From: Promethearchaeota archaeon | Lineage (GTDB): Archaea > Asgardarchaeota > Lokiarchaeia > Sigyniarchaeales > SOKP01 | Assembly (NCBI GenBank): GCA_048940645.1 | Contig: JBHLOI010000020.1 | Coordinates: forward strand, 1-55,490 | Length of the DNA: 55,490 nucleotides | Direction: 5' to 3' | In this document: positions 1 to 55,490 of the stretch, one piece after another | Position numbering within the stretch: position 1 is the stretch's first letter | How the letters are laid out: every line of letters begins with the position of its first letter | Translations under genes and position numbers: made by a program | The notes under the pieces: model-generated | Told to the model about the DNA's origin: nothing | The model's input: the letters and a program-made list of their open reading frames with translations, nothing else | Databases searched by the model: none

Positions 1-1152
1 GAGAAGAAATTAGAAGTAAATGAGATAATGGATAGATTAGAAGATTGTCATTTTAATGTATTTGGTTTAGTAATAAAAGACACCGATGGAGCATGTGTAT
101 GGGATACAGAAATAGGGTGGAATCCGACAAATCGTGATATTTTAGGTGAATTTTGTGATGCTAGTAAAGAAAGGAATATCCAAATAATGGTTGCTTTTAC
201 TAGCATGAATGATGCTTATCAAGGCTATTTACACCCTGAAAGAGTAAGTATCCATGGAAGAAATGGTGAAAAATTGGGTAAAAAATACAAAAAAGGAGAT
301 ATATCAACCCATAACGCTTATGAAATGAGAATAGACTTACCTGAGGATATACCATTTAAGGATTACCAAGAGAAAATCCCTTTTTTAACTAGTGACATCG
401 ATCTAAAAATAGGAAAATCTAGAGATTCGAGGGGATCCGGATATATTCCAACAGAAAGTTTCATGTGCCCTAATAGTAATCATATTGATTATTTAATAGA
501 ATTAACTCGAGAAGTCGTTAAAAATTATCCTATTAAAGCTTTTACAGCAGATTATATAAGATATAACGGCCATTTTACAGATTTATGTGCATGCTCTCGA
601 TGTGTGACTAAATTCAAAGAAATTTATGGCCATAAATCCAAAGAATTGAAAGGAAAAAAATGGTATGAGTTTAAAACAGATACTATAGCAAGTTATGCCC
701 AAAAATTACAAAAAACAGTGAAGAATCTTGATAAAACTTGCCTTACGGGTTGGTATAGTCAAGTGGGACCCAAAAATTTAGTAACAATTAAAAGACATGG
801 ACAAGATTGGACCAAACTTTCTTCAATTTTGGATATCTCAATTCCTATGGAATACTCTTATTTAGCAGGTACTAGAGATGATGGATTTTTTTGGGGAAAG
901 GTTGGAGATTTCTTCTTTTGGTATTTTCTTAGAAATATGAAAAAAAGAGCACATGAATACAAAGGTCCAGTTTTAGCGGTTACAAATTCAGTCGAATGTA
1001 ATGTGAAAGAAATGCTAAAACAGATGAGGAGTTTTGATTTTGGCTTAGGTATCGCATTATTTAAATATTTTGGAACAACAGAAGCTCAGTGGAGAGCCTT
1101 AAAAGAATATGCAGAGAATGAAATTGGTTTAGAAAATTTAATTCTTAGTTAA
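1..1152 (+). CDS. Glycoside hydrolase-like family 10 (GHL10/DUF187-type) TIM-barrel protein, probably 5'-truncated by the window edge
   Basis: Frame is open from base 1 to the ATG at 28; 'DILGEFCDASKERNIQI', 'FMCPNS', 'ADYIRY', 'IPMEY' match the GHL10-like pattern. Confidence 0.55.
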   Translation, partial: EKKLEVNEIMDRLEDCHFNVFGLVIKDTDGACVWDTEIGWNPTNRDILGEFCDASKERNIQIMVAFTSMNDAYQGYLHPERVSIHGRNGEKLGKKYKKGDISTHNAYEMRIDLPEDIPFKDYQEKIPFLTSDIDLKIGKSRDSRGSGYIPTESFMCPNSNHIDYLIELTREVVKNYPIKAFTADYIRYNGHFTDLCACSRCVTKFKEIYGHKSKELKGKKWYEFKTDTIASYAQKLQKTVKNLDKTCLTGWYSQVGPKNLVTIKRHGQDWTKLSSILDISIPMEYSYLAGTRDDGFFWGKVGDFFFWYFLRNMKKRAHEYKGPVLAVTNSVECNVKEMLKQMRSFDFGLGIALFKYFGTTEAQWRALKEYAENEIGLENLILS

Positions 1153-1721
1153 TTGCTATTTTTTATCTCTTTAAATCTAAAACAATTTATCGTGTGATCA
1201 TTAACTAAACCAACAGCTTGCATAAATGCATATACTATCGTTGAGCCTACGAACTTAAAGCCTCGTTTTTTTAAATCTTTACTTATTTTTTCCGAAAGTG
1301 TTGTATGTGAAGGTAGTTCATCTAACGATTTCCATGCATTATGAATAGACTTTTGATTAACAAAATTCCATATATACTTATCAAAAGACCCAAATTCTTT
1401 CTGAATTTTGATAAAAGCTTTTGCATTCGTAATTATTGATTGAATTTTTGAACGATTTCTTATAATTCCTTTATTCTGAAGTAGTTTTTCTATTTTTTCT
1501 TCATCATACAATGAAATTTTGTTATAATCAAAATTTTCAAATGCCTTTCTGAAATTTTCTCGTTTTTGGAGTATGGTGTTCCAACTTAAACCAGCTTGCA
1601 TACCTTCTAATATTAAAAACTCAAAGAGCATTTGATCATTATGCTCAGGAGTACCCCATTCCTTATCATGATATTGTTTCATTAGGCCATTTGAATTAGC
1701 CCATTCACATCTTTTCATCAT
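1149..1721 (-). CDS. tag: DNA-3-methyladenine glycosylase I
   Basis: RCEWA...YHDKEWG, LEGMQAGLSW, GIIRNRSKI, GFKFVG, NDH...CF motifs. Confidence 0.95.
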   Translation of the reverse strand: MMKRCEWANSNGLMKQYHDKEWGTPEHNDQMLFEFLILEGMQAGLSWNTILQKRENFRKAFENFDYNKISLYDEEKIEKLLQNKGIIRNRSKIQSIITNAKAFIKIQKEFGSFDKYIWNFVNQKSIHNAWKSLDELPSHTTLSEKISKDLKKRGFKFVGSTIVYAFMQAVGLVNDHTINCFRFKEIKNSN

Positions 1722-1814
1722 AAATACTAGATTTTTATATTATTTGAACTTATTACCAAATCATTATTATTTTAATTTCTTATAATAAATTATAACTTTT
1801 AGGATGTCTCAAAA

Positions 1815-2174
1815 ATGGAAAAATTAGCTATTAAAAAGGCTATTTTAGATTATTATCATGAAGGGCATGCAAAAAACGATCCAGAACTGTATAAAGAAAT
1901 TCTCCATGATGAGTGGAAATTTTTTCTATTTCATGAGGATGGAAGGTTAAGAATTGTAGATAAAAATGAATATATTTCTTGGTATAATAGTGATGAACTT
2001 AATAAGAGTTTGAAATGGAAAACGAAATTTTATTATATTGATATTACAAAAAATATTGGAGCTGTAAAGCTCAGAATTGAATGTGAGGAAGTAGGTTATA
2101 TTGACTACTTTAATCTTATGAAAATTAATGGGAAATGGTGGATCGTCCATAAAATCTCCCACAAAATTAAATAA
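1815..2174 (+). CDS. NTF2-like (putative lumazine-binding family) protein
   Basis: 'YIDYFNLMKINGKWWIVHKI' C-terminus; 119 aa. Confidence 0.75.
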   Translation: MEKLAIKKAILDYYHEGHAKNDPELYKEILHDEWKFFLFHEDGRLRIVDKNEYISWYNSDELNKSLKWKTKFYYIDITKNIGAVKLRIECEEVGYIDYFNLMKINGKWWIVHKISHKIK

Positions 2175-2307
2175 GATTCAAGTTCTTTACTAAATAATCA
2201 AAGCAGCTATTAATAAATTCGATTCACTACTAAAATTACTCTATGTATTGGGAGAATTTTTAAATGAGTAGATTAAAAATATAAAGTATCATTTTTTATA
2301 GATAGAT

Positions 2308-2796
2308 ATGAACTATTGTCCTTATTGTGGTAGTAGTGTAGAATCTTCTTGGAAAGTCTGTGCAAATTGTGGACATAAAATCGTTGATGAAGAAATTTCT
2401 ACTATAACCCAAAAAGAACCAGAAATACAAACTGAAAAAGTTGAGGTTGAAGTTCCTAAATCAGATAAAATTTATTACAGGCCTCAAGCATATCAAACCT
2501 CTCCAACAAGAGCAAATGGAATCACTGCTTTAGTAATAGGAATTATTGGCTTTAGTTGGTCCTTCTCTCTTATAATACTTAGAATTCTTAATTTATATTC
2601 AGCATCTGGCTTTATGGTTGGAAACTTATTCACTGTTATGCTGGGTATCATAGCTATTATTTTTGGAATTGTTGGAATTAGTAAAGATGATTCAAAAGGA
2701 ATGGGGGTTGCTGGTTTGATTTTAGGAATTGCTAATATAATATGCTTTATAATTCGGTTTGTTATATTTTTTATTCCCTGGCCCTCTATCCCATAG
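2308..2796 (+). CDS. Zinc-ribbon membrane protein (DUF4190-like C-terminal helices)
   Basis: N-terminal CPYCG...CANCG, then three hydrophobic segments; paralog at 25356-25823. Confidence 0.75.
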   Translation: MNYCPYCGSSVESSWKVCANCGHKIVDEEISTITQKEPEIQTEKVEVEVPKSDKIYYRPQAYQTSPTRANGITALVIGIIGFSWSFSLIILRILNLYSASGFMVGNLFTVMLGIIAIIFGIVGISKDDSKGMGVAGLILGIANIICFIIRFVIFFIPWPSIP

Positions 2797-2901
2797 ATAT
2801 GAATACAGAACTACAATGAATACATTTATGGCAAATTGGCTGCTTTCTTAATCCGTTTCTTATTTTAAAGCTAATTTCTCTTTATTTTATATTTATTATC
2901 A

Positions 2902-3282
2902 CTAATAAGTATCAATTGAGACAGTAACTGCAGCATTACATACTAAGATCCTATCAGAACTGTCTCCAAGAGCTTTAATCAATATTCCTCTAGCGATTAA
3001 ACCTCCGTTTACAACCTCAATTGATTTTTGTCCAAATGGAATGGCTTTAAGCACTTTATCCTCATCAACGCTCTCAGGGTAAGGGGCTCCTATTTTAACA
3101 TGAATTTTCATTCCTAAAAGCTCTTTGGGTGTTTTTAAACCACAAATTTCAATTAATCCCGTAAGACAATTATTAGAGATAGCATTTTTAACTGCTTTTT
3201 TTGCTGCATTAGTACAATTATCATTATGTCCATGCTGATCTATTCCCATAGCGAGCTGTACAATAAATCTTTTCCCACCCAT
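2902..3282 (-). CDS. Lin0512 family protein
   Basis: 'MGIDQHG', 'TNAAKKAVKNAI', 'VLKAIPFG...GGL', 'NAAVTV'. Confidence 0.85.
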   Translation of the reverse strand: MGGKRFIVQLAMGIDQHGHNDNCTNAAKKAVKNAISNNCLTGLIEICGLKTPKELLGMKIHVKIGAPYPESVDEDKVLKAIPFGQKSIEVVNGGLIARGILIKALGDSSDRILVCNAAVTVSIDTY

Positions 3283-3400
3283 AGTTTATCAAATTGTAGA
3301 TTTTATACTTATATTTGTATTGTCTAAAACTTTTATTTATTGGTTTTTACTTATACTTAAGGTTATAGTTTAAGAAATAAACAATTGAGATTGATTTTGA

Positions 3401-4516
3401 ATGGATAGTAATGTAGAAAAAACTTATGAGATCGACGAAAATATTTACCAGCGTTTTGAAGCTAAATATCATATGATCTATCGGCGTACTTGGGATAAAG
3501 ATTTGTTAACATATGGCAAAATGTTCGAAGAAAATATAGAAAATCACATAAATTCGAAAAAAGAGGGTTATGGGCGTATTGATTTTTCTTTAGTAGCTGC
3601 AGGATGGACAGTTTATGAACATTTTCCTTTTGCTTTTGCTTGGGAAAGAGAAATCGATTATGATATAGGATATGGCATAAATTGGATGAGATCAAAACAT
3701 AAAATTGAAGATCCTCAATTATTTACTCAATCTATAAAAAAAACAGCTAAATTTTATGGAGCTTCATTGGTTGGGGTTGCAAACGTTAATGAAAATTGGA
3801 TTTATAAATCGAGTTTTGTACGACCTAACCTAACTAGTGAAGCAGAATCAAAAAGGGAGGTTAGAGAAGGTTTTAATTCAGAATCTTTACTAGAAACATC
3901 AATTAACATACCAGAAGGCATAGATAAAGTTATTGTCATTGCTATTGAAATGGATCAAAACGCTATTTCCACTGCTCCTGCTCAACCTGCTGCCGCTGCT
4001 GCTGCTCTGGCATATTCAAAAATGGCTTTTGTAATTGCTTGTTTAGGAGAATTCATAAGAAACTTAGGTTATCGGGCTGTTCAATGTGGGAATGATACAG
4101 CTATAAGTATACCCTTAGCAATCGATGCTGGACTAGGTGCTCTTGGAAGAAATGGGTTGTTAATAACTCCAGAATATGGACCTAGAGTAAGAATTTGTAA
4201 GGTTTTTACGGATTTACCATTAGTTTCTGATAAACCAAATTTTAAGTTTATTCAAAATGTAAAAAAAACTTGTGTGAATTGTTATAAATGTGCAGAAGCT
4301 TGTGAAACAGATGCTATAAGTAGAGAAAGAGAACCTAATTTCATACCGACTTCAATCTCTAACAATCCAGGAGTTAAGAAGTATTATGTGGACGTAGAAA
4401 AGTGTTTTGAGTTCTGGATAGAAAACTCAAGTGACTGTGGTAATTGCATCGCAGTTTGTCCTTATTCTAAAATTAAGAATTACCTGACAGCTTCGGAATT
4501 TTGGGATTCCAAATAA
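3401..4516 (+). CDS. Reductive dehalogenase-family cobalamin/2x[4Fe-4S] protein lacking a TAT leader
   Basis: 'IKKTAKFYGASLVGVA', 'IPLAIDAGLGALGRNGLLITPEYGPRVRICKVFTDLPLVSDKP', CxxCxxCxxxC and C-x10-CxxCxxxCP. Confidence 0.85.
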   Translation: MDSNVEKTYEIDENIYQRFEAKYHMIYRRTWDKDLLTYGKMFEENIENHINSKKEGYGRIDFSLVAAGWTVYEHFPFAFAWEREIDYDIGYGINWMRSKHKIEDPQLFTQSIKKTAKFYGASLVGVANVNENWIYKSSFVRPNLTSEAESKREVREGFNSESLLETSINIPEGIDKVIVIAIEMDQNAISTAPAQPAAAAAALAYSKMAFVIACLGEFIRNLGYRAVQCGNDTAISIPLAIDAGLGALGRNGLLITPEYGPRVRICKVFTDLPLVSDKPNFKFIQNVKKTCVNCYKCAEACETDAISREREPNFIPTSISNNPGVKKYYVDVEKCFEFWIENSSDCGNCIAVCPYSKIKNYLTASEFWDSK

Positions 4517-4578
4517 GTTAAAATATAAATTAGATTCCAAAATATTATTGTATTAAAATTAATCGGAATCTCATTATT

Positions 4579-5628
4579 ATGGAAAAAATAAATGTAGGTA
4601 TAATTGGATCCGGATTTATTGCTGAACATCATTTCCATGCTTATAACTTACTTCCCAATGTTGAAATTATAGGTATTTGTTCCCTAGAAGAGCAAAAAGC
4701 AAAACAATTGATGAATAAATATAATATATCAGGTAAATTAGTCAAAAATTATGAAGATTTGTTAAAACTCGATTGTGAAGCCATATCAGTATGTATTCCA
4801 AACTTTTTACATAAAAAGATAACTATAGATGTTTTAAACTCAGGTAAGCATGCTTTTGTAGAAAAACCATTAGCAAAAACGGTATCTGAAGGAAAAGATA
4901 TGTTAGAGGCTGAAAAAACTTCAAACCGTAGGATCTTTTATTGTGAAAACAATATATATGCCCCCTCTTTCAGTAAAGTCAAGGAAATTTTGGAAGAGGG
5001 AGCTTTAGGTCAGATATATATGGGAAGAGGTAAAGAACAACATTCTGGACCTCATTCTGCTTGGTTTTATAAACAAAAAGAAGCAGGTGGAGGTGCATTA
5101 TTAGATTTAGGAATACATGATATAGCCTGTTTAGTTTGGTATCTTAATTGCGATGTTAAGGAAGTTTTTTGTCAAACTAAAACCTTAATTAAGGATAGAA
5201 AAAAATTTGGCAATTGTGAAGTTGAAGATAATGCAGTAGGTATCTTGTATTTTGAAAATGATGCACAAATAATAATTGAGGAGTCATGGACTGCACCTGG
5301 GGGTTATGATATGCGATTTGAATTATACGGTACAGAGGGACAGGTTAAAGTGGCTCCAACGTTTACTAATTTAATAAGTGTTTATAGCGAAACTGGATAT
5401 GGGTATGCTGTTGAAAAAGCAGGAACTACTAAAGGTTGGACATTTCCAGTTCCAGCAGAATCTTGGTCTTTTGGTTATCCTCAAGAAATAGCTCATTTTA
5501 TCGATTGTATCATTAATAACAAAGAAGTATTGACCAATGGAATTTTTGCTCAAAAAATATTAGCTGTTGTAGAAGCCATGTATATAAGTTCAAAAACTAA
5601 CAAAATCGAAGAAGTATCGTATGAATAG
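4579..5628 (+). CDS. Gfo/Idh/MocA family NAD-dependent oxidoreductase
   Basis: GIIGSG, 'GKHAFVEKP', 'GGGALLDLGIH'. Confidence 0.9.
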   Translation: MEKINVGIIGSGFIAEHHFHAYNLLPNVEIIGICSLEEQKAKQLMNKYNISGKLVKNYEDLLKLDCEAISVCIPNFLHKKITIDVLNSGKHAFVEKPLAKTVSEGKDMLEAEKTSNRRIFYCENNIYAPSFSKVKEILEEGALGQIYMGRGKEQHSGPHSAWFYKQKEAGGGALLDLGIHDIACLVWYLNCDVKEVFCQTKTLIKDRKKFGNCEVEDNAVGILYFENDAQIIIEESWTAPGGYDMRFELYGTEGQVKVAPTFTNLISVYSETGYGYAVEKAGTTKGWTFPVPAESWSFGYPQEIAHFIDCIINNKEVLTNGIFAQKILAVVEAMYISSKTNKIEEVSYE

Positions 5629-5633
5629 AGCCC

Positions 5634-6839
5634 TCATTTTAGAGATTCAATTGTTTCTACAACCCAATCAAGTTTTTCTTGTGATGCTAATAATAGCTCT
5701 TGAGGAAATTCTACTGTTCTTGAATATATATCAGAAACGATGGGGAAGTTCTTATCAATACTTTTTTCTTCTCCCCAGTTTGCATTAGAATAGTTAAGTC
5801 CCTTTTTTAGCATAATGTTCTTAAAACAATCTAAACTGTGCAAAGGAGGGTAATTATCGCATGTAGGGATTCCTTTTCGGTTAAGTATTTTATAAAATTT
5901 TACTTTCTTTATCCCTCCAAATTTATTAGAGTCAAAAACAAAAGGAAATACATACCACCCCATCTCGGAAGTACCTGGTGTAGGCATCATCACATTTATA
6001 CCATCAATTTCATTCAATTTTTCCATTAAGTATTTTGCATTTTTATTTCTTAAAGCATGTTGTGCAGGGAATTTTTTTAATTGTGTTCTAAGAATTGACG
6101 CTTGATATTCTGTCATTCTGTAATTAGTACCATAACTGAAATGTTTATAAGCATGAGTACTTTTTTTCCTTCCACAATCCGTGTATGAATATATCTTATC
6201 CGCTAAGTCGCCTGAATTACAAATTATAGCACCACCCTCTCCGCTCGTCAAAACTTTCGAAGCTTGAAAGCTAAATGTGCCTGCATCGCCCCAATTTCCT
6301 AATCTTTTTCCTTTATAACGTGAACCATGGGCATGAGCACAATCTTCGACAACAAATAAGTTGTAGTTTGAAGCAATTTTCATTAATTTGTCCATCTCAA
6401 CCGCATTTCCACCTAAATGAACAGGGATTATTGCTTTTGTTCTTTTTGTTATTAATTTCTCAACTTCATCAACATTCATAACAAAAGTTTTAGGATGAAT
6501 ATCACAAAAGATTGGAACAGCATTCGCAGCAATAATAGCAGAAGCAGAGGCTACAAAAGTATAATCTGATACAATGACTTCATCTCCTAAACCTACATCT
6601 AACGATACTAATGCTGATTCTATAGCTACTGTCCCATTACTTACAGCAATAGAGTACTTTGCCTCTTGAAATTCTGCAAATTCTTCTTGAAATAACCATA
6701 CATTTTCTCCTTCATGAACGCCCGGAAACCCACACCACCAATTTCCTGATTTTATGACGTTTAATAGTGCATTTATATCTTCTTCATCATATATTGGCCA
6801 TTTAGGAAAATTTTTCGTAGAATTTTGTTTAAGCGACAT
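5634..6839 (-). CDS. DegT/DnrJ/EryC1/StrS PLP aminotransferase (RifK/BtrR-like subgroup)
   Basis: 'EDCAHAHG', 'FSFQASKVLTSGEGG', 'GTNYRMTEYQA'; N-terminal 'FPKWPIYDEED...GNWW'. Confidence 0.9.
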   Translation of the reverse strand: MSLKQNSTKNFPKWPIYDEEDINALLNVIKSGNWWCGFPGVHEGENVWLFQEEFAEFQEAKYSIAVSNGTVAIESALVSLDVGLGDEVIVSDYTFVASASAIIAANAVPIFCDIHPKTFVMNVDEVEKLITKRTKAIIPVHLGGNAVEMDKLMKIASNYNLFVVEDCAHAHGSRYKGKRLGNWGDAGTFSFQASKVLTSGEGGAIICNSGDLADKIYSYTDCGRKKSTHAYKHFSYGTNYRMTEYQASILRTQLKKFPAQHALRNKNAKYLMEKLNEIDGINVMMPTPGTSEMGWYVFPFVFDSNKFGGIKKVKFYKILNRKGIPTCDNYPPLHSLDCFKNIMLKKGLNYSNANWGEEKSIDKNFPIVSDIYSRTVEFPQELLLASQEKLDWVVETIESLK

Positions 6840-6965
6840 CTTTCAATAAATACCTTAAATTGATGACATAAATTTTATGAGTTATTTTAAATATATTTAT
6901 CAAAACAGATAAAATTTGTAACCAATTAATTAATAAAAATCATTGAAAATAATACAGTTCTGAAA

Positions 6966-8681
6966 ATGAAAGTTATCGATAAAACAACCATAGCTCAGTT
7001 TTTAAATAAATACATTTCAAAACTTACAGTACAGGATATTGAAACGTTAATCGAGATACCCCCTTCAGAAATTGATTATACTTATGCATTTCCTTGTTTT
7101 AGACTATCTAAGGTTGAGAAAAAAGCACCAAAAGTATTAGCAAAGGAATTAAAAAAGAAAGTCAAGTTACCTGATTTTTTGGAAGATATTGAAGCAGAGG
7201 GACCATATTTGAACATTAAAATTAAATCAAAATTTATTCTAAAGCAAATTTTTGAATCAAAAGAAGATTTTGGTAGATTAAGATTAAAATTTGGGTTTGA
7301 AGATGAAAAAAGAAAAAGAATTGTGATTGAGTATCCTTCTCCTAATACAAACAAACCATTACACTTTGGACATGTCAGAAATATGCTCTTAGGTAAATCT
7401 CTCTCAAATTTACTTGAATACAAAGGACATACTATATTTCAAGTTAATTTATATAATAATCGTGGAATTCATATTTGCAAAAGCATGTTAGCTTATAAAA
7501 AATGGGGTAAAAATAAAGAACCAGATAAAAAAAGCGATCATTTTGTTGGAGATTATTATGTGAAGTATGGTGAAAAGTTACAACAAGATAAGGAATTAAA
7601 AAAAGAAGCTCATGAATTATTAAGATTGTGGGAAGCCGGTGATGAGGCAACAGTAGCTCTATGGAGCAAATTGAATAAATGGGCAATAGATGGTTTCAAT
7701 AAAACTTATGATAAATTAGGAATTTCATTTGAAAAGGAATATTTTGAATCAGATCTGTATTTAAGAGGCAGGGAGATTATTCTTGACGGATTAAATAAGG
7801 GAATCTTCGAAAAAGTTGAAAATGGAGCTATAATCGCAAGATTAAGAGAAAAATATAACCTTGAAGATAAAATTTTAGTAAGAAGTGACGGAACTTCAAT
7901 TTATATAACCCAAGATATTTATTTAGCCTATAAAAAGAAAGCAGATTTTAATTATGATAGATCAATATATGTTGTTGGTGATGAGCAAATTCAACATTTT
8001 AAATGGTTATTTGCTATTTTGGATATGCTAGGATTTGAGGGGGATAATTATCATTTGTCTTATGGAATGGTTAGTTTGCCAAGTGGTAAAATGAAAAGCA
8101 GAGAAGGCACTGTTGTTGATGCAGACGATATTATTGACGAAGTTGAAAGTCTAGCTTTTCAAGAAGTGGAACAGAGATATCCAAATATTTCAATTGCTGA
8201 AAAGAAAAAGAGAGCTGAAATTATTGGTCAAGCAGCTCTAAAGTTTTACATTTTAAAATATAATCCAATTAAGGGTTTTGTATTTAAGCCTAAGGAAAGT
8301 ATTTCGTTTGAGGGTGAAACAGGTCCATATATTCAATATTGCTATGCTAGAATAGCTTCTATTATCAAAAAATCAGAATTTGATATTACTACCGAAATTA
8401 ACTGGAATTTATTAAAGCATGAAAAGGAGAAGTTTTTAATAAAGCAATTAACATATTTTCCTGAAATTATTGACTTATCAGAAAAGACTTATAATATTCA
8501 TTTAATCGCTCAATATTTATTGACTTTATGCCAATTATTTAATTCATTTTATTCCTCATGTCAAGTAATTTCTGAAGATAAAGAGCTTGAACGTGCAAGA
8601 TTGTTGTTAATTAAATGTGTACAAATAGTAATTAAGATTGGATTAAATCTTTTAGGAATTGAAACTTTAGAAAAAATGTAA
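6966..8681 (+). CDS. argS: Arginyl-tRNA synthetase
   Basis: 'EYPSPNTNKPLHFGHVRN' (HIGH-type), 'GKMKSREG', 'GETGPYIQYCYARIASI', C-terminal 'LEKM'. Confidence 0.97.
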   Translation: MKVIDKTTIAQFLNKYISKLTVQDIETLIEIPPSEIDYTYAFPCFRLSKVEKKAPKVLAKELKKKVKLPDFLEDIEAEGPYLNIKIKSKFILKQIFESKEDFGRLRLKFGFEDEKRKRIVIEYPSPNTNKPLHFGHVRNMLLGKSLSNLLEYKGHTIFQVNLYNNRGIHICKSMLAYKKWGKNKEPDKKSDHFVGDYYVKYGEKLQQDKELKKEAHELLRLWEAGDEATVALWSKLNKWAIDGFNKTYDKLGISFEKEYFESDLYLRGREIILDGLNKGIFEKVENGAIIARLREKYNLEDKILVRSDGTSIYITQDIYLAYKKKADFNYDRSIYVVGDEQIQHFKWLFAILDMLGFEGDNYHLSYGMVSLPSGKMKSREGTVVDADDIIDEVESLAFQEVEQRYPNISIAEKKKRAEIIGQAALKFYILKYNPIKGFVFKPKESISFEGETGPYIQYCYARIASIIKKSEFDITTEINWNLLKHEKEKFLIKQLTYFPEIIDLSEKTYNIHLIAQYLLTLCQLFNSFYSSCQVISEDKELERARLLLIKCVQIVIKIGLNLLGIETLEKM

Positions 8682-8709
8682 TTCTAATTCAAAAAACAAG
8701 GGTTATTCA

Positions 8710-9621
8710 ATGAAATTTTATGATTTTGGAGAAATAATTGACTCTAAAAGTAAATTTGTACTATTTGGAATACCATGGGATTATTTGACTTCAATAAAAG
8801 CGCCTAATTCGGCAATGGCTCCTCAAAAAATACGTGAAGTAACTAATGATTTATCCTTAACTACCGAAATGGGTATTGAAATACCTAATTTAGAGGTGAT
8901 CGATTTAGGAGATGTTCAGATAGAGCCCTCAGAAGTAGATAAAAATCTTAAAGAAATTCGGAATTTTGTTCACCATATTTATAATCAGAAAAGGGATGTT
9001 ATTCCAATAATGATTGGTGGTGATCATTTCTGTTCCTTTCCAGTAATACAAACCGTTGGAGATTTATTCGAAGATAAAGATCAATTGGGTATTTTAATAT
9101 TTGATGCTCATCTTGATCTTTATGATGAATGGGATAAAGGCGTATATTCACATGCTACTATCTCTCATCGAGTTTTTGATTTAGATTATATAAATAATAC
9201 TAATATTCTAATTGTAGGTACAAGAGATATTGATATTCCAGAACTAAAAATTGCTAAAGAAGAAAAGATTAAACATCTGGATGCCTATCAAATTCAAGAC
9301 TATGGACTAAATAGGTACATACAGGAAATGATTAATTTTTTTGCGAACTCAGAAATAAAATTTTTATACGTCTCAATTGACATTGATGTTTTGGAACCCT
9401 CAATAGCTCCTGGAACTGGATTTGCAATTCCAGGCGGTTTATCTTATCGAGAATTATGGACAATTTTAAGACAAGTGGCTAATGAATTTAAAATAATTGG
9501 ATTTGATTTAGTTGAGGTTGCTCCAAATTTAGATCTTTCAAACAATTTAACAAGTAATTTAGCTGCTAAATTAGTTATAGAGTTCATTTCTTTTATCTCA
9601 AATAATTTATTTTTTAAATAA
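8710..9621 (+). CDS. speB: Agmatinase / ureohydrolase
   Basis: GGDH, DAHLD, SIDIDVL..APGTG, DLVEVAP metal-binding motifs. Confidence 0.88.
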   Translation: MKFYDFGEIIDSKSKFVLFGIPWDYLTSIKAPNSAMAPQKIREVTNDLSLTTEMGIEIPNLEVIDLGDVQIEPSEVDKNLKEIRNFVHHIYNQKRDVIPIMIGGDHFCSFPVIQTVGDLFEDKDQLGILIFDAHLDLYDEWDKGVYSHATISHRVFDLDYINNTNILIVGTRDIDIPELKIAKEEKIKHLDAYQIQDYGLNRYIQEMINFFANSEIKFLYVSIDIDVLEPSIAPGTGFAIPGGLSYRELWTILRQVANEFKIIGFDLVEVAPNLDLSNNLTSNLAAKLVIEFISFISNNLFFK

Positions 9622-9622
9622 T

Positions 9623-10570
9623 ATGCCAGCAGAAAATTTTAAAGAGAAATTGAAGAAAGTAAATCAATTTAAATTAGAGAAAAGTGATAACCTTTTTGAA
9701 TTAGTAAAAGCATTAGCTGATACTGGATTTAACGCTAAGAGATTAGCTAAAGCGTGTGAAATCTATAAAGAAATGATTGATGATAAAGATTGTACTAAAT
9801 TTTTTGGATTAGCTGGAGCCTTAATACCAGCAGGTATGCAGGGAGTAATCTATGATTTTATTAAGTATGATTTTATTGATATTTTAGTTACAACTGGTGC
9901 CAATTTGACTCATGATCTCGCAGAAACTCTTGGATTCCACCATTTGCAAGGTGAATTTAAGATGCATGAATTAGATGATATTAGCCTTCATGAAAATCAG
10001 CTAAACCGTATTTATGATGTTTTGTTACCTAATGAGGTGTATGAAGGTATAGAAGATTTTGTATCTGATTTATTTATACCTGATAAAAATATACCAGTTA
10101 GCTCTTTCCTAAAAACTCTAGGAGAACAATTACCAGATAATAAAAACTCAATATTAAGAATATGTGCAGAAAAGGAGATTCCAATATTTTGTCCAGCATT
10201 TACAGATTCGGGTTTAGCATTACAATTAGGTTTCCACCATCGAGATTTAAACCTAAACCATTTTAAAGATATGTTAAAAATGGTTGATTTAGCATGGGAT
10301 GCTAAACATGCGGGTGTATGTATTGTCGGGGGAGGTGTTCCAAAGAATTTTATTTTTCAATCCCTTCAATTTTGTCCCACTTCAGCAATTTATGCAATAC
10401 AGATTACAATGGATCGTCCAGAACCAGGAGGTTTAAGCGGAGCAACAATAGAAGAAGCAATCTCATGGGGGAAGGTTAATGAGAAAGCAAAATATTCTAC
10501 AGTAATTTCTGATGCTACGATCGCTTTACCAATAATATTATTATATTTAAAAAAGTCAATTAAGCCTTAA
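9623..10570 (+). CDS. dys: Deoxyhypusine synthase
   Basis: 'TTGANLTHD', 'GGGVPKNF', 'GGLSGATIEEAISWGK' (catalytic Lys), 'DATIALP'. Confidence 0.93.
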   Translation: MPAENFKEKLKKVNQFKLEKSDNLFELVKALADTGFNAKRLAKACEIYKEMIDDKDCTKFFGLAGALIPAGMQGVIYDFIKYDFIDILVTTGANLTHDLAETLGFHHLQGEFKMHELDDISLHENQLNRIYDVLLPNEVYEGIEDFVSDLFIPDKNIPVSSFLKTLGEQLPDNKNSILRICAEKEIPIFCPAFTDSGLALQLGFHHRDLNLNHFKDMLKMVDLAWDAKHAGVCIVGGGVPKNFIFQSLQFCPTSAIYAIQITMDRPEPGGLSGATIEEAISWGKVNEKAKYSTVISDATIALPIILLYLKKSIKP

Positions 10571-10574
10571 AATT

Positions 10575-11039
10575 TTAATAAAATAGCCCTTTTAATTTTT
10601 GATCTACATTTTGTGTGTCAGAACCAAAAATTTGATCAAATTTTTCCTTAAAATCTTTAAATTGAGAAACTTCGGACAAATTTTTCTTATTATTTAGCTT
10701 TTTAAATTCACTTGCTACATTAGTCAATAATGGCTTGAGGATTTTCTTTATATATTTATCAATTTTCTTTTCTCTGTCAAAAATAGCATAAGATACTAAG
10801 GGTTCAGGATTTACACTATCTTCTGCTGTAATTTGATCATTTATAAAAGCTATGACAAACTTTTTTCCTTCAAAATATTCAATTACATTCTTTGTAAAAG
10901 CAGTATCTGCAAAATTTAAGAGAGCTGTTAATAAACCACTTCTTAAGTCTGTATCAATTTTTCCTAAAGTTGTCTTATGATAACTTTTTTTAACTAAAGT
11001 AAATCCTCTGAATAATAAACCAACTTCTCGGATAACCAT
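10575..11039 (-). CDS. Longin-like domain protein
   Basis: N-terminal beta-hairpin then 'DLRSGLLTALLNFA' helix typical of Asgard longin/roadblock-like proteins. Confidence 0.55.
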   Translation of the reverse strand: MVIREVGLLFRGFTLVKKSYHKTTLGKIDTDLRSGLLTALLNFADTAFTKNVIEYFEGKKFVIAFINDQITAEDSVNPEPLVSYAIFDREKKIDKYIKKILKPLLTNVASEFKKLNNKKNLSEVSQFKDFKEKFDQIFGSDTQNVDQKLKGLFY

Positions 11040-11169
11040 TTTTAAGAATTTGGATTAATTTTGTTTATAACTTAATATTTTCTTCGATTTATTTCATTTA
11101 TTCAATATTTTAATTATACAAGTTTTTTATAATAAATGCTTTGAATATTTTACAATATAATTAGAATAA

Positions 11170-12399
11170 ATGTTTTTAATAAGAAATAATATTTATCGAA
11201 TATTTCTTGGAGTTATGATTACTAAGCAAAAAATCAAATTATGTGCTGATAATATTACAAAAAGTATTAACATTAAAAATGACGGTGAATTTGTAGTAAT
11301 AAGGGGTGGATTCCACTGTCATGAGCTTTTGGAGGAAATTGCTTTAAGTGTCCTTAGAAATGGAGGAATTCCACATATTATTTCCACAAGTGATTATTTT
11401 GAGGAAAATATCTGGCAAGATGACACAATAAAAGCGAAAACATTAGAAAAACCACCATTTCCCTATATTGAAATGATTAAAAATATAGATGCTTATATAA
11501 CCATTGAATATCCTGAAGATCCGTCTATACGGAACAAGGCACCACAAAACAAGCTTGGTGCATATCAAAAATCAATAGCTCCGTTAAGAAATGTTATATA
11601 CGGATTTAAAGAGGAATATGCACCGGGTAAAAAGTGGTGTTATGCTGCTTGGCCTTCAAAAAAAGCTGCAAAATTTTATAATGTTGACTATGAATTATTT
11701 GAAAAATTCATTGTTGATGGTATGAGTATTCCATCAGAAGAACTAACTAGAATTACAACGAAATTGGGAAGATTTTTCGTTGATGCTAAGAAAGTATATG
11801 TAAGTGATGATTTTGGTACAGATTTTTGGGTTTCCATAGAAAATAGAGCAAAAATTCTCGATAACGGTTTACTTTCTAACGAACAAATTGCCTTAGGAGG
11901 CTTAGGAGGAAATTTACCAGCAGGTGAATTGTATATTCCTCCAAATGAAAAACAAGGAGAAGGAAAGATATTTTGTCCATTAACAAAAGAACGTTATACT
12001 CATAAAATTTTGAAAAATGTTGAGCTTAATTTTAAGAACGGGAGGTTGTTGATGGATAAAGTTAGAGCTGATACAAATTTAGATATTTTAATCGATGCTT
12101 TTAAAAAACGAGAAAAATTAGATAAAGAAAATAATGTTCCAGAGATTAGGACATATAATGTTGCTGAGTTAGGAATTGGTTGTAATCCTGTAATTACTAA
12201 AGCTATCGGATATATTCTTACAGATGAGAAAATAGATGGAAGTGTTCATGTTGCTTTTGGATTTAATAAATCATTCGGAGGAACATCAGTCTCTCAAATG
12301 CATTGGGATTTTGTTACCGCCCCTAAGGCAAATATTACTATTGAGTATTTGGACGGAACTAAAAAACATATAATGGAAAATGGTAGATTAATAGAATAA
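11170..12399 (+). CDS. Aminopeptidase, M29 (AmpS/T) family; true start may lie about 15 codons downstream
   Basis: 'NLPAGE', 'AELGIG', 'DEKIDGSVHVAFG', 'HWD'. Confidence 0.9.
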   Translation: MFLIRNNIYRIFLGVMITKQKIKLCADNITKSINIKNDGEFVVIRGGFHCHELLEEIALSVLRNGGIPHIISTSDYFEENIWQDDTIKAKTLEKPPFPYIEMIKNIDAYITIEYPEDPSIRNKAPQNKLGAYQKSIAPLRNVIYGFKEEYAPGKKWCYAAWPSKKAAKFYNVDYELFEKFIVDGMSIPSEELTRITTKLGRFFVDAKKVYVSDDFGTDFWVSIENRAKILDNGLLSNEQIALGGLGGNLPAGELYIPPNEKQGEGKIFCPLTKERYTHKILKNVELNFKNGRLLMDKVRADTNLDILIDAFKKREKLDKENNVPEIRTYNVAELGIGCNPVITKAIGYILTDEKIDGSVHVAFGFNKSFGGTSVSQMHWDFVTAPKANITIEYLDGTKKHIMENGRLIE

Positions 12400-12424
12400 C
12401 ACTTAATAATGATTTTTTTTTACG

Positions 12425-12898
12425 TCAGGGAATTTCTTCTAAGAATTCTACAATTTTTTCTAAGACTAATTCTTTAAAATTAATTCTATCAGTATTAAAA
12501 TTATATTTCTTGATAAGTGTCTCTTCCTTTGTTGAAAATCCTATGTATACTAATCCAATAGGCTTATCAATTGTTCCTCCTGTCGGTCCAGCAATTCCAG
12601 TAATTCCTATTCCAATGTCAACGTTAGAAAGAACTCTTATGTTATAAGCTAATTGTCTTGCCACGGTCTCAGAAACAGCACCAAATGTTTCTATACTCTT
12701 TGGATTTACATTTAATATCTCTATTTTTGATTTATTACTATAACAGACAATACCCCGCTCAAAAACATTTGAAGCTCCAGAAATATTAGTAATCATATGT
12801 GAAATATACCCTCCTGTACATGATTCTGCGACGGCTAATAAAAGCTTCTTTCTCTTGGACTCCTTGATTATGTTTTCAATTCTTTTCAGCATTTTCAT
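12425..12898 (-). CDS. cinA: CinA C-terminal domain protein / NMN deamidase (PncC)
   Basis: 'AESCTGG', 'YSNKSK', 'GAVS', 'ITGIAGPTGG..KPIGLVYIG'. Confidence 0.9.
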   Translation of the reverse strand: MKMLKRIENIIKESKRKKLLLAVAESCTGGYISHMITNISGASNVFERGIVCYSNKSKIEILNVNPKSIETFGAVSETVARQLAYNIRVLSNVDIGIGITGIAGPTGGTIDKPIGLVYIGFSTKEETLIKKYNFNTDRINFKELVLEKIVEFLEEIP

Positions 12899-13082
12899 AA
12901 TTATAAAGAAATCTTTTTATCATTAGTTTTGCTTTAATTTAACTCAATAAATTGTAAAGATTAAAAGAACTAATTATTATTATAAATTCAATATAAATAT
13001 AATCATAAATATTAATAATTAAGATTTTGAATAGTTAAATTTAAATTTAGTATAATACCCGGAAAAGCTAAGGAGTGATTAA

Positions 13083-13628
13083 ATGAGCGGTAGTAAAGAA
13101 AAGAAGGATTTTGTATTCAAAATTACTGTGATCGGCGATGGAGGAGTCGGTAAAACATCTTTAATTAAAAAGTATACTCAAGGCTCATTTCAAAAACAAT
13201 ATATTAAAACACTTGGAGCTCAATTTTCAAAATATGATGAAAAAATAGAAGGAAATATGGTAAAACTTTTCTTCTGGGATATAGCCGGCCAAGCGGAGTT
13301 CAGTTTTATGAGACCTACGTTTTATAAAGGAAGCAAAGCAGCCATTATTGTTTTTTCACATGCGCTTGGGGAAGAAAAGAGTTTTAGTAATATTACTGAG
13401 TGGCATGAAGATATTAAGAAATATTGTGGAAATATTCCTATAATTCTATTTGGAAATAAAATTGACTTAGTTGATATAGAAAAATTAGATAACGGTAAAG
13501 CAGAAGAGATTGTAGATCAACGAAAATTTTTGGGATATTATAAAACGAGTGCAAAGACGGGTACTGGAGTATATGAAGCATTTCAAGCAATAATTCAAGA
13601 ATTACATAATAAATTTAAAGACCAATAG
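13083..13628 (+). CDS. Rab-like small GTPase
   Basis: G1 GDGGVGKTS, G2 TLG, G3 WDIAGQ, G4 NKID, G5 SAK; no C-terminal prenylation Cys. Confidence 0.93.
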   Translation: MSGSKEKKDFVFKITVIGDGGVGKTSLIKKYTQGSFQKQYIKTLGAQFSKYDEKIEGNMVKLFFWDIAGQAEFSFMRPTFYKGSKAAIIVFSHALGEEKSFSNITEWHEDIKKYCGNIPIILFGNKIDLVDIEKLDNGKAEEIVDQRKFLGYYKTSAKTGTGVYEAFQAIIQELHNKFKDQ

Positions 13629-13659
13629 ATATTTTCACCTTAAATCCCAATGATTACTT

Positions 13660-13953
13660 ATGTTAGAAGAATTCAAAGAGGGTTATCCAAAAATTTTGTT
13701 TTTTTCATCAGCACATTGTGCACCTTGCAAGCCTATAGAAGAAATTTTAAAAAGGATTAATATTTCTATGTTTGGAAAGAAATTATTTATTGAAAAAATT
13801 GATGTAGAAAAAAATTATAAATTAACAAGCTATTATAAAATTACTTCACTACCTACTATAATTGTAGCAGACAGACGACTTACAGTAAATATTCAAGAGG
13901 AAGACATAATTGATGCAATTTTGTATGGATTTATTTCTTCAGTAAAAATATAA
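13660..13953 (+). CDS. Thioredoxin-fold protein
   Basis: CAPC active-site motif, 'IDVE', 'SLPT' cis-Pro loop. Confidence 0.85.
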   Translation: MLEEFKEGYPKILFFSSAHCAPCKPIEEILKRINISMFGKKLFIEKIDVEKNYKLTSYYKITSLPTIIVADRRLTVNIQEEDIIDAILYGFISSVKI

Positions 13954-14013
13954 AATTTAATAAAAACCAAATTAAAATTTAAATATAATAAAAAATGAGT
14001 AGGATAGATTGAT

Positions 14014-14493
14014 ATGGATCGCCAATTACTCTCAAAAATTTTAACACAAATGAAGAATCATTTGAAAGGAGGTAAAGAAATTGGTGATATGAAAGTTGGA
14101 GCTTTGCTTGCTCTAGGTCATCAATTGGAAGCTATCTTTTATTATTTAGGCCATGAACTAGGGACTATTTTAAAAGTCGAACAAGGCCAAGATGCTTCGA
14201 AAATCCCTGATCTTTTAAAAGAGATTATATCAGAATATAATATAGGGAAAGTAGAAATTTCTGAAAGTTCTGATGAAATTGTACAGTTAAAATTAAAAGA
14301 ACATTCATCTATTAAGGATTTAATTGGGAAGGGTATCAAAACCGAGGGAAGTTTTTGTTCTTTTGAAGCAGGCTTATTAGCAGGTATAGTAGAAAAAATG
14401 AGTAATATTCATTGTTTTGCCCAAGAAATAAATTGTTGCTTGCAAACTGGTAAGGATTACTGTGAATTCATGATAGTTTTCCAAAAAGATTAA
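14014..14493 (+). CDS. V4R domain protein (Bet3/TRAPP-related fold)
   Basis: 'FCSFEAGLLAGIVE...EINCCLQTGKDYCEF' V4R signature. Confidence 0.85.
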   Translation: MDRQLLSKILTQMKNHLKGGKEIGDMKVGALLALGHQLEAIFYYLGHELGTILKVEQGQDASKIPDLLKEIISEYNIGKVEISESSDEIVQLKLKEHSSIKDLIGKGIKTEGSFCSFEAGLLAGIVEKMSNIHCFAQEINCCLQTGKDYCEFMIVFQKD

Positions 14494-14594
14494 ATATGAA
14501 TTTTCTAATCTAATTCTTTTATTTAGATTAAAGTTTCGATGGTTTTTTTAGTTAAATTTAACAATTTTTTTTAAAAAATAATAAGATAAAAAGT

Positions 14595-15260
14595 TTATAT
14601 AAAAGTTATATCTTGATAATCTGTATCGGTCAATTCTTTTTTTGCTACCCCTAGATCCCGAACTTGTTGATTTAGTTTCATAACAGCATCTCTAACAATC
14701 TCCTTCTTTTTTGCGCCTGTACAAACAATTCTACCTGTAGAAAAAATCAAAAATACCGTTTTAGGTTCTTGCATACGATAAATTAGTCCAGGAAAAACTT
14801 CTGGTTCATACATCGCATATTCCATAACGATAGCAGCCATGTTTAAATCTATATTTGTATGTAAGTCACCACTTGCAACAATATTTTGAATTGTTATTTC
14901 TGGATTTGCTAATTTAATTCCTGCTTTTCTTATATTTTTAACTACTTTATCTACTACGCGTTCTGCCTCTGATGCTTTACGTAATCCAGTTACCACCATT
15001 TTTCCAGTTGAAAATATTAAAATTGTCGCGCGAGGTTTTTCTATTCTCATCACTAATCCAGGAAATCGCTCAGGATTGTATTCAACTTCGGCATGTTTCC
15101 GTGCAATTTGATTAAGATCTATTTTTTCTGTAATTTCTACAGTGACAGTAGCTACAACATTTTCAATTTTGTAGTCCAAATCGCTCTCATAATCAAATTC
15201 TTCTTCTTCGTCTTCCTCCTCCTCTTCCTCCTCTTCAAAATCGTTTTCTTCTTCTGACAT
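14595..15260 (-). CDS. tbp: TATA-box binding protein with an acidic N-terminal extension
   Basis: Two TBP repeats: 'IENVVAT...YNPERFPGL...LIFSTGKMVVTG' and 'IQNIVAS...YEPEVFPGL...LIFSTGRIVCTG'. Confidence 0.97.
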   Translation of the reverse strand: MSEEENDFEEEEEEEEDEEEEFDYESDLDYKIENVVATVTVEITEKIDLNQIARKHAEVEYNPERFPGLVMRIEKPRATILIFSTGKMVVTGLRKASEAERVVDKVVKNIRKAGIKLANPEITIQNIVASGDLHTNIDLNMAAIVMEYAMYEPEVFPGLIYRMQEPKTVFLIFSTGRIVCTGAKKKEIVRDAVMKLNQQVRDLGVAKKELTDTDYQDITFI

Positions 15261-15455
15261 TATTCATCATAGAGATAAATCTGATTGAAATAAAATGAAA
15301 AAATTAAATTAGGTATAAATGGTATTTTTTTATATATTTTTATTTAAATAAATTATCATTTATAAAGGCATTTATAAATAACTATTTATACAAAATTATT
15401 TTACGAATTTTAGTATAAAGATTTAAAAATATTTTAAAAACATATTATGAGATAT

Positions 15456-15986
15456 TTATTTGTTTAGATTTTTGTCTAATGTCTTCTTTGTGATTCTTGT
15501 AAACGCTTGTTCCACATTTGAACCCGTTTTAGCAGAGGTAGATATAAATTCCATATTATTTTTTTTAGCAAATTCGATTCCTTGTTTATCTTGAACTTTA
15601 ATTTTATCATTTAAATCACTTTTGTTTCCTATTAGAACCAAAGGCTCATTTCCTCTGGCTTGCTTAAAATCTTGGATCCAACCATCAAGTTTATCAAAAG
15701 TTTTTTTCTTTGTACAATCATAGACTAACATACCAGCATTTGCACCTTCCAAATATAGCCTTCTAAGAGATTTAAACGATTCTTGTCCTCCTAAGTCCCA
15801 AATTTGCGCGGATACCTCCCCATACTCTTTAATATTCATCTCTTTTTTTAATAAGTTTACTCCCAAAGTGCTTTTATAATTTTCTCTAAATTTATCTTCA
15901 ATAAATCTATACACCAAAGAAGTTTTTCCTACGTTTGCTTCACCAAGCAAAACAATTTTAATGATATAATGACCATTTGAATCCAA
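15456..15986 (-). CDS. Rab-like small GTPase (TTG start, GGAGGT upstream)
   Basis: GEANVGKTS, YKSTLG, WDLGGQE, NKSD, SAK. Confidence 0.93.
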   Translation of the reverse strand: MDSNGHYIIKIVLLGEANVGKTSLVYRFIEDKFRENYKSTLGVNLLKKEMNIKEYGEVSAQIWDLGGQESFKSLRRLYLEGANAGMLVYDCTKKKTFDKLDGWIQDFKQARGNEPLVLIGNKSDLNDKIKVQDKQGIEFAKKNNMEFISTSAKTGSNVEQAFTRITKKTLDKNLNK

Positions 15987-16117
15987 TTATGTTTTACCTC
16001 CTTAAATTTATTGCAATATTTTTTGATATTTTCATAATAAAATTTATCCTTATTAATAATTTTCTTCTTGGTTTTAATATAATAAATCCAAGAAAACTTT
16101 AACCTGAAAAAAGTTGA

Positions 16118-16471
16118 TTAAAATAAGAGATTTTTTGTATCTATTTTATTATAGATTGCGGTAATAGAATTAATATACTCCTCATAAAGATTTTTTATCA
16201 TCTGAAAACGTTTAGCTTTATTATAAGTAAAAAGAAATAATTGATTCAAACTATAATTATGATTGGATTGATATATGTCTTTAGTTAAACCAAATAAAGC
16301 ACTATTTTGATCAATAAAGTTACATAAAATATATCTGTTCTCAGTTGTTAAGTTTAGGTCATTTAAAAGGCCATACATTTTTAAAACTAATGGTCCTTGA
16401 AATTTAATTCTCGTGGTTTTAATTAATTGAAAAAGTTCAAAAAATTTCTTTCTCTTCAATACCGACGACAT
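16118..16471 (-). CDS. Hypothetical protein
   Basis: 117-aa ATG ORF filling the gap; no recognised motif. Confidence 0.6.
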   Translation of the reverse strand: MSSVLKRKKFFELFQLIKTTRIKFQGPLVLKMYGLLNDLNLTTENRYILCNFIDQNSALFGLTKDIYQSNHNYSLNQLFLFTYNKAKRFQMIKNLYEEYINSITAIYNKIDTKNLLF

Positions 16472-16603
16472 AAATAATTAGTTAGAATTATAATATATTT
16501 TCCACAGTAATATCTACGTAATACATCGGAAGCAATACATTATTTTAGTATGTAAAAATATAAATTCCCAAAATAATTTTCTTCAAGGAAATTGAGAAGG
16601 CAT

Positions 16604-16876
16604 TTAAAAGGCATAGTCAAAACCTTTAAATTTATTTTTAGGTTGGTTAAATTTATACTCAACATTTTCTACTTCTGCAAATTTTGGGCCCTTCTTTGAA
16701 AACTCTAATAATTCATATAATTTATCCTGAGGGCCTTCTGCTTCTATATAAACAGTTCCATCAGGCATATTTTTAACAAAGCCGGTTAGACCTAATTTTC
16801 TAGCAAACTTTCGTGTAGTATAGCGAAAAAAGACTCCTTGTACTAACCCATAAACTTTTATAGTAAGATGTTTCAT
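16604..16876 (-). CDS. acyP: Acylphosphatase
   Basis: 'VYGLVQGVFFR', 'GFVKNMPDGTV', 'KGP..A.V'. Confidence 0.95.
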   Translation of the reverse strand: MKHLTIKVYGLVQGVFFRYTTRKFARKLGLTGFVKNMPDGTVYIEAEGPQDKLYELLEFSKKGPKFAEVENVEYKFNQPKNKFKGFDYAF

Positions 16877-16901
16877 AAAAAAAAATAAGCTTCAAGAATA
16901 T

Positions 16902-18035
16902 TTATTTTTTAACCAGATTTTTCATTACTTGAATATTTTCATCTAAATCCTTCCTTGTAATATTTGGATGAATATCTAAAGCAAAAATTTCTCTGGTCAC
17001 TTTCTCTACAATCGGTAAAGATATGTTGTTATAATCAGTCTCCTTTCCGTAAAATGGGCAAGACCATGGACACCCTTTTGGATAAGCTATTTTATGCTGA
17101 AAGAGCTTAGTCTTATACAAAGGTTTAGGATAAAGAATTTTGCTCTTAGGAAATCGTTCAATAAATTGTGATTTATTTAAACCGATTATTTCAGGGTTAA
17201 TTCGTCCTATCCAATAATTAAAAGCAGGCTCACAATATTCGGGTACATAAGGAGGAACAATTCCATTGATTTCACTAACAGCATCAGATAAATATTGGGC
17301 ATTTTTATTTCTTTTATCAATAAAATTACCAATTCTCTTTAGCTGCACTTTCCCAATTGCACCTTGAATTTCAGTCATTCTATAATTATAACCCAAGCGA
17401 TTGTAGACATACCAAGAAGGCTCTCCATGGTGCCGTAATAATCGACACTGTTCAGCTAGTGCATCATTGTTAGTTGTAATCATTCCCCCCTCTCCAGTTG
17501 TTATATTTTTAGACGGATAAAAACTAAAACAACCAATATTCCCTAATGAACCAACCTTTTCACCTTTAAACTTTGAACCAATTGATTGGCAAGCATCTTC
17601 AATAATGTATAAATTATGATCATCGGCTATATCTTTTAATCCATCCATATCAGCAACCATACCAGCGAGATGAACTGGTATTAAAGCTTTTGTTTTATCA
17701 GTAATTTTTTCCTCAACTGATTTAGGATCTAGTGTGTAAGTCTTATTGTCTATGTCTGCAAAAATTGGTATAGCGTTATTATGTAGGATTGAACTTGCGG
17801 TTGCTATGAATGTAAATGGAGGAACTATTACTTCATCCCCAGGACCAATATCTAGAGCAGCTATAGCAATATGTAAGGCTGCTGTACCTGTATTAATTCC
17901 AATTGCATGTTTAACGCCAATATATTTGGCAAAATCTTTTTCAAAGGATTTTACAGCTTCACCATGAAGCAAAGTCAACATTTGGGATTTCATTACTTTA
18001 ATTACTTCTTTTTGTTCTTCCTCTGTCAAGTTCAT
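16902..18035 (-). CDS. DegT/DnrJ/EryC1/StrS PLP aminotransferase
   Basis: 'EDACQSIG', 'FSFYPSKNITTGEGG', 'LGYNYRMTEIQ'. Confidence 0.92.
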   Translation of the reverse strand: MNLTEEEQKEVIKVMKSQMLTLLHGEAVKSFEKDFAKYIGVKHAIGINTGTAALHIAIAALDIGPGDEVIVPPFTFIATASSILHNNAIPIFADIDNKTYTLDPKSVEEKITDKTKALIPVHLAGMVADMDGLKDIADDHNLYIIEDACQSIGSKFKGEKVGSLGNIGCFSFYPSKNITTGEGGMITTNNDALAEQCRLLRHHGEPSWYVYNRLGYNYRMTEIQGAIGKVQLKRIGNFIDKRNKNAQYLSDAVSEINGIVPPYVPEYCEPAFNYWIGRINPEIIGLNKSQFIERFPKSKILYPKPLYKTKLFQHKIAYPKGCPWSCPFYGKETDYNNISLPIVEKVTREIFALDIHPNITRKDLDENIQVMKNLVKK

Positions 18036-18152
18036 AATTTCATCAAAATTAATTAGTATTAAATTCTCTAATTTAAGATTAGTGTTTTTTAATAAAAAAA
18101 ATAGTAGCCTTCTTAAGAATCTGATTATTTAAGAAAAGAAGAATTAAAATAT

Positions 18153-18791
18153 TTAGAATATTAAATAATACTTATCATTTAAGGTATTATAACCAATGAT
18201 CTCATTCTTAACTAAAGTTTCAATAACAGTAGTTAACCATCTTGTACTGGTTTTTATAGATTTATTAAGTTCTTTAAAACTTAACTCCTCATTAATAGCT
18301 AATAAAAATTGAATCTTGCTTTTTACTTTTAGATGATCAGAGGTGGCTATTTTATCAAACTTCTTTTGTAGATCATATTCTTTTGTTTTTAAATTCGCGA
18401 CTTCATTACTTAATTTTCCAATAACCTCATCTCTTGTCCTAAAAACATTTAATACTTTTTCTAGAAACATCCGCTCTATATGTTCTTTTAATTCTTCTTC
18501 ACTTAATTCAAATTCTAAAGTTTTTTTGAAATCATCCAAAATACCAATATAATCTTGACTTTCATCATATTTATCTAAGACTAATACAAATATTATATCT
18601 TTTATTTCATTATAATAAGAAATTGAATTCCAATTTTTTTCTTCAATTGTTATATGAGATTCTACGAAGTTGTGGGAGATTTGAATCTGTTGTACAATAT
18701 TATCTGGGATATCAATATCATTAGGATATTTCATATAAATAACTCCTCCAGTAATTTCATCCCATTTAATTAAACAAATACCTAAAGGAAT
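18153..18791 (-). CDS. uDENN/longin-like N-domain + coiled coil + winged-helix protein; probably extends 19 codons upstream of the ATG at 18734 to an ATT
   Basis: In-frame upstream sequence reads IPLGICLIKWDEITGGVIY-MKYP, behind a GGTGAGG SD-like motif; C-terminal 'LSFKELNKSI...IETLVKNEIIGY...YYL' is wHTH-like. Confidence 0.6.
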   Translation of the reverse strand: MPLGICLIKWDEITGGVIYMKYPNDIDIPDNIVQQIQISHNFVESHITIEEKNWNSISYYNEIKDIIFVLVLDKYDESQDYIGILDDFKKTLEFELSEEELKEHIERMFLEKVLNVFRTRDEVIGKLSNEVANLKTKEYDLQKKFDKIATSDHLKVKSKIQFLLAINEELSFKELNKSIKTSTRWLTTVIETLVKNEIIGYNTLNDKYYLIF

Positions 18792-18994
18792 AGAACCTCA
18801 CCAAACAAAACCTAATTCCTACCTTTAAATTATAAAAGTTTTTATTAATAAATTTAATTTGAAAATGCTAATTTTTCAGTATGCATAACAATGAATATAT
18901 CTCAGAATTATGCCAAATTTATGTGAGTGATTATTATTAGATTGACTTAAAAAATAAATATTACAAAAATTACTTTATAAATAGTGAATCTGAC

Positions 18995-19270
18995 ATGGCT
19001 GTTTTTTATGTTTATATATTAGAAACAATTTCTAAAAATAATAGGAAAAGATTTTATACAGGCTACACCAGTAACTTAGAAAGAAGACTTAAAGAACATA
19101 AGAAAGGAACTGGCGCCAGATTTTGTCGGGGAAAAAAAGTAATTAGCCTTAAATATTTTGAATCATTCACAGAAAGAAGAAATGCTATGAGAAGGGAATT
19201 AGAAATTAAATCTCTTCCGAGAAGAGAAAAAATTGAACTCATAAAAAACTTTTATCATGTTGAAAGTTGA
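18995..19270 (+). CDS. GIY-YIG nuclease family protein (UPF0213-like)
   Basis: 'YVYIL...FYTGYTSNLERRLKEH..G.GA', 'AMRRELEIK'. Confidence 0.9.
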   Translation: MAVFYVYILETISKNNRKRFYTGYTSNLERRLKEHKKGTGARFCRGKKVISLKYFESFTERRNAMRRELEIKSLPRREKIELIKNFYHVES

Positions 19271-20064
19271 TTAAGAAAAATTTTTTACTAATATTAGTAG
19301 GTTTACCGTCATCTGGTAAAACCACAATTGCTCAAATTTTAAAAGATTTAATTGAAAAAAAATATAAAAATTTTCAAGTAAAAATTGTGGATCCAGATAA
19401 GATAAGGAATTCTATTTCTCCAAACAAATTTAATCACCAAAAAGAACAATTGGTTAGAGAGATAAGCCTAAATGACATCAGAACTGGATTAGATCAAGGT
19501 TTTATAGTAATCAGTGATGATTTAAACTATTACACTAGTATGCGTCATGATTTAAAGCAAATTGCTGAAGAAAAGAATATAAGGTATTTTATTCTGCATA
19601 TTGCTACACCTCTCGAAATATGTATCAAATGGAATAAACAGAGAGGTGAACCTATTCCGCAAGATGTGATTTATAAAATCAATGAAAAGTTTGATTCATT
19701 CCATAATTATAATTGGGATAATCCCATTCAGATAATTGATCCTTCCAAGTTTAATGTTTTAGAAGATGCTATAGGTAAATTACTAAATGTTTTTGAAAAG
19801 AATTTGAGGTCAATAGCCCTAGATTCCTATCACAGGGGAGAAAAAACAGATAAAGAGCAATACCATGAAAAATTAGATAGAATTACGAGAAATGTTATAG
19901 GAAACATTATTAAAAATGATAATTACCAGCCTTTTATAAAAAAAATTTCAAAGATGCGAAAAGAATTTATCAAAAAAAATCTAAAAAAAGTAATGACAGA
20001 AACCCAGATCTCGGAAAATTTCCTAAAATTCATAAAAAGATATTTAAATAGTGAATTTTCTTAA
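19267..20064 (+). CDS. pstK: O-phosphoseryl-tRNA(Sec) kinase (PSTK/Kti12 family)
   Basis: 'GLPSSGKTT', 'VISDDLNYYTSMRHDL', 'WNKQRGEPIP', 'YNWDNP', helical C-domain 'LDRITRNVIG'. Confidence 0.8.
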   Translation: MIKKNFLLILVGLPSSGKTTIAQILKDLIEKKYKNFQVKIVDPDKIRNSISPNKFNHQKEQLVREISLNDIRTGLDQGFIVISDDLNYYTSMRHDLKQIAEEKNIRYFILHIATPLEICIKWNKQRGEPIPQDVIYKINEKFDSFHNYNWDNPIQIIDPSKFNVLEDAIGKLLNVFEKNLRSIALDSYHRGEKTDKEQYHEKLDRITRNVIGNIIKNDNYQPFIKKISKMRKEFIKKNLKKVMTETQISENFLKFIKRYLNSEFS

Positions 20065-20156
20065 TTTCTTTGTAATATAATAATTATAAATAATAAAGAT
20101 AAAGAAAATAAGTTTTCATTTATTATATAAATATAAAACAGTTTTAAGTTTTTAAA

Positions 20157-22436
20157 ATGTCGACAAACAAACCCGAAATAAAAGAAGCTAAATTAAGAAT
20201 TGAAGAGTTGGATAAAAGTCGAAGTGGCCGTTCATTATGTTATATAGATCAAAATATTCTTGAACAATTAGGTTTAACTACTGGGAATATAATTGAGATA
20301 AGAGGAAAGAAAAAAACCACAGGAATAGTCGTATCCAGCATCAACGATAAAGGAAAGGGAATAATAAGGTTAGATGGGCTTCAAAGATTAAATGCTGGAG
20401 CAACTATTGGCGAATATGTTAGCATCAGATTAGCACGAGTATATCCTGCTCGAGAAATTGTATTAACTCCCACAAAAGCTAATATTGATCTTAAGAGACA
20501 AGCAGATGCTATTAAAGCAAAATTAATCGATAAACCAGTAGTTATTGGTGATATCGTTGATGTTTTGGGAGCGGTCTATCAAAAAAGTGATCCAGGAAAT
20601 CCTATGAATGAGATTATGAGTATGTTCATGAAAAGTCAGAAAAAAAGACCAACACTGGGAATACTAAGGTTAATTGTTGAAAATACTGCCCCATCTGATA
20701 AAATAGTGAAAATAACTCGTGATACAATAATTAAAGTTAATAAAAGAGTTGCTGTTTTGAATGTTTCGGGTGGTGTAGTTACTTATGATGATGTTGGAGG
20801 ATTAATAGATGAAATTCAACGAATAAGGGAAATGGTCGAATTACCTTTAAAACATCCTGAATTATTTCATAGGTTAAATATAGATCCCCCTAAAGGAGTC
20901 CTGTTTTATGGACCTTCTGGTACTGGTAAAACCTTAATGGCTAAAGCTGTTTCTCAGGAATCGAATGCTCATTTTATCACAATAAATGGTCCTGAGATAA
21001 TGAGTAAGTTTTATGGAGCAAGTGAAGGAAGGCTTCGAGAAATATTTCGAGAAGCAGAAGAAAATTCACCTTCCATAATCTTCATTGACGAAATTGATTC
21101 TATTGCTCCAAAAAGAGTAGAAACGTCCGGAGAGGTTGAAAGAAGAGTTGTTTCCCAATTACTTTCCTTATTGGATGGTCTCAGAGGAAGAGGAGAAATT
21201 ATTTGTATAGGTGCCACAAATAGAATAAATGCAATTGATGAAGCTTTGAGACGCCCAGGACGATTTGATCGAGAAATTGAGTTTGGTGTTCCAAATATGA
21301 AAGGCCGTAAAGAGATCTTTCAAATTCATACGAGAGGGATGCCAATTGAAGATGATGTTGATTTAAATGATTATGCAGATATTACTTATGGTTTTGTAGG
21401 CGCAGATATTATGGCAGTATGTCGAGAAGCCGCAATGTTTGCCTTAAGAAAGATATTACCACAAATAAATTTGGACGAGCCTATACCTAGCAGAATTATA
21501 CAAGAGTTGAAAATTAATAATGAGGATTTTATGCAAGCAATAAATATGATTGAACCTTCTGCTATGAGAGAAGTAATGGTTGAAATTCCAAATGTAAATT
21601 GGGATGATGTTGGAGGATTAGAAGGTGTAAAACAAGAGTTAAAAGAGGCTGTTGAATGGCCATTAAAATACCCTAAGCTATTCGAAAAAGCAGGAATTAG
21701 ACCATTAAATGGTATCCTTATATTCGGACCTCCAGGATGTGGCAAAACACTCCTAGCAAAAGCAATAGCTACTGAAAGTAAATCAAATTTCATATCTATT
21801 AAAGGCCCTGAAATTTTCTCAAAATGGGTTGGAGAAAGTGAAAAAACTGTTAGAGAGATATTTCGCAAAGCTCGTCAATCAGCACCATCAATTATTTATT
21901 TCGATGAAATAGATGCTATTTCTGCCGGTAGGGGAGAATATGCAGGTACCCAAGTATATGCATCAATTGTTAATCAAATTCTAGTTGAAATGGATGGAAT
22001 TGAGAACCGTCAAGGTATTGTTACGATTGCTAGCACAAACCGTCCAGATATTGTTGATCCTGCATTTTTAAGACCTGGAAGATTTGATAGATTAATTTAT
22101 GTAGAGGCTCCAGATTTTGAGTCTAGGATAAAGATTTTAGAAGTACACAGCAAAAATATGCCGTTAGCAGAAGATATATCTTTAAAGCGTATTGCTCAAA
22201 TCACGGAAGGTTATAGTGGTGCAGATTTAGAAAATGTGTGTCGTGAAGCAGGAATGCAGGCTATTAGAGAAAAGATGGAAAAATTTGATAAAATAGAAAA
22301 CAAGCACTTTGAATTTGCTTTAAATAAAATCAAGTCCACTTTGCCAGGTGAAATCATACAGCGTTACGAGTCTATGGCAAAAGAAATTACAGAATCCCGT
22401 AATATAAAAGAATCTCAGGCAGATTTCTATAAGTAA
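20157..22436 (+). CDS. cdc48: CDC48/VCP (VAT) AAA+ ATPase
   Basis: Double-psi barrel N-domain and two AAA modules (GPSGTGKT / [19 protein letters not shown]). Confidence 0.97.
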
Positions 22437-22448
22437 TTTCTTAATTGA

Positions 22449-22562
22449 AAATTATCCCTTTTTAAAGGTCTAGGGGGATTGCGTTTAGAATCGCTAACGT
22501 TAATAACCAAAAAGGGAGCTGAGATACTTCCTAAAACTCCATTTGAAGTAGATTATGTTTAA
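22449..22562 (+). pseudogene. Orphan C-terminal fragment of an M24 (Xaa-Pro) peptidase
   Basis: Unannotated frame reads KLSLFKGLGGLRLESLTLITKKGAEILPKTPFEVDYV*, like the M24 'GGVRIED.VLVT..G.E.LT..P' tail; preceded by an in-frame TGA, no start codon. Confidence 0.6.
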
Positions 22563-22570
22563 TTCTTCTT

Positions 22571-23719
22571 TTATTTTTTAACAAACTTTTCTATCCTATC
22601 CATTGCATCTTCTAATTTACTCATCTCTGTTGCGTATGAGATTCTTATTCTATCATTTGAAAAAGAACCAAAAGTATCTCCGGGAATTATTGCTACACCT
22701 TGTTGTTGCATAATTTTTTTAGAGAATTCTGACCCATTTATGTCGAAATTTTTAACTGAGGGCATAATATAAAAAGCACCCTTTGGTTTAACTACCTCAA
22801 AACCCAGTTGTTTTAATCTATTATACATAAATAATCGTCTCTCATCAAAACTTTTGAGTATATCATTAAAAAAGTTGGGTTCCATTTTTAATGCTTCTAT
22901 AAACCCATATTGTGCTGGATGATTAGTTCCTGCTACCGTGTATTGATGAAATTTCTCCATTAAATCAATAATTTCTTTTTTTGCAACAACATAGCCAAGT
23001 CGAAAACCAGTTGCTGAGAATAACTTTGACATGGCATTAGTAGTAATAGTTCGTTCAAACATTCCATCCAAGGATGCAGGGCTAATATGTTTATATCCAT
23101 CATAAACATAATTCTCGTAAACCTCATCAGTGATGATATATAAATCATTATCATTTACTATCTCGACAATTTGATCTAATTCCTCGGGAGATAACGCATA
23201 TCCAGTAGGATTATTGGGAGAATTAATTAAAATTGCTTTAGTTTTTGGAGTGATTGATGAAATAATTTTTTCAATATTGGGACTAAAATCATTATTTCTT
23301 TCGATTTCTGTTATTTTAACATTAAAGAAAACTCCTAAATAGAAATAAGAGATAAAATTTGGTGATGATAATATTAATTCATCTCCAGGATTAAAAATTG
23401 AGGCGAAGGCAAGAGTAAGAGCTTGTGAACCTCCATTAGTAATTATGATGTTTTCTTTCCAATTACAATTAATTTTGTTTACTTTTCCCATTTTATTCTC
23501 AATTAATTGCAGTAGTTTAGGAACGCCCCTTGTTGGAGCATAATAGGTAATTTTATTTTTTAATGCTTCTATATTTCCGTGAATTGCAGGATCTGGAGTC
23601 TTAAAATCTGGTTGACCTATCCCTAAACTTATTACATCCGATCTTCCTATAGCAAGATCAAATAATTCTCGAATCTTTGATTTTGGTGCTTTAGCAACAT
23701 TACGGGATAATTCTTTCAT
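22571..23719 (-). CDS. Class I/II PLP aminotransferase (AspC-like)
   Basis: 'SLGIGQPDF', 'NSPNNPTG', 'DEVY', 'SKLFSATGFRLG'. Confidence 0.93.
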   Translation of the reverse strand: MKELSRNVAKAPKSKIRELFDLAIGRSDVISLGIGQPDFKTPDPAIHGNIEALKNKITYYAPTRGVPKLLQLIENKMGKVNKINCNWKENIIITNGGSQALTLAFASIFNPGDELILSSPNFISYFYLGVFFNVKITEIERNNDFSPNIEKIISSITPKTKAILINSPNNPTGYALSPEELDQIVEIVNDNDLYIITDEVYENYVYDGYKHISPASLDGMFERTITTNAMSKLFSATGFRLGYVVAKKEIIDLMEKFHQYTVAGTNHPAQYGFIEALKMEPNFFNDILKSFDERRLFMYNRLKQLGFEVVKPKGAFYIMPSVKNFDINGSEFSKKIMQQQGVAIIPGDTFGSFSNDRIRISYATEMSKLEDAMDRIEKFVKK

Positions 23720-23810
23720 AATTTACTAACTATTTAGTTCTATTTAAAACATTTGATTTTTAAACATCCAAAAAATGTGAAAGAAAAATTAGAACATAGA
23801 CAAGGATGAT

Positions 23811-24359
23811 TTAGATTTTTTCTCCATAATTTCTTAAAATTTGAAATACTAAATTTTTAAATGCTTTTTCTACATTATCCCCAAATTTCGCACTTGTTTC
23901 AATAAAATCGCTTGCTTGTATTTTTTCAGCTAATTCCTTTCCTTTTTCTTCAGGAACAGTTCTATCATCACTTAAATCAATTTTATTACCTATAAGTATG
24001 TATGCACCTTCCCTTTTTACATACTTTTTAAAATCTTTAAGCCATTTTAATTCTATATTCTCAAATGTTTGAGATCGTGTAACATCATAGACAACCAATG
24101 CTCCAACACACCCTTGAAAATACATAGAACGAATAACATTATATTTTTCTTGACCCGCAAGATCCCACATGATTAATCTTACTTGAGCATTGACTTCTTC
24201 TAAAGTTACATCTTTACGGACAATATTTGCTCCTAAAGTTGGTTTGTAATCTTCTTGAAAGGCTCCTTCAACGAATTGGTTTATTAAAGACGTTTTACCT
24301 ACCGCCGCATCTCCTAATATTGTAATTTTAAAGACATATTCTCGTTCTTCAGCGGTCAT
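23811..24359 (-). CDS. Rab-like small GTPase
   Basis: GDAAVGKTS, YKPTLG, WDLAGQE, NKID, SAK. Confidence 0.93.
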   Translation of the reverse strand: MTAEEREYVFKITILGDAAVGKTSLINQFVEGAFQEDYKPTLGANIVRKDVTLEEVNAQVRLIMWDLAGQEKYNVIRSMYFQGCVGALVVYDVTRSQTFENIELKWLKDFKKYVKREGAYILIGNKIDLSDDRTVPEEKGKELAEKIQASDFIETSAKFGDNVEKAFKNLVFQILRNYGEKI

Positions 24360-24427
24360 CTCTTCTTATATCAATCCTTATAATTACTAATAGGTGATTT
24401 TAATATTGGATAATTAAATATGTAACA

Positions 24428-25051
24428 TTATTTTGATTTTTGATCTATATAATTATTTTCCTTTTTTGTTTTAAATCTTTTTTTTATTTTCAACTTTAGA
24501 ACAAATGAATTGTGATGAGGATGATTAATATTCTCTTTTTCTCCATAAAAAAATATTTGATAATTTGATGGTAATGCTTTTTCAAGTGAATGAACAAGAA
24601 ATCCTTTGAATAGATCGCATGAAACTCCAATTTCAGAGCAAAAAATACATTTTTTCACTTTAATAACTATTTTTTCATCAGTTTTTTCTATAATTTCTAC
24701 ATTCCAATCTGTTTGGATAAAATCCTTGATCTCTCTTATAATATCCTCGAACTTTTTTCCATAAGGGAATAAATAAAAAGAGAATTTTCGTCCAATTTCA
24801 TACAATAACTTAGTCGAATCATATAATAGGCAATTCTGAGCAGCAATTATTTTTTTAAATGAAAAAAAATCTATTACTCCATTTGGATCTGCTTCTTGAA
24901 TATTCTTTAATTCCAACAATCCTGCTTCTCTTAAAATGGATTTCATCCCATCATAATCAAGATTATCAAGATAAGATTGTAAAAGAGCAGTAACTACTCT
25001 ATTTCTAACTGTACCTTTATAACCTCCAATTATTCTGGAATTATTTGACAT
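24428..25051 (-). CDS. V4R-like domain protein
   Basis: 'ILREAGL', 'LYEIGRKFS', 'CIFCSEIGVSCDLFKGFL' fit a V4R/HNOX-like fold; usual final Cys pair absent. Confidence 0.65.
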   Translation of the reverse strand: MSNNSRIIGGYKGTVRNRVVTALLQSYLDNLDYDGMKSILREAGLLELKNIQEADPNGVIDFFSFKKIIAAQNCLLYDSTKLLYEIGRKFSFYLFPYGKKFEDIIREIKDFIQTDWNVEIIEKTDEKIVIKVKKCIFCSEIGVSCDLFKGFLVHSLEKALPSNYQIFFYGEKENINHPHHNSFVLKLKIKKRFKTKKENNYIDQKSK

Positions 25052-25355
25052 ATATCTCGTTAAAATATATAATTTTTATGAGCTTTTTAGTAATCTTCTG
25101 ATTACTTCTCAAACTCATGATTCAATTTTCTTATTCCTAATTCAAATGTACTTATAAATTTAGAAAATTCAATAAATTTAAGCTTTTTTTTTGTGAAATT
25201 ACAAACGATATACAATGTTAAAAAGTATTACTTTTAGTGTAATATTAATTTTAAAAGAGTAATACTCTTAAAATACAGAAATTAAATAAACTAAGAAAAG
25301 AATTAAGACAAATTTTGTCTTTATATTTTAAAAAATATTAAAGAATTTTCCAAAT

Positions 25356-25823
25356 TTAATCTATTATTGGGATAATAGATGACCAGAGATATATGAAATA
25401 CCTTATAAGCACAAATATAAAGCTAGCAATTCCAAAAATCAAACCCGTAATCGCCATTCCTTTTGAATCGTCTTTAACAATTCCAATAATTCCAAAAACA
25501 ACAGCTATAATCCCTGGAAGATTAACTATTACGTTAAAAGGTATTATGATATAAGAATAACCAAATAATCTGAGTATCATAATCAAAATTGATAAGCTCA
25601 TTGCCATAATTCCAAATGATAAAGCAAGGATTCCGTTTGTTTTTTGAGGTTTAAAATAACCAGAGGCTGGCTTAGGTTTTACATATTCAACTGTTTTAAC
25701 TTGACTCTCTGCTTCTTTCTGATACAATGTAGAAAAATGCTCATGTGATAGTTTATAGCCACAATTTGCACACACTTTCCAATTAGGCTCTACTGGAGTA
25801 CCACAATTTGGACAATAATTCAT
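25356..25823 (-). CDS. Zinc-ribbon membrane protein, paralog of 2308-2796 (ATG at 25823)
   Basis: MNYCPNCG..WKVCANCG and 'KDDSKGMA' shared with the paralog. Confidence 0.75.
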   Translation of the reverse strand: MNYCPNCGTPVEPNWKVCANCGYKLSHEHFSTLYQKEAESQVKTVEYVKPKPASGYFKPQKTNGILALSFGIMAMSLSILIMILRLFGYSYIIIPFNVIVNLPGIIAVVFGIIGIVKDDSKGMAITGLIFGIASFIFVLIRYFIYLWSSIIPIID

Positions 25824-26027
25824 ACGAAATATTAACAAAAGTGTATATTTATTTCTTTTCTTCCAATAGTAAATGTGTCATTAAAAGTGGATTAATTTGG
25901 TTGTTGAGTATTACTATAAATCAATCACGAACACAACTTAGAAAAGGAAAAAAATAAAGCAAAAAAATAAAAAAACCCTTAAAATTAAGGAATTGAATAA
26001 ATTATTAAAAAAATTCAAAAGAAAGGA

Positions 26028-27737
26028 TTATTCTTTAACAGTTTCTAAAAGTTCTTCAATCTCAGATTGGATTTCATCTGGTTTCTTCGCTTCTTCTCCT
26101 TGAATGGCTAAGGCGCGCTCTAAACGCTCCCTATGCAAAGTGTTCATAGCACAGAAGGGTACCTCTAGTACTTTGCTATTATCATCCGGATCAATTACTC
26201 CATAATGGACAAGACATCGACATACCCTATCAAGGTCAAAATTGTAGGAATCCTGGAAATGCATTGAGGAGATTAGCAGATTCCTTTCATGGAAGAATTT
26301 GCCTGCAGATTGAAGATTGGGAAAAGCAATCAGGCGAGAGAATGCTATTAACGTTTTACTTGTTAAGATTTTCGCAGGGTTACGTACGTATCTCATAGCT
26401 CCAGCAAAATAATAAGCCTTCATCATCTGACGATATCCTAAGCTTGTTATATCATCAACAAACTTTCCTATCGTACTTGCGATACTCCCAAACTCCTCTA
26501 AATTGATACCCTTAAGGAGTCCAGTAGGTTTTGGAACTTCTTGTTTCTGGGCCATGTCATATACTTTATTTGACCAACGGATGAGCCCTTCCGCGTCAAA
26601 ATAGTTCTCAATTGGTTCCCATTCATCCTTGGCATTGATAACGCAAATTGTTGCAAATCCGCAATCTGAGTGGCTGGTTGGGCTCCACTCAGGCAGATCG
26701 TCGAACCATGCTAGTAATCGAGTCATCTTAGCAGTGGTTGCTAATGGATAAAATTTGGTAATGGCATTATTTGTATGTTCATTTATTGCAATTTTCAAAT
26801 CTGAGGTTGTATATCGTATATCCATCAACTCTTCAAAGCTTATGCGACCACATAGAGATACAGGTTGATAAATAATTCCAGAAATAACATCATTATTGTC
26901 TTTAGCAAAGTCCATAATCTTTCCAACTTCTTGATCATTTACTCCCTTAGCTATCACTGGGACTAGCATTACACCATAAAATCCTAATTTACGAGCATTC
27001 TCAATTACTCTCTGTTTTAAAGGCCATAAATTTACGCCTCGTATCTTTTTCCATACTTCAGGGTTATCAGTTGCATCGAATTGCAAATAAATAGCATCCA
27101 TTCCAGCATCTTTGCATTGTTTCATAAATTCAATTGACTTGGCAAATCTAACTCCATTAGTGGTAACCATAACTTCAATAAAACCTAATTCTTTACCTTT
27201 GCGTATGATGTCAGGGAGATCATCTCTAACTGTCGGTTCTCCACCAGAAATTTGTAATAAAACGGCTGGTGTGGGTTTCATAGATCTAAAATGCTCCATT
27301 ATTTGGACAATTTGATCATATGTTGGTTGGACAACGTATCCCTTTGCACTAGCATTAGCAAAACAAATCGGGCAAGCTAAATTACACCTATTAGTGATAT
27401 CAATTAAGCAAATATTCGGGGCGCTTTTATGATTGTCACAAAGTCCACAATCATAAGGGCAACCTTCATTACATTCCTTTATTCCCGAAGATACATATTC
27501 AGGTTTAGTTGTATTGGATACAGTAGAACCAATCTCATCTGTAAAGGTTTGTTGCCATTTATATTCTTCTGGATTAACGCTAAGCTTATCTTTAAAATCT
27601 CCGTGATCTTCACAATTTTTCCTCATCATTACCCAGTTTGTATTATCATCAACGTATATTTCGGCTGCTATTGGCTGTAAGCATTCTGGACATATACTTG
27701 TTGTGCGTCTTATTATTTCTTCAGTCATAAGCATCAT
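26028..27737 (-). CDS. tes: Tetraether lipid synthase Tes / GDGT-MAS (MJ0619 family radical SAM enzyme)
   Basis: N-terminal CPEC...CEDH, 'GCPYDCGLCDNH', radical SAM CNLACPIC, C-terminal 'HSDCG', 'MHFQDSYNFD..RC.VHY', 'PFCAMN'. Confidence 0.85.
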   Translation of the reverse strand: MMLMTEEIIRRTTSICPECLQPIAAEIYVDDNTNWVMMRKNCEDHGDFKDKLSVNPEEYKWQQTFTDEIGSTVSNTTKPEYVSSGIKECNEGCPYDCGLCDNHKSAPNICLIDITNRCNLACPICFANASAKGYVVQPTYDQIVQIMEHFRSMKPTPAVLLQISGGEPTVRDDLPDIIRKGKELGFIEVMVTTNGVRFAKSIEFMKQCKDAGMDAIYLQFDATDNPEVWKKIRGVNLWPLKQRVIENARKLGFYGVMLVPVIAKGVNDQEVGKIMDFAKDNNDVISGIIYQPVSLCGRISFEELMDIRYTTSDLKIAINEHTNNAITKFYPLATTAKMTRLLAWFDDLPEWSPTSHSDCGFATICVINAKDEWEPIENYFDAEGLIRWSNKVYDMAQKQEVPKPTGLLKGINLEEFGSIASTIGKFVDDITSLGYRQMMKAYYFAGAMRYVRNPAKILTSKTLIAFSRLIAFPNLQSAGKFFHERNLLISSMHFQDSYNFDLDRVCRCLVHYGVIDPDDNSKVLEVPFCAMNTLHRERLERALAIQGEEAKKPDEIQSEIEELLETVKE

Positions 27738-28044
27738 TTTTTGTATTTTTTTTTAATAAAAACATTATTTAATTAAAAGGTTAGTTAACTTTTCTATAAA
27801 AATTTTTTATATAAAATAATACTTGGATTAGTATTATTATTTTCTTTTATGGATTTTAATAAGAAGCCCTAGAAATCACGATTTTTGGAAAAAAATTAAG
27901 ACTATTACTAATACGTCTATTCCTAATTTCTTGGATTTCCTACATATTTGTCTAAAGCCTGTAGTGGTTCAACGAAAAAATATTTAAATAAATTTGATCT
28001 TCTTCTTCTCCAATCCAAAAAATTTATAGAAAAGACTGAGAGAA

Positions 28045-28761
28045 ATGAAAAAAAGAAAAATCTCACAATTAGCTATTTTAACCTTATTTGTATATTTTTC
28101 AATAATTAATTTGTTGCCCGTAGCAAAAGGATATAATTATACATTTTCTGATGCAGAAGATGATGTTATTCGAGAATGTGATTCTGCAATAGAAACTGGT
28201 GATTATTATGATGAACTTGATATAGTTAAAATTGTTATTGCTGACAAACACGTAAATTTAACTGTGGCAGGTAATCTCTCTTATTGGAATTCTAGCTATT
28301 CTGCTAGAATATATTTTTCTGATCGATTCTATACCTCTTCTACTGGTTTTAGTTGGTCACCTCCTTATTACATCTTACACTGTGCAAATGATAGTGGTCC
28401 CCTCAAAGTAATTTTACGGAGGGGTTACAGTTTGGGGGGTGGGAATTTTGCTTATGAAGTGTGGAATGGCACAGGTTGGGAAGATGAGAACACAGCAGCT
28501 GAAGCAAATATAATTACTGATGTTACAGAACATTCAATAATAATCGATATTCCTCTAGCAGTTGAGCCCATTCCAGATAGCATGCAAGTGGTGGTGGCGG
28601 CGCGTTTGTTCCTTTTTGGTGATTGCGACTACATGGATTTTGCACCTGAATTATCTAGTTTATCTAGTTCACAAGACGGCATCTCTGGTTATAATTTATT
28701 TATAATGAGTTTTATTGTAATAGGGATTTCTTTAATCATGATAAAAAAATACAAAAAATAG
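28045..28761 (+). CDS. Secreted beta-rich surface protein with Loki-CTERM-type sorting signal
   Basis: Signal peptide MKKRK-hydrophobic-AKG; Ser-rich linker; 'ISGYNLFIMSFIVIGISLIMIKKYKK' tail. Confidence 0.75.
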   Translation: MKKRKISQLAILTLFVYFSIINLLPVAKGYNYTFSDAEDDVIRECDSAIETGDYYDELDIVKIVIADKHVNLTVAGNLSYWNSSYSARIYFSDRFYTSSTGFSWSPPYYILHCANDSGPLKVILRRGYSLGGGNFAYEVWNGTGWEDENTAAEANIITDVTEHSIIIDIPLAVEPIPDSMQVVVAARLFLFGDCDYMDFAPELSSLSSSQDGISGYNLFIMSFIVIGISLIMIKKYKK

Positions 28762-28859
28762 TAACCTAATCTATCAATTTTTTTCTTTTTTAGATACTTT
28801 CTTAATAACTCAATCTTAAAAATCATTTTCATTAGGAGCAAGTATTTATATGAATAAAC

Positions 28860-29038
28860 AGATAAAGGTCTGAATCTTTAAAGGGAGACTCCTGCCACCA
28901 AGACCTAATAATAAGGTCAGAAACAAAATAGGGGGAGGAGGGCGAAATCAGAGTGTGTTTTTACACACTACCAAAAGACAAAAATCCAGGGTAGTGACAG
29001 GAGTCATTTTATTAAATCTTTATTTCTCTCCCTATTTT
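28860..29038. ncRNA. Candidate structured non-coding RNA of unknown class
   Basis: GC-rich island; 14-bp outer stem 28887-28900/28992-29005, hairpins 28902-28918 and 28952-28969, 13-bp pairing 28925-28937/29026-29038; TATA-like TTTATAT at 28845. Confidence 0.45.
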
Positions 29039-29159
29039 GATTTTAATTTTATTAACAATACTTTTTAAATTTTTATCTTATGATTGAAATAAATAATGAT
29101 TCAAAATAGAATTTAAAAATTCTTATTATGCATTAAATAGATTTGGATATATTTAAAAT

Positions 29160-29223
29160 AATTGTCGAGTTTTTATCGACAGAATAGTCAAAATTGTCGA
29201 GTTTTGATCGACAGAATAGTGAA
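29160..29223. repeat. Two tandem 32-bp direct repeats, each containing the palindrome TGTCGA-N7-TCGACA
   Basis: aattgtcgagtttttatcgacagaatagtcaa / aattgtcgagttttgatcgacagaatagtgaa (30/32 identical), plus a degenerate third start. Confidence 0.9.
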
Positions 29224-29342
29224 AATTGGCGGGAATCAATTTATGAGAATACCTAAGTTTTAAGAGGCCTAAGTTACAAATTTAACCATAGGAATAGTTT
29301 CAGTAAACTAATAAAGTGATTTAATATTTTAAAGATATAATT

Positions 29343-29720
29343 ATGAGCGAAACTGTAGGACGAGAAGAGCCACCATTAAAATTTGATTTATATACAATAA
29401 TCTTCTTTGCAATTGGCTTTATAGCTTCATGGTTTAATATGATATTAATCTTAGAAGCACCCAGATATATTGAGGTTATAGCATATTTATCAATTATTTT
29501 TACTACAATTATTCCAGGTGTTATTATTGCTTTAAAAAAGAGATACTGGGGCTATGGGTATTTATTTGGATTTTCTATTGCTGGGATTCCTTTTATGATT
29601 ATAGTTGATTTATTCATTGGGGGTTATACATGTATTACTACTCTGTTTATCTTTATAATATTATGGCTAATATTTTGGAAAACATGGCGTTCTCTTAGCT
29701 CTATAAAGGTGGATGCATAA
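29343..29720 (+). CDS. Hypothetical 4-TM membrane protein
   Basis: Four hydrophobic segments in 125 aa. Confidence 0.7.
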   Translation: MSETVGREEPPLKFDLYTIIFFAIGFIASWFNMILILEAPRYIEVIAYLSIIFTTIIPGVIIALKKRYWGYGYLFGFSIAGIPFMIIVDLFIGGYTCITTLFIFIILWLIFWKTWRSLSSIKVDA

Positions 29721-29772
29721 ATTGAAGATAAAGTTTTTGGTCTTTACATTTAAAAAAATAGAAGAAGAAACA

Positions 29773-30249
29773 TTATTTAGAATGTAAGGGGATATCTTCT
29801 AATGTAATATTATTAACTTTTTTTATCGATAAAAACTTTTCTTTTATCAATTCTGTATTTAAATTATTGGATTCAAGAGTGTCTCCAATTAGATATGTTT
29901 CATAAAAGCATTTTTCTAATTCATAACAAATGCCAGTTGTGTGTAGTATATCTTTACTTAAATTTAGTTCACTTAATACTTCTGAAATACCTTTAACTAT
30001 TTCTGGTGAAAATTCTTCTAATTTTATTAGTATTTTCTTAATTAGTTTAGTATTTGTAGGAAAACAACTTACTTTTATAACATCTTCTCGGGATATAAAA
30101 ATTAATAAATAATAAGGCGAATCAATAATTTCTTCTTTCACTTCGTCAGGAAAAATTGTAAATTTCAAATCTTCTTTTGTTATAATTAAACCCAAAGAAA
30201 TTTTGTTTTTTTCTTTTCCCTCAGTGTTTTTAGCAACCATATCCATCAA
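29773..30249 (-). CDS. Hypothetical protein with ACT-like C-terminal domain
   Basis: 'ILIKLEEFSPEIVKGISEVLSELNL..DILHTTGIC....CFYETYL...IKEKFLSIKKVNNI' fits a beta-alpha-beta-beta-alpha-beta pattern. Confidence 0.5.
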   Translation of the reverse strand: MMDMVAKNTEGKEKNKISLGLIITKEDLKFTIFPDEVKEEIIDSPYYLLIFISREDVIKVSCFPTNTKLIKKILIKLEEFSPEIVKGISEVLSELNLSKDILHTTGICYELEKCFYETYLIGDTLESNNLNTELIKEKFLSIKKVNNITLEDIPLHSK

Positions 30250-30490
30250 AAAATCCTAAGTAATTAAAAATATATGTCTATTAATAAAATTTGTTTGTTT
30301 TTAATATTTATTTTTTTTTTTATTTAATTATATAATTTAAAATTCGTAATTTGGTATGTAATTAAAAAGCCCTTAAGTAAAAATAAAAAGATATAATCTG
30401 GATATTACAAAGATAACATACATATTTTAAAAAACAAGTTTAAGTTTGTTAATTATGTGATTTTGATTATTATAAAGAAAATTTTGAATT

Positions 30491-30985
30491 ATGTCTTATA
30501 AATTTAATGATATCGGCCAAAATATGGGTTTTGGTTTTGATATTGAAAGAATCAGCCGAAATGAGTGTTATTTCCATGCAATATATTTTTTAGATAATCT
30601 AACAGGTTCTCTCCTAGTTAGTAAAAAATACTCTGAATATTTGAATTCTCCTTCAAATGGAGATTTAATCAGTGGATTTTTAACTGCTTTAAATTTATTT
30701 ATAAAAGAAATAAAACCTGGTGATACGGATGAAGAGATTCAGGAAATTAATTTTAAAGAAACACGAATTTTATATGAAAGAAGAGGAAGACTTACTGTAA
30801 TTGCGATAACTAAAAAATCAACTATTCAATTTGAAAGACATATCTTAAATCTTATTGTAGATGATTTTTATAATCGATTTGGTAGATCAATAAATCAGTT
30901 TAATGGTATTATTGAACCTACAATTTTAGATTATAAAAAGAAGTTAAAAGTGCTTAGTTTATATAATTCTGATTTTGAAAAATAA
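30491..30985 (+). CDS. Longin-like domain protein
   Basis: 'IYFLDNLTGSLLVSKKY...DLISGFLTALNLFIKEI...IQEINFKETRILYE...IVDDFYNRF'. Confidence 0.7.
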   Translation: MSYKFNDIGQNMGFGFDIERISRNECYFHAIYFLDNLTGSLLVSKKYSEYLNSPSNGDLISGFLTALNLFIKEIKPGDTDEEIQEINFKETRILYERRGRLTVIAITKKSTIQFERHILNLIVDDFYNRFGRSINQFNGIIEPTILDYKKKLKVLSLYNSDFEK

Positions 30986-31005
30986 AGCTTTTAGAAAAAG
31001 GAGGG

Positions 31006-32373
31006 TTATTCTTCTTTCTTTTTCTCCTCTATTTTTTTAATTTCCCCTTCGATCTTTTCACTTATTCCTTTTATATCAGGTTTAATTTCCATTCGCTTTA
31101 AATCATCTTCTCGTTGTTTGTCTCTTCTAAAAGCTTTTTCACTAATTGTCTTTTCAATTGCTTCTCCTGCTTTTTCTAAATCTGGCTTTAATTCCATTCT
31201 TTTTTGATCTATCGCTCGTTGTTTATCCATTCTAAAAGCTTTCTCCCCTATTGTTTTTTCAATCGCTTGACCAGCTTTTTCCAAATCTAGTTTAATTTTT
31301 TTACGCTCTTCTTCTGCTTCACGTTGCTTTTCTAATCTAAATGCTTTTTCAGCTACGGTTTTACTTATTGCTTCTCCTGTTTTTCTAAAGTCTGGTTTCA
31401 GTTCCATTCTTTTCATATCTTCTTCTCTTTGTTTATCAATTCTAAAAGCTTTCTCCCCTATCGTTTTTTCAATGGCTTGACCGGCTCTATCTAAATCTGG
31501 TTTAATTTTTTTGAGTTCTTCTGCAGCCTCACGTTGTTTTTCCAGTCTAAATGCTTTTTCACCAACTGATTGGCTTATTACTTCACTTGCTTTTTCTAAA
31601 TCTGGTTTCAGTTCCATCCTTTTTTTATCTATCTCTCTTTGTTTATCTATTCTAAATGCTTTTTCTGCTACGGTTTTACTTATTGCCTCTCCTGTTTTTC
31701 TAAAATCTGGTTTTAATTCCATTCTTTTGACAGCCTCCTCACGTTGTTTTTCTAGCATAAAAGCTTTTTCACCAATTGATTTTTCAATTGCTTGTCCAGC
31801 TTTCTCTATATCAGGCTTTATTTTAAATCGTTGAGAATCGCTTTCCTTCTTTTTCTCAATTAAAAAAGCTTTTTCATCAATGGATTTACTAATTGCTTCG
31901 CTTTTTTTTTCTAAATCTGGTTTAATTTTAAGCCTTTGAGCATCGCTTTCTCTCTTTTTTTCTATCATGAATACTTTTTGGTCAACCGATTTACTTATAA
32001 CCTCTCCAGTGCCTCTTATATCAGGTTTTAGTTCTACTCTTTGTAAATCTTCCTCACGATGCTTCTCTCGTAAAAACGCTTTTTCACCAATTGTTTTTTC
32101 AATAGCACTTCCTTTTTGTTCTATATCTGGTTTTATATTCATTCTTTCTAAATCTTTTTCTCGTTGTTTCTCTCGCATGAAACTTTTTTCTGAAATCAAA
32201 TTGGAAATTAGATTTTTATTTTCTTCAAATGCCTTTTTTCTTTGTTCTTCAGTTAGTTTAAGATATTGTTCTCTTTCTTCTTTTTTTTTTTTATAAAGTT
32301 CATTAACAATTTTTTTTTGTTTTTCGATTTCCTCTGGAGTTAAGTCATTTTCATTTTCTTCCAATTTCCTCAC
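31006..32373 (-). CDS. Charged tandem-repeat protein with 11 x 35-aa repeats (nebulin-like pattern); GTG start
   Basis: 55-aa head + 11 exact 35-aa units + 15-aa tail; consensus I[SE]K[ST][IV]xEKAFxx[ED]KQRExDxxRMELKPDLEKAGEA. Confidence 0.85.
   Translation of the reverse strand: MRKLEENENDLTPEEIEKQKKIVNELYKKKKEEREQYLKLTEEQRKKAFEENKNLISNLISEKSFMREKQREKDLERMNIKPDIEQKGSAIEKTIGEKAFLREKHREEDLQRVELKPDIRGTGEVISKSVDQKVFMIEKKRESDAQRLKIKPDLEKKSEAISKSIDEKAFLIEKKKESDSQRFKIKPDIEKAGQAIEKSIGEKAFMLEKQREEAVKRMELKPDFRKTGEAISKTVAEKAFRIDKQREIDKKRMELKPDLEKASEVISQSVGEKAFRLEKQREAAEELKKIKPDLDRAGQAIEKTIGEKAFRIDKQREEDMKRMELKPDFRKTGEAISKTVAEKAFRLEKQREAEEERKKIKLDLEKAGQAIEKTIGEKAFRMDKQRAIDQKRMELKPDLEKAGEAIEKTISEKAFRRDKQREDDLKRMEIKPDIKGISEKIEGEIKKIEEKKKEE
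31054..32208 (-). repeat. 105-bp coding tandem repeat, 11 copies
   Basis: EKAF-type and KPD-type motifs recur every 35 codons without indels. Confidence 0.95.
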
Positions 32374-32532
32374 TTCAAAAAAAATAAAATACGTGTTTTT
32401 AAATATAATATCAAAATTTGTATTTATTAATTTACTTATCCAAGAATTAATAGTTTTAAATTTAAAGTAAGAAAATCAATGATGATAATGTAAGGGTTTG
32501 CGAATTCTGAGAATTTTATAATTAACATATTT

Positions 32533-33279
32533 CTATTTTATTGGTATCGGCTCAAATGACTCTTCAGAAACCGAATCCATTAAACTAATCATGGTCAGCT
32601 TCATCGTGAGCATTTCCATGACTTCTGTCAATAATTTTTGATAATAATTTGACTTTCTATCAACATTATATTTAGAAATTATTTCGTCATATTTTCTTTT
32701 CAGTAATAATTTTAAATTTTCATGTAAATCTAACTCTAATTTTTGTGTTTTTAACCAATTATCAATCTGATCTTTTATTTGAATTCCTAATTCATCATCT
32801 TTAGCATAGCTAATTTCTACTTCTTCAATATATTTAAGATTATCAAGATATTCCTGATCTTGATACATTGGCTTTAAAAGAAGACCTAAATTGATTATTA
32901 ATGGTTGAATTTGCAGTTTATCTAAAGAATCTGATAAAAGTTTTAAAATTTGCCTTTTCTGGGTTAATTTTGCATAGTTTATGTAATCTTGAATAAAGTT
33001 TAATATTGCATTTTTAATTAATAATTCTTGAAAATCATTTATTGATTCGATTTCTAAATCAAGGGTTTTTTCAATACAATTATATACAGCGTTCATAAAT
33101 GGTTTTATGCCCTTAAACATTGAGAAGTAATAAATAAATTGAACAATCTTCCCTAAAATTTCTTCTTTTATGTTTTCTGACTCAAAAGAAAAGTCAATTC
33201 TCTGTTTAAGATTAAACGAGTTATCAGGAATTGATAAAAAGTTCTTTATATCTGAATATTTAGATTCAAATACCATCAA
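32533..33279 (-). CDS. Hypothetical alpha-helical protein
   Basis: 248-aa ORF with no recognised motif. Confidence 0.7.
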   Translation of the reverse strand: MMVFESKYSDIKNFLSIPDNSFNLKQRIDFSFESENIKEEILGKIVQFIYYFSMFKGIKPFMNAVYNCIEKTLDLEIESINDFQELLIKNAILNFIQDYINYAKLTQKRQILKLLSDSLDKLQIQPLIINLGLLLKPMYQDQEYLDNLKYIEEVEISYAKDDELGIQIKDQIDNWLKTQKLELDLHENLKLLLKRKYDEIISKYNVDRKSNYYQKLLTEVMEMLTMKLTMISLMDSVSEESFEPIPIK

Positions 33280-33401
33280 TTATTTTATTCAACCATAGTA
33301 TTAAAAAATTTATTTTAATTGATGAGAAAGACACAAATAAGAGTACAAATATTTGAGTCGTTAATGTTTCTTGACTTAATTTAATGAATTTTGAAACTTC
33401 A

Positions 33402-34730
33402 TCATAAAGGAGTCAAGGCAGTACTACCTGCTTTTTGAGCTTCATCAACAATAGACATAATTTCTTCAGTTGAAATCGGGACCAAGTCAAATACAGTCAT
33501 ACCAGCTAATTTGAGTTCTGCTTTAACAGTTTCTGCTAAGTTATTACAATCTCCTGAAAAAAATACTTTTCTTTTACCAAAAGCTTCTCTTAATTTGTTG
33601 CCAACTTCATTAATCGCACAATAACCCGCCACAAGTCCTTTAACATATCCTTCAGCTTTCAATTTGTCCACAAGATTCTCGTCATGTCCTTTACCCATTA
33701 TTAAAAACCAACCTCCTTTGAATTTTTCAGGATAATCGTATGCAAATGCTTGTAAAGTAGTGAGAGGATTGTTTTGACAACCTTCTATGCATAAAAGATC
33801 TTTTCCTTTGACAATTTTAACGTTATCAGGAAATTTTTGCAATAAATCCCATTCATATTTCTCTTCATAATCATCTAAATCTTTTCCAATTACCTTAATA
33901 TTGCTTATGTCACCCTCACCTAATCCTCGCTCGTAAGCTATTTTTAGATGAGGAACCTCATTAAGAGTTAAACCAAAAATTCTTGCTCCTACAACATCAA
34001 CTGATAAAGTATCTCTCCCCGCGATCAAGATCTTAAATGGAATCACTAATTTATCCTCCCATGCTGTAGGTGGGTAATGTCCGTGAATAGTTCCTTCGGT
34101 TCCATCTACAAGAGTAAAGTCAGGTTGAATTAATTCATATATGTCTACTAACTTCGAGTGTAAATTATAATTATGATCTTTACCTCGGTCTGCATGCTGG
34201 GGAAATCCCCATTGATTCTTTATCCCCAATGTAATTCTAGCTTGACAATGCATTTTTAATTTTGGTAAATTTATATAAGTTAAAGAATCTCTGTCCTTCA
34301 TTATTTTGACAATTGTAAAAGGTAATCTAAAGGTTTTCAAATTATAGCCTGTAGAATCTTTTTCCACTGGAGGTTTTCCTTTAAACTCAAATATCTTTGT
34401 TTCCTCCTCATCTAAATATATTATCTCTGCACCTGTTTCTTCACAAACTTTCTTATATCCATTAATTGCAAAAACGACCCGAGTCAAGTTTGCCTGAGTT
34501 GAATTTTCCATAACGTAAATCTTCGCATCTTTTTCTTTAAGGTATTGTATAACTGCTTCAAGTACTTCTGGAGATGTATACGAATGTTTTTTAAAATCGA
34601 TACCGTTAACTTTTATGTAGACCTCTTTTGAACTTTTAATTATAGGGCCAGTAAGCTCAATTTTATCTAGAAGTTTATTAACTGCTGATTTTAATCCTTG
34701 AGTTGTATCTTCAATAAATACTTCTGTCAT
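33402..34730 (-). CDS. DUF362 domain protein
   Basis: 'YIKVN', 'TSPEVLEAVI', 'INLPKLKMH...TLGIKNQWG', 'DG.EG.IHG', 'SVDVVGARIFG....VPHL'. Confidence 0.85.
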   Translation of the reverse strand: MTEVFIEDTTQGLKSAVNKLLDKIELTGPIIKSSKEVYIKVNGIDFKKHSYTSPEVLEAVIQYLKEKDAKIYVMENSTQANLTRVVFAINGYKKVCEETGAEIIYLDEEETKIFEFKGKPPVEKDSTGYNLKTFRLPFTIVKIMKDRDSLTYINLPKLKMHCQARITLGIKNQWGFPQHADRGKDHNYNLHSKLVDIYELIQPDFTLVDGTEGTIHGHYPPTAWEDKLVIPFKILIAGRDTLSVDVVGARIFGLTLNEVPHLKIAYERGLGEGDISNIKVIGKDLDDYEEKYEWDLLQKFPDNVKIVKGKDLLCIEGCQNNPLTTLQAFAYDYPEKFKGGWFLIMGKGHDENLVDKLKAEGYVKGLVAGYCAINEVGNKLREAFGKRKVFFSGDCNNLAETVKAELKLAGMTVFDLVPISTEEIMSIVDEAQKAGSTALTPL

Positions 34731-34800
34731 AAGTTTTCACATTTAATTATAATTGTATCTTTAAGATATGATTTTATAATAATTTCTAATATCTGACAAT

Positions 34801-34877
34801 ATGTGACCAAAATGATCACATTTAAATTGGATGATTTATTTTATTTTTTTATATGATCAATTCGATCATATGATCAC
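34801..34877. promoter_or_regulatory. Pair of 21-bp palindromic operators between the divergent DUF362 and PadR genes
   Basis: ATGTGACCAAAATGATCACAT (34801-34821) and ATATGATCAATTCGATCATAT (34851-34871), 50 bp apart, plus an extra half-site. Confidence 0.6.
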
Positions 34878-34913
34878 CTTATTAATTAAAATTAACATTA
34901 AACGTGTAATATC

Positions 34914-35660
34914 TTGTTTAAATGGTTTGAAAATTTGAATAATTTTTATCCGAATAGAAATAAAGTATCACCACCCTACCAAGGAAATCCGGGTCCAAAT
35001 GAAACACCACCAAATGAACCCCGATCACCTTTTGGGCTACCACCATTTTTTGGATCTCCATCTCATTTCAAACCCCCATTTCCTATGACTCTTGAGGGTT
35101 TTAAGGAAATGAAATACATAATGATACTCATGATACTTTCTGATAACCCAAAAGGTATTACTGGATATCAACTTCAAGAGCGATTTAATATGCCAAGAGG
35201 AAATTTATTGCGAACAATGGATGATTTAGTTGAGTTAAATTACGTTAAAACTTCCGAATCGGTAATTAAAGGTAGAGCTCAAAAATTTTTCATTATTACA
35301 GAAGAAGGGAAGAAATTTCTTGATAATTTAAAAAAAAAGTGGATTGAAAGAGTTTCACAAATGCCAGGATTTGCCGCACCAGTTATACAAGGGAATTTTT
35401 TTATTAAAAAAGGGTTAGAATTGATCCTATCACATCAATTAGATCTTCTAGAATCAAAAGAAGATGGACTAGATCTTTTTCGAGGATTGAGATCTAAACT
35501 AAATATGTTCATAACCAAGATGACGGAGGTTTTAAAATACTTAAAAATCACTAAATCTGAATTAGATTCAATAATACAAAAAATTGAAGAAAGTGATGCA
35601 CTAAATATTGAAGAAATTAAAGAGATGGTGAAAGAATTTAAAAATAAATTAGAGGAATAA
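34914..35660 (+). CDS. PadR-family winged-helix regulator with Pro-rich N-terminus and coiled-coil C-terminus (start uncertain)
   Basis: 'ILMILSDNPKGITGYQLQE...RGNLLRTMDDL...GRAQKFFIITEEGKKFL'. Confidence 0.8.
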   Translation: MFKWFENLNNFYPNRNKVSPPYQGNPGPNETPPNEPRSPFGLPPFFGSPSHFKPPFPMTLEGFKEMKYIMILMILSDNPKGITGYQLQERFNMPRGNLLRTMDDLVELNYVKTSESVIKGRAQKFFIITEEGKKFLDNLKKKWIERVSQMPGFAAPVIQGNFFIKKGLELILSHQLDLLESKEDGLDLFRGLRSKLNMFITKMTEVLKYLKITKSELDSIIQKIEESDALNIEEIKEMVKEFKNKLEE

Positions 35661-35750
35661 GGAATTTATTTCAAAAAGTTAAATCAAGTCTGATATCAGA
35701 TTTGAGACTATTGATAATGAAATAATAATTTAACTAAAAAAATTGGTATC

Positions 35751-36803
35751 ATGTCGGAAATAGTTATAAAACTTGAAAATTTGACAAAGAGATTCGGAAA
35801 TTTTACGGCTGTAGACAACATTGATCTTGAGGTATGCCGAGGAGAAACTATTGGGCTAGTTGGTCCAAATGGAGCTGGAAAAACAACAACAATTAAAATG
35901 ATTGCTAAAATCTTAAGACCAAATTCGGGAAGAATCTTAATTAGAACAAATCATAGTGAGTTACAAGACTTACAGCACGTGTCTAGTACAATTAGCCAAA
36001 TGGGTTTTTTAATAGATATTCCTAATTTCTATAATATGACTGCTTTTCAGTTACTCAAATATTTTGCAAAAATTCAAAAATATCCAAAAGATAAAACAGA
36101 AGCGAGAATTAACGAGTTATTAGTCCGGTTTAAACTTCGGGAATGGAAGCATGAAAAAGTCAGAAATTTTTCTAAAGGTATGACCCAGAAGTTAGGAATT
36201 ATTCAGGCTATTATCCATGATCCAGATATAATAATCCTAGATGAACCTCAAACTGGATTAGATCCCTTAGCGCGAATTGAAATCCGAAAATACATCCGAG
36301 ACCTTCAGTCGCAAGGGAAAACTATATTCGTAGCATCTCACATGTTATATGAAATTTCTGAAGTATGTGACAAAATTGCGTTAATCAATTATGGAAAAAT
36401 TGTAGGATTTGATACAGTAGAAAATTTAGCAAAGAGCTTAAGAACTAATGTAATAAACTGTATATTACTTAAACCACCTAATACTAGTGATTTAGGTCTA
36501 TTACTAAATCGTTTATCCCAAAAACTTAGTCCATATTTAGACCAGAACTTAGACCCAAAGATATCAAATATTCCAGTAAGATATAAACCAGAAAAGCTAG
36601 AATTAAAACTTTATTATGATGGTAAAAGTGAATCAAGGGGAGAAATACTTAAAACTTTAATAAAGGATTTCGAATCAGATTTTACAGTAGTAGCATTTAC
36701 TCAACCAAAAACGTCGCAACTTGAAATGGTTTATTCAGAAATGGTAAAAGATAATGAACCTGAAGGTAAAAGAAAACTAAATGGAGATGTATTAAAGAAA
36801 TGA
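35751..36803 (+). CDS. ABC-2 type exporter ATP-binding subunit
   Basis: GPNGAGKTT, FSKGM, ILDEP, SH switch. Confidence 0.93.
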   Translation: MSEIVIKLENLTKRFGNFTAVDNIDLEVCRGETIGLVGPNGAGKTTTIKMIAKILRPNSGRILIRTNHSELQDLQHVSSTISQMGFLIDIPNFYNMTAFQLLKYFAKIQKYPKDKTEARINELLVRFKLREWKHEKVRNFSKGMTQKLGIIQAIIHDPDIIILDEPQTGLDPLARIEIRKYIRDLQSQGKTIFVASHMLYEISEVCDKIALINYGKIVGFDTVENLAKSLRTNVINCILLKPPNTSDLGLLLNRLSQKLSPYLDQNLDPKISNIPVRYKPEKLELKLYYDGKSESRGEILKTLIKDFESDFTVVAFTQPKTSQLEMVYSEMVKDNEPEGKRKLNGDVLKK

Positions 36804-37642
36804 GAACTAATAATGAATATAGTATTGGATTAAAACCAATTTTTGACACAGTAATATTTGAAATAAAGAAACAAAGGAAGAAATTTTATTTCTTTTTAGG
36901 GGTTGCAATCTTAGTCGCATTTTTGGTGGGTTATCTGCTGTATTTATTTCCTGGTTATCTTCTACCGGATACACAAGCAGAGTATTTTAGTAGTGGTTTA
37001 ACGTTTATTGAATATCTAACGTTATTTGCAGCTTGTTTATTTTTTTCAGGGATAATTTGCTCTGAATTTGATAAAAAAACGGGGGCTATTGTGTTTCCAA
37101 AAATAAACAAATATAAATTGATACTCGGGAAATATCTTGGAAATTTGATTCTGGTCGTTTGTATTCTAGCGATTTATTACTTTCTATTAGGGCTTCTAGG
37201 ATTTTTCTACTATAGTGGACCAATTAACATTAGAATTTTTTATTCTTTTGGTTTTGCAATATTATATGCGATTACTTTAAGTAGTTTTGTGACACTATTT
37301 AGCTCATTTATGAAAAGTGTAAACATAACAATTATTAGTACTTTATTAATTCTTCTTATCGGATTTAATATTGCCGATCAAATTATTAACATAATTTTTG
37401 CTGATAGCTTTGAACCTTTATACTCTATCTTATATTTAGGTGGCCTTATAGCTTCAGTGCTTCAAAATCCCTTCCCAGATCCTAGATATGCGGAAATTGA
37501 TTTACCTGGCGGTATGGGTGGTGGTTTTAGCTTTGGTCAGTGGATAACACCTACCATTGAAATGGGGATTATTTTACTTTTAGTGTATATTTTTGTTTTT
37601 TTTATATTAGCGGCTATATTATTCAAGCGGAGGCAATTATAG
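36800..37642 (+). CDS. ABC-2 type permease
   Basis: About six TM segments, 'EFDKKTG', 4-nt overlap with the ATPase gene. Confidence 0.88.
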   Translation: MRTNNEYSIGLKPIFDTVIFEIKKQRKKFYFFLGVAILVAFLVGYLLYLFPGYLLPDTQAEYFSSGLTFIEYLTLFAACLFFSGIICSEFDKKTGAIVFPKINKYKLILGKYLGNLILVVCILAIYYFLLGLLGFFYYSGPINIRIFYSFGFAILYAITLSSFVTLFSSFMKSVNITIISTLLILLIGFNIADQIINIIFADSFEPLYSILYLGGLIASVLQNPFPDPRYAEIDLPGGMGGGFSFGQWITPTIEMGIILLLVYIFVFFILAAILFKRRQL

Positions 37643-37657
37643 ATTTGTTTTGAAATT

Positions 37658-38629
37658 ATGGAGGAGAAAAAAATGTTAGAAAATAGAAAAAATTGGAAAA
37701 GTATGATGATAACTTTATTGTTATTTTCATTATTAGGAATTTCTTTCTTAACTATAATATCCTTTGGGTTAGCACAAGTTAATAATTATGAACTAAACTT
37801 AACGAAAGGAACTACTATTTTTACTGTAGAGACTTATGATGAAGAGGCTTGGCTAACCACTGTAAGTAATACCCAAAATCCTAGTGAATGGTTTAGTGGA
37901 GATGCAAATATTACTGGTGCTCAAAGTAAATCTACTATAAAAGGATGGTCTTATTCAGAATGGGGTACTTATGATGTGGTATTTTCGATAAATCCAGCCA
38001 TAATTTTACTCAACAATACCGGATACAATGAGGCTAGTATTAATGAAACTTATCCAAATACCTATTGGATATGGAATTGTTTACAAGTAAAATGGGAGTA
38101 TACAGTCGAGGAATTTGATGAAAAACCTGATTTATTTTTTGACCAAATTATAATTTTAGAGAATCCAGAGGATTATAAAGAAATTTTAGATGATTATAAC
38201 AAACTTGCAACGCAAATTCAAAACGATATTAATATAACAAACCCTATTATTAAAGCTATGTTTTTAAATATGACGGGAGATGACCTTTTATGGCATTTAG
38301 TGCTTAGTAGATTCGCAGCAGCTGGACCTGTTGAAAATTATTTGCTAGCAGTTACTGATGCGCTTGAGACTGAAAATGTTACTGCTAGTGGTTGTAGTCT
38401 GGTTTTCAACCAAACTGGATTAAATGATTATACAGTTGAATTTATATTTGGAGATCGCGGAACAATTACTAGCATAATAGTTAAAGATCAAACAGATAGT
38501 ACAATATATTACATAACAAGCACAAATTCAGAATGGATATTCTATATGACATTAGCCATTGCTGTGGCGGCGAGTATTGGAATAATCCTAGCTTTATCTC
38601 TAAGAAGCAGGAAAATAAAGAGATCATAA
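37658..38629 (+). CDS. Exported protein with C-terminal membrane anchor
   Basis: Signal peptide, several N-x-S/T sequons, C-terminal TM segment with basic tail. Confidence 0.7.
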   Translation: MEEKKMLENRKNWKSMMITLLLFSLLGISFLTIISFGLAQVNNYELNLTKGTTIFTVETYDEEAWLTTVSNTQNPSEWFSGDANITGAQSKSTIKGWSYSEWGTYDVVFSINPAIILLNNTGYNEASINETYPNTYWIWNCLQVKWEYTVEEFDEKPDLFFDQIIILENPEDYKEILDDYNKLATQIQNDINITNPIIKAMFLNMTGDDLLWHLVLSRFAAAGPVENYLLAVTDALETENVTASGCSLVFNQTGLNDYTVEFIFGDRGTITSIIVKDQTDSTIYYITSTNSEWIFYMTLAIAVAASIGIILALSLRSRKIKRS

Positions 38630-38709
38630 TTATATCAAAATTTTTTTAATATTTTTATTTTATAATGAATAAATTAATTTTTTAATTAATATTTAAGAAG
38701 AGTAATAAA

Positions 38710-40035
38710 ATGACTGAAAATATTGTAGAAGTAAGGAACTTAACAAAAATTTACGAGCAAGGTAATGTTTTAGCTGTTGATAATATTAGTTTTAATATAA
38801 AAAAAGGAGAAATTTTTGCTCTATTAGGTCCGAATGGAGCGGGAAAAACTACCACAATTTCAATTTTATCGACATTATTAAATCCTACTAAAGGAGAAGC
38901 CACGGTAAATTTATATAATGTTAAGGAGTCCCCTGATCAGGTAAGAAAGAGTATAGGTATTGTATTTCAAGAACCTTCATTAGATAATGAAATGAAAGGA
39001 AGGGAGAATTTAGAGCTCCATGCTATTTTATATCGAATGCCAAAAGGACAAAGAAAAGAGAGGATTAATGAAGTTCTTAAGCTAGTTGATTTAGAAGACA
39101 AAGCAGAAACATATGTTAAGAATTATTCAGGAGGGATGAAAAGAAGATTAGAAATAGCACGAGGCTTATTACATAGACCGAGGATGTTATTTTTAGATGA
39201 ACCAACCTTAGGATTAGATCCCCAAACTCGTCGAAAAATTTGGGATAAAATTAAAGAGTTAAATAATGACTTGGATGTTACAATATTAATCACGACTCAT
39301 TACATGGATGAAGCAGACGAATTAGCTGATAGAATTTGCATTATGGACCATGGCAAAATAATAGCTTTAGATACATCTGAAAATCTTAAGAAGCAAATAT
39401 CTGGAGATATTATAGATATTCAATTTGAGAAAGTAGAAGATAGGATGAAAATTCCCCGAATTATATCTCAATTAAAAGAAATTCCTAGCATAAAGAATAT
39501 TTCTTTAGAGGGAACAACAAAGAATCAAGGAGAAATGCTCATGAATTTAAACCTCCCAAAAGGTATGCCCAACATTAGTCCTGAAATGATTAAAACTCAA
39601 ATAAATCAAATGATGTCCGACCCCAATAGGCTTTTAATAGCATTTAAACGATTTCCAATGGCGTCTCAAATGTTCTTGAATGCACCAATAGATATGAAAA
39701 AAAGAATTAGCAATCTCTTTACTGATGATCTATTAAAAGAACTTCCAGATGAGATTAAACAAGAAATAGTTAAAATCAAAAGTGGAAATTATATAGAGGA
39801 AGAAAAAGATTTTGAACCAATTATTTCTATTTCTTGTGAAAGTGGAGGAAATTGTCTTCCAGAAATTATTCAAGTTATTAATAATGATGGATTAAAAATT
39901 AAGGATGTAAATATGCACGCCCCAAAATTAGAGGATGTTTTCTTGCATTTTGTGGGAGGTGATATTAGGGAAGAATCTTCTGATAGGGTAAAAAGTATAA
40001 AAAAGAGAATTCAAATGAGGCAATTAACGAGGTAG
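38710..40035 (+). CDS. DrrA-like ABC ATPase with an insertion of about 100 aa in the C-terminal domain
   Basis: GPNGAGKTT, YSGGM, LDEPTLGLDP, 'PKLEDVFL' tail. Confidence 0.93.
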   Translation: MTENIVEVRNLTKIYEQGNVLAVDNISFNIKKGEIFALLGPNGAGKTTTISILSTLLNPTKGEATVNLYNVKESPDQVRKSIGIVFQEPSLDNEMKGRENLELHAILYRMPKGQRKERINEVLKLVDLEDKAETYVKNYSGGMKRRLEIARGLLHRPRMLFLDEPTLGLDPQTRRKIWDKIKELNNDLDVTILITTHYMDEADELADRICIMDHGKIIALDTSENLKKQISGDIIDIQFEKVEDRMKIPRIISQLKEIPSIKNISLEGTTKNQGEMLMNLNLPKGMPNISPEMIKTQINQMMSDPNRLLIAFKRFPMASQMFLNAPIDMKKRISNLFTDDLLKELPDEIKQEIVKIKSGNYIEEEKDFEPIISISCESGGNCLPEIIQVINNDGLKIKDVNMHAPKLEDVFLHFVGGDIREESSDRVKSIKKRIQMRQLTR

Positions 40036-40041
40036 TACAAA

Positions 40042-40839
40042 ATGTCAGATTTGAATGTTTTAGATATGAAATTAAACTATGGAGCAGTGTGGGTATTAGC
40101 TAGAAGAGAGTTACTAGAATTTTGGAGAAATAAGACGAGATTAATATCATCATTAGTTCAAGGCATATTATTCTTAGTTGTATTTAGTAATGGATTTGGA
40201 TTCATAGCCCCAATAATAGGCGGAGTTCAGGTTGATCAAAGGGCTTTTACTGCTTCAGGTATCTCCGCAATCATAATATTATTCACGGGAATTTTTGGTG
40301 GAATGGGAGTTATGCGGGATAAAATGTTTGGATTTATGAAAGAATTAATTGTTGCTCCTGTTAGTAGAAGAACGTTGATGATAGGTAAAACACTAGGGGT
40401 AGCTTTACAAACTCTCATCCAAGTATGTATTATTGTGTTTTTAAGTCTAGCGCTTGGTTACCTTGGATTCGATCTTTCCTTAATATGGCGTATACTATTA
40501 ATTCTTCCGGTAGCTTTATTAGCAAGCATCGGTATAGTAGGTATGGGGTTGACAATTAGTACTCGTATGAGAGATTTTCAATCTTTTGGATTAGTACAAA
40601 CATTTATTGTTATGCCCATGTTCATGTTATCAGGTGCTTTTTTTTCTTTCGATACTGCTGGTATATTACAGCCAGTAATGCTAATTAACCCTTTTACTTA
40701 TAGTGTTGATCTTTTTAGAGCAGTATTATTAGGGGTATCTTCTCTTCCTGTATGGCTAGATCTTTTAGTTATGTCGATTTTTGGAACTGTACTAATTCTA
40801 TTAGGAGCACGATCTTTTAGTACAATGGAAGTAAGCTAA
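40042..40839 (+). CDS. ABC-2 (DrrB-like) permease
   Basis: 'GFMKELIVAPVSR', 'PMFMLSGAFF', 'INPFTYSVD'. Confidence 0.92.
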   Translation: MSDLNVLDMKLNYGAVWVLARRELLEFWRNKTRLISSLVQGILFLVVFSNGFGFIAPIIGGVQVDQRAFTASGISAIIILFTGIFGGMGVMRDKMFGFMKELIVAPVSRRTLMIGKTLGVALQTLIQVCIIVFLSLALGYLGFDLSLIWRILLILPVALLASIGIVGMGLTISTRMRDFQSFGLVQTFIVMPMFMLSGAFFSFDTAGILQPVMLINPFTYSVDLFRAVLLGVSSLPVWLDLLVMSIFGTVLILLGARSFSTMEVS

Positions 40840-40929
40840 ATCTTTATTTCTTTATATTTTTTTAAAAAGCAAATTCTTTTTTTTAGTTTTAATATTTTTA
40901 AATAAGATAAAGAAATAAAATGAGCTATT

Positions 40930-41694
40930 ATGCCATTCTTTAATTATAATACTAAAAAGATATTTTATCAAATAAAAAAGAGTTCCAGCAAAAATTGTTT
41001 ACTCTTTATTCATGGTTCGGGTAGTACATCAAAAACATGGAAAAATCAAATGAATTTAGAAATTGATTATGATATAATAGCTATAGATTTACCTTCTCAT
41101 CATAAGTCTGATGTATTTTCTGAGCTTTCTCTTGATTTATATATAGATGTTATTAATCAATTCAATCATTTATTTAACTATGAGAACTTAATTTTATGTG
41201 GGCATTCATTAGGTGGTGCAATAGCACAAGCGTATTATTTTAAACATCCAAATAAAGTTAAAGCATTAATACTTTGTGGAACTGGGGGAAGATTACGAGT
41301 TAGCTCAATTATATTAGATTCTCTTAAAACTAATTACGATGAGTATTTGAATGTATTGCTTTTGAAGGGTTTTTATAAAAGCACTCCAAAGAAAATCATT
41401 AAAAATTATAAAAAAGATACTTCAAAGATAGGTTCAATGGTAACTTATCAGGATTATAAAATTTGTGATAATTTTGATACTTTAGATAAGACTCATACTA
41501 TTAGTGTCCCTTGTTTAATATTATGTGGTGATTCGGATTATTTAACACCTGCAAAATACTCACATTATTTTCATGAACAGGTGGAAAAATCTAAGTTAAT
41601 TATAATTGAAAAAGCAGGTCATATGATTATGCTTGAAAAACCTGAGGAGGTAAATCAGGCAATTAAACATTTTCTAAATTTTAAATTAAACTGA
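40930..41694 (+). CDS. Alpha/beta hydrolase
   Basis: HG oxyanion motif, GHSLGG nucleophile, Asp and 'AGH' triad. Confidence 0.92.
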   Translation: MPFFNYNTKKIFYQIKKSSSKNCLLFIHGSGSTSKTWKNQMNLEIDYDIIAIDLPSHHKSDVFSELSLDLYIDVINQFNHLFNYENLILCGHSLGGAIAQAYYFKHPNKVKALILCGTGGRLRVSSIILDSLKTNYDEYLNVLLLKGFYKSTPKKIIKNYKKDTSKIGSMVTYQDYKICDNFDTLDKTHTISVPCLILCGDSDYLTPAKYSHYFHEQVEKSKLIIIEKAGHMIMLEKPEEVNQAIKHFLNFKLN

Positions 41695-41703
41695 ATTTAT
41701 ATT

Positions 41704-42495
41704 ATGCCAAGAAAATACACTTATGGTCCATATCCATCTAGAAGATTAGGATTATCCCTAGGTGTAGACATTTTACCTAAACAAAAATTATGTACATTTA
41801 ACTGTGTATATTGTGAGATTGGACCAACAATAAAGTTAGTATCACCAGAATATAGAATTAACCTACCTCCTTCTTCTGAATTTAGAAAAGAATTGATAGA
41901 TATCTTAAAACATTTTCCCCATTTAAATTCTATTACTTTTGGATATAACGGAGAACCTACATTAAATAAGAATCTATTAGATTTTTATACTATTACTGAA
42001 GATGTCAGAGAAACGATGAAGTGGACGAGTGAGAAGCCAAAAATAACGATTTTCACCAATTCTAGTACAATATATTCTCAAGAGATACGAAATGAATTAA
42101 TCAAATTTGATTTAGTAGTAGCAAAATTAGATGCTGCAATAAGTTCAGACTTTCGAAGAACAAATCAACCTCATGGTGAAGTACCAGATATCGACGTGAT
42201 AATAGATTCGCTTATAAAATTAAAGAATAATATGAAAGGAAATAAGTTGGCGATTCAGATTTTAATTTATAATTCTTACAAAAAAGATTTCTTATCAAAT
42301 AATAATGAAAAGAATATAAAAAAACTAGCTTTAGCTATAAAAACAATAAATCCAGATATTGTACAGATATATTCTATAGCTAGAATTCCAGCACAATTTT
42401 TTGTTTATTCTATTGATGATAATAGAAAAAAAGAGATTGTTAAAACTTTTAAAGAAATCATAAATAACGATCAAATAGAAATAGATTATTATTAA
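41704..42495 (+). CDS. Radical SAM protein (COG0731-like)
   Basis: 'YGPYPSRRLGLSLGVD', CTFNCVYC, GEPT. Confidence 0.9.
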   Translation: MPRKYTYGPYPSRRLGLSLGVDILPKQKLCTFNCVYCEIGPTIKLVSPEYRINLPPSSEFRKELIDILKHFPHLNSITFGYNGEPTLNKNLLDFYTITEDVRETMKWTSEKPKITIFTNSSTIYSQEIRNELIKFDLVVAKLDAAISSDFRRTNQPHGEVPDIDVIIDSLIKLKNNMKGNKLAIQILIYNSYKKDFLSNNNEKNIKKLALAIKTINPDIVQIYSIARIPAQFFVYSIDDNRKKEIVKTFKEIINNDQIEIDYY

Positions 42496-42528
42496 ATTAA
42501 GTAATAAATTATATTTTGTTACCTTATT

Positions 42529-43542
42529 TTGGTGATTAAAGTGGAGAAATATATTGTAGGAGTCGATATTGGAGGTACATGGATTAGAGTAGCTATTTGT
42601 TCAATGGATTTAAAAGAAGAAAATATTAAAATTAAAACTACAAGAACTCTTAAGGAACATGAATATTCAATTAGTAATTCAGTTATTCTCTTAATTTCAG
42701 AATTGTTAGCGGAATATGACATAAACCATGAAGAAATTGTTGGAATTGGTCTTGCTTCAGCAGGACCTATAGATATGGAAAAGGGGGAGGTCTTTAATAA
42801 TGCAAATTTAGGATTTAGAGTTATTCCCTTAGTTAAACCAATCCAAGATCGATTTCCTGAAATTCCGATTTATTTAATTAATGATGGTAATGCTTCAGTT
42901 CTAGGAATTCATTACTTTGAAGCCGAAGAGTACGAAAAAGACAATATAGCATATATTACAATTTCTACTGGAATTGGTGGCGGCGTGATTTGTAATGGTC
43001 ATTTATTACTGGGTAAAGACGGTAATGCTGCCGAAATAGGGCACGGGATTGTGGAGACACATAGCGATCACCAATGCAATTGTGGTTCTTATGGATGTTG
43101 GGAGGTCTTTAGCTCGGGTACAGGTATAAAAAATAGAGCTTTGGAAGCATTAGAAACTAGTACTCTGAATTCGAAAATATTAATGTTTATGGTTGATAAT
43201 GACCCTTCTCGAATTACAGCAAAGGAAATTTTCCAAGCTGCCAAGGGAGCAGATAAATTTTCTAAAAGTATTATTGAAATGAGTTTATACTATAATAAAG
43301 TTGGAGTGGGGTTAGTTAATACCTTTTATGATTGTACCTCAATTTATTTTGGGGGAGCCTTTATGAAGGATCGCGACTTAATTATTCCTTCTCTTGTTGA
43401 GCAATTTAAAAGAGATCCACTACAATTTACCGTAAATCACCCGCCTAATATAAAGGTTACTCGATATTTAGATGATATTGGTGTAAGAGGTGCGTTGGCT
43501 TTAGTTAAATACAAAATAGAAGGAAACCCAGTTATTGAGTAG
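42529..43542 (+). CDS. ROK family sugar kinase (glucokinase-like)
   Basis: DIGGT, NDGNA, STGIGGG, EIGH, CNCG..GCWE. Confidence 0.92.
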   Translation: MVIKVEKYIVGVDIGGTWIRVAICSMDLKEENIKIKTTRTLKEHEYSISNSVILLISELLAEYDINHEEIVGIGLASAGPIDMEKGEVFNNANLGFRVIPLVKPIQDRFPEIPIYLINDGNASVLGIHYFEAEEYEKDNIAYITISTGIGGGVICNGHLLLGKDGNAAEIGHGIVETHSDHQCNCGSYGCWEVFSSGTGIKNRALEALETSTLNSKILMFMVDNDPSRITAKEIFQAAKGADKFSKSIIEMSLYYNKVGVGLVNTFYDCTSIYFGGAFMKDRDLIIPSLVEQFKRDPLQFTVNHPPNIKVTRYLDDIGVRGALALVKYKIEGNPVIE

Positions 43543-43561
43543 AGATTAAAAATTCAAAAAA

Positions 43562-45001
43562 ATGGAAAATTATAATCTGATTTTCACGTTTAGTGGTATT
43601 CGAGGGATTGCTAAAAAAGATTTCAATTTTAATATAGTAAAAAAACTAGGAATAGCATTTGGTTTATATCTAGAAGCTGAAGATAAAAAAATAATAATTG
43701 GTCGAGATACTCGGCCAAGTGGAGAAGATATTGAGAAGGGAGTTATCGAAGGATTAATTTCAGTTGGATATGAAATTATTAGAGTAGGCATCTGTCCTTC
43801 CCCCGTAATTATTCATGCGAAAAATAGATTAAACATTCCAGCAGGAATAATCATTACTGGGTCTCATAATCCTCAAGAATGGAACGGTTTAAAATTACTT
43901 TCAGGTACAACATTTCTAGGAAATATAGAACTGGAAGAAATTCATCAAATTGTAAATAAAGTAAATTTAGAAAGTTATACATCTAAAGTCGATAATCCTT
44001 CAGATAAAATCACCAATATAGACCCAATTCCACATTACATCAAGGAATTATATAATAATATAAATTACGAGAATATTAGAAATCAAAATAAATTAAGAGT
44101 GGTAATTGATACAGGCGCGGGTGCGGGTAAGTATGTTACTCCCCTGATCCTTGAAGGCTTAGGTTGTAAAGTGAAAGTAATCAATAATGATTTGCTTATT
44201 AATGAGGTATTTCCTAGAGAGATTGAACCAATTGCAAAAAATTTAAGAGATTTAATGATGGAGGTTTGGCAAGGAAAATATGATATTGGATTTGCTCATG
44301 ATTCAGATGCTGATAGACTTGCCTTAATTGGAGAAAATGGGATTTGCTATCCCGAGGATGTAGGATTAGCACTTATTACAAATTATTATTTAAAGGAATT
44401 AAATCAAGATTATGGAGAGATAATATTTATTACTAATTTAGCTTCTTCTTTAATGTTTGAAGTTCTAGCAGAAAGGTATAACGCTAAAGTAGTAAGAACA
44501 CCAATAGGAGAAAAGTTCTTAGCCGAAAAGATAGAAAAATTGAGAAATGAATACGAAAAAACTTCTAAAAACTGCTTGATTTTAGGCGGTGAAGGATCAT
44601 GTGGAGGGGTAATGCTCCCTCAATTTAATAATACTAGAGATGGAATATTTGCTGCGGCTAAAATTATTGAAATATTAGTTCATACAGGAGAAAAAATTTC
44701 TAGCTTAACTGCTCAACTTCCAAAGTATTTCTCGCATAGAGCGGTAATTGGGGTGAAAAATAGGAATATATCTGTGATTATCGATTATGTGAGAAAAGAA
44801 TTGATAGAAGAAGGTGAAAACGTTATGCAAATTAATAATGACTTGAGATTTGGCTATGATAAGGATTGGTTTGTATTAATTCATCCATCCAATACCGAAC
44901 CTATAATTAGGGTTATAAGTGAAGCAAAAACGGATTCGATGGCTAGAATTAATTGTGAAGTCACAGCAGAACTAGTTAAATTAGTTTTATCACAATTATA
45001 A
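43562..45001 (+). CDS. Phosphohexomutase (PMM/PGM/GlmM family)
   Basis: GRDTR, TGSHNP, DSDADR, GEGS, SNTEP. Confidence 0.93.
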   Translation: MENYNLIFTFSGIRGIAKKDFNFNIVKKLGIAFGLYLEAEDKKIIIGRDTRPSGEDIEKGVIEGLISVGYEIIRVGICPSPVIIHAKNRLNIPAGIIITGSHNPQEWNGLKLLSGTTFLGNIELEEIHQIVNKVNLESYTSKVDNPSDKITNIDPIPHYIKELYNNINYENIRNQNKLRVVIDTGAGAGKYVTPLILEGLGCKVKVINNDLLINEVFPREIEPIAKNLRDLMMEVWQGKYDIGFAHDSDADRLALIGENGICYPEDVGLALITNYYLKELNQDYGEIIFITNLASSLMFEVLAERYNAKVVRTPIGEKFLAEKIEKLRNEYEKTSKNCLILGGEGSCGGVMLPQFNNTRDGIFAAAKIIEILVHTGEKISSLTAQLPKYFSHRAVIGVKNRNISVIIDYVRKELIEEGENVMQINNDLRFGYDKDWFVLIHPSNTEPIIRVISEAKTDSMARINCEVTAELVKLVLSQL

Positions 45002-45143
45002 TAGATTTTACTATTCTAAATTCGACGGAATTTATCTTTTCCCATCTTTTTCCCATTATTCTTTTACATTATTGGATTTCTAGCGCTAAATTTATAAATT
45101 ATCCAGTAATATTTAGTTACATTAAAATTTTTGTTGATTGTTC

Positions 45144-45280
45144 CATGGTAATAAAAGAACATAGATGGATATGGACTAATAGGAAATATACAATAGTCCA
45201 TACTCCAACTATTTATTGGATCATTGCCATGATTTTAATCTATGTAGGGTTTACCCCTATTACATCATGCTTTTAAAGCA
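45144..45280 (+). other. Structured element upstream of the MFS gene, overlapping a 43-codon ORF (45145-45276)
   Basis: Stems 45144-45152/45223-45231, 45170-45178/45194-45202, 45204-45208/45216-45220 and 45159-45166/45238-45245; TTTATAAA at 45091. Confidence 0.4.
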
Positions 45281-45482
45281 TTATAAACAACGATTCACTA
45301 CTTCTTATAATATCGATCACTGACTATTTTCTCTGAACATTTTGTTTTGGTTTTGAAATATCTTTCAAAATGTGAACTTTTTTCGATTTTTCTGATACTA
45401 AGCTTACCAAACGGCGAATTATAATAAAAATTTTAATGTTTTAAATATAAATTTAAAAAATGAGAAATCAAGGTGTAAAAGG

Positions 45483-46739
45483 TTGTCAGATTTAAAGGAT
45501 TGTTTAAAAAAGGAAGAAATTCAATCTCAAAAAGAAGAAGAGTTACAATTGAATTGCTCTAGATTAAGTAAGTGGAAGTTAAATATATGGAAATCATATT
45601 TATTTCATTTTTTTATGGGATTTCATTTGATTTCTGGGGTACTATTACATTTTTTTATGAATTGGGGAAAATTAACTTTTGTTGAAATAATGTTTCTTCA
45701 AAGTTACTTTACTTTGATGATTTTATTACTTGAGATTCCTTGTGGAGCTATAGCAGATTATTTAAGTAGAAAGTTGTCATTAACATTAGGAGCTATTTCA
45801 ACTGCATTAGCGGCTTTGATTTATGGGATTTATCCAAATTTATTAATTTTTTTAATTGGTGAAACTTTATGGGCTTTTGGAGCAGCCTTGACATCAGGAA
45901 CAGATCAAGCTTTTATCTATAATACATTGAAAAAACTTGGAAAACAAGATGAAATTTCAAAAGTAATAGCCAGAAATAGGAGCTTCATGTTGTTTGCTAT
46001 AGCAATTTCAGCCCCAATTGGCTCAATAATAGCTGCTTATCTATCGTTAAATCTGGTAATGACTTTAATGTTTATTCCCTTTATTATTGCAACCTTAATA
46101 TCACTGACTCTTAAAGAACCCAAAATCGAATTAGAGAGAAAGAAATCGGATAACTACTTTACTATTATAAAATCTGGATTCAATGAACTCAAAAAAAACA
46201 ATATTTTAAGATTATTAGCATTAGAAATGATTATAACAGAATCTCTTGTGTTCTTCCTAATATGGACATATCAACTATATCTAGAGGCTTTAAATTTTCC
46301 ATTTTTTCTTTTTGGATTTGTAAGTGCAGCAATAACTATAGTACAGATTATCTTCAATAATTTAGTTATTACTCTTGAAAATAAGTGTAATAATAAAAGA
46401 AGGTTTTTACAATTGTATACAATAGCACCAGGAATAGGATTTATTCTTATGTCGGTTATATACTTCATTCCAGTTAGTATTCCTTTAATTCTTGTAGTAA
46501 TAGCATTAGGTTTCTCTCGAAGTCTAATATTTACTAAAGGAATAAATAAAAAAATTGAAACACAGAATAGAGCTACAGTAATAAGCATAATAAATATGAT
46601 AGCAAGCCTTATAAGAGCGGTGCTTTACCCAATCATTGGTTACTTTGTCATGTTGAATTTAAATTTAATATTTATAACATCAGGTATCATAATCATCATT
46701 TTCGCGTTGCTCTCAAGAATAAAAAGTGAGTACTTATAA
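45483..46739 (+). CDS. MFS transporter
   Basis: 'LEIPCGAIADYLSRK', 'SGTDQAFIY', about 12 TM segments, 'RATVIS'. Confidence 0.92.
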   Translation: MSDLKDCLKKEEIQSQKEEELQLNCSRLSKWKLNIWKSYLFHFFMGFHLISGVLLHFFMNWGKLTFVEIMFLQSYFTLMILLLEIPCGAIADYLSRKLSLTLGAISTALAALIYGIYPNLLIFLIGETLWAFGAALTSGTDQAFIYNTLKKLGKQDEISKVIARNRSFMLFAIAISAPIGSIIAAYLSLNLVMTLMFIPFIIATLISLTLKEPKIELERKKSDNYFTIIKSGFNELKKNNILRLLALEMIITESLVFFLIWTYQLYLEALNFPFFLFGFVSAAITIVQIIFNNLVITLENKCNNKRRFLQLYTIAPGIGFILMSVIYFIPVSIPLILVVIALGFSRSLIFTKGINKKIETQNRATVISIINMIASLIRAVLYPIIGYFVMLNLNLIFITSGIIIIIFALLSRIKSEYL

Positions 46740-46812
46740 TTTATTTATTTTTTTTAATCAAAATTAACGAATTTTTAAGATAATCGTTTATTTACTTTTT
46801 ATAAATTGTAAT

Positions 46813-48660
46813 TTAACTTTTCAATTCCTTTAAAATTATTTCGGCTAATTTTTTTCCGACAATCGATGATAATTCGTCAAATTTAGCAGTTTTAATATTT
46901 TTCACACTTCCAAAATGTTTTAATAATTTATTTCTAGTTGCAGGACCTACACCCTTAATGTTATCTAGTATTGAACCGGTCATTCTTTTTTCTCTTAGCT
47001 TTTTATGGAGTCTTACAGCAAAACGATGAGCCTCATCTCTAATCTGTTGAAATAATTTTAAAATTGGAGAATTATCTGGAAGAACTATTGGATCTTTTTT
47101 GTTGGGAAGGTAGACTTCTTCGAGTCTTTTTGCTAAACCAATAGTGGGTATCCCCTCAAGTCCTAAACTTTTTAATACAGATACAGTGGCATTTAATTGG
47201 CCTTTTCCACCATCAATTAGAATTAGATCTGGTAATTCAAGATTTTTTTGTAACAGCATATTATATCTTCTTCTAATAACTTCTTTCATCATTGCAACGT
47301 CATCAGGAGTAGATTTACTTTTAATCTTATAATGACGATAAAATTTTTTATATGGTTTTCCATTTAAAAAATAAACCATTGAACCAGTTGCGTCAGTCCC
47401 CTCAATATTTGAAATGTCAAAACCTTCGATAATTTTTGGTGGGTTAGTTAAATTTAATAAAGATTTTACCTCATCCAAGATCGTTTTAATTAAGTCCTCC
47501 TCTTTATTTTTAATTTTTTCCATTTGAATCTCTTGCTCAACTACTACCTTAGCGTTTTTATTAACAATTCTCATTAAACCATATTCTTTTTCAAAGGGGG
47601 TTCTAATTTGGATGCTTTTTTTGAAATCTTTTAAGACGGATAAAAATACGTCAATATTTTTATATCTTTCAGGAATCACTATTGCCTCTGGCAAATTTTC
47701 TTTCATATCTTGATAAAATTGTTCCATAATTAAAGGAAAAATATCTTCTTTTTCAAATATCTTTTCTTTAAGATTAAAACTAAATGAACTCTTATTCACA
47801 ATTTTTCCATCACGAATATTGATAATAACCATGGCAAAATAATTATGATTTCCATCTGTATAGTATCCAATTATATCTTTATTATCCTGCGTATTTAATA
47901 AAACACTTTGATCCGTTGTTGAGCTATCTATTGCTTGTAATTTATCTCTCCAGAAGGCAGCTATTTCAAAATTTAATTCTTCCGAAGCCTTGTTCATTTC
48001 CTTTTTAATATGTTCTTTTAGTTCAATAGTTTCTCCTTTGAGAAAGAGTTCAATATTTTTTATATTTTCTAGATAGACTCTCTTATTGATAGCCCCAATA
48101 CAAGGACCAGGGCATAGATTTAGCTGATAATATAAGCAAGGGCGTACCCTTTTTCTTATTTTCTTTTTACAGGAACAATAGGGGAAGATTTTTCTTAAAT
48201 CTCTTAATATCCTAGTTATTTCTTTTTTATCTGTGTAAGGGCCTAAAAATAAGTTTTTTTGTGAATATTTTTCTGGGCCTCTTAATATTCGTATTCTTGG
48301 AAAGTCTTCCGAATAAAAAATCGCAACCCAGGGATAAGATTTAGAATCCCGCATGATAACATTATATCTAGGTTGATATTTTTTAATTTGAATATTCTCA
48401 AGTATATACGCCTCTTTCTCATTTTCAGTAACTATGTATTCAATGGACTTAATTTTTTGAACTAAATCTTTTATTTTTTCTTCATAATAAGGATCACTAA
48501 AAGTAGATTTTGAAAAATATTGATTAACCCTTTTTCGAATATTAGAAGCTTTTCCTATATAAATTATAGAATTATTTTTATCAGTAAAAAAATATATCCC
48601 TGGTTCATTAGGTAAGCTTTTTCTTTGGAGATCTAAATCCTTCATGAAATAATTATACAA
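46813..48660 (-). CDS. uvrC: Excinuclease ABC subunit C
   Basis: 'LPNEPGIY..IYIGKA', UVR domain, 'IEGFDISN', 'IDGGKGQL', 'RDEAHRFA', HhH. Confidence 0.97.
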   Translation of the reverse strand: MYNYFMKDLDLQRKSLPNEPGIYFFTDKNNSIIYIGKASNIRKRVNQYFSKSTFSDPYYEEKIKDLVQKIKSIEYIVTENEKEAYILENIQIKKYQPRYNVIMRDSKSYPWVAIFYSEDFPRIRILRGPEKYSQKNLFLGPYTDKKEITRILRDLRKIFPYCSCKKKIRKRVRPCLYYQLNLCPGPCIGAINKRVYLENIKNIELFLKGETIELKEHIKKEMNKASEELNFEIAAFWRDKLQAIDSSTTDQSVLLNTQDNKDIIGYYTDGNHNYFAMVIINIRDGKIVNKSSFSFNLKEKIFEKEDIFPLIMEQFYQDMKENLPEAIVIPERYKNIDVFLSVLKDFKKSIQIRTPFEKEYGLMRIVNKNAKVVVEQEIQMEKIKNKEEDLIKTILDEVKSLLNLTNPPKIIEGFDISNIEGTDATGSMVYFLNGKPYKKFYRHYKIKSKSTPDDVAMMKEVIRRRYNMLLQKNLELPDLILIDGGKGQLNATVSVLKSLGLEGIPTIGLAKRLEEVYLPNKKDPIVLPDNSPILKLFQQIRDEAHRFAVRLHKKLREKRMTGSILDNIKGVGPATRNKLLKHFGSVKNIKTAKFDELSSIVGKKLAEIILKELKS

Positions 48661-48828
48661 ATTTAATTCAATAGTGTACTTCTGTATAGATATTCTATTA
48701 TACTAAAAAATTTCTATATCAATATAAATATTGATGGAGACTAAATGTTATTTACTATTATTAATTATAGACAGTTAGTAAGATAATTAAATGAAAATTG
48801 GTTTCTTCAGTAATAGATTGTTAATTTA

Positions 48829-49014
48829 TTGGAAAAAATGACAAAAATTAGAATCTGTCCAAAATGTAGAAAGCCGAAACTTAAAAATGCTACTAATGTT
48901 TCTGGTTGGCTTGCACCAGACATGTATAAATGTACTGAGTGTGATTATATTGGATATTTATATTTAGAAGTGGATTCTGAAGATTTAAAACCACAAAACG
49001 ATAATGAGTTGTGA
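48829..49014 (+). CDS. Small zinc-finger protein
   Basis: CPKC...GWL...YKCTECDYIG. Confidence 0.7.
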   Translation: MEKMTKIRICPKCRKPKLKNATNVSGWLAPDMYKCTECDYIGYLYLEVDSEDLKPQNDNEL

Positions 49015-50027
49015 ATTTATTAACCTATATTTTTATAAAATTGTTTTTTCTATGTTTATTGAAAAACCCAAGGTGTAATGATTTGGATCAATTATTGAAA
49101 GATGCTGAGAAAATAAAATCCTTAGAGATTCAAGGGGCAACAAATGTTGCTGTAAATGCTATTAATTTTTTACATGATTATGCTCATAGAATTGGTAAAA
49201 AATTAAGCATAGATAATTTGATTGAAAAGCTTTATGAAGCTAGAGAGATTTTATTTCAAACCAGGGCAACTGAACCAGCTATGAGAAATGGACTTAATTA
49301 TCTCATGAATAAATTAGAAAAAGAACGGAAATCGCTATCCATGAATAAATTATTAGAAATAATCTCAAACTGCAAAAATGAATATAAAAAAATGCTTGAG
49401 AATTCAAAAAGAAAGATAGCAGAAATAGGAGCGCGAAGATTTCCAGAAATAGAAACCGCTAATGACTTTATTGTAATGACCCATTGTCATTCTTCCATAG
49501 TAAATGCTATTTTCCTTGAAGCTAAAAAGCAGAATAAAACTAATTTCAAGGTAGTTGCTACTGAAACTAGACCTCGATTGCAGGGGAGAAAGACTGTGAA
49601 TAAATTAATTAATGCTGGAATCGAAGTTATTCATATAGCTGATAGTGCTATGAGATGGGTAGTCAATAATTTTAATGTAGATTTAATAATTATAGGAGCA
49701 GACTCTATTACGTCCGAAGGGACCATAATAAATAAAATAGGGTCAAGGTTACTAGCTTTAGTGGCACATGAGGAACATGTACCTTTTTATGTAGCCACAC
49801 CTTTATTGAAATACAATCCCCAAACATCATTTGGATTATTAGAAAAAATAGAAATGAGAGATCCTAAAGAAGTATGGGACGATGCTCCTGATAATTTGAG
49901 AATTTTAAATCCTGCTTTTGAGACAGTAAGTAGAAGATATATAGATGGACTTATAAGTGAAGCAGGAATTTTCGCCCCGAGTCATATTCATAATTATTTT
50001 ACGAAATTATATCCTGATTTAATTTAA
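49011..50027 (+). CDS. Ribose-1,5-bisphosphate isomerase (eIF2B-like); true start probably the TTG near 49083
   Basis: 'IQGATNVA', 'TRATEP', 'MTHCHSS' (catalytic Cys), 'TETRP', 'GADS', 'NKIG', 'NPAFE'; adjacent to RuBisCO. Confidence 0.85.
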   Translation: MNLLTYIFIKLFFLCLLKNPRCNDLDQLLKDAEKIKSLEIQGATNVAVNAINFLHDYAHRIGKKLSIDNLIEKLYEAREILFQTRATEPAMRNGLNYLMNKLEKERKSLSMNKLLEIISNCKNEYKKMLENSKRKIAEIGARRFPEIETANDFIVMTHCHSSIVNAIFLEAKKQNKTNFKVVATETRPRLQGRKTVNKLINAGIEVIHIADSAMRWVVNNFNVDLIIIGADSITSEGTIINKIGSRLLALVAHEEHVPFYVATPLLKYNPQTSFGLLEKIEMRDPKEVWDDAPDNLRILNPAFETVSRRYIDGLISEAGIFAPSHIHNYFTKLYPDLI

Positions 50028-50028
50028 A

Positions 50029-51306
50029 TTACAATCCCCATTTTTCAATAGCTTTTTTAAGTTCTATGTGTTTATTTGCAAATTCATCTAATCCTATTCC
50101 ATCTAATGAGGCATAAACAGCTTGACGAATAGCTTTAGCTCCTGAAAATGTACCATTAGGATGACCATGACACCCCCCACCAAATTGGAATACCATGTCT
50201 TTACCTAAAATTTCAATTAATTCGGGAACATGTAAAGGACTTAATCCTCCTGAAGCCACAGGTAGAGTAGGTTTAATATTCAACCATTCTTGGTTCAATA
50301 GAGTTTTATTATTACCCAGAATCTTAGATTCTGTTATCACCTTATTCGTTTCAATTACTTCTTGTTTATCACCTTCCATTTTTCCAATGATAGTCCCTGT
50401 ATGTAATTGATCCATCCCAATTAACCTCATTATCTTTGCTAATGCTAACATTGTGATTCCGTGTGTTTTATTGCGTGTGAATGCTGCGTGCATTGCTCGA
50501 TGAGCATGAATAACAAGATCTATTTCTTCAATATAATCTCGAATTTCTTGTAATGCAGAAAATCCTACTGTAAAAACGTCAATCATAACATATTCACCCC
50601 CATTATTTTTTACAATATCTGCTCTCTTTTTCATGACACTTAATTTTGCTGTAATATTTGGCATATAAATTTTCTTGTCTCCAGTCTCATCTTCAGCTCT
50701 ACCCCTAAGTTTTAGAGTCTCTTCGATTCTTTTATCAAACTTATTGAACGTCATATTTGTTAAATTTTCATCATCTTTTACTATATCTAAACCTCCTAAC
50801 CAAGCTTCTTGGCAAACTTTTGCATGCTCTTTTTCATTTAATCCAACCTTTGGTTTTACTATAGTCCCTAATAATGGTCTTTTCTCGATATTTAGTAATT
50901 TTCTAATACCATTAATACCATATTTAGGACCCTTGTACTTATTTACAATATTTTTAGGAAAGGAAATATCTAGTAATCTTAAATTATTTAAAGTTTTCAT
51001 ACCGAAGATATTTCCAGCAATAGCACTCAAGATTTGAGGTATATTATCTGCCTCAAAAAGATCCTCTATATATGCAATCTTTATAATTTGGGTATTATTA
51101 TCAATGAAAAAAGTGGATGGTTTCAACCGATTAGCTATATCTGCAGACATCGTAGTAATGTCGGTCCAAGTCCCGATAGAACTTTCTTTTGCTATTTCTT
51201 CACATGCTTTTTCTAAACTAATGCAATCTATGGCTTTCTCAACAAAATACATTACTACAAGATCTTTATTAGTTGGTTTATAGTCCAAATTAACATATTC
51301 TATCAC
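50029..51306 (-). CDS. rbcL: RuBisCO, form III (archaeal)
   Basis: 'ESSIGTWT', 'GTIVKPKVGL', 'KDDENL', 'HAHRAMH', 'GKMEG', 'SGG', 'QFGGGCHGHP'; all catalytic motifs present. Confidence 0.93.
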   Translation of the reverse strand: MIEYVNLDYKPTNKDLVVMYFVEKAIDCISLEKACEEIAKESSIGTWTDITTMSADIANRLKPSTFFIDNNTQIIKIAYIEDLFEADNIPQILSAIAGNIFGMKTLNNLRLLDISFPKNIVNKYKGPKYGINGIRKLLNIEKRPLLGTIVKPKVGLNEKEHAKVCQEAWLGGLDIVKDDENLTNMTFNKFDKRIEETLKLRGRAEDETGDKKIYMPNITAKLSVMKKRADIVKNNGGEYVMIDVFTVGFSALQEIRDYIEEIDLVIHAHRAMHAAFTRNKTHGITMLALAKIMRLIGMDQLHTGTIIGKMEGDKQEVIETNKVITESKILGNNKTLLNQEWLNIKPTLPVASGGLSPLHVPELIEILGKDMVFQFGGGCHGHPNGTFSGAKAIRQAVYASLDGIGLDEFANKHIELKKAIEKWGL

Positions 51307-51381
51307 AAAAATTCACTTCATTTTGTTTAAATCGGGTTTATTATTAAAGTAATTATTTTTTAATAACGGGTCTATTTCCAT

Positions 51382-51561
51382 TTATAACCAGGTATATTCA
51401 CTTTCATCAATTTTTTTTCGTAATTTTTTTTCATCTTTTTTTAATTGACTTACTTTATTGTTTGTCGAATATGGTTTTATTTCTTCTTGGGTTGGTTTCC
51501 CTTTTTTATCATGTTTATGATCTTTAAGATGATCTACTCTATGTTCGTATTTTTTACTCAT
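51382..51561 (-). CDS. Small basic hypothetical protein (59 aa from the ATG at 51561)
   Basis: AAGGAG SD-like motif before MSKKYEHRVDH... Confidence 0.5.
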   Translation of the reverse strand: MSKKYEHRVDHLKDHKHDKKGKPTQEEIKPYSTNNKVSQLKKDEKKLRKKIDESEYTWL

Positions 51562-51788
51562 ATTAATTACTCCTTTAAAATTAAGTAACATATTCATAAC
51601 TCTTATAATTAGTTTTCGTAAATATTTTGACAATTAAGCCCTTAGAATTACTTGGAAATTCTCTCAAATATCCGTGAGAGTTAAAAAAAATGAAACAAAC
51701 AATTTTTTATAATTTTTTATGATGTCTTGTAAGTTTATAGGGAAAAAATTTTATACTTTCTTTAATTATTCTAAAGAGTGATTGAAAT

Positions 51789-52112
51789 ATGAGTAAAGCA
51801 GAAATTAAACACATTATCATAAATGTTAAAGAATTAATCCTTTCACCTAAAATTGGCAAAGAACAGCATGCAGATGATTTATTAAGATTTCTTGTTGAAC
51901 AATTACCTCAAATTGAGGTTGATCGTAATGGAGATCAACTTGAGATTGCAATGCCAGAAAAGTTATCTAAAAAGGCTGTAAAATTAAGAATCAAGAAGTT
52001 TTTACACCAAAAAAATCTCTTTAATGAATTTAGACCTATTTTTTATAGAACTCATGAACTTGAAGGTTATATGATTAAGAAGAGAAAAGTTTTAGAATTA
52101 TCCTATTATTAA
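51789..52112 (+). CDS. rpl22e: Ribosomal protein eL22 homolog
   Basis: 'LSKKAVKLRIKKFLHQKNLFNEFRPI' resembles eukaryotic eL22 '[26 protein letters not shown]'; 107 aa. Confidence 0.7.
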   Translation: MSKAEIKHIIINVKELILSPKIGKEQHADDLLRFLVEQLPQIEVDRNGDQLEIAMPEKLSKKAVKLRIKKFLHQKNLFNEFRPIFYRTHELEGYMIKKRKVLELSYY

Positions 52113-52162
52113 TTCCTTTCTTTAAAAATAATTATATATAATTTGAGATTTCTATTTTAAAT

Positions 52163-53125
52163 GTGGATTTGAAACAAATCAAAATCAAGTCGATTAATGA
52201 CTTAATGACTTGTCTCAATTTAGCAAGCTCATTAGAATTAGCAGGATGGCCTAAGCCAGGCAATGTTCATAGAACTAGAGATTATGCTAATACGCGATAT
52301 GAACATTTTTTGTCTGGAATTGCTGCAATCCAGCCTATTTTTAGAAGATTCTGTGTTAGAGTTTTTAATAAAGTAAATGATGAAAATCAACATTATTCAA
52401 TTGTGGAATTGGGAAAACTTTTTAAAAGAGCAGCTAACGCAATGACGAAGTGGCAATACGGAGGAAATGTACTTTTAGGTCATATATTAATTTTAGCACC
52501 ACTTAGCGTGGCAGCCTGTATTTGTCAAAAAATAAAAAGACTTACTTTAGAAGATTATAAAAGGATTATTCAGAAAATAATAAAAGATTCCACCGCTCAA
52601 GATACAATTAATCTTTATAAAACAATAAAAATTTGTAATCCTGGTGGATTAGGTAAAATTGAAAAGTATGATCTTAATGATGATAGTTCGATTATTGAAC
52701 TAGAGAGAGATAACGTAAATTTAAAAGAAATTTTTGAATTCTCTAAAAGTTATGATTTAATTAGTTTTGAATATGCAACTGGATTTGAAATAACTTTAAA
52801 AGAAGGATTACCCTATTTTTTTAAAACATTTACAAAGTATCGGGATATAAATATTGCAACTGTGAACACATTTCTAAAATTACTTAGTGAACATCCGGAT
52901 ACATTAATAGTTAGAAAATCTGGGAAGGCTGCTGCTTTATTAGTATCTAAAAAAGCCTATGGGGCATTGGAAAAAGGAGGGGTGGCCACAAGGAGAGGGT
53001 TAAAATTAGTTCTTAAACTTGACAAAAAACTTCACAAAAAAGAAGGAATGATGAACCCTGGAACAACAGCTGACCTGATTGCAGGTATAATATTCTGTAG
53101 TTTGCTATTTGGATTAAAATTTTAG
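52163..53125 (+). CDS. citG: Triphosphoribosyl-dephospho-CoA synthase (CitG) family, archaeal type
   Basis: 'LE...PKPGNVHR', 'DTLIVRKSG', 'NPGTTADL'. Confidence 0.88.
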   Translation: MDLKQIKIKSINDLMTCLNLASSLELAGWPKPGNVHRTRDYANTRYEHFLSGIAAIQPIFRRFCVRVFNKVNDENQHYSIVELGKLFKRAANAMTKWQYGGNVLLGHILILAPLSVAACICQKIKRLTLEDYKRIIQKIIKDSTAQDTINLYKTIKICNPGGLGKIEKYDLNDDSSIIELERDNVNLKEIFEFSKSYDLISFEYATGFEITLKEGLPYFFKTFTKYRDINIATVNTFLKLLSEHPDTLIVRKSGKAAALLVSKKAYGALEKGGVATRRGLKLVLKLDKKLHKKEGMMNPGTTADLIAGIIFCSLLFGLKF

Positions 53126-53188
53126 AAAAAAGAAAAACTTTTGACTGAAGAACAATTAATTAGAAGTAAAATACTTGTTATATAATTA

Positions 53189-53560
53189 ATGCTTAAGGTA
53201 ATTATTCAAATGGAATTTTGCGATGAATGCGGTGGTATGATGTTTCCCTCTTCTGATAACGGAATAAAGGTTTTTAAATGCAAATGTGGAGCCATAAAAC
53301 CATTTTCTAAGGAAAAATCTGAATTTTACAAATTGAAAACAAAAATTGAACATTCTGTTCGAAGTGAAGTCACAAATTTATCAGAAATAATGGATTGGAA
53401 AGATAAAAATTTAAAGAGCTCAATAAAGAATTTTAAATGCCCTCGTTGTGGTTATACAAAAGCGCATTTAGAGACCAGGCAAACGAGGAGGGCAGATGAA
53501 GGCATGACGCATTTTATTACTTGTCTTAAATGTGGAAAAATGAAAAAAATAGGTAGTTAA
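53189..53560 (+). CDS. tfs: Transcription factor S (TFS/RpoM); start probably at MEFCDEC
   Basis: Two Zn ribbons and 'QTRRADEG' acidic hairpin. Confidence 0.9.
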   Translation: MLKVIIQMEFCDECGGMMFPSSDNGIKVFKCKCGAIKPFSKEKSEFYKLKTKIEHSVRSEVTNLSEIMDWKDKNLKSSIKNFKCPRCGYTKAHLETRQTRRADEGMTHFITCLKCGKMKKIGS

Positions 53561-53577
53561 CTAAAACGAGCAAAACT

Positions 53578-53880
53578 CTAACCTAGTAATTTTTCTAAAA
53601 TATCTTTCTCATCTATTTTCTTATAATAACTAATTTGAATTAATTTATTTCTACTCTTTAATCCGGAGATGAATTTGATTTGATTAAGGTTTATATCAAG
53701 TTTCTTTTTTAATAATTTTAATAATTCTTTATTAGCCTTATTTAGAAGTGGTTTACTAGTTAATTTAATTACAAAATAATCATAATTATTCTCTATTAGA
53801 ATCTCTTGAGATTTAGCATTAGGTTTAACTACTATTTTTAGAATAAATATTGTATCAGATTTTTTTTCAATTAAATTCAT
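53578..53880 (-). CDS. DUF167 (YggU) family protein
   Basis: 'VKPNAK', 'KAN.EL', 'ISGLKSRNK'. Confidence 0.88.
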   Translation of the reverse strand: MNLIEKKSDTIFILKIVVKPNAKSQEILIENNYDYFVIKLTSKPLLNKANKELLKLLKKKLDINLNQIKFISGLKSRNKLIQISYYKKIDEKDILEKLLG

Positions 53881-53900
53881 TTTAGTAATTAATAGAAGAT

Positions 53901-55307
53901 TTAATCGAATTGAACATATTGATCTATATTATTCTTTAATCTATTAAATGAAGGTTTGGATAATCGGATACCTCCAGCGAGTTTATGACCCCCTCCATTT
54001 CCTCCTAACTCAGTCTTAATTTGTGTAATTACTTTATTTACTCCTACTCCTCTGTTGATCTCAATAAATTTTCTTGAACATCTAATACTGAGTTTTATCA
54101 TTTGAGTTTTTTTTTCCAAGCCTCCAAGAAATAACATTTTTTCGGGATTAATAAGTTCATTAACCATGCTAAAACTAGCTGTATCTGACCAATTACTTGG
54201 TTGTATAATCCCATTACCTGCATCAATAAAAATAGCTTTTTCAGTTTCGAATCGACTGAGTTCGGTGTAGACTTTTTTCAGATTTTTAGTTAAGTTATTG
54301 ACATAATCAATATATATTGTTTTTGCATACCGTGTAATAGTTTTTTGTTGTATCATTGATAATGCAGCACTTATGTTTTTAAAAGATAAGATATTTAGCA
54401 ATAATGCATGTTCAAACGCAAATTTTAATAAGCCCTCTTTTTTAGGGATCATTGCATAATGACCTCTTTTTAAATTTGTGTTCTTTTGGATTGCTTCAAT
54501 TTCAGATTCTTCAAGTTCAAAGGTTTTTTTATTTGGATTTATTTGTAGTCGACTGAGAAATGATTTGATTTTTTCATCGTCTTCCCCACCCAACTGTTTA
54601 ACAAAAGGTAATATACTGTATTTTAATCCATTTTTAATGGAATTATGCATCCCTCCAAATAGTATTAATCCTTCTCTATCTTCTATTATTTCCTCATCGA
54701 TCAACTCTTGATATACTTCTCTATTAAAGGATTTTAATCGATCCATTGATCTCAAAGAGTCTCCTGCTATTCCAATTGCAGTTAACCATGCATGATTAAT
54801 AATAGAGGGATTGATTTGTTTCGCAAACATATAAGCTAAGGTCGCCCCTGCAATATGATCGAGCCCATCAAATCCATAGACAGTTGGATTTACAAAAAAG
54901 AGATTTTCAGGAAAATCATTCAATCCAACATCATTTTCCACTTCATGATGATCTAAAATGAAAAAATGTTCTTTTCTTTTGGTGATAATAGGAATTAATT
55001 CAGTTAATGTAGAACCTATATCTGTAAAAATCAATGCTGTTTTTTCTGTTTGCCTTTTAGGTAAAATTCCGTTTAAGTAAGCTGCCCAAGAAACAGAACG
55101 ATTATAGATAAAATAATCAAAATTTTTTTTTAATTTATGGAGCAAGTTTTGGATGATTTGTAAACTACTAATTCCATCAGCATCATTATGAGATATTGCA
55201 ATTATATTATTATAAACATTTTTAGAATTATCTATAAAAACATCTACTGCATTATCAAGAGCTTCTAAAAATTTTAATCGATCTGGTTTCTTTACCATAT
55301 ATATCAA
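53901..55307 (-). CDS. DHH-family phosphoesterase, RecJ/Cdc45-like
   Basis: 'SHNDADG', 'TDIGS', 'LDHH', 'GIAGD', DHHA1 'SIRC...GGGHKLAGG'. Confidence 0.88.
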   Translation of the reverse strand: MIYMVKKPDRLKFLEALDNAVDVFIDNSKNVYNNIIAISHNDADGISSLQIIQNLLHKLKKNFDYFIYNRSVSWAAYLNGILPKRQTEKTALIFTDIGSTLTELIPIITKRKEHFFILDHHEVENDVGLNDFPENLFFVNPTVYGFDGLDHIAGATLAYMFAKQINPSIINHAWLTAIGIAGDSLRSMDRLKSFNREVYQELIDEEIIEDREGLILFGGMHNSIKNGLKYSILPFVKQLGGEDDEKIKSFLSRLQINPNKKTFELEESEIEAIQKNTNLKRGHYAMIPKKEGLLKFAFEHALLLNILSFKNISAALSMIQQKTITRYAKTIYIDYVNNLTKNLKKVYTELSRFETEKAIFIDAGNGIIQPSNWSDTASFSMVNELINPEKMLFLGGLEKKTQMIKLSIRCSRKFIEINRGVGVNKVITQIKTELGGNGGGHKLAGGIRLSKPSFNRLKNNIDQYVQFD

Positions 55308-55490
55308 ATTTTAATTGAAAATTAATTTAATTAACCAAAATTTAGCTCAACACTTCATTTTAAAATTATTTGTTTAAAATCATTTAATAGATATTTATAT
55401 TTTCCTCTAAAATAGATTTTAAATAAAATAAAAATAAATTCAAGAAATATAAATATTCCTATAATATCAAACCATAAGAATAAATTGAAC

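What the first reader, a model, noticed from the sequence alone, without database searches (positions are those of the whole stretch)
31006..32373. Nebulin-like 35-residue tandem-repeat protein in an Asgard archaeon: candidate actin-filament ruler or stabiliser
Seen: a 55-aa head, then 11 consecutive units of exactly 35 aa with no indels (e.g. IEKTISEKAFRRDKQREDDLKRMEIKPDIKGISEK), then a 15-aa tail. It is very K/E/R-rich, lacks a globular core, and has one conserved aromatic and one Pro per unit (Leu in unit 9). Read from the Pro, a unit is PDLEKAGEAIEKTI-SEKAFR-RDKQRE. Established: animal nebulin/nebulette/LASP repeats are about 35 aa, follow P-x4-[AV]K...SDxxYK and bind one actin subunit each along the filament; Lokiarchaeia have true actin filaments and profilin/gelsolin regulators. 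Inference: the same period plus P-x4-A...[SGAD]E-x-x-F-[RML] suggests a homologous or convergent side-binding protein covering about 11 subunits. The head 'TPEEIEKQKKIVNELYK' also looks like a degenerate nebulin module. Strict length conservation despite sequence drift suggests a periodic partner. Caveats: the Ser is present in only 2 of 11 units, the P-to-S spacing is one residue longer than in nebulin as I recall it, and 35 is also five heptads. I know of no described nebulin-type protein in archaea.
Basis: partly seen in the sequence, partly recalled or inferred. Interest (0 to 1): 0.85.

Follow-up and report, generated by a model that had tools for sequence, protein, structure and literature searches.

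The report
Lokiarchaeal 35-residue helical repeat rod
One family of Loki-type Asgard archaea carries a real, conserved, unnamed gene for a basic protein made of about eleven identical-length 35-residue helices strung together; it copies the layout of the muscle protein nebulin but shows no kinship with it, and whether it binds actin filaments remains untested.

Summary
Window 31006-32373 (-) encodes a 455-aa protein with a 55-aa head, 11 ungapped 35-aa units and a 15-aa tail. The true start is probably TTG at 32364. The gene is under purifying selection (dN/dS 0.13-0.16), has its own conserved promoter, and occurs in 109 of 134 genomes of one GTDB family of Loki-type Asgard archaea. One 37-aa-unit relative lies in a sister family. 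In 90 distinct proteins, 761 of 771 unit spacings are exactly 35, while unit number varies from 2 to 13.

Nebulin homology is not supported: the Pfam Nebulin model never matches, there is no SDxxYK motif, and there is no conserved super-repeat. The only outside sequence signal is a weak, inconclusive resemblance to TPR arrays (HHalign probability 9%). AlphaFold (pTM 0.19) and coupling analysis indicate one salt-bridge-rich helix per unit, broken at each K-P-D, with no helix-helix packing.

My best reading (confidence about 0.35) is a segmented rod that shows the same surface every 35 residues to a periodic partner. Lokiactin fits geometrically but was not tested, because the complex job was not folded. 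Two genera lack the gene yet keep Lokiactin.

This scan has found the same family at least eight times on other genomes, with the same verdict.

The parts
31006..32373 (-). Coding sequence of the repeat protein. It is 455 aa from the GTG at 32373, or 452 aa from the more likely TTG start at 32364. The stop codon TAA is at 31006-31008.
   Evidence: dN/dS is 0.13-0.16 against close orthologs.
32209..32373 (-). Conserved helical head (aa 1-55): LTPEEIEKQKKIV..LYKK.KEERE.YLK.TEEQRKKAFEE.
   Evidence: The head is always 55 aa in 30 orthologs. It is the most confident part of the AlphaFold model, with pLDDT 82-90. It has many near-invariant columns.
31054..32208 (-). Array of 11 units of exactly 35 aa (aa 56-440). 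The consensus is I[ES]K[TS][IV]xEKAFxx[ED]KQRExDxxRx[EK][IL]KPD[LI]xxxG[EQ]A.
   Evidence: AlphaFold with an alignment gives one helix per unit, broken at each KPD.
31009..31053 (-). Conserved 15-aa charged tail IEGEIKKIEEKKKEE.
   Evidence: The tail ...KPDIKGI(S/G)EKIE.EIEKIE.KKK is conserved across orthologs and metagenome fragments.
32396..32433 (-). Conserved upstream element AAATTAATAAATACAAATTTTGATATTATATTTAAAAA. Its 3' part is TATA-box-like (32396-32410). I read it as the gene's own promoter.
   Evidence: It is nearly identical across genera at a fixed distance from the start. The sequence is shown. Promoter function is inferred.
32368..32373 (-). Conserved word GTGAGG, Shine-Dalgarno-like, 3 nt upstream of the TTG at 32364.
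   Evidence: GTGAG(G/A) followed by ATG or TTG at codon 4 is present in about 20 orthologs. Its function is inferred.
30977..31000 (-). T-rich tracts (CTTTTTC ... TTTATTTTT) just after the stop codon. They are a likely archaeal oligo-T terminator and overlap the 3' end of the convergent gene at 30491-30985 (+).
   Evidence: The sequence is shown. Terminator function is inferred.

Best explanation
This is a real, separately transcribed gene for a basic (pI 9.2), cytoplasmic protein. The protein is a segmented rod: a conserved helical head, eleven interchangeable 35-residue modules and a short conserved tail. Each module is one alpha-helix of about 31 residues that is rich in intrahelical salt bridges and bounded by a K-P-D kink. 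Modules do not pack on one another, so the chain is extended; the array would measure about 58 nm if straight. Every 35 residues it presents the same invariant surface: I1, E7-K8-A9-F10, K14, R16-E17, D19, R22 and K26-P27-D28. I infer that it works by lying along a periodic partner with one module per partner subunit, as a filament side-binder, stabiliser or spacer. Unit number, which varies from 2 to 13 between species, would set the length covered. Lokiactin filaments are the best candidate on geometry: 35 helical residues span about 52.5 A and 37 span about 55.5 A, against 55.8 A per subunit along one strand. Neither the partner nor any binding has been shown. Shown: the gene, its conservation, the strict period, the helical modular structure and the absence of nebulin homology. 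Inferred: the periodic partner. Speculative: that the partner is actin.
For: Gene reality: the ORF is intact in 109 of 134 genomes of one GTDB family, dN/dS is 0.13-0.16, and a conserved promoter-like element and SD-like word lie upstream. Strict period: 761 of 771 spacings are exactly 35 in 90 proteins from 11 genera. Modules are interchangeable, because positional identity is lost between genera (diagonal and off-diagonal identity both about 0.5). One helix per module with breaks at KPD: AlphaFold with a 40-sequence alignment. No compact fold: pTM 0.18-0.19 and no Foldseek match in the PDB. Mean-field DCA on 683 two-unit windows (Meff 337) gives only couplings at separations 1-4 and 7, plus the 35-residue repeat echo, with no hairpin pattern. 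Opposite-charge i,i+3/i+4 pairs number 0.354 per residue against 0.253+-0.019 when shuffled. Invariant charged and aromatic residues recur in every module and lie all around the helix. This is more than a passive spacer or a generic coiled coil would need. The Lokiactin rise is 27.9 A per subunit (PMC9834061). The genome has at least five actin-family genes, including canonical Lokiactin.
Against: There is no direct evidence for any partner. Two genera of the same family (9 genomes, 61-98% complete) lack the gene at the same syntenic slot yet keep Lokiactin. It was not found with this query in 266 other genomes of the phylum outside families f1 and f3. So it is not a general actin cofactor. 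Unit number varies up to six-fold, which argues against a fixed ruler. A straight 35-residue helix is about 3 A short of the actin strand repeat. No actin, profilin or gelsolin gene lies nearby, and synteny says nothing about function. AlphaFold confidence in the array is only pLDDT 50-75, so the one-helix-per-module picture is not certain.
Confidence: 0.35

Rival explanations
1. Self-assembling structural protein. The helices associate between chains, as a coiled-coil-like dimer or bundle or as a lattice or filament of its own. The strict 35-residue period (five heptads) would keep chains in register.
For: 35 equals 5 x 7. A narrow hydrophobic stripe (I3, G7, I10, I14, A18, I21 counted from Pro) runs along two thirds of each helix and includes small residues that suit close helix packing. 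The head has high pLDDT as a long helix. AlphaFold monomers of coiled-coil proteins also appear as lone helices.
Against: A conserved Pro (82% of 790 units) and a Gly/Ala/Ser six residues later punctuate every unit, which is unusual inside canonical coiled coils. The hydrophobic periodicity is ambiguous, with peaks at 3.9 and 3.46 residues rather than a clean 3.5. The last third of each unit is almost purely charged. DCA shows no separation-5 (g-e') couplings. Self-association was not tested.
Confidence: 0.2
2. Passive spacer or tether. The modules are single-alpha-helix (ER/K-like) rods that only set a distance, and the conserved head and tail do the binding.
For: Intrahelical salt-bridge pairs are enriched (z about 5). 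Head and tail are conserved while unit number varies from 2 to 13. Units are interchangeable. Some members carry an extra C-terminal peptide motif, KWLDQLKK.RK.
Against: A spacer does not need invariant I1, K8, F10, K14, K26 and D28 in every unit across genera, nor a unit length fixed to the residue. dN/dS of 0.13-0.16 over a gene that is 85% repeats implies constraint on the modules themselves.
Confidence: 0.15
3. A degenerate TPR/PPR-type alpha-solenoid. Each unit is a helix-turn-helix derived from a 34/35-residue TPR-like repeat, and the protein acts as a protein- or RNA-binding scaffold.
For: In an exhaustive phmmer search of 1.84 billion proteins, 12 of the 14 long non-family hits are TPR arrays (E 3e-12 to 1e-3). 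The alignments are in one register, Pro to Pro (...A-I-E-I-K-P-D), with one gap per unit. The HHalign score of three-unit profiles is 21.0, against 8.3+-2.2 for 120 column-permuted controls, none of which reached it.
Against: HHalign probability is only 9%. The TPR set was itself selected by similarity to the query, and repeat-on-repeat matching inflates E-values. No Pfam TPR or PPR model matches any of 40 members at E<=10. The TPR core positions W4, G8, A20, F24 and A27 are E/G, E/S, Q, D and R here. AlphaFold does not build a solenoid. DCA shows no antiparallel helix contacts. Charged residues make up 51% of the sequence.
Confidence: 0.12
4. Nucleic-acid or chromatin binder. The basic rod lays a Lys stripe with a central Phe along DNA or RNA.
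For: pI is 9.24, with a net charge of +14 and +1 to +3 per unit. On a helical wheel, K5, K12, K23 and K30 (counted from Pro) line up with F19 on one face (inference).
Against: No nucleic-acid-binding family matches. Acidic residues are almost as abundant as basic ones. A 52-A period matches no simple DNA repeat.
Confidence: 0.08
5. Lipid- or membrane-binding amphipathic repeat, or stress hydrophilin (apolipoprotein- or LEA-like Pro-punctuated helices).
For: The tandem helices are Pro-punctuated, as in exchangeable apolipoproteins. One weak phmmer hit (P0049) carries an apolipoprotein-like domain that scores below the Pfam cut-off. A short AG.AIEK motif matches the Pfam Entericidin model.
Against: Mean hydrophobicity is about 0. 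Only 1 of 438 18-residue windows passes a Heliquest-type lipid-binding discriminant with H>0.2 (the scale was recalled from memory). 35 is not a multiple of 11. Pfam Apolipoprotein does not match.
Confidence: 0.05
6. True homolog of animal nebulin, nebulette or LASP repeats.
For: The modal repeat length is the same (35 aa). A Pro starts the helix and an aromatic lies 18 residues later (17 in nebulin), within [SGDA]-E-x-x-F-[RML] against S-D-x-x-Y-K (10.1101/2021.10.06.463400).
Against: PF00880 gives no match at E<=10 to the protein, to 40 orthologs, or to this gene in a six-frame genome scan, where seven unrelated places and 9 of 14 control genomes score equally. A PDB profile search finds no nebulin. 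There is no seven-module super-repeat. The family is confined to one archaeal family, so vertical descent to animals is implausible.
Confidence: 0.03

Closest known systems
Nebulin simple repeats (Pfam PF00880; nebulin, nebulette, LASP, N-RAP)
   Same: Both are tandem modules of about 35 residues, mostly helical, with a Pro at the helix start and one conserved aromatic about 17-18 residues later. Both are basic and lack a globular core. Module length is close to one actin subunit along a strand. Copy number varies between species.
   Different: There is no sequence or profile similarity. The motif is E-K-A-F with invariant Lys and Phe, not SDxxYK with invariant Tyr. Unit length is fixed at exactly 35, whereas nebulin ranges from 31 to 38. 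There is no seven-module super-repeat and no positional module identity. There are 2-13 modules rather than about 185. Actin binding has not been shown.
Tetratricopeptide (TPR) and pentatricopeptide (PPR) repeats
   Same: The period is 34/35 residues, with a loop Pro preceded by [AR]-[IM]-E-[IL]-K. Hydrophobic residues sit at TPR positions 7, 11, 28 and 30. TPR is the only known family that a sequence search links to this protein.
   Different: The core positions are polar or charged. Pfam TPR models do not match. HHalign probability is 9%. AlphaFold and DCA indicate one continuous helix per unit rather than a hairpin.
Single alpha-helix (ER/K) domains, as in myosin VI/X and caldesmon
   Same: The helices are very rich in K, E and R, with an excess of i,i+3/i+4 opposite-charge pairs. 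The protein is predicted to be extended, with no tertiary contacts.
   Different: The helices are punctuated by Pro every 35 residues. Each unit has invariant hydrophobic and aromatic positions and an exact repeat length. None of this is expected in ER/K rods.
Exchangeable apolipoproteins (Pfam PF01442), Pro-punctuated amphipathic helix repeats
   Same: Both are tandem helices separated by Pro kinks, evolving by unit duplication.
   Different: The period is 35, not 11 or 22. Hydrophobicity is too low and the charge pattern is wrong for lipid binding. There is no Pfam match.

Membership tests
Nebulin repeat (PF00880) | A match to the Pfam Nebulin profile | tested here: not met
   There is no hit at E<=10 for P0001 or for any of 40 orthologs among the families listed. 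A six-frame scan of the whole genome at E<=10 hits seven other places but not this gene, and 9 of 14 control genomes score at the same level.
Nebulin repeat (PF00880) | An SDxxYK motif with a fully conserved Tyr (positions 18-23, with Pro at about position 5) | tested here: not met
   The motif here is [G/S/D/A]-E-K-A-F-[R/L/M]. Over 790 units it is F in 95% and Y in 3%. Ser occurs in 2 of 11 units here. The Pro-to-aromatic distance is 18, not 17 (nebulin numbering from 10.1101/2021.10.06.463400).
Nebulin repeat (PF00880) | Simple repeats of about 35 residues (31-38) | tested here: met
   Units are exactly 35 aa in 761 of 771 spacings.
Nebulin repeat (PF00880) | A super-repeat of seven modules with position-specific conservation | tested here: not met
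   Only recent 2- and 3-unit duplications are seen. Between genera, a unit is no more similar to the unit at the same position than to any other.
Nebulin repeat (PF00880) | One module binds one actin subunit along F-actin | not testable with these tools
   The complex job (two Lokiactin chains, ADP and three modules) was not folded. No binding data exist.
TPR (PF00515 and clan) | A match to the Pfam TPR profiles | tested here: not met
   No TPR family appears among the hits of P0001 at E<=10 or among the 25 families shown of 93 matched by the 40 orthologs.
TPR (PF00515 and clan) | Signature residues W4, L7, G8, Y11, A20, F24, A27 and P32 | tested here: not met
   Only L7 (as I1), Y11 (as I/V5) and P32 (as P27) are kept. 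The other positions are G/E, E/S, Q, D and R.
TPR (PF00515 and clan) | Profile-profile similarity | tested here: inconclusive
   HHalign gives probability 9%, P 0.0037 and score 21.0. This is above all 120 column-permuted controls (maximum 17.7), but the TPR set was chosen by its similarity to the query.
TPR (PF00515 and clan) | An antiparallel helix A / helix B hairpin in each unit | tested here: not met
   AlphaFold gives one helix per unit. The top DCA couplings are all local helical or repeat echoes. Neither test is decisive at this confidence and depth.
Single alpha-helix (ER/K) domain | A dense i,i+3/i+4 network of opposite charges | tested here: met
   There are 0.354 pairs per residue, against 0.253+-0.019 in 500 shuffles.
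Single alpha-helix (ER/K) domain | An uninterrupted helix without conserved hydrophobic positions | tested here: not met
   Pro is present in 82% of units, and I1, I/V5, F10 and I/L25 are invariant or nearly so.
Entericidin EcnA/B (PF08085) | A lipoprotein of about 45 aa with a signal peptide and a lipobox Cys | tested here: not met
   The Pfam score of 37.5 exceeds the cut-off of 23.3, but only by summing three 12-residue matches to AG.AIEK.IGEK. The protein has 455 aa, no Cys and no signal peptide. This is a false positive, and it recurs in 24 of 40 orthologs.
Apolipoprotein A1/A4/E (PF01442) | Amphipathic lipid-binding helices of 11 or 22 residues | tested here: not met
   There is no Pfam match. 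The period is 35. Only 1 of 438 windows passes a lipid-binding discriminant with H>0.2.

The most novel reading that the evidence does not exclude
The protein is the first archaeal filament side-binder. It would be a convergent, nebulin-like decorator that lays one 35-residue helix on each Lokiactin subunit along a strand, covering about 11 subunits (about 61 nm), and stabilises, stiffens or spaces actin filaments in this Lokiarchaeal family. The 37-residue Pro-less variant in the sister family would span the same 55-56 A.
Probability: 0.13. Interest if true: 0.88.

Novelty: new variant of a known kind. Interest (0 to 1): 0.55.

Why it matters
The actin regulators known in Asgard archaea are essentially profilins and gelsolins (PMC13716822). 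No side-binding, length-setting or stiffening factor has been described for Lokiactin filaments. This family is conserved, lineage-specific and of exact period, with a module length close to the actin subunit repeat. That makes a concrete hypothesis testable with recombinant proteins alone. If it does decorate actin or another Asgard polymer, it would show that modular 'one repeat per subunit' filament binders arose independently in archaea. If it does not, it is still an unnamed family with an unusually rigid repeat length, and current annotation pipelines would mislabel it as Entericidin.

Tried and rejected
1. Complex prediction (two Lokiactin chains from alignment A2, 2 ADP and modules 187-296 of A1) was returned NOT FOLDED because the actin looks eukaryotic.
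3. The search for homologous proteins ('near' lengths) found only a 6% fragment. The exhaustive phmmer search was needed to find the family.
4. The Atlas feature search returned nothing for the protein or for the upstream 248-aa gene.
5. Foldseek against the PDB found no match for the AlphaFold model. A PDB sequence-profile search found only designed antiparallel coiled-coil barrels at E about 1e-3.
6. Gene neighbourhood. The four-gene block around the repeat gene is conserved in 30-35 of 39 loci. However, the same block persists, with the 164-aa and 248-aa genes abutting, in the two genera that lack the repeat gene. The 37-aa homolog in family f3 has different neighbours. I therefore drew no functional inference from synteny.
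7. Heptad or hendecad reading of the unit. The hydrophobic-moment spectrum is ambiguous, with peaks at 3.9 and 3.46 residues per turn, so I rejected it as a basis for a coiled-coil or 11-mer claim.
8. The TPR lead was kept only as a rival, for the reasons given there.
9. The NCBIfam hits (D-arabinitol dehydrogenase, 23.8 bits against a cut-off of 600) are noise.
Full report
OBSERVATION. The minus-strand ORF at 31006-32373 translates to 455 residues. Cut in a 35-residue register from residue 56, it gives 11 ungapped units followed by a 15-residue tail. Columns I1, K8, F10, K14, K26 and D28 are invariant. E7, R16, E17, R22 and P27 are present in 10 of 11 units, and unit 9 has Leu in place of Pro. 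Pairwise unit identity is 40-83%. Tandem Repeats Finder reports the 105-nt period, plus 210- and 315-nt periods that reflect recent 2- and 3-unit duplications. The composition is K 19%, E 18%, R 8% and D 6%, with no Cys or Trp. The pI is 9.24 and the net charge is +14.

GENE MODEL. About 20 orthologs share an upstream element, AAATTA(A/T)TAAATACAAATTTTGATATTATATTTAAAAA, at a fixed distance from the start. This element is followed by GTGAG(G/A). Codon 4 is ATG or TTG in all of them. I read the element as the gene's own TATA-type promoter and GTGAGG as a Shine-Dalgarno-like site. On that reading the true start is TTG at 32364, giving 452 aa, which agrees with the Atlas record that begins at residue 4. 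T-rich tracts follow the stop codon. dN/dS against close orthologs is 0.13-0.16. The two plus-strand ORFs inside the array (31511-31834 and 31967-32296) are shadows of the repeat.

DISTRIBUTION. A word-indexed search found almost nothing. An exhaustive phmmer search of 1.84 billion representative proteins found 61 hits. About 45 of them are true relatives, mostly fragments from short metagenome contigs, and they share the head, the units and the tail. A six-frame search of 400 genomes of the phylum found the gene in 109 of 134 genomes of the window's own GTDB family, in 11 of its 13 genera. Outside that family there is only one convincing relative, in a sister family. NCBI titles of matching contigs name Promethearchaeota or Promethearchaeia MAGs, that is, Loki-type Asgard archaea. 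The gene is single-copy in this genome.

THE PERIOD. With a unit HMM, 312 of 312 unit-to-unit spacings in the 30 best orthologs are exactly 35. The same holds in divergent genera at 41-48% identity. Overall, 761 of 771 spacings in 90 distinct proteins are 35, and the exceptions are the transition from the last unit to the tail. Unit number ranges from 2 to 13, with a mode of 10-12. The head is always 55 aa when counted from the GTG.

Between genera, a unit is no more similar to the unit at the same position than to any other; diagonal and off-diagonal identities are both about 0.5. Units are therefore interchangeable and turn over by duplication and loss, and there is no conserved super-repeat. 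The sister-family homolog (L084) and several metagenome relatives (P0009, P0018, P0024, P0061) have 37-residue units that lack the Pro and carry IGKxVD or VTKNIxIE instead of IKPD. Unit length is thus fixed within a lineage but differs between lineages.

NEBULIN TEST. Pfam Nebulin (PF00880) gives no match at E<=10 to this protein or to 40 orthologs. A six-frame scan of the whole genome at E<=10 hits seven unrelated places but not this gene, and 9 of 14 control genomes score at the same level. A profile of the family searched against all PDB sequences finds no nebulin. According to 10.1101/2021.10.06.463400, nebulin repeats are 31-38 aa, carry SDxxYK at positions 18-23 with a fully conserved Tyr22, start helix H1 at a Pro at about position 5, form two helices with a kink and a loop, and contact three actin subunits. 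Here the corresponding motif is [G/S/D/A]-E-K-A-F-[R/L/M], with invariant Lys and Phe, 18 residues after the Pro. The layout is analogous, but homology is not supported.

STRUCTURE. AlphaFold on the single sequence gives an all-helical model with pLDDT 73 and pTM 0.18. With a 40-ortholog alignment (A1) it gives pLDDT 64 and pTM 0.19. In that model one helix of about 30 residues forms per unit and breaks at nearly every K-P-D, and the head is confident at pLDDT 82-90. Foldseek finds no PDB match.

I ran mean-field DCA on 683 unique two-unit windows (Meff 337). The top 45 couplings are at separations 1-4 and 7, as expected within a helix, or at exactly 35, which is the repeat echo. There is no antiparallel hairpin pattern. 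Opposite-charge i,i+3/i+4 pairs are enriched, at 0.354 against 0.253+-0.019. Together these results favour a chain of single, salt-bridge-stabilised helices joined by Pro kinks. They argue against both a self-folded solenoid and a plain uninterrupted coiled coil. On a helical wheel the conserved residues lie all around the helix (inference).

A NEW LEAD: TPR. Of the 14 long hits outside the family, 12 are TPR arrays, one has an apolipoprotein-like domain that scores below cut-off, and one is unrelated. BLAST alignments are in a single register, Pro to Pro (K-A-I-E-I-K-P-D against K-R-M-E-L-K-P-D), with one gap per unit.

HHalign of three-unit profiles gives probability 9%, P 0.0037 and score 21.0. 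The 120 column-permuted controls score 8.3+-2.2, with a maximum of 17.7. This resemblance goes beyond composition and period, but it is inconclusive. The TPR set was selected by the query, repeat-on-repeat scoring inflates significance, Pfam TPR models do not match, and the TPR core positions are polar here. I keep a TPR origin as a minor rival.

CONTEXT. The neighbours are a 125-aa membrane protein, unnamed proteins of 158, 164 and 248 aa, and a DUF362 protein. They are conserved in 30-35 of 39 related loci. In the two genera that lack the repeat gene, the same block persists and the 164-aa and 248-aa genes abut. The 37-aa homolog has different neighbours. Synteny therefore says nothing about function. 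Those two genera still carry Lokiactin.

This genome has at least five actin-family genes on other contigs. They include a complete paralog (L098, 378 aa) and a contig-end fragment that is 99% identical to the family's canonical 381-aa Lokiactin.

ACTIN. The Lokiactin filament rise is 27.9 A per subunit (PMC9834061), which is 55.8 A along one strand. Thirty-five helical residues span about 52.5 A, and 37 span about 55.5 A. The fit is suggestive but it is only geometry. The one complex job (two Lokiactin chains, ADP and three modules) was not folded by the tool, so actin binding remains untested. [quoted passage not shown]

VERDICT. This is a real, conserved, unnamed, lineage-specific protein family. 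It is a basic, extended, segmented helical rod with an exact 35-residue module. I think it most likely presents one identical binding surface per module to a periodic partner (confidence 0.35). Lokiactin as that partner has a probability of about 0.13. The rivals are self-assembly (0.20), a passive SAH-type spacer (0.15), a degenerate TPR solenoid (0.12), nucleic-acid binding (0.08), lipid binding (0.05) and true nebulin homology (0.03). Earlier notes of this scan reached the same reading on at least eight other genomes.
- the corrected start and the conserved promoter;
- the presence/absence polymorphism at a fixed syntenic slot;
- the 37-residue sister form;
- the coupling analysis;
- the weak TPR signal.

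Noticed in passing
window 32362-32433 (-): A roughly 38-nt upstream element with a TATA-like 3' part and the word GTGAGG are conserved across genera. Codon 4 (TTG at 32364) is ATG or TTG in all orthologs, so the annotated GTG start is probably part of the ribosome-binding site.
   Followed up: yes
window 29343-30985 and 32533-33279: This is a conserved block of unnamed genes: a 125-aa membrane protein (+), a 158-aa protein (-), a 164-aa protein (+) and a 248-aa protein (-). None has a Pfam or NCBIfam family. The block persists in genera that lack the repeat gene. By eye, the 164-aa protein resembles a roadblock/longin-type domain, but this was not tested.
   Followed up: partly
L028, L054, L055, L078; P0003, P0005, P0026, P0029: A minority of family members (6 of 121 ORFs) carry an extra C-terminal peptide, D.EKWL(D/E)QLKK.RK, after the tail. 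From memory it resembles an MIT-interacting motif (MIM1) of ESCRT-III proteins. The window's protein lacks it.
   Followed up: no
L084 (G132:C17, 1492-2379 -); P0009, P0018, P0024, P0061: This is a sister form of the family with 37-residue units and no Pro (IGKxVD or VTKNIxIE in place of IKPD). It occurs in another GTDB family of the same order and in metagenomes.
   Followed up: partly
P0001 and alignment A1: Pfam Entericidin (PF08085) scores above its gathering cut-off in 24 of 40 orthologs by summing tiny matches to AG.AIEK. UBA_SIK3 matches 18 of 40. Automatic annotation would mislabel this family.
   Followed up: yes
P0008 (199 aa, metagenome): The head and two units read straight into a canonical TPR array at the LKPD junction (…ELKPDFKEAYLGLAISY…). 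This is either a chimeric contig or a real fusion that bears on the TPR lead.
   Followed up: no
G000:C57:45547-46680 (-) = L098; G000:C50:8873-9850 (+) = L099: The genome has two close Lokiactin copies: a complete 378-aa paralog that is 83-84% identical to the family's canonical actin, and the canonical copy cut by a contig end. Close orthologs (93-98% identity) of the 378-aa copy were seen only in two other genomes of the same genus among the 41 sampled. A 400-aa gene with a TrmB-like region lies directly downstream of the complete copy.
   Followed up: partly
window 31511-31834 (+) and 31967-32296 (+): These long antisense ORFs inside the repeat array recur in related loci. They are shadows of the periodic coding strand, not genes.
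   Followed up: partly
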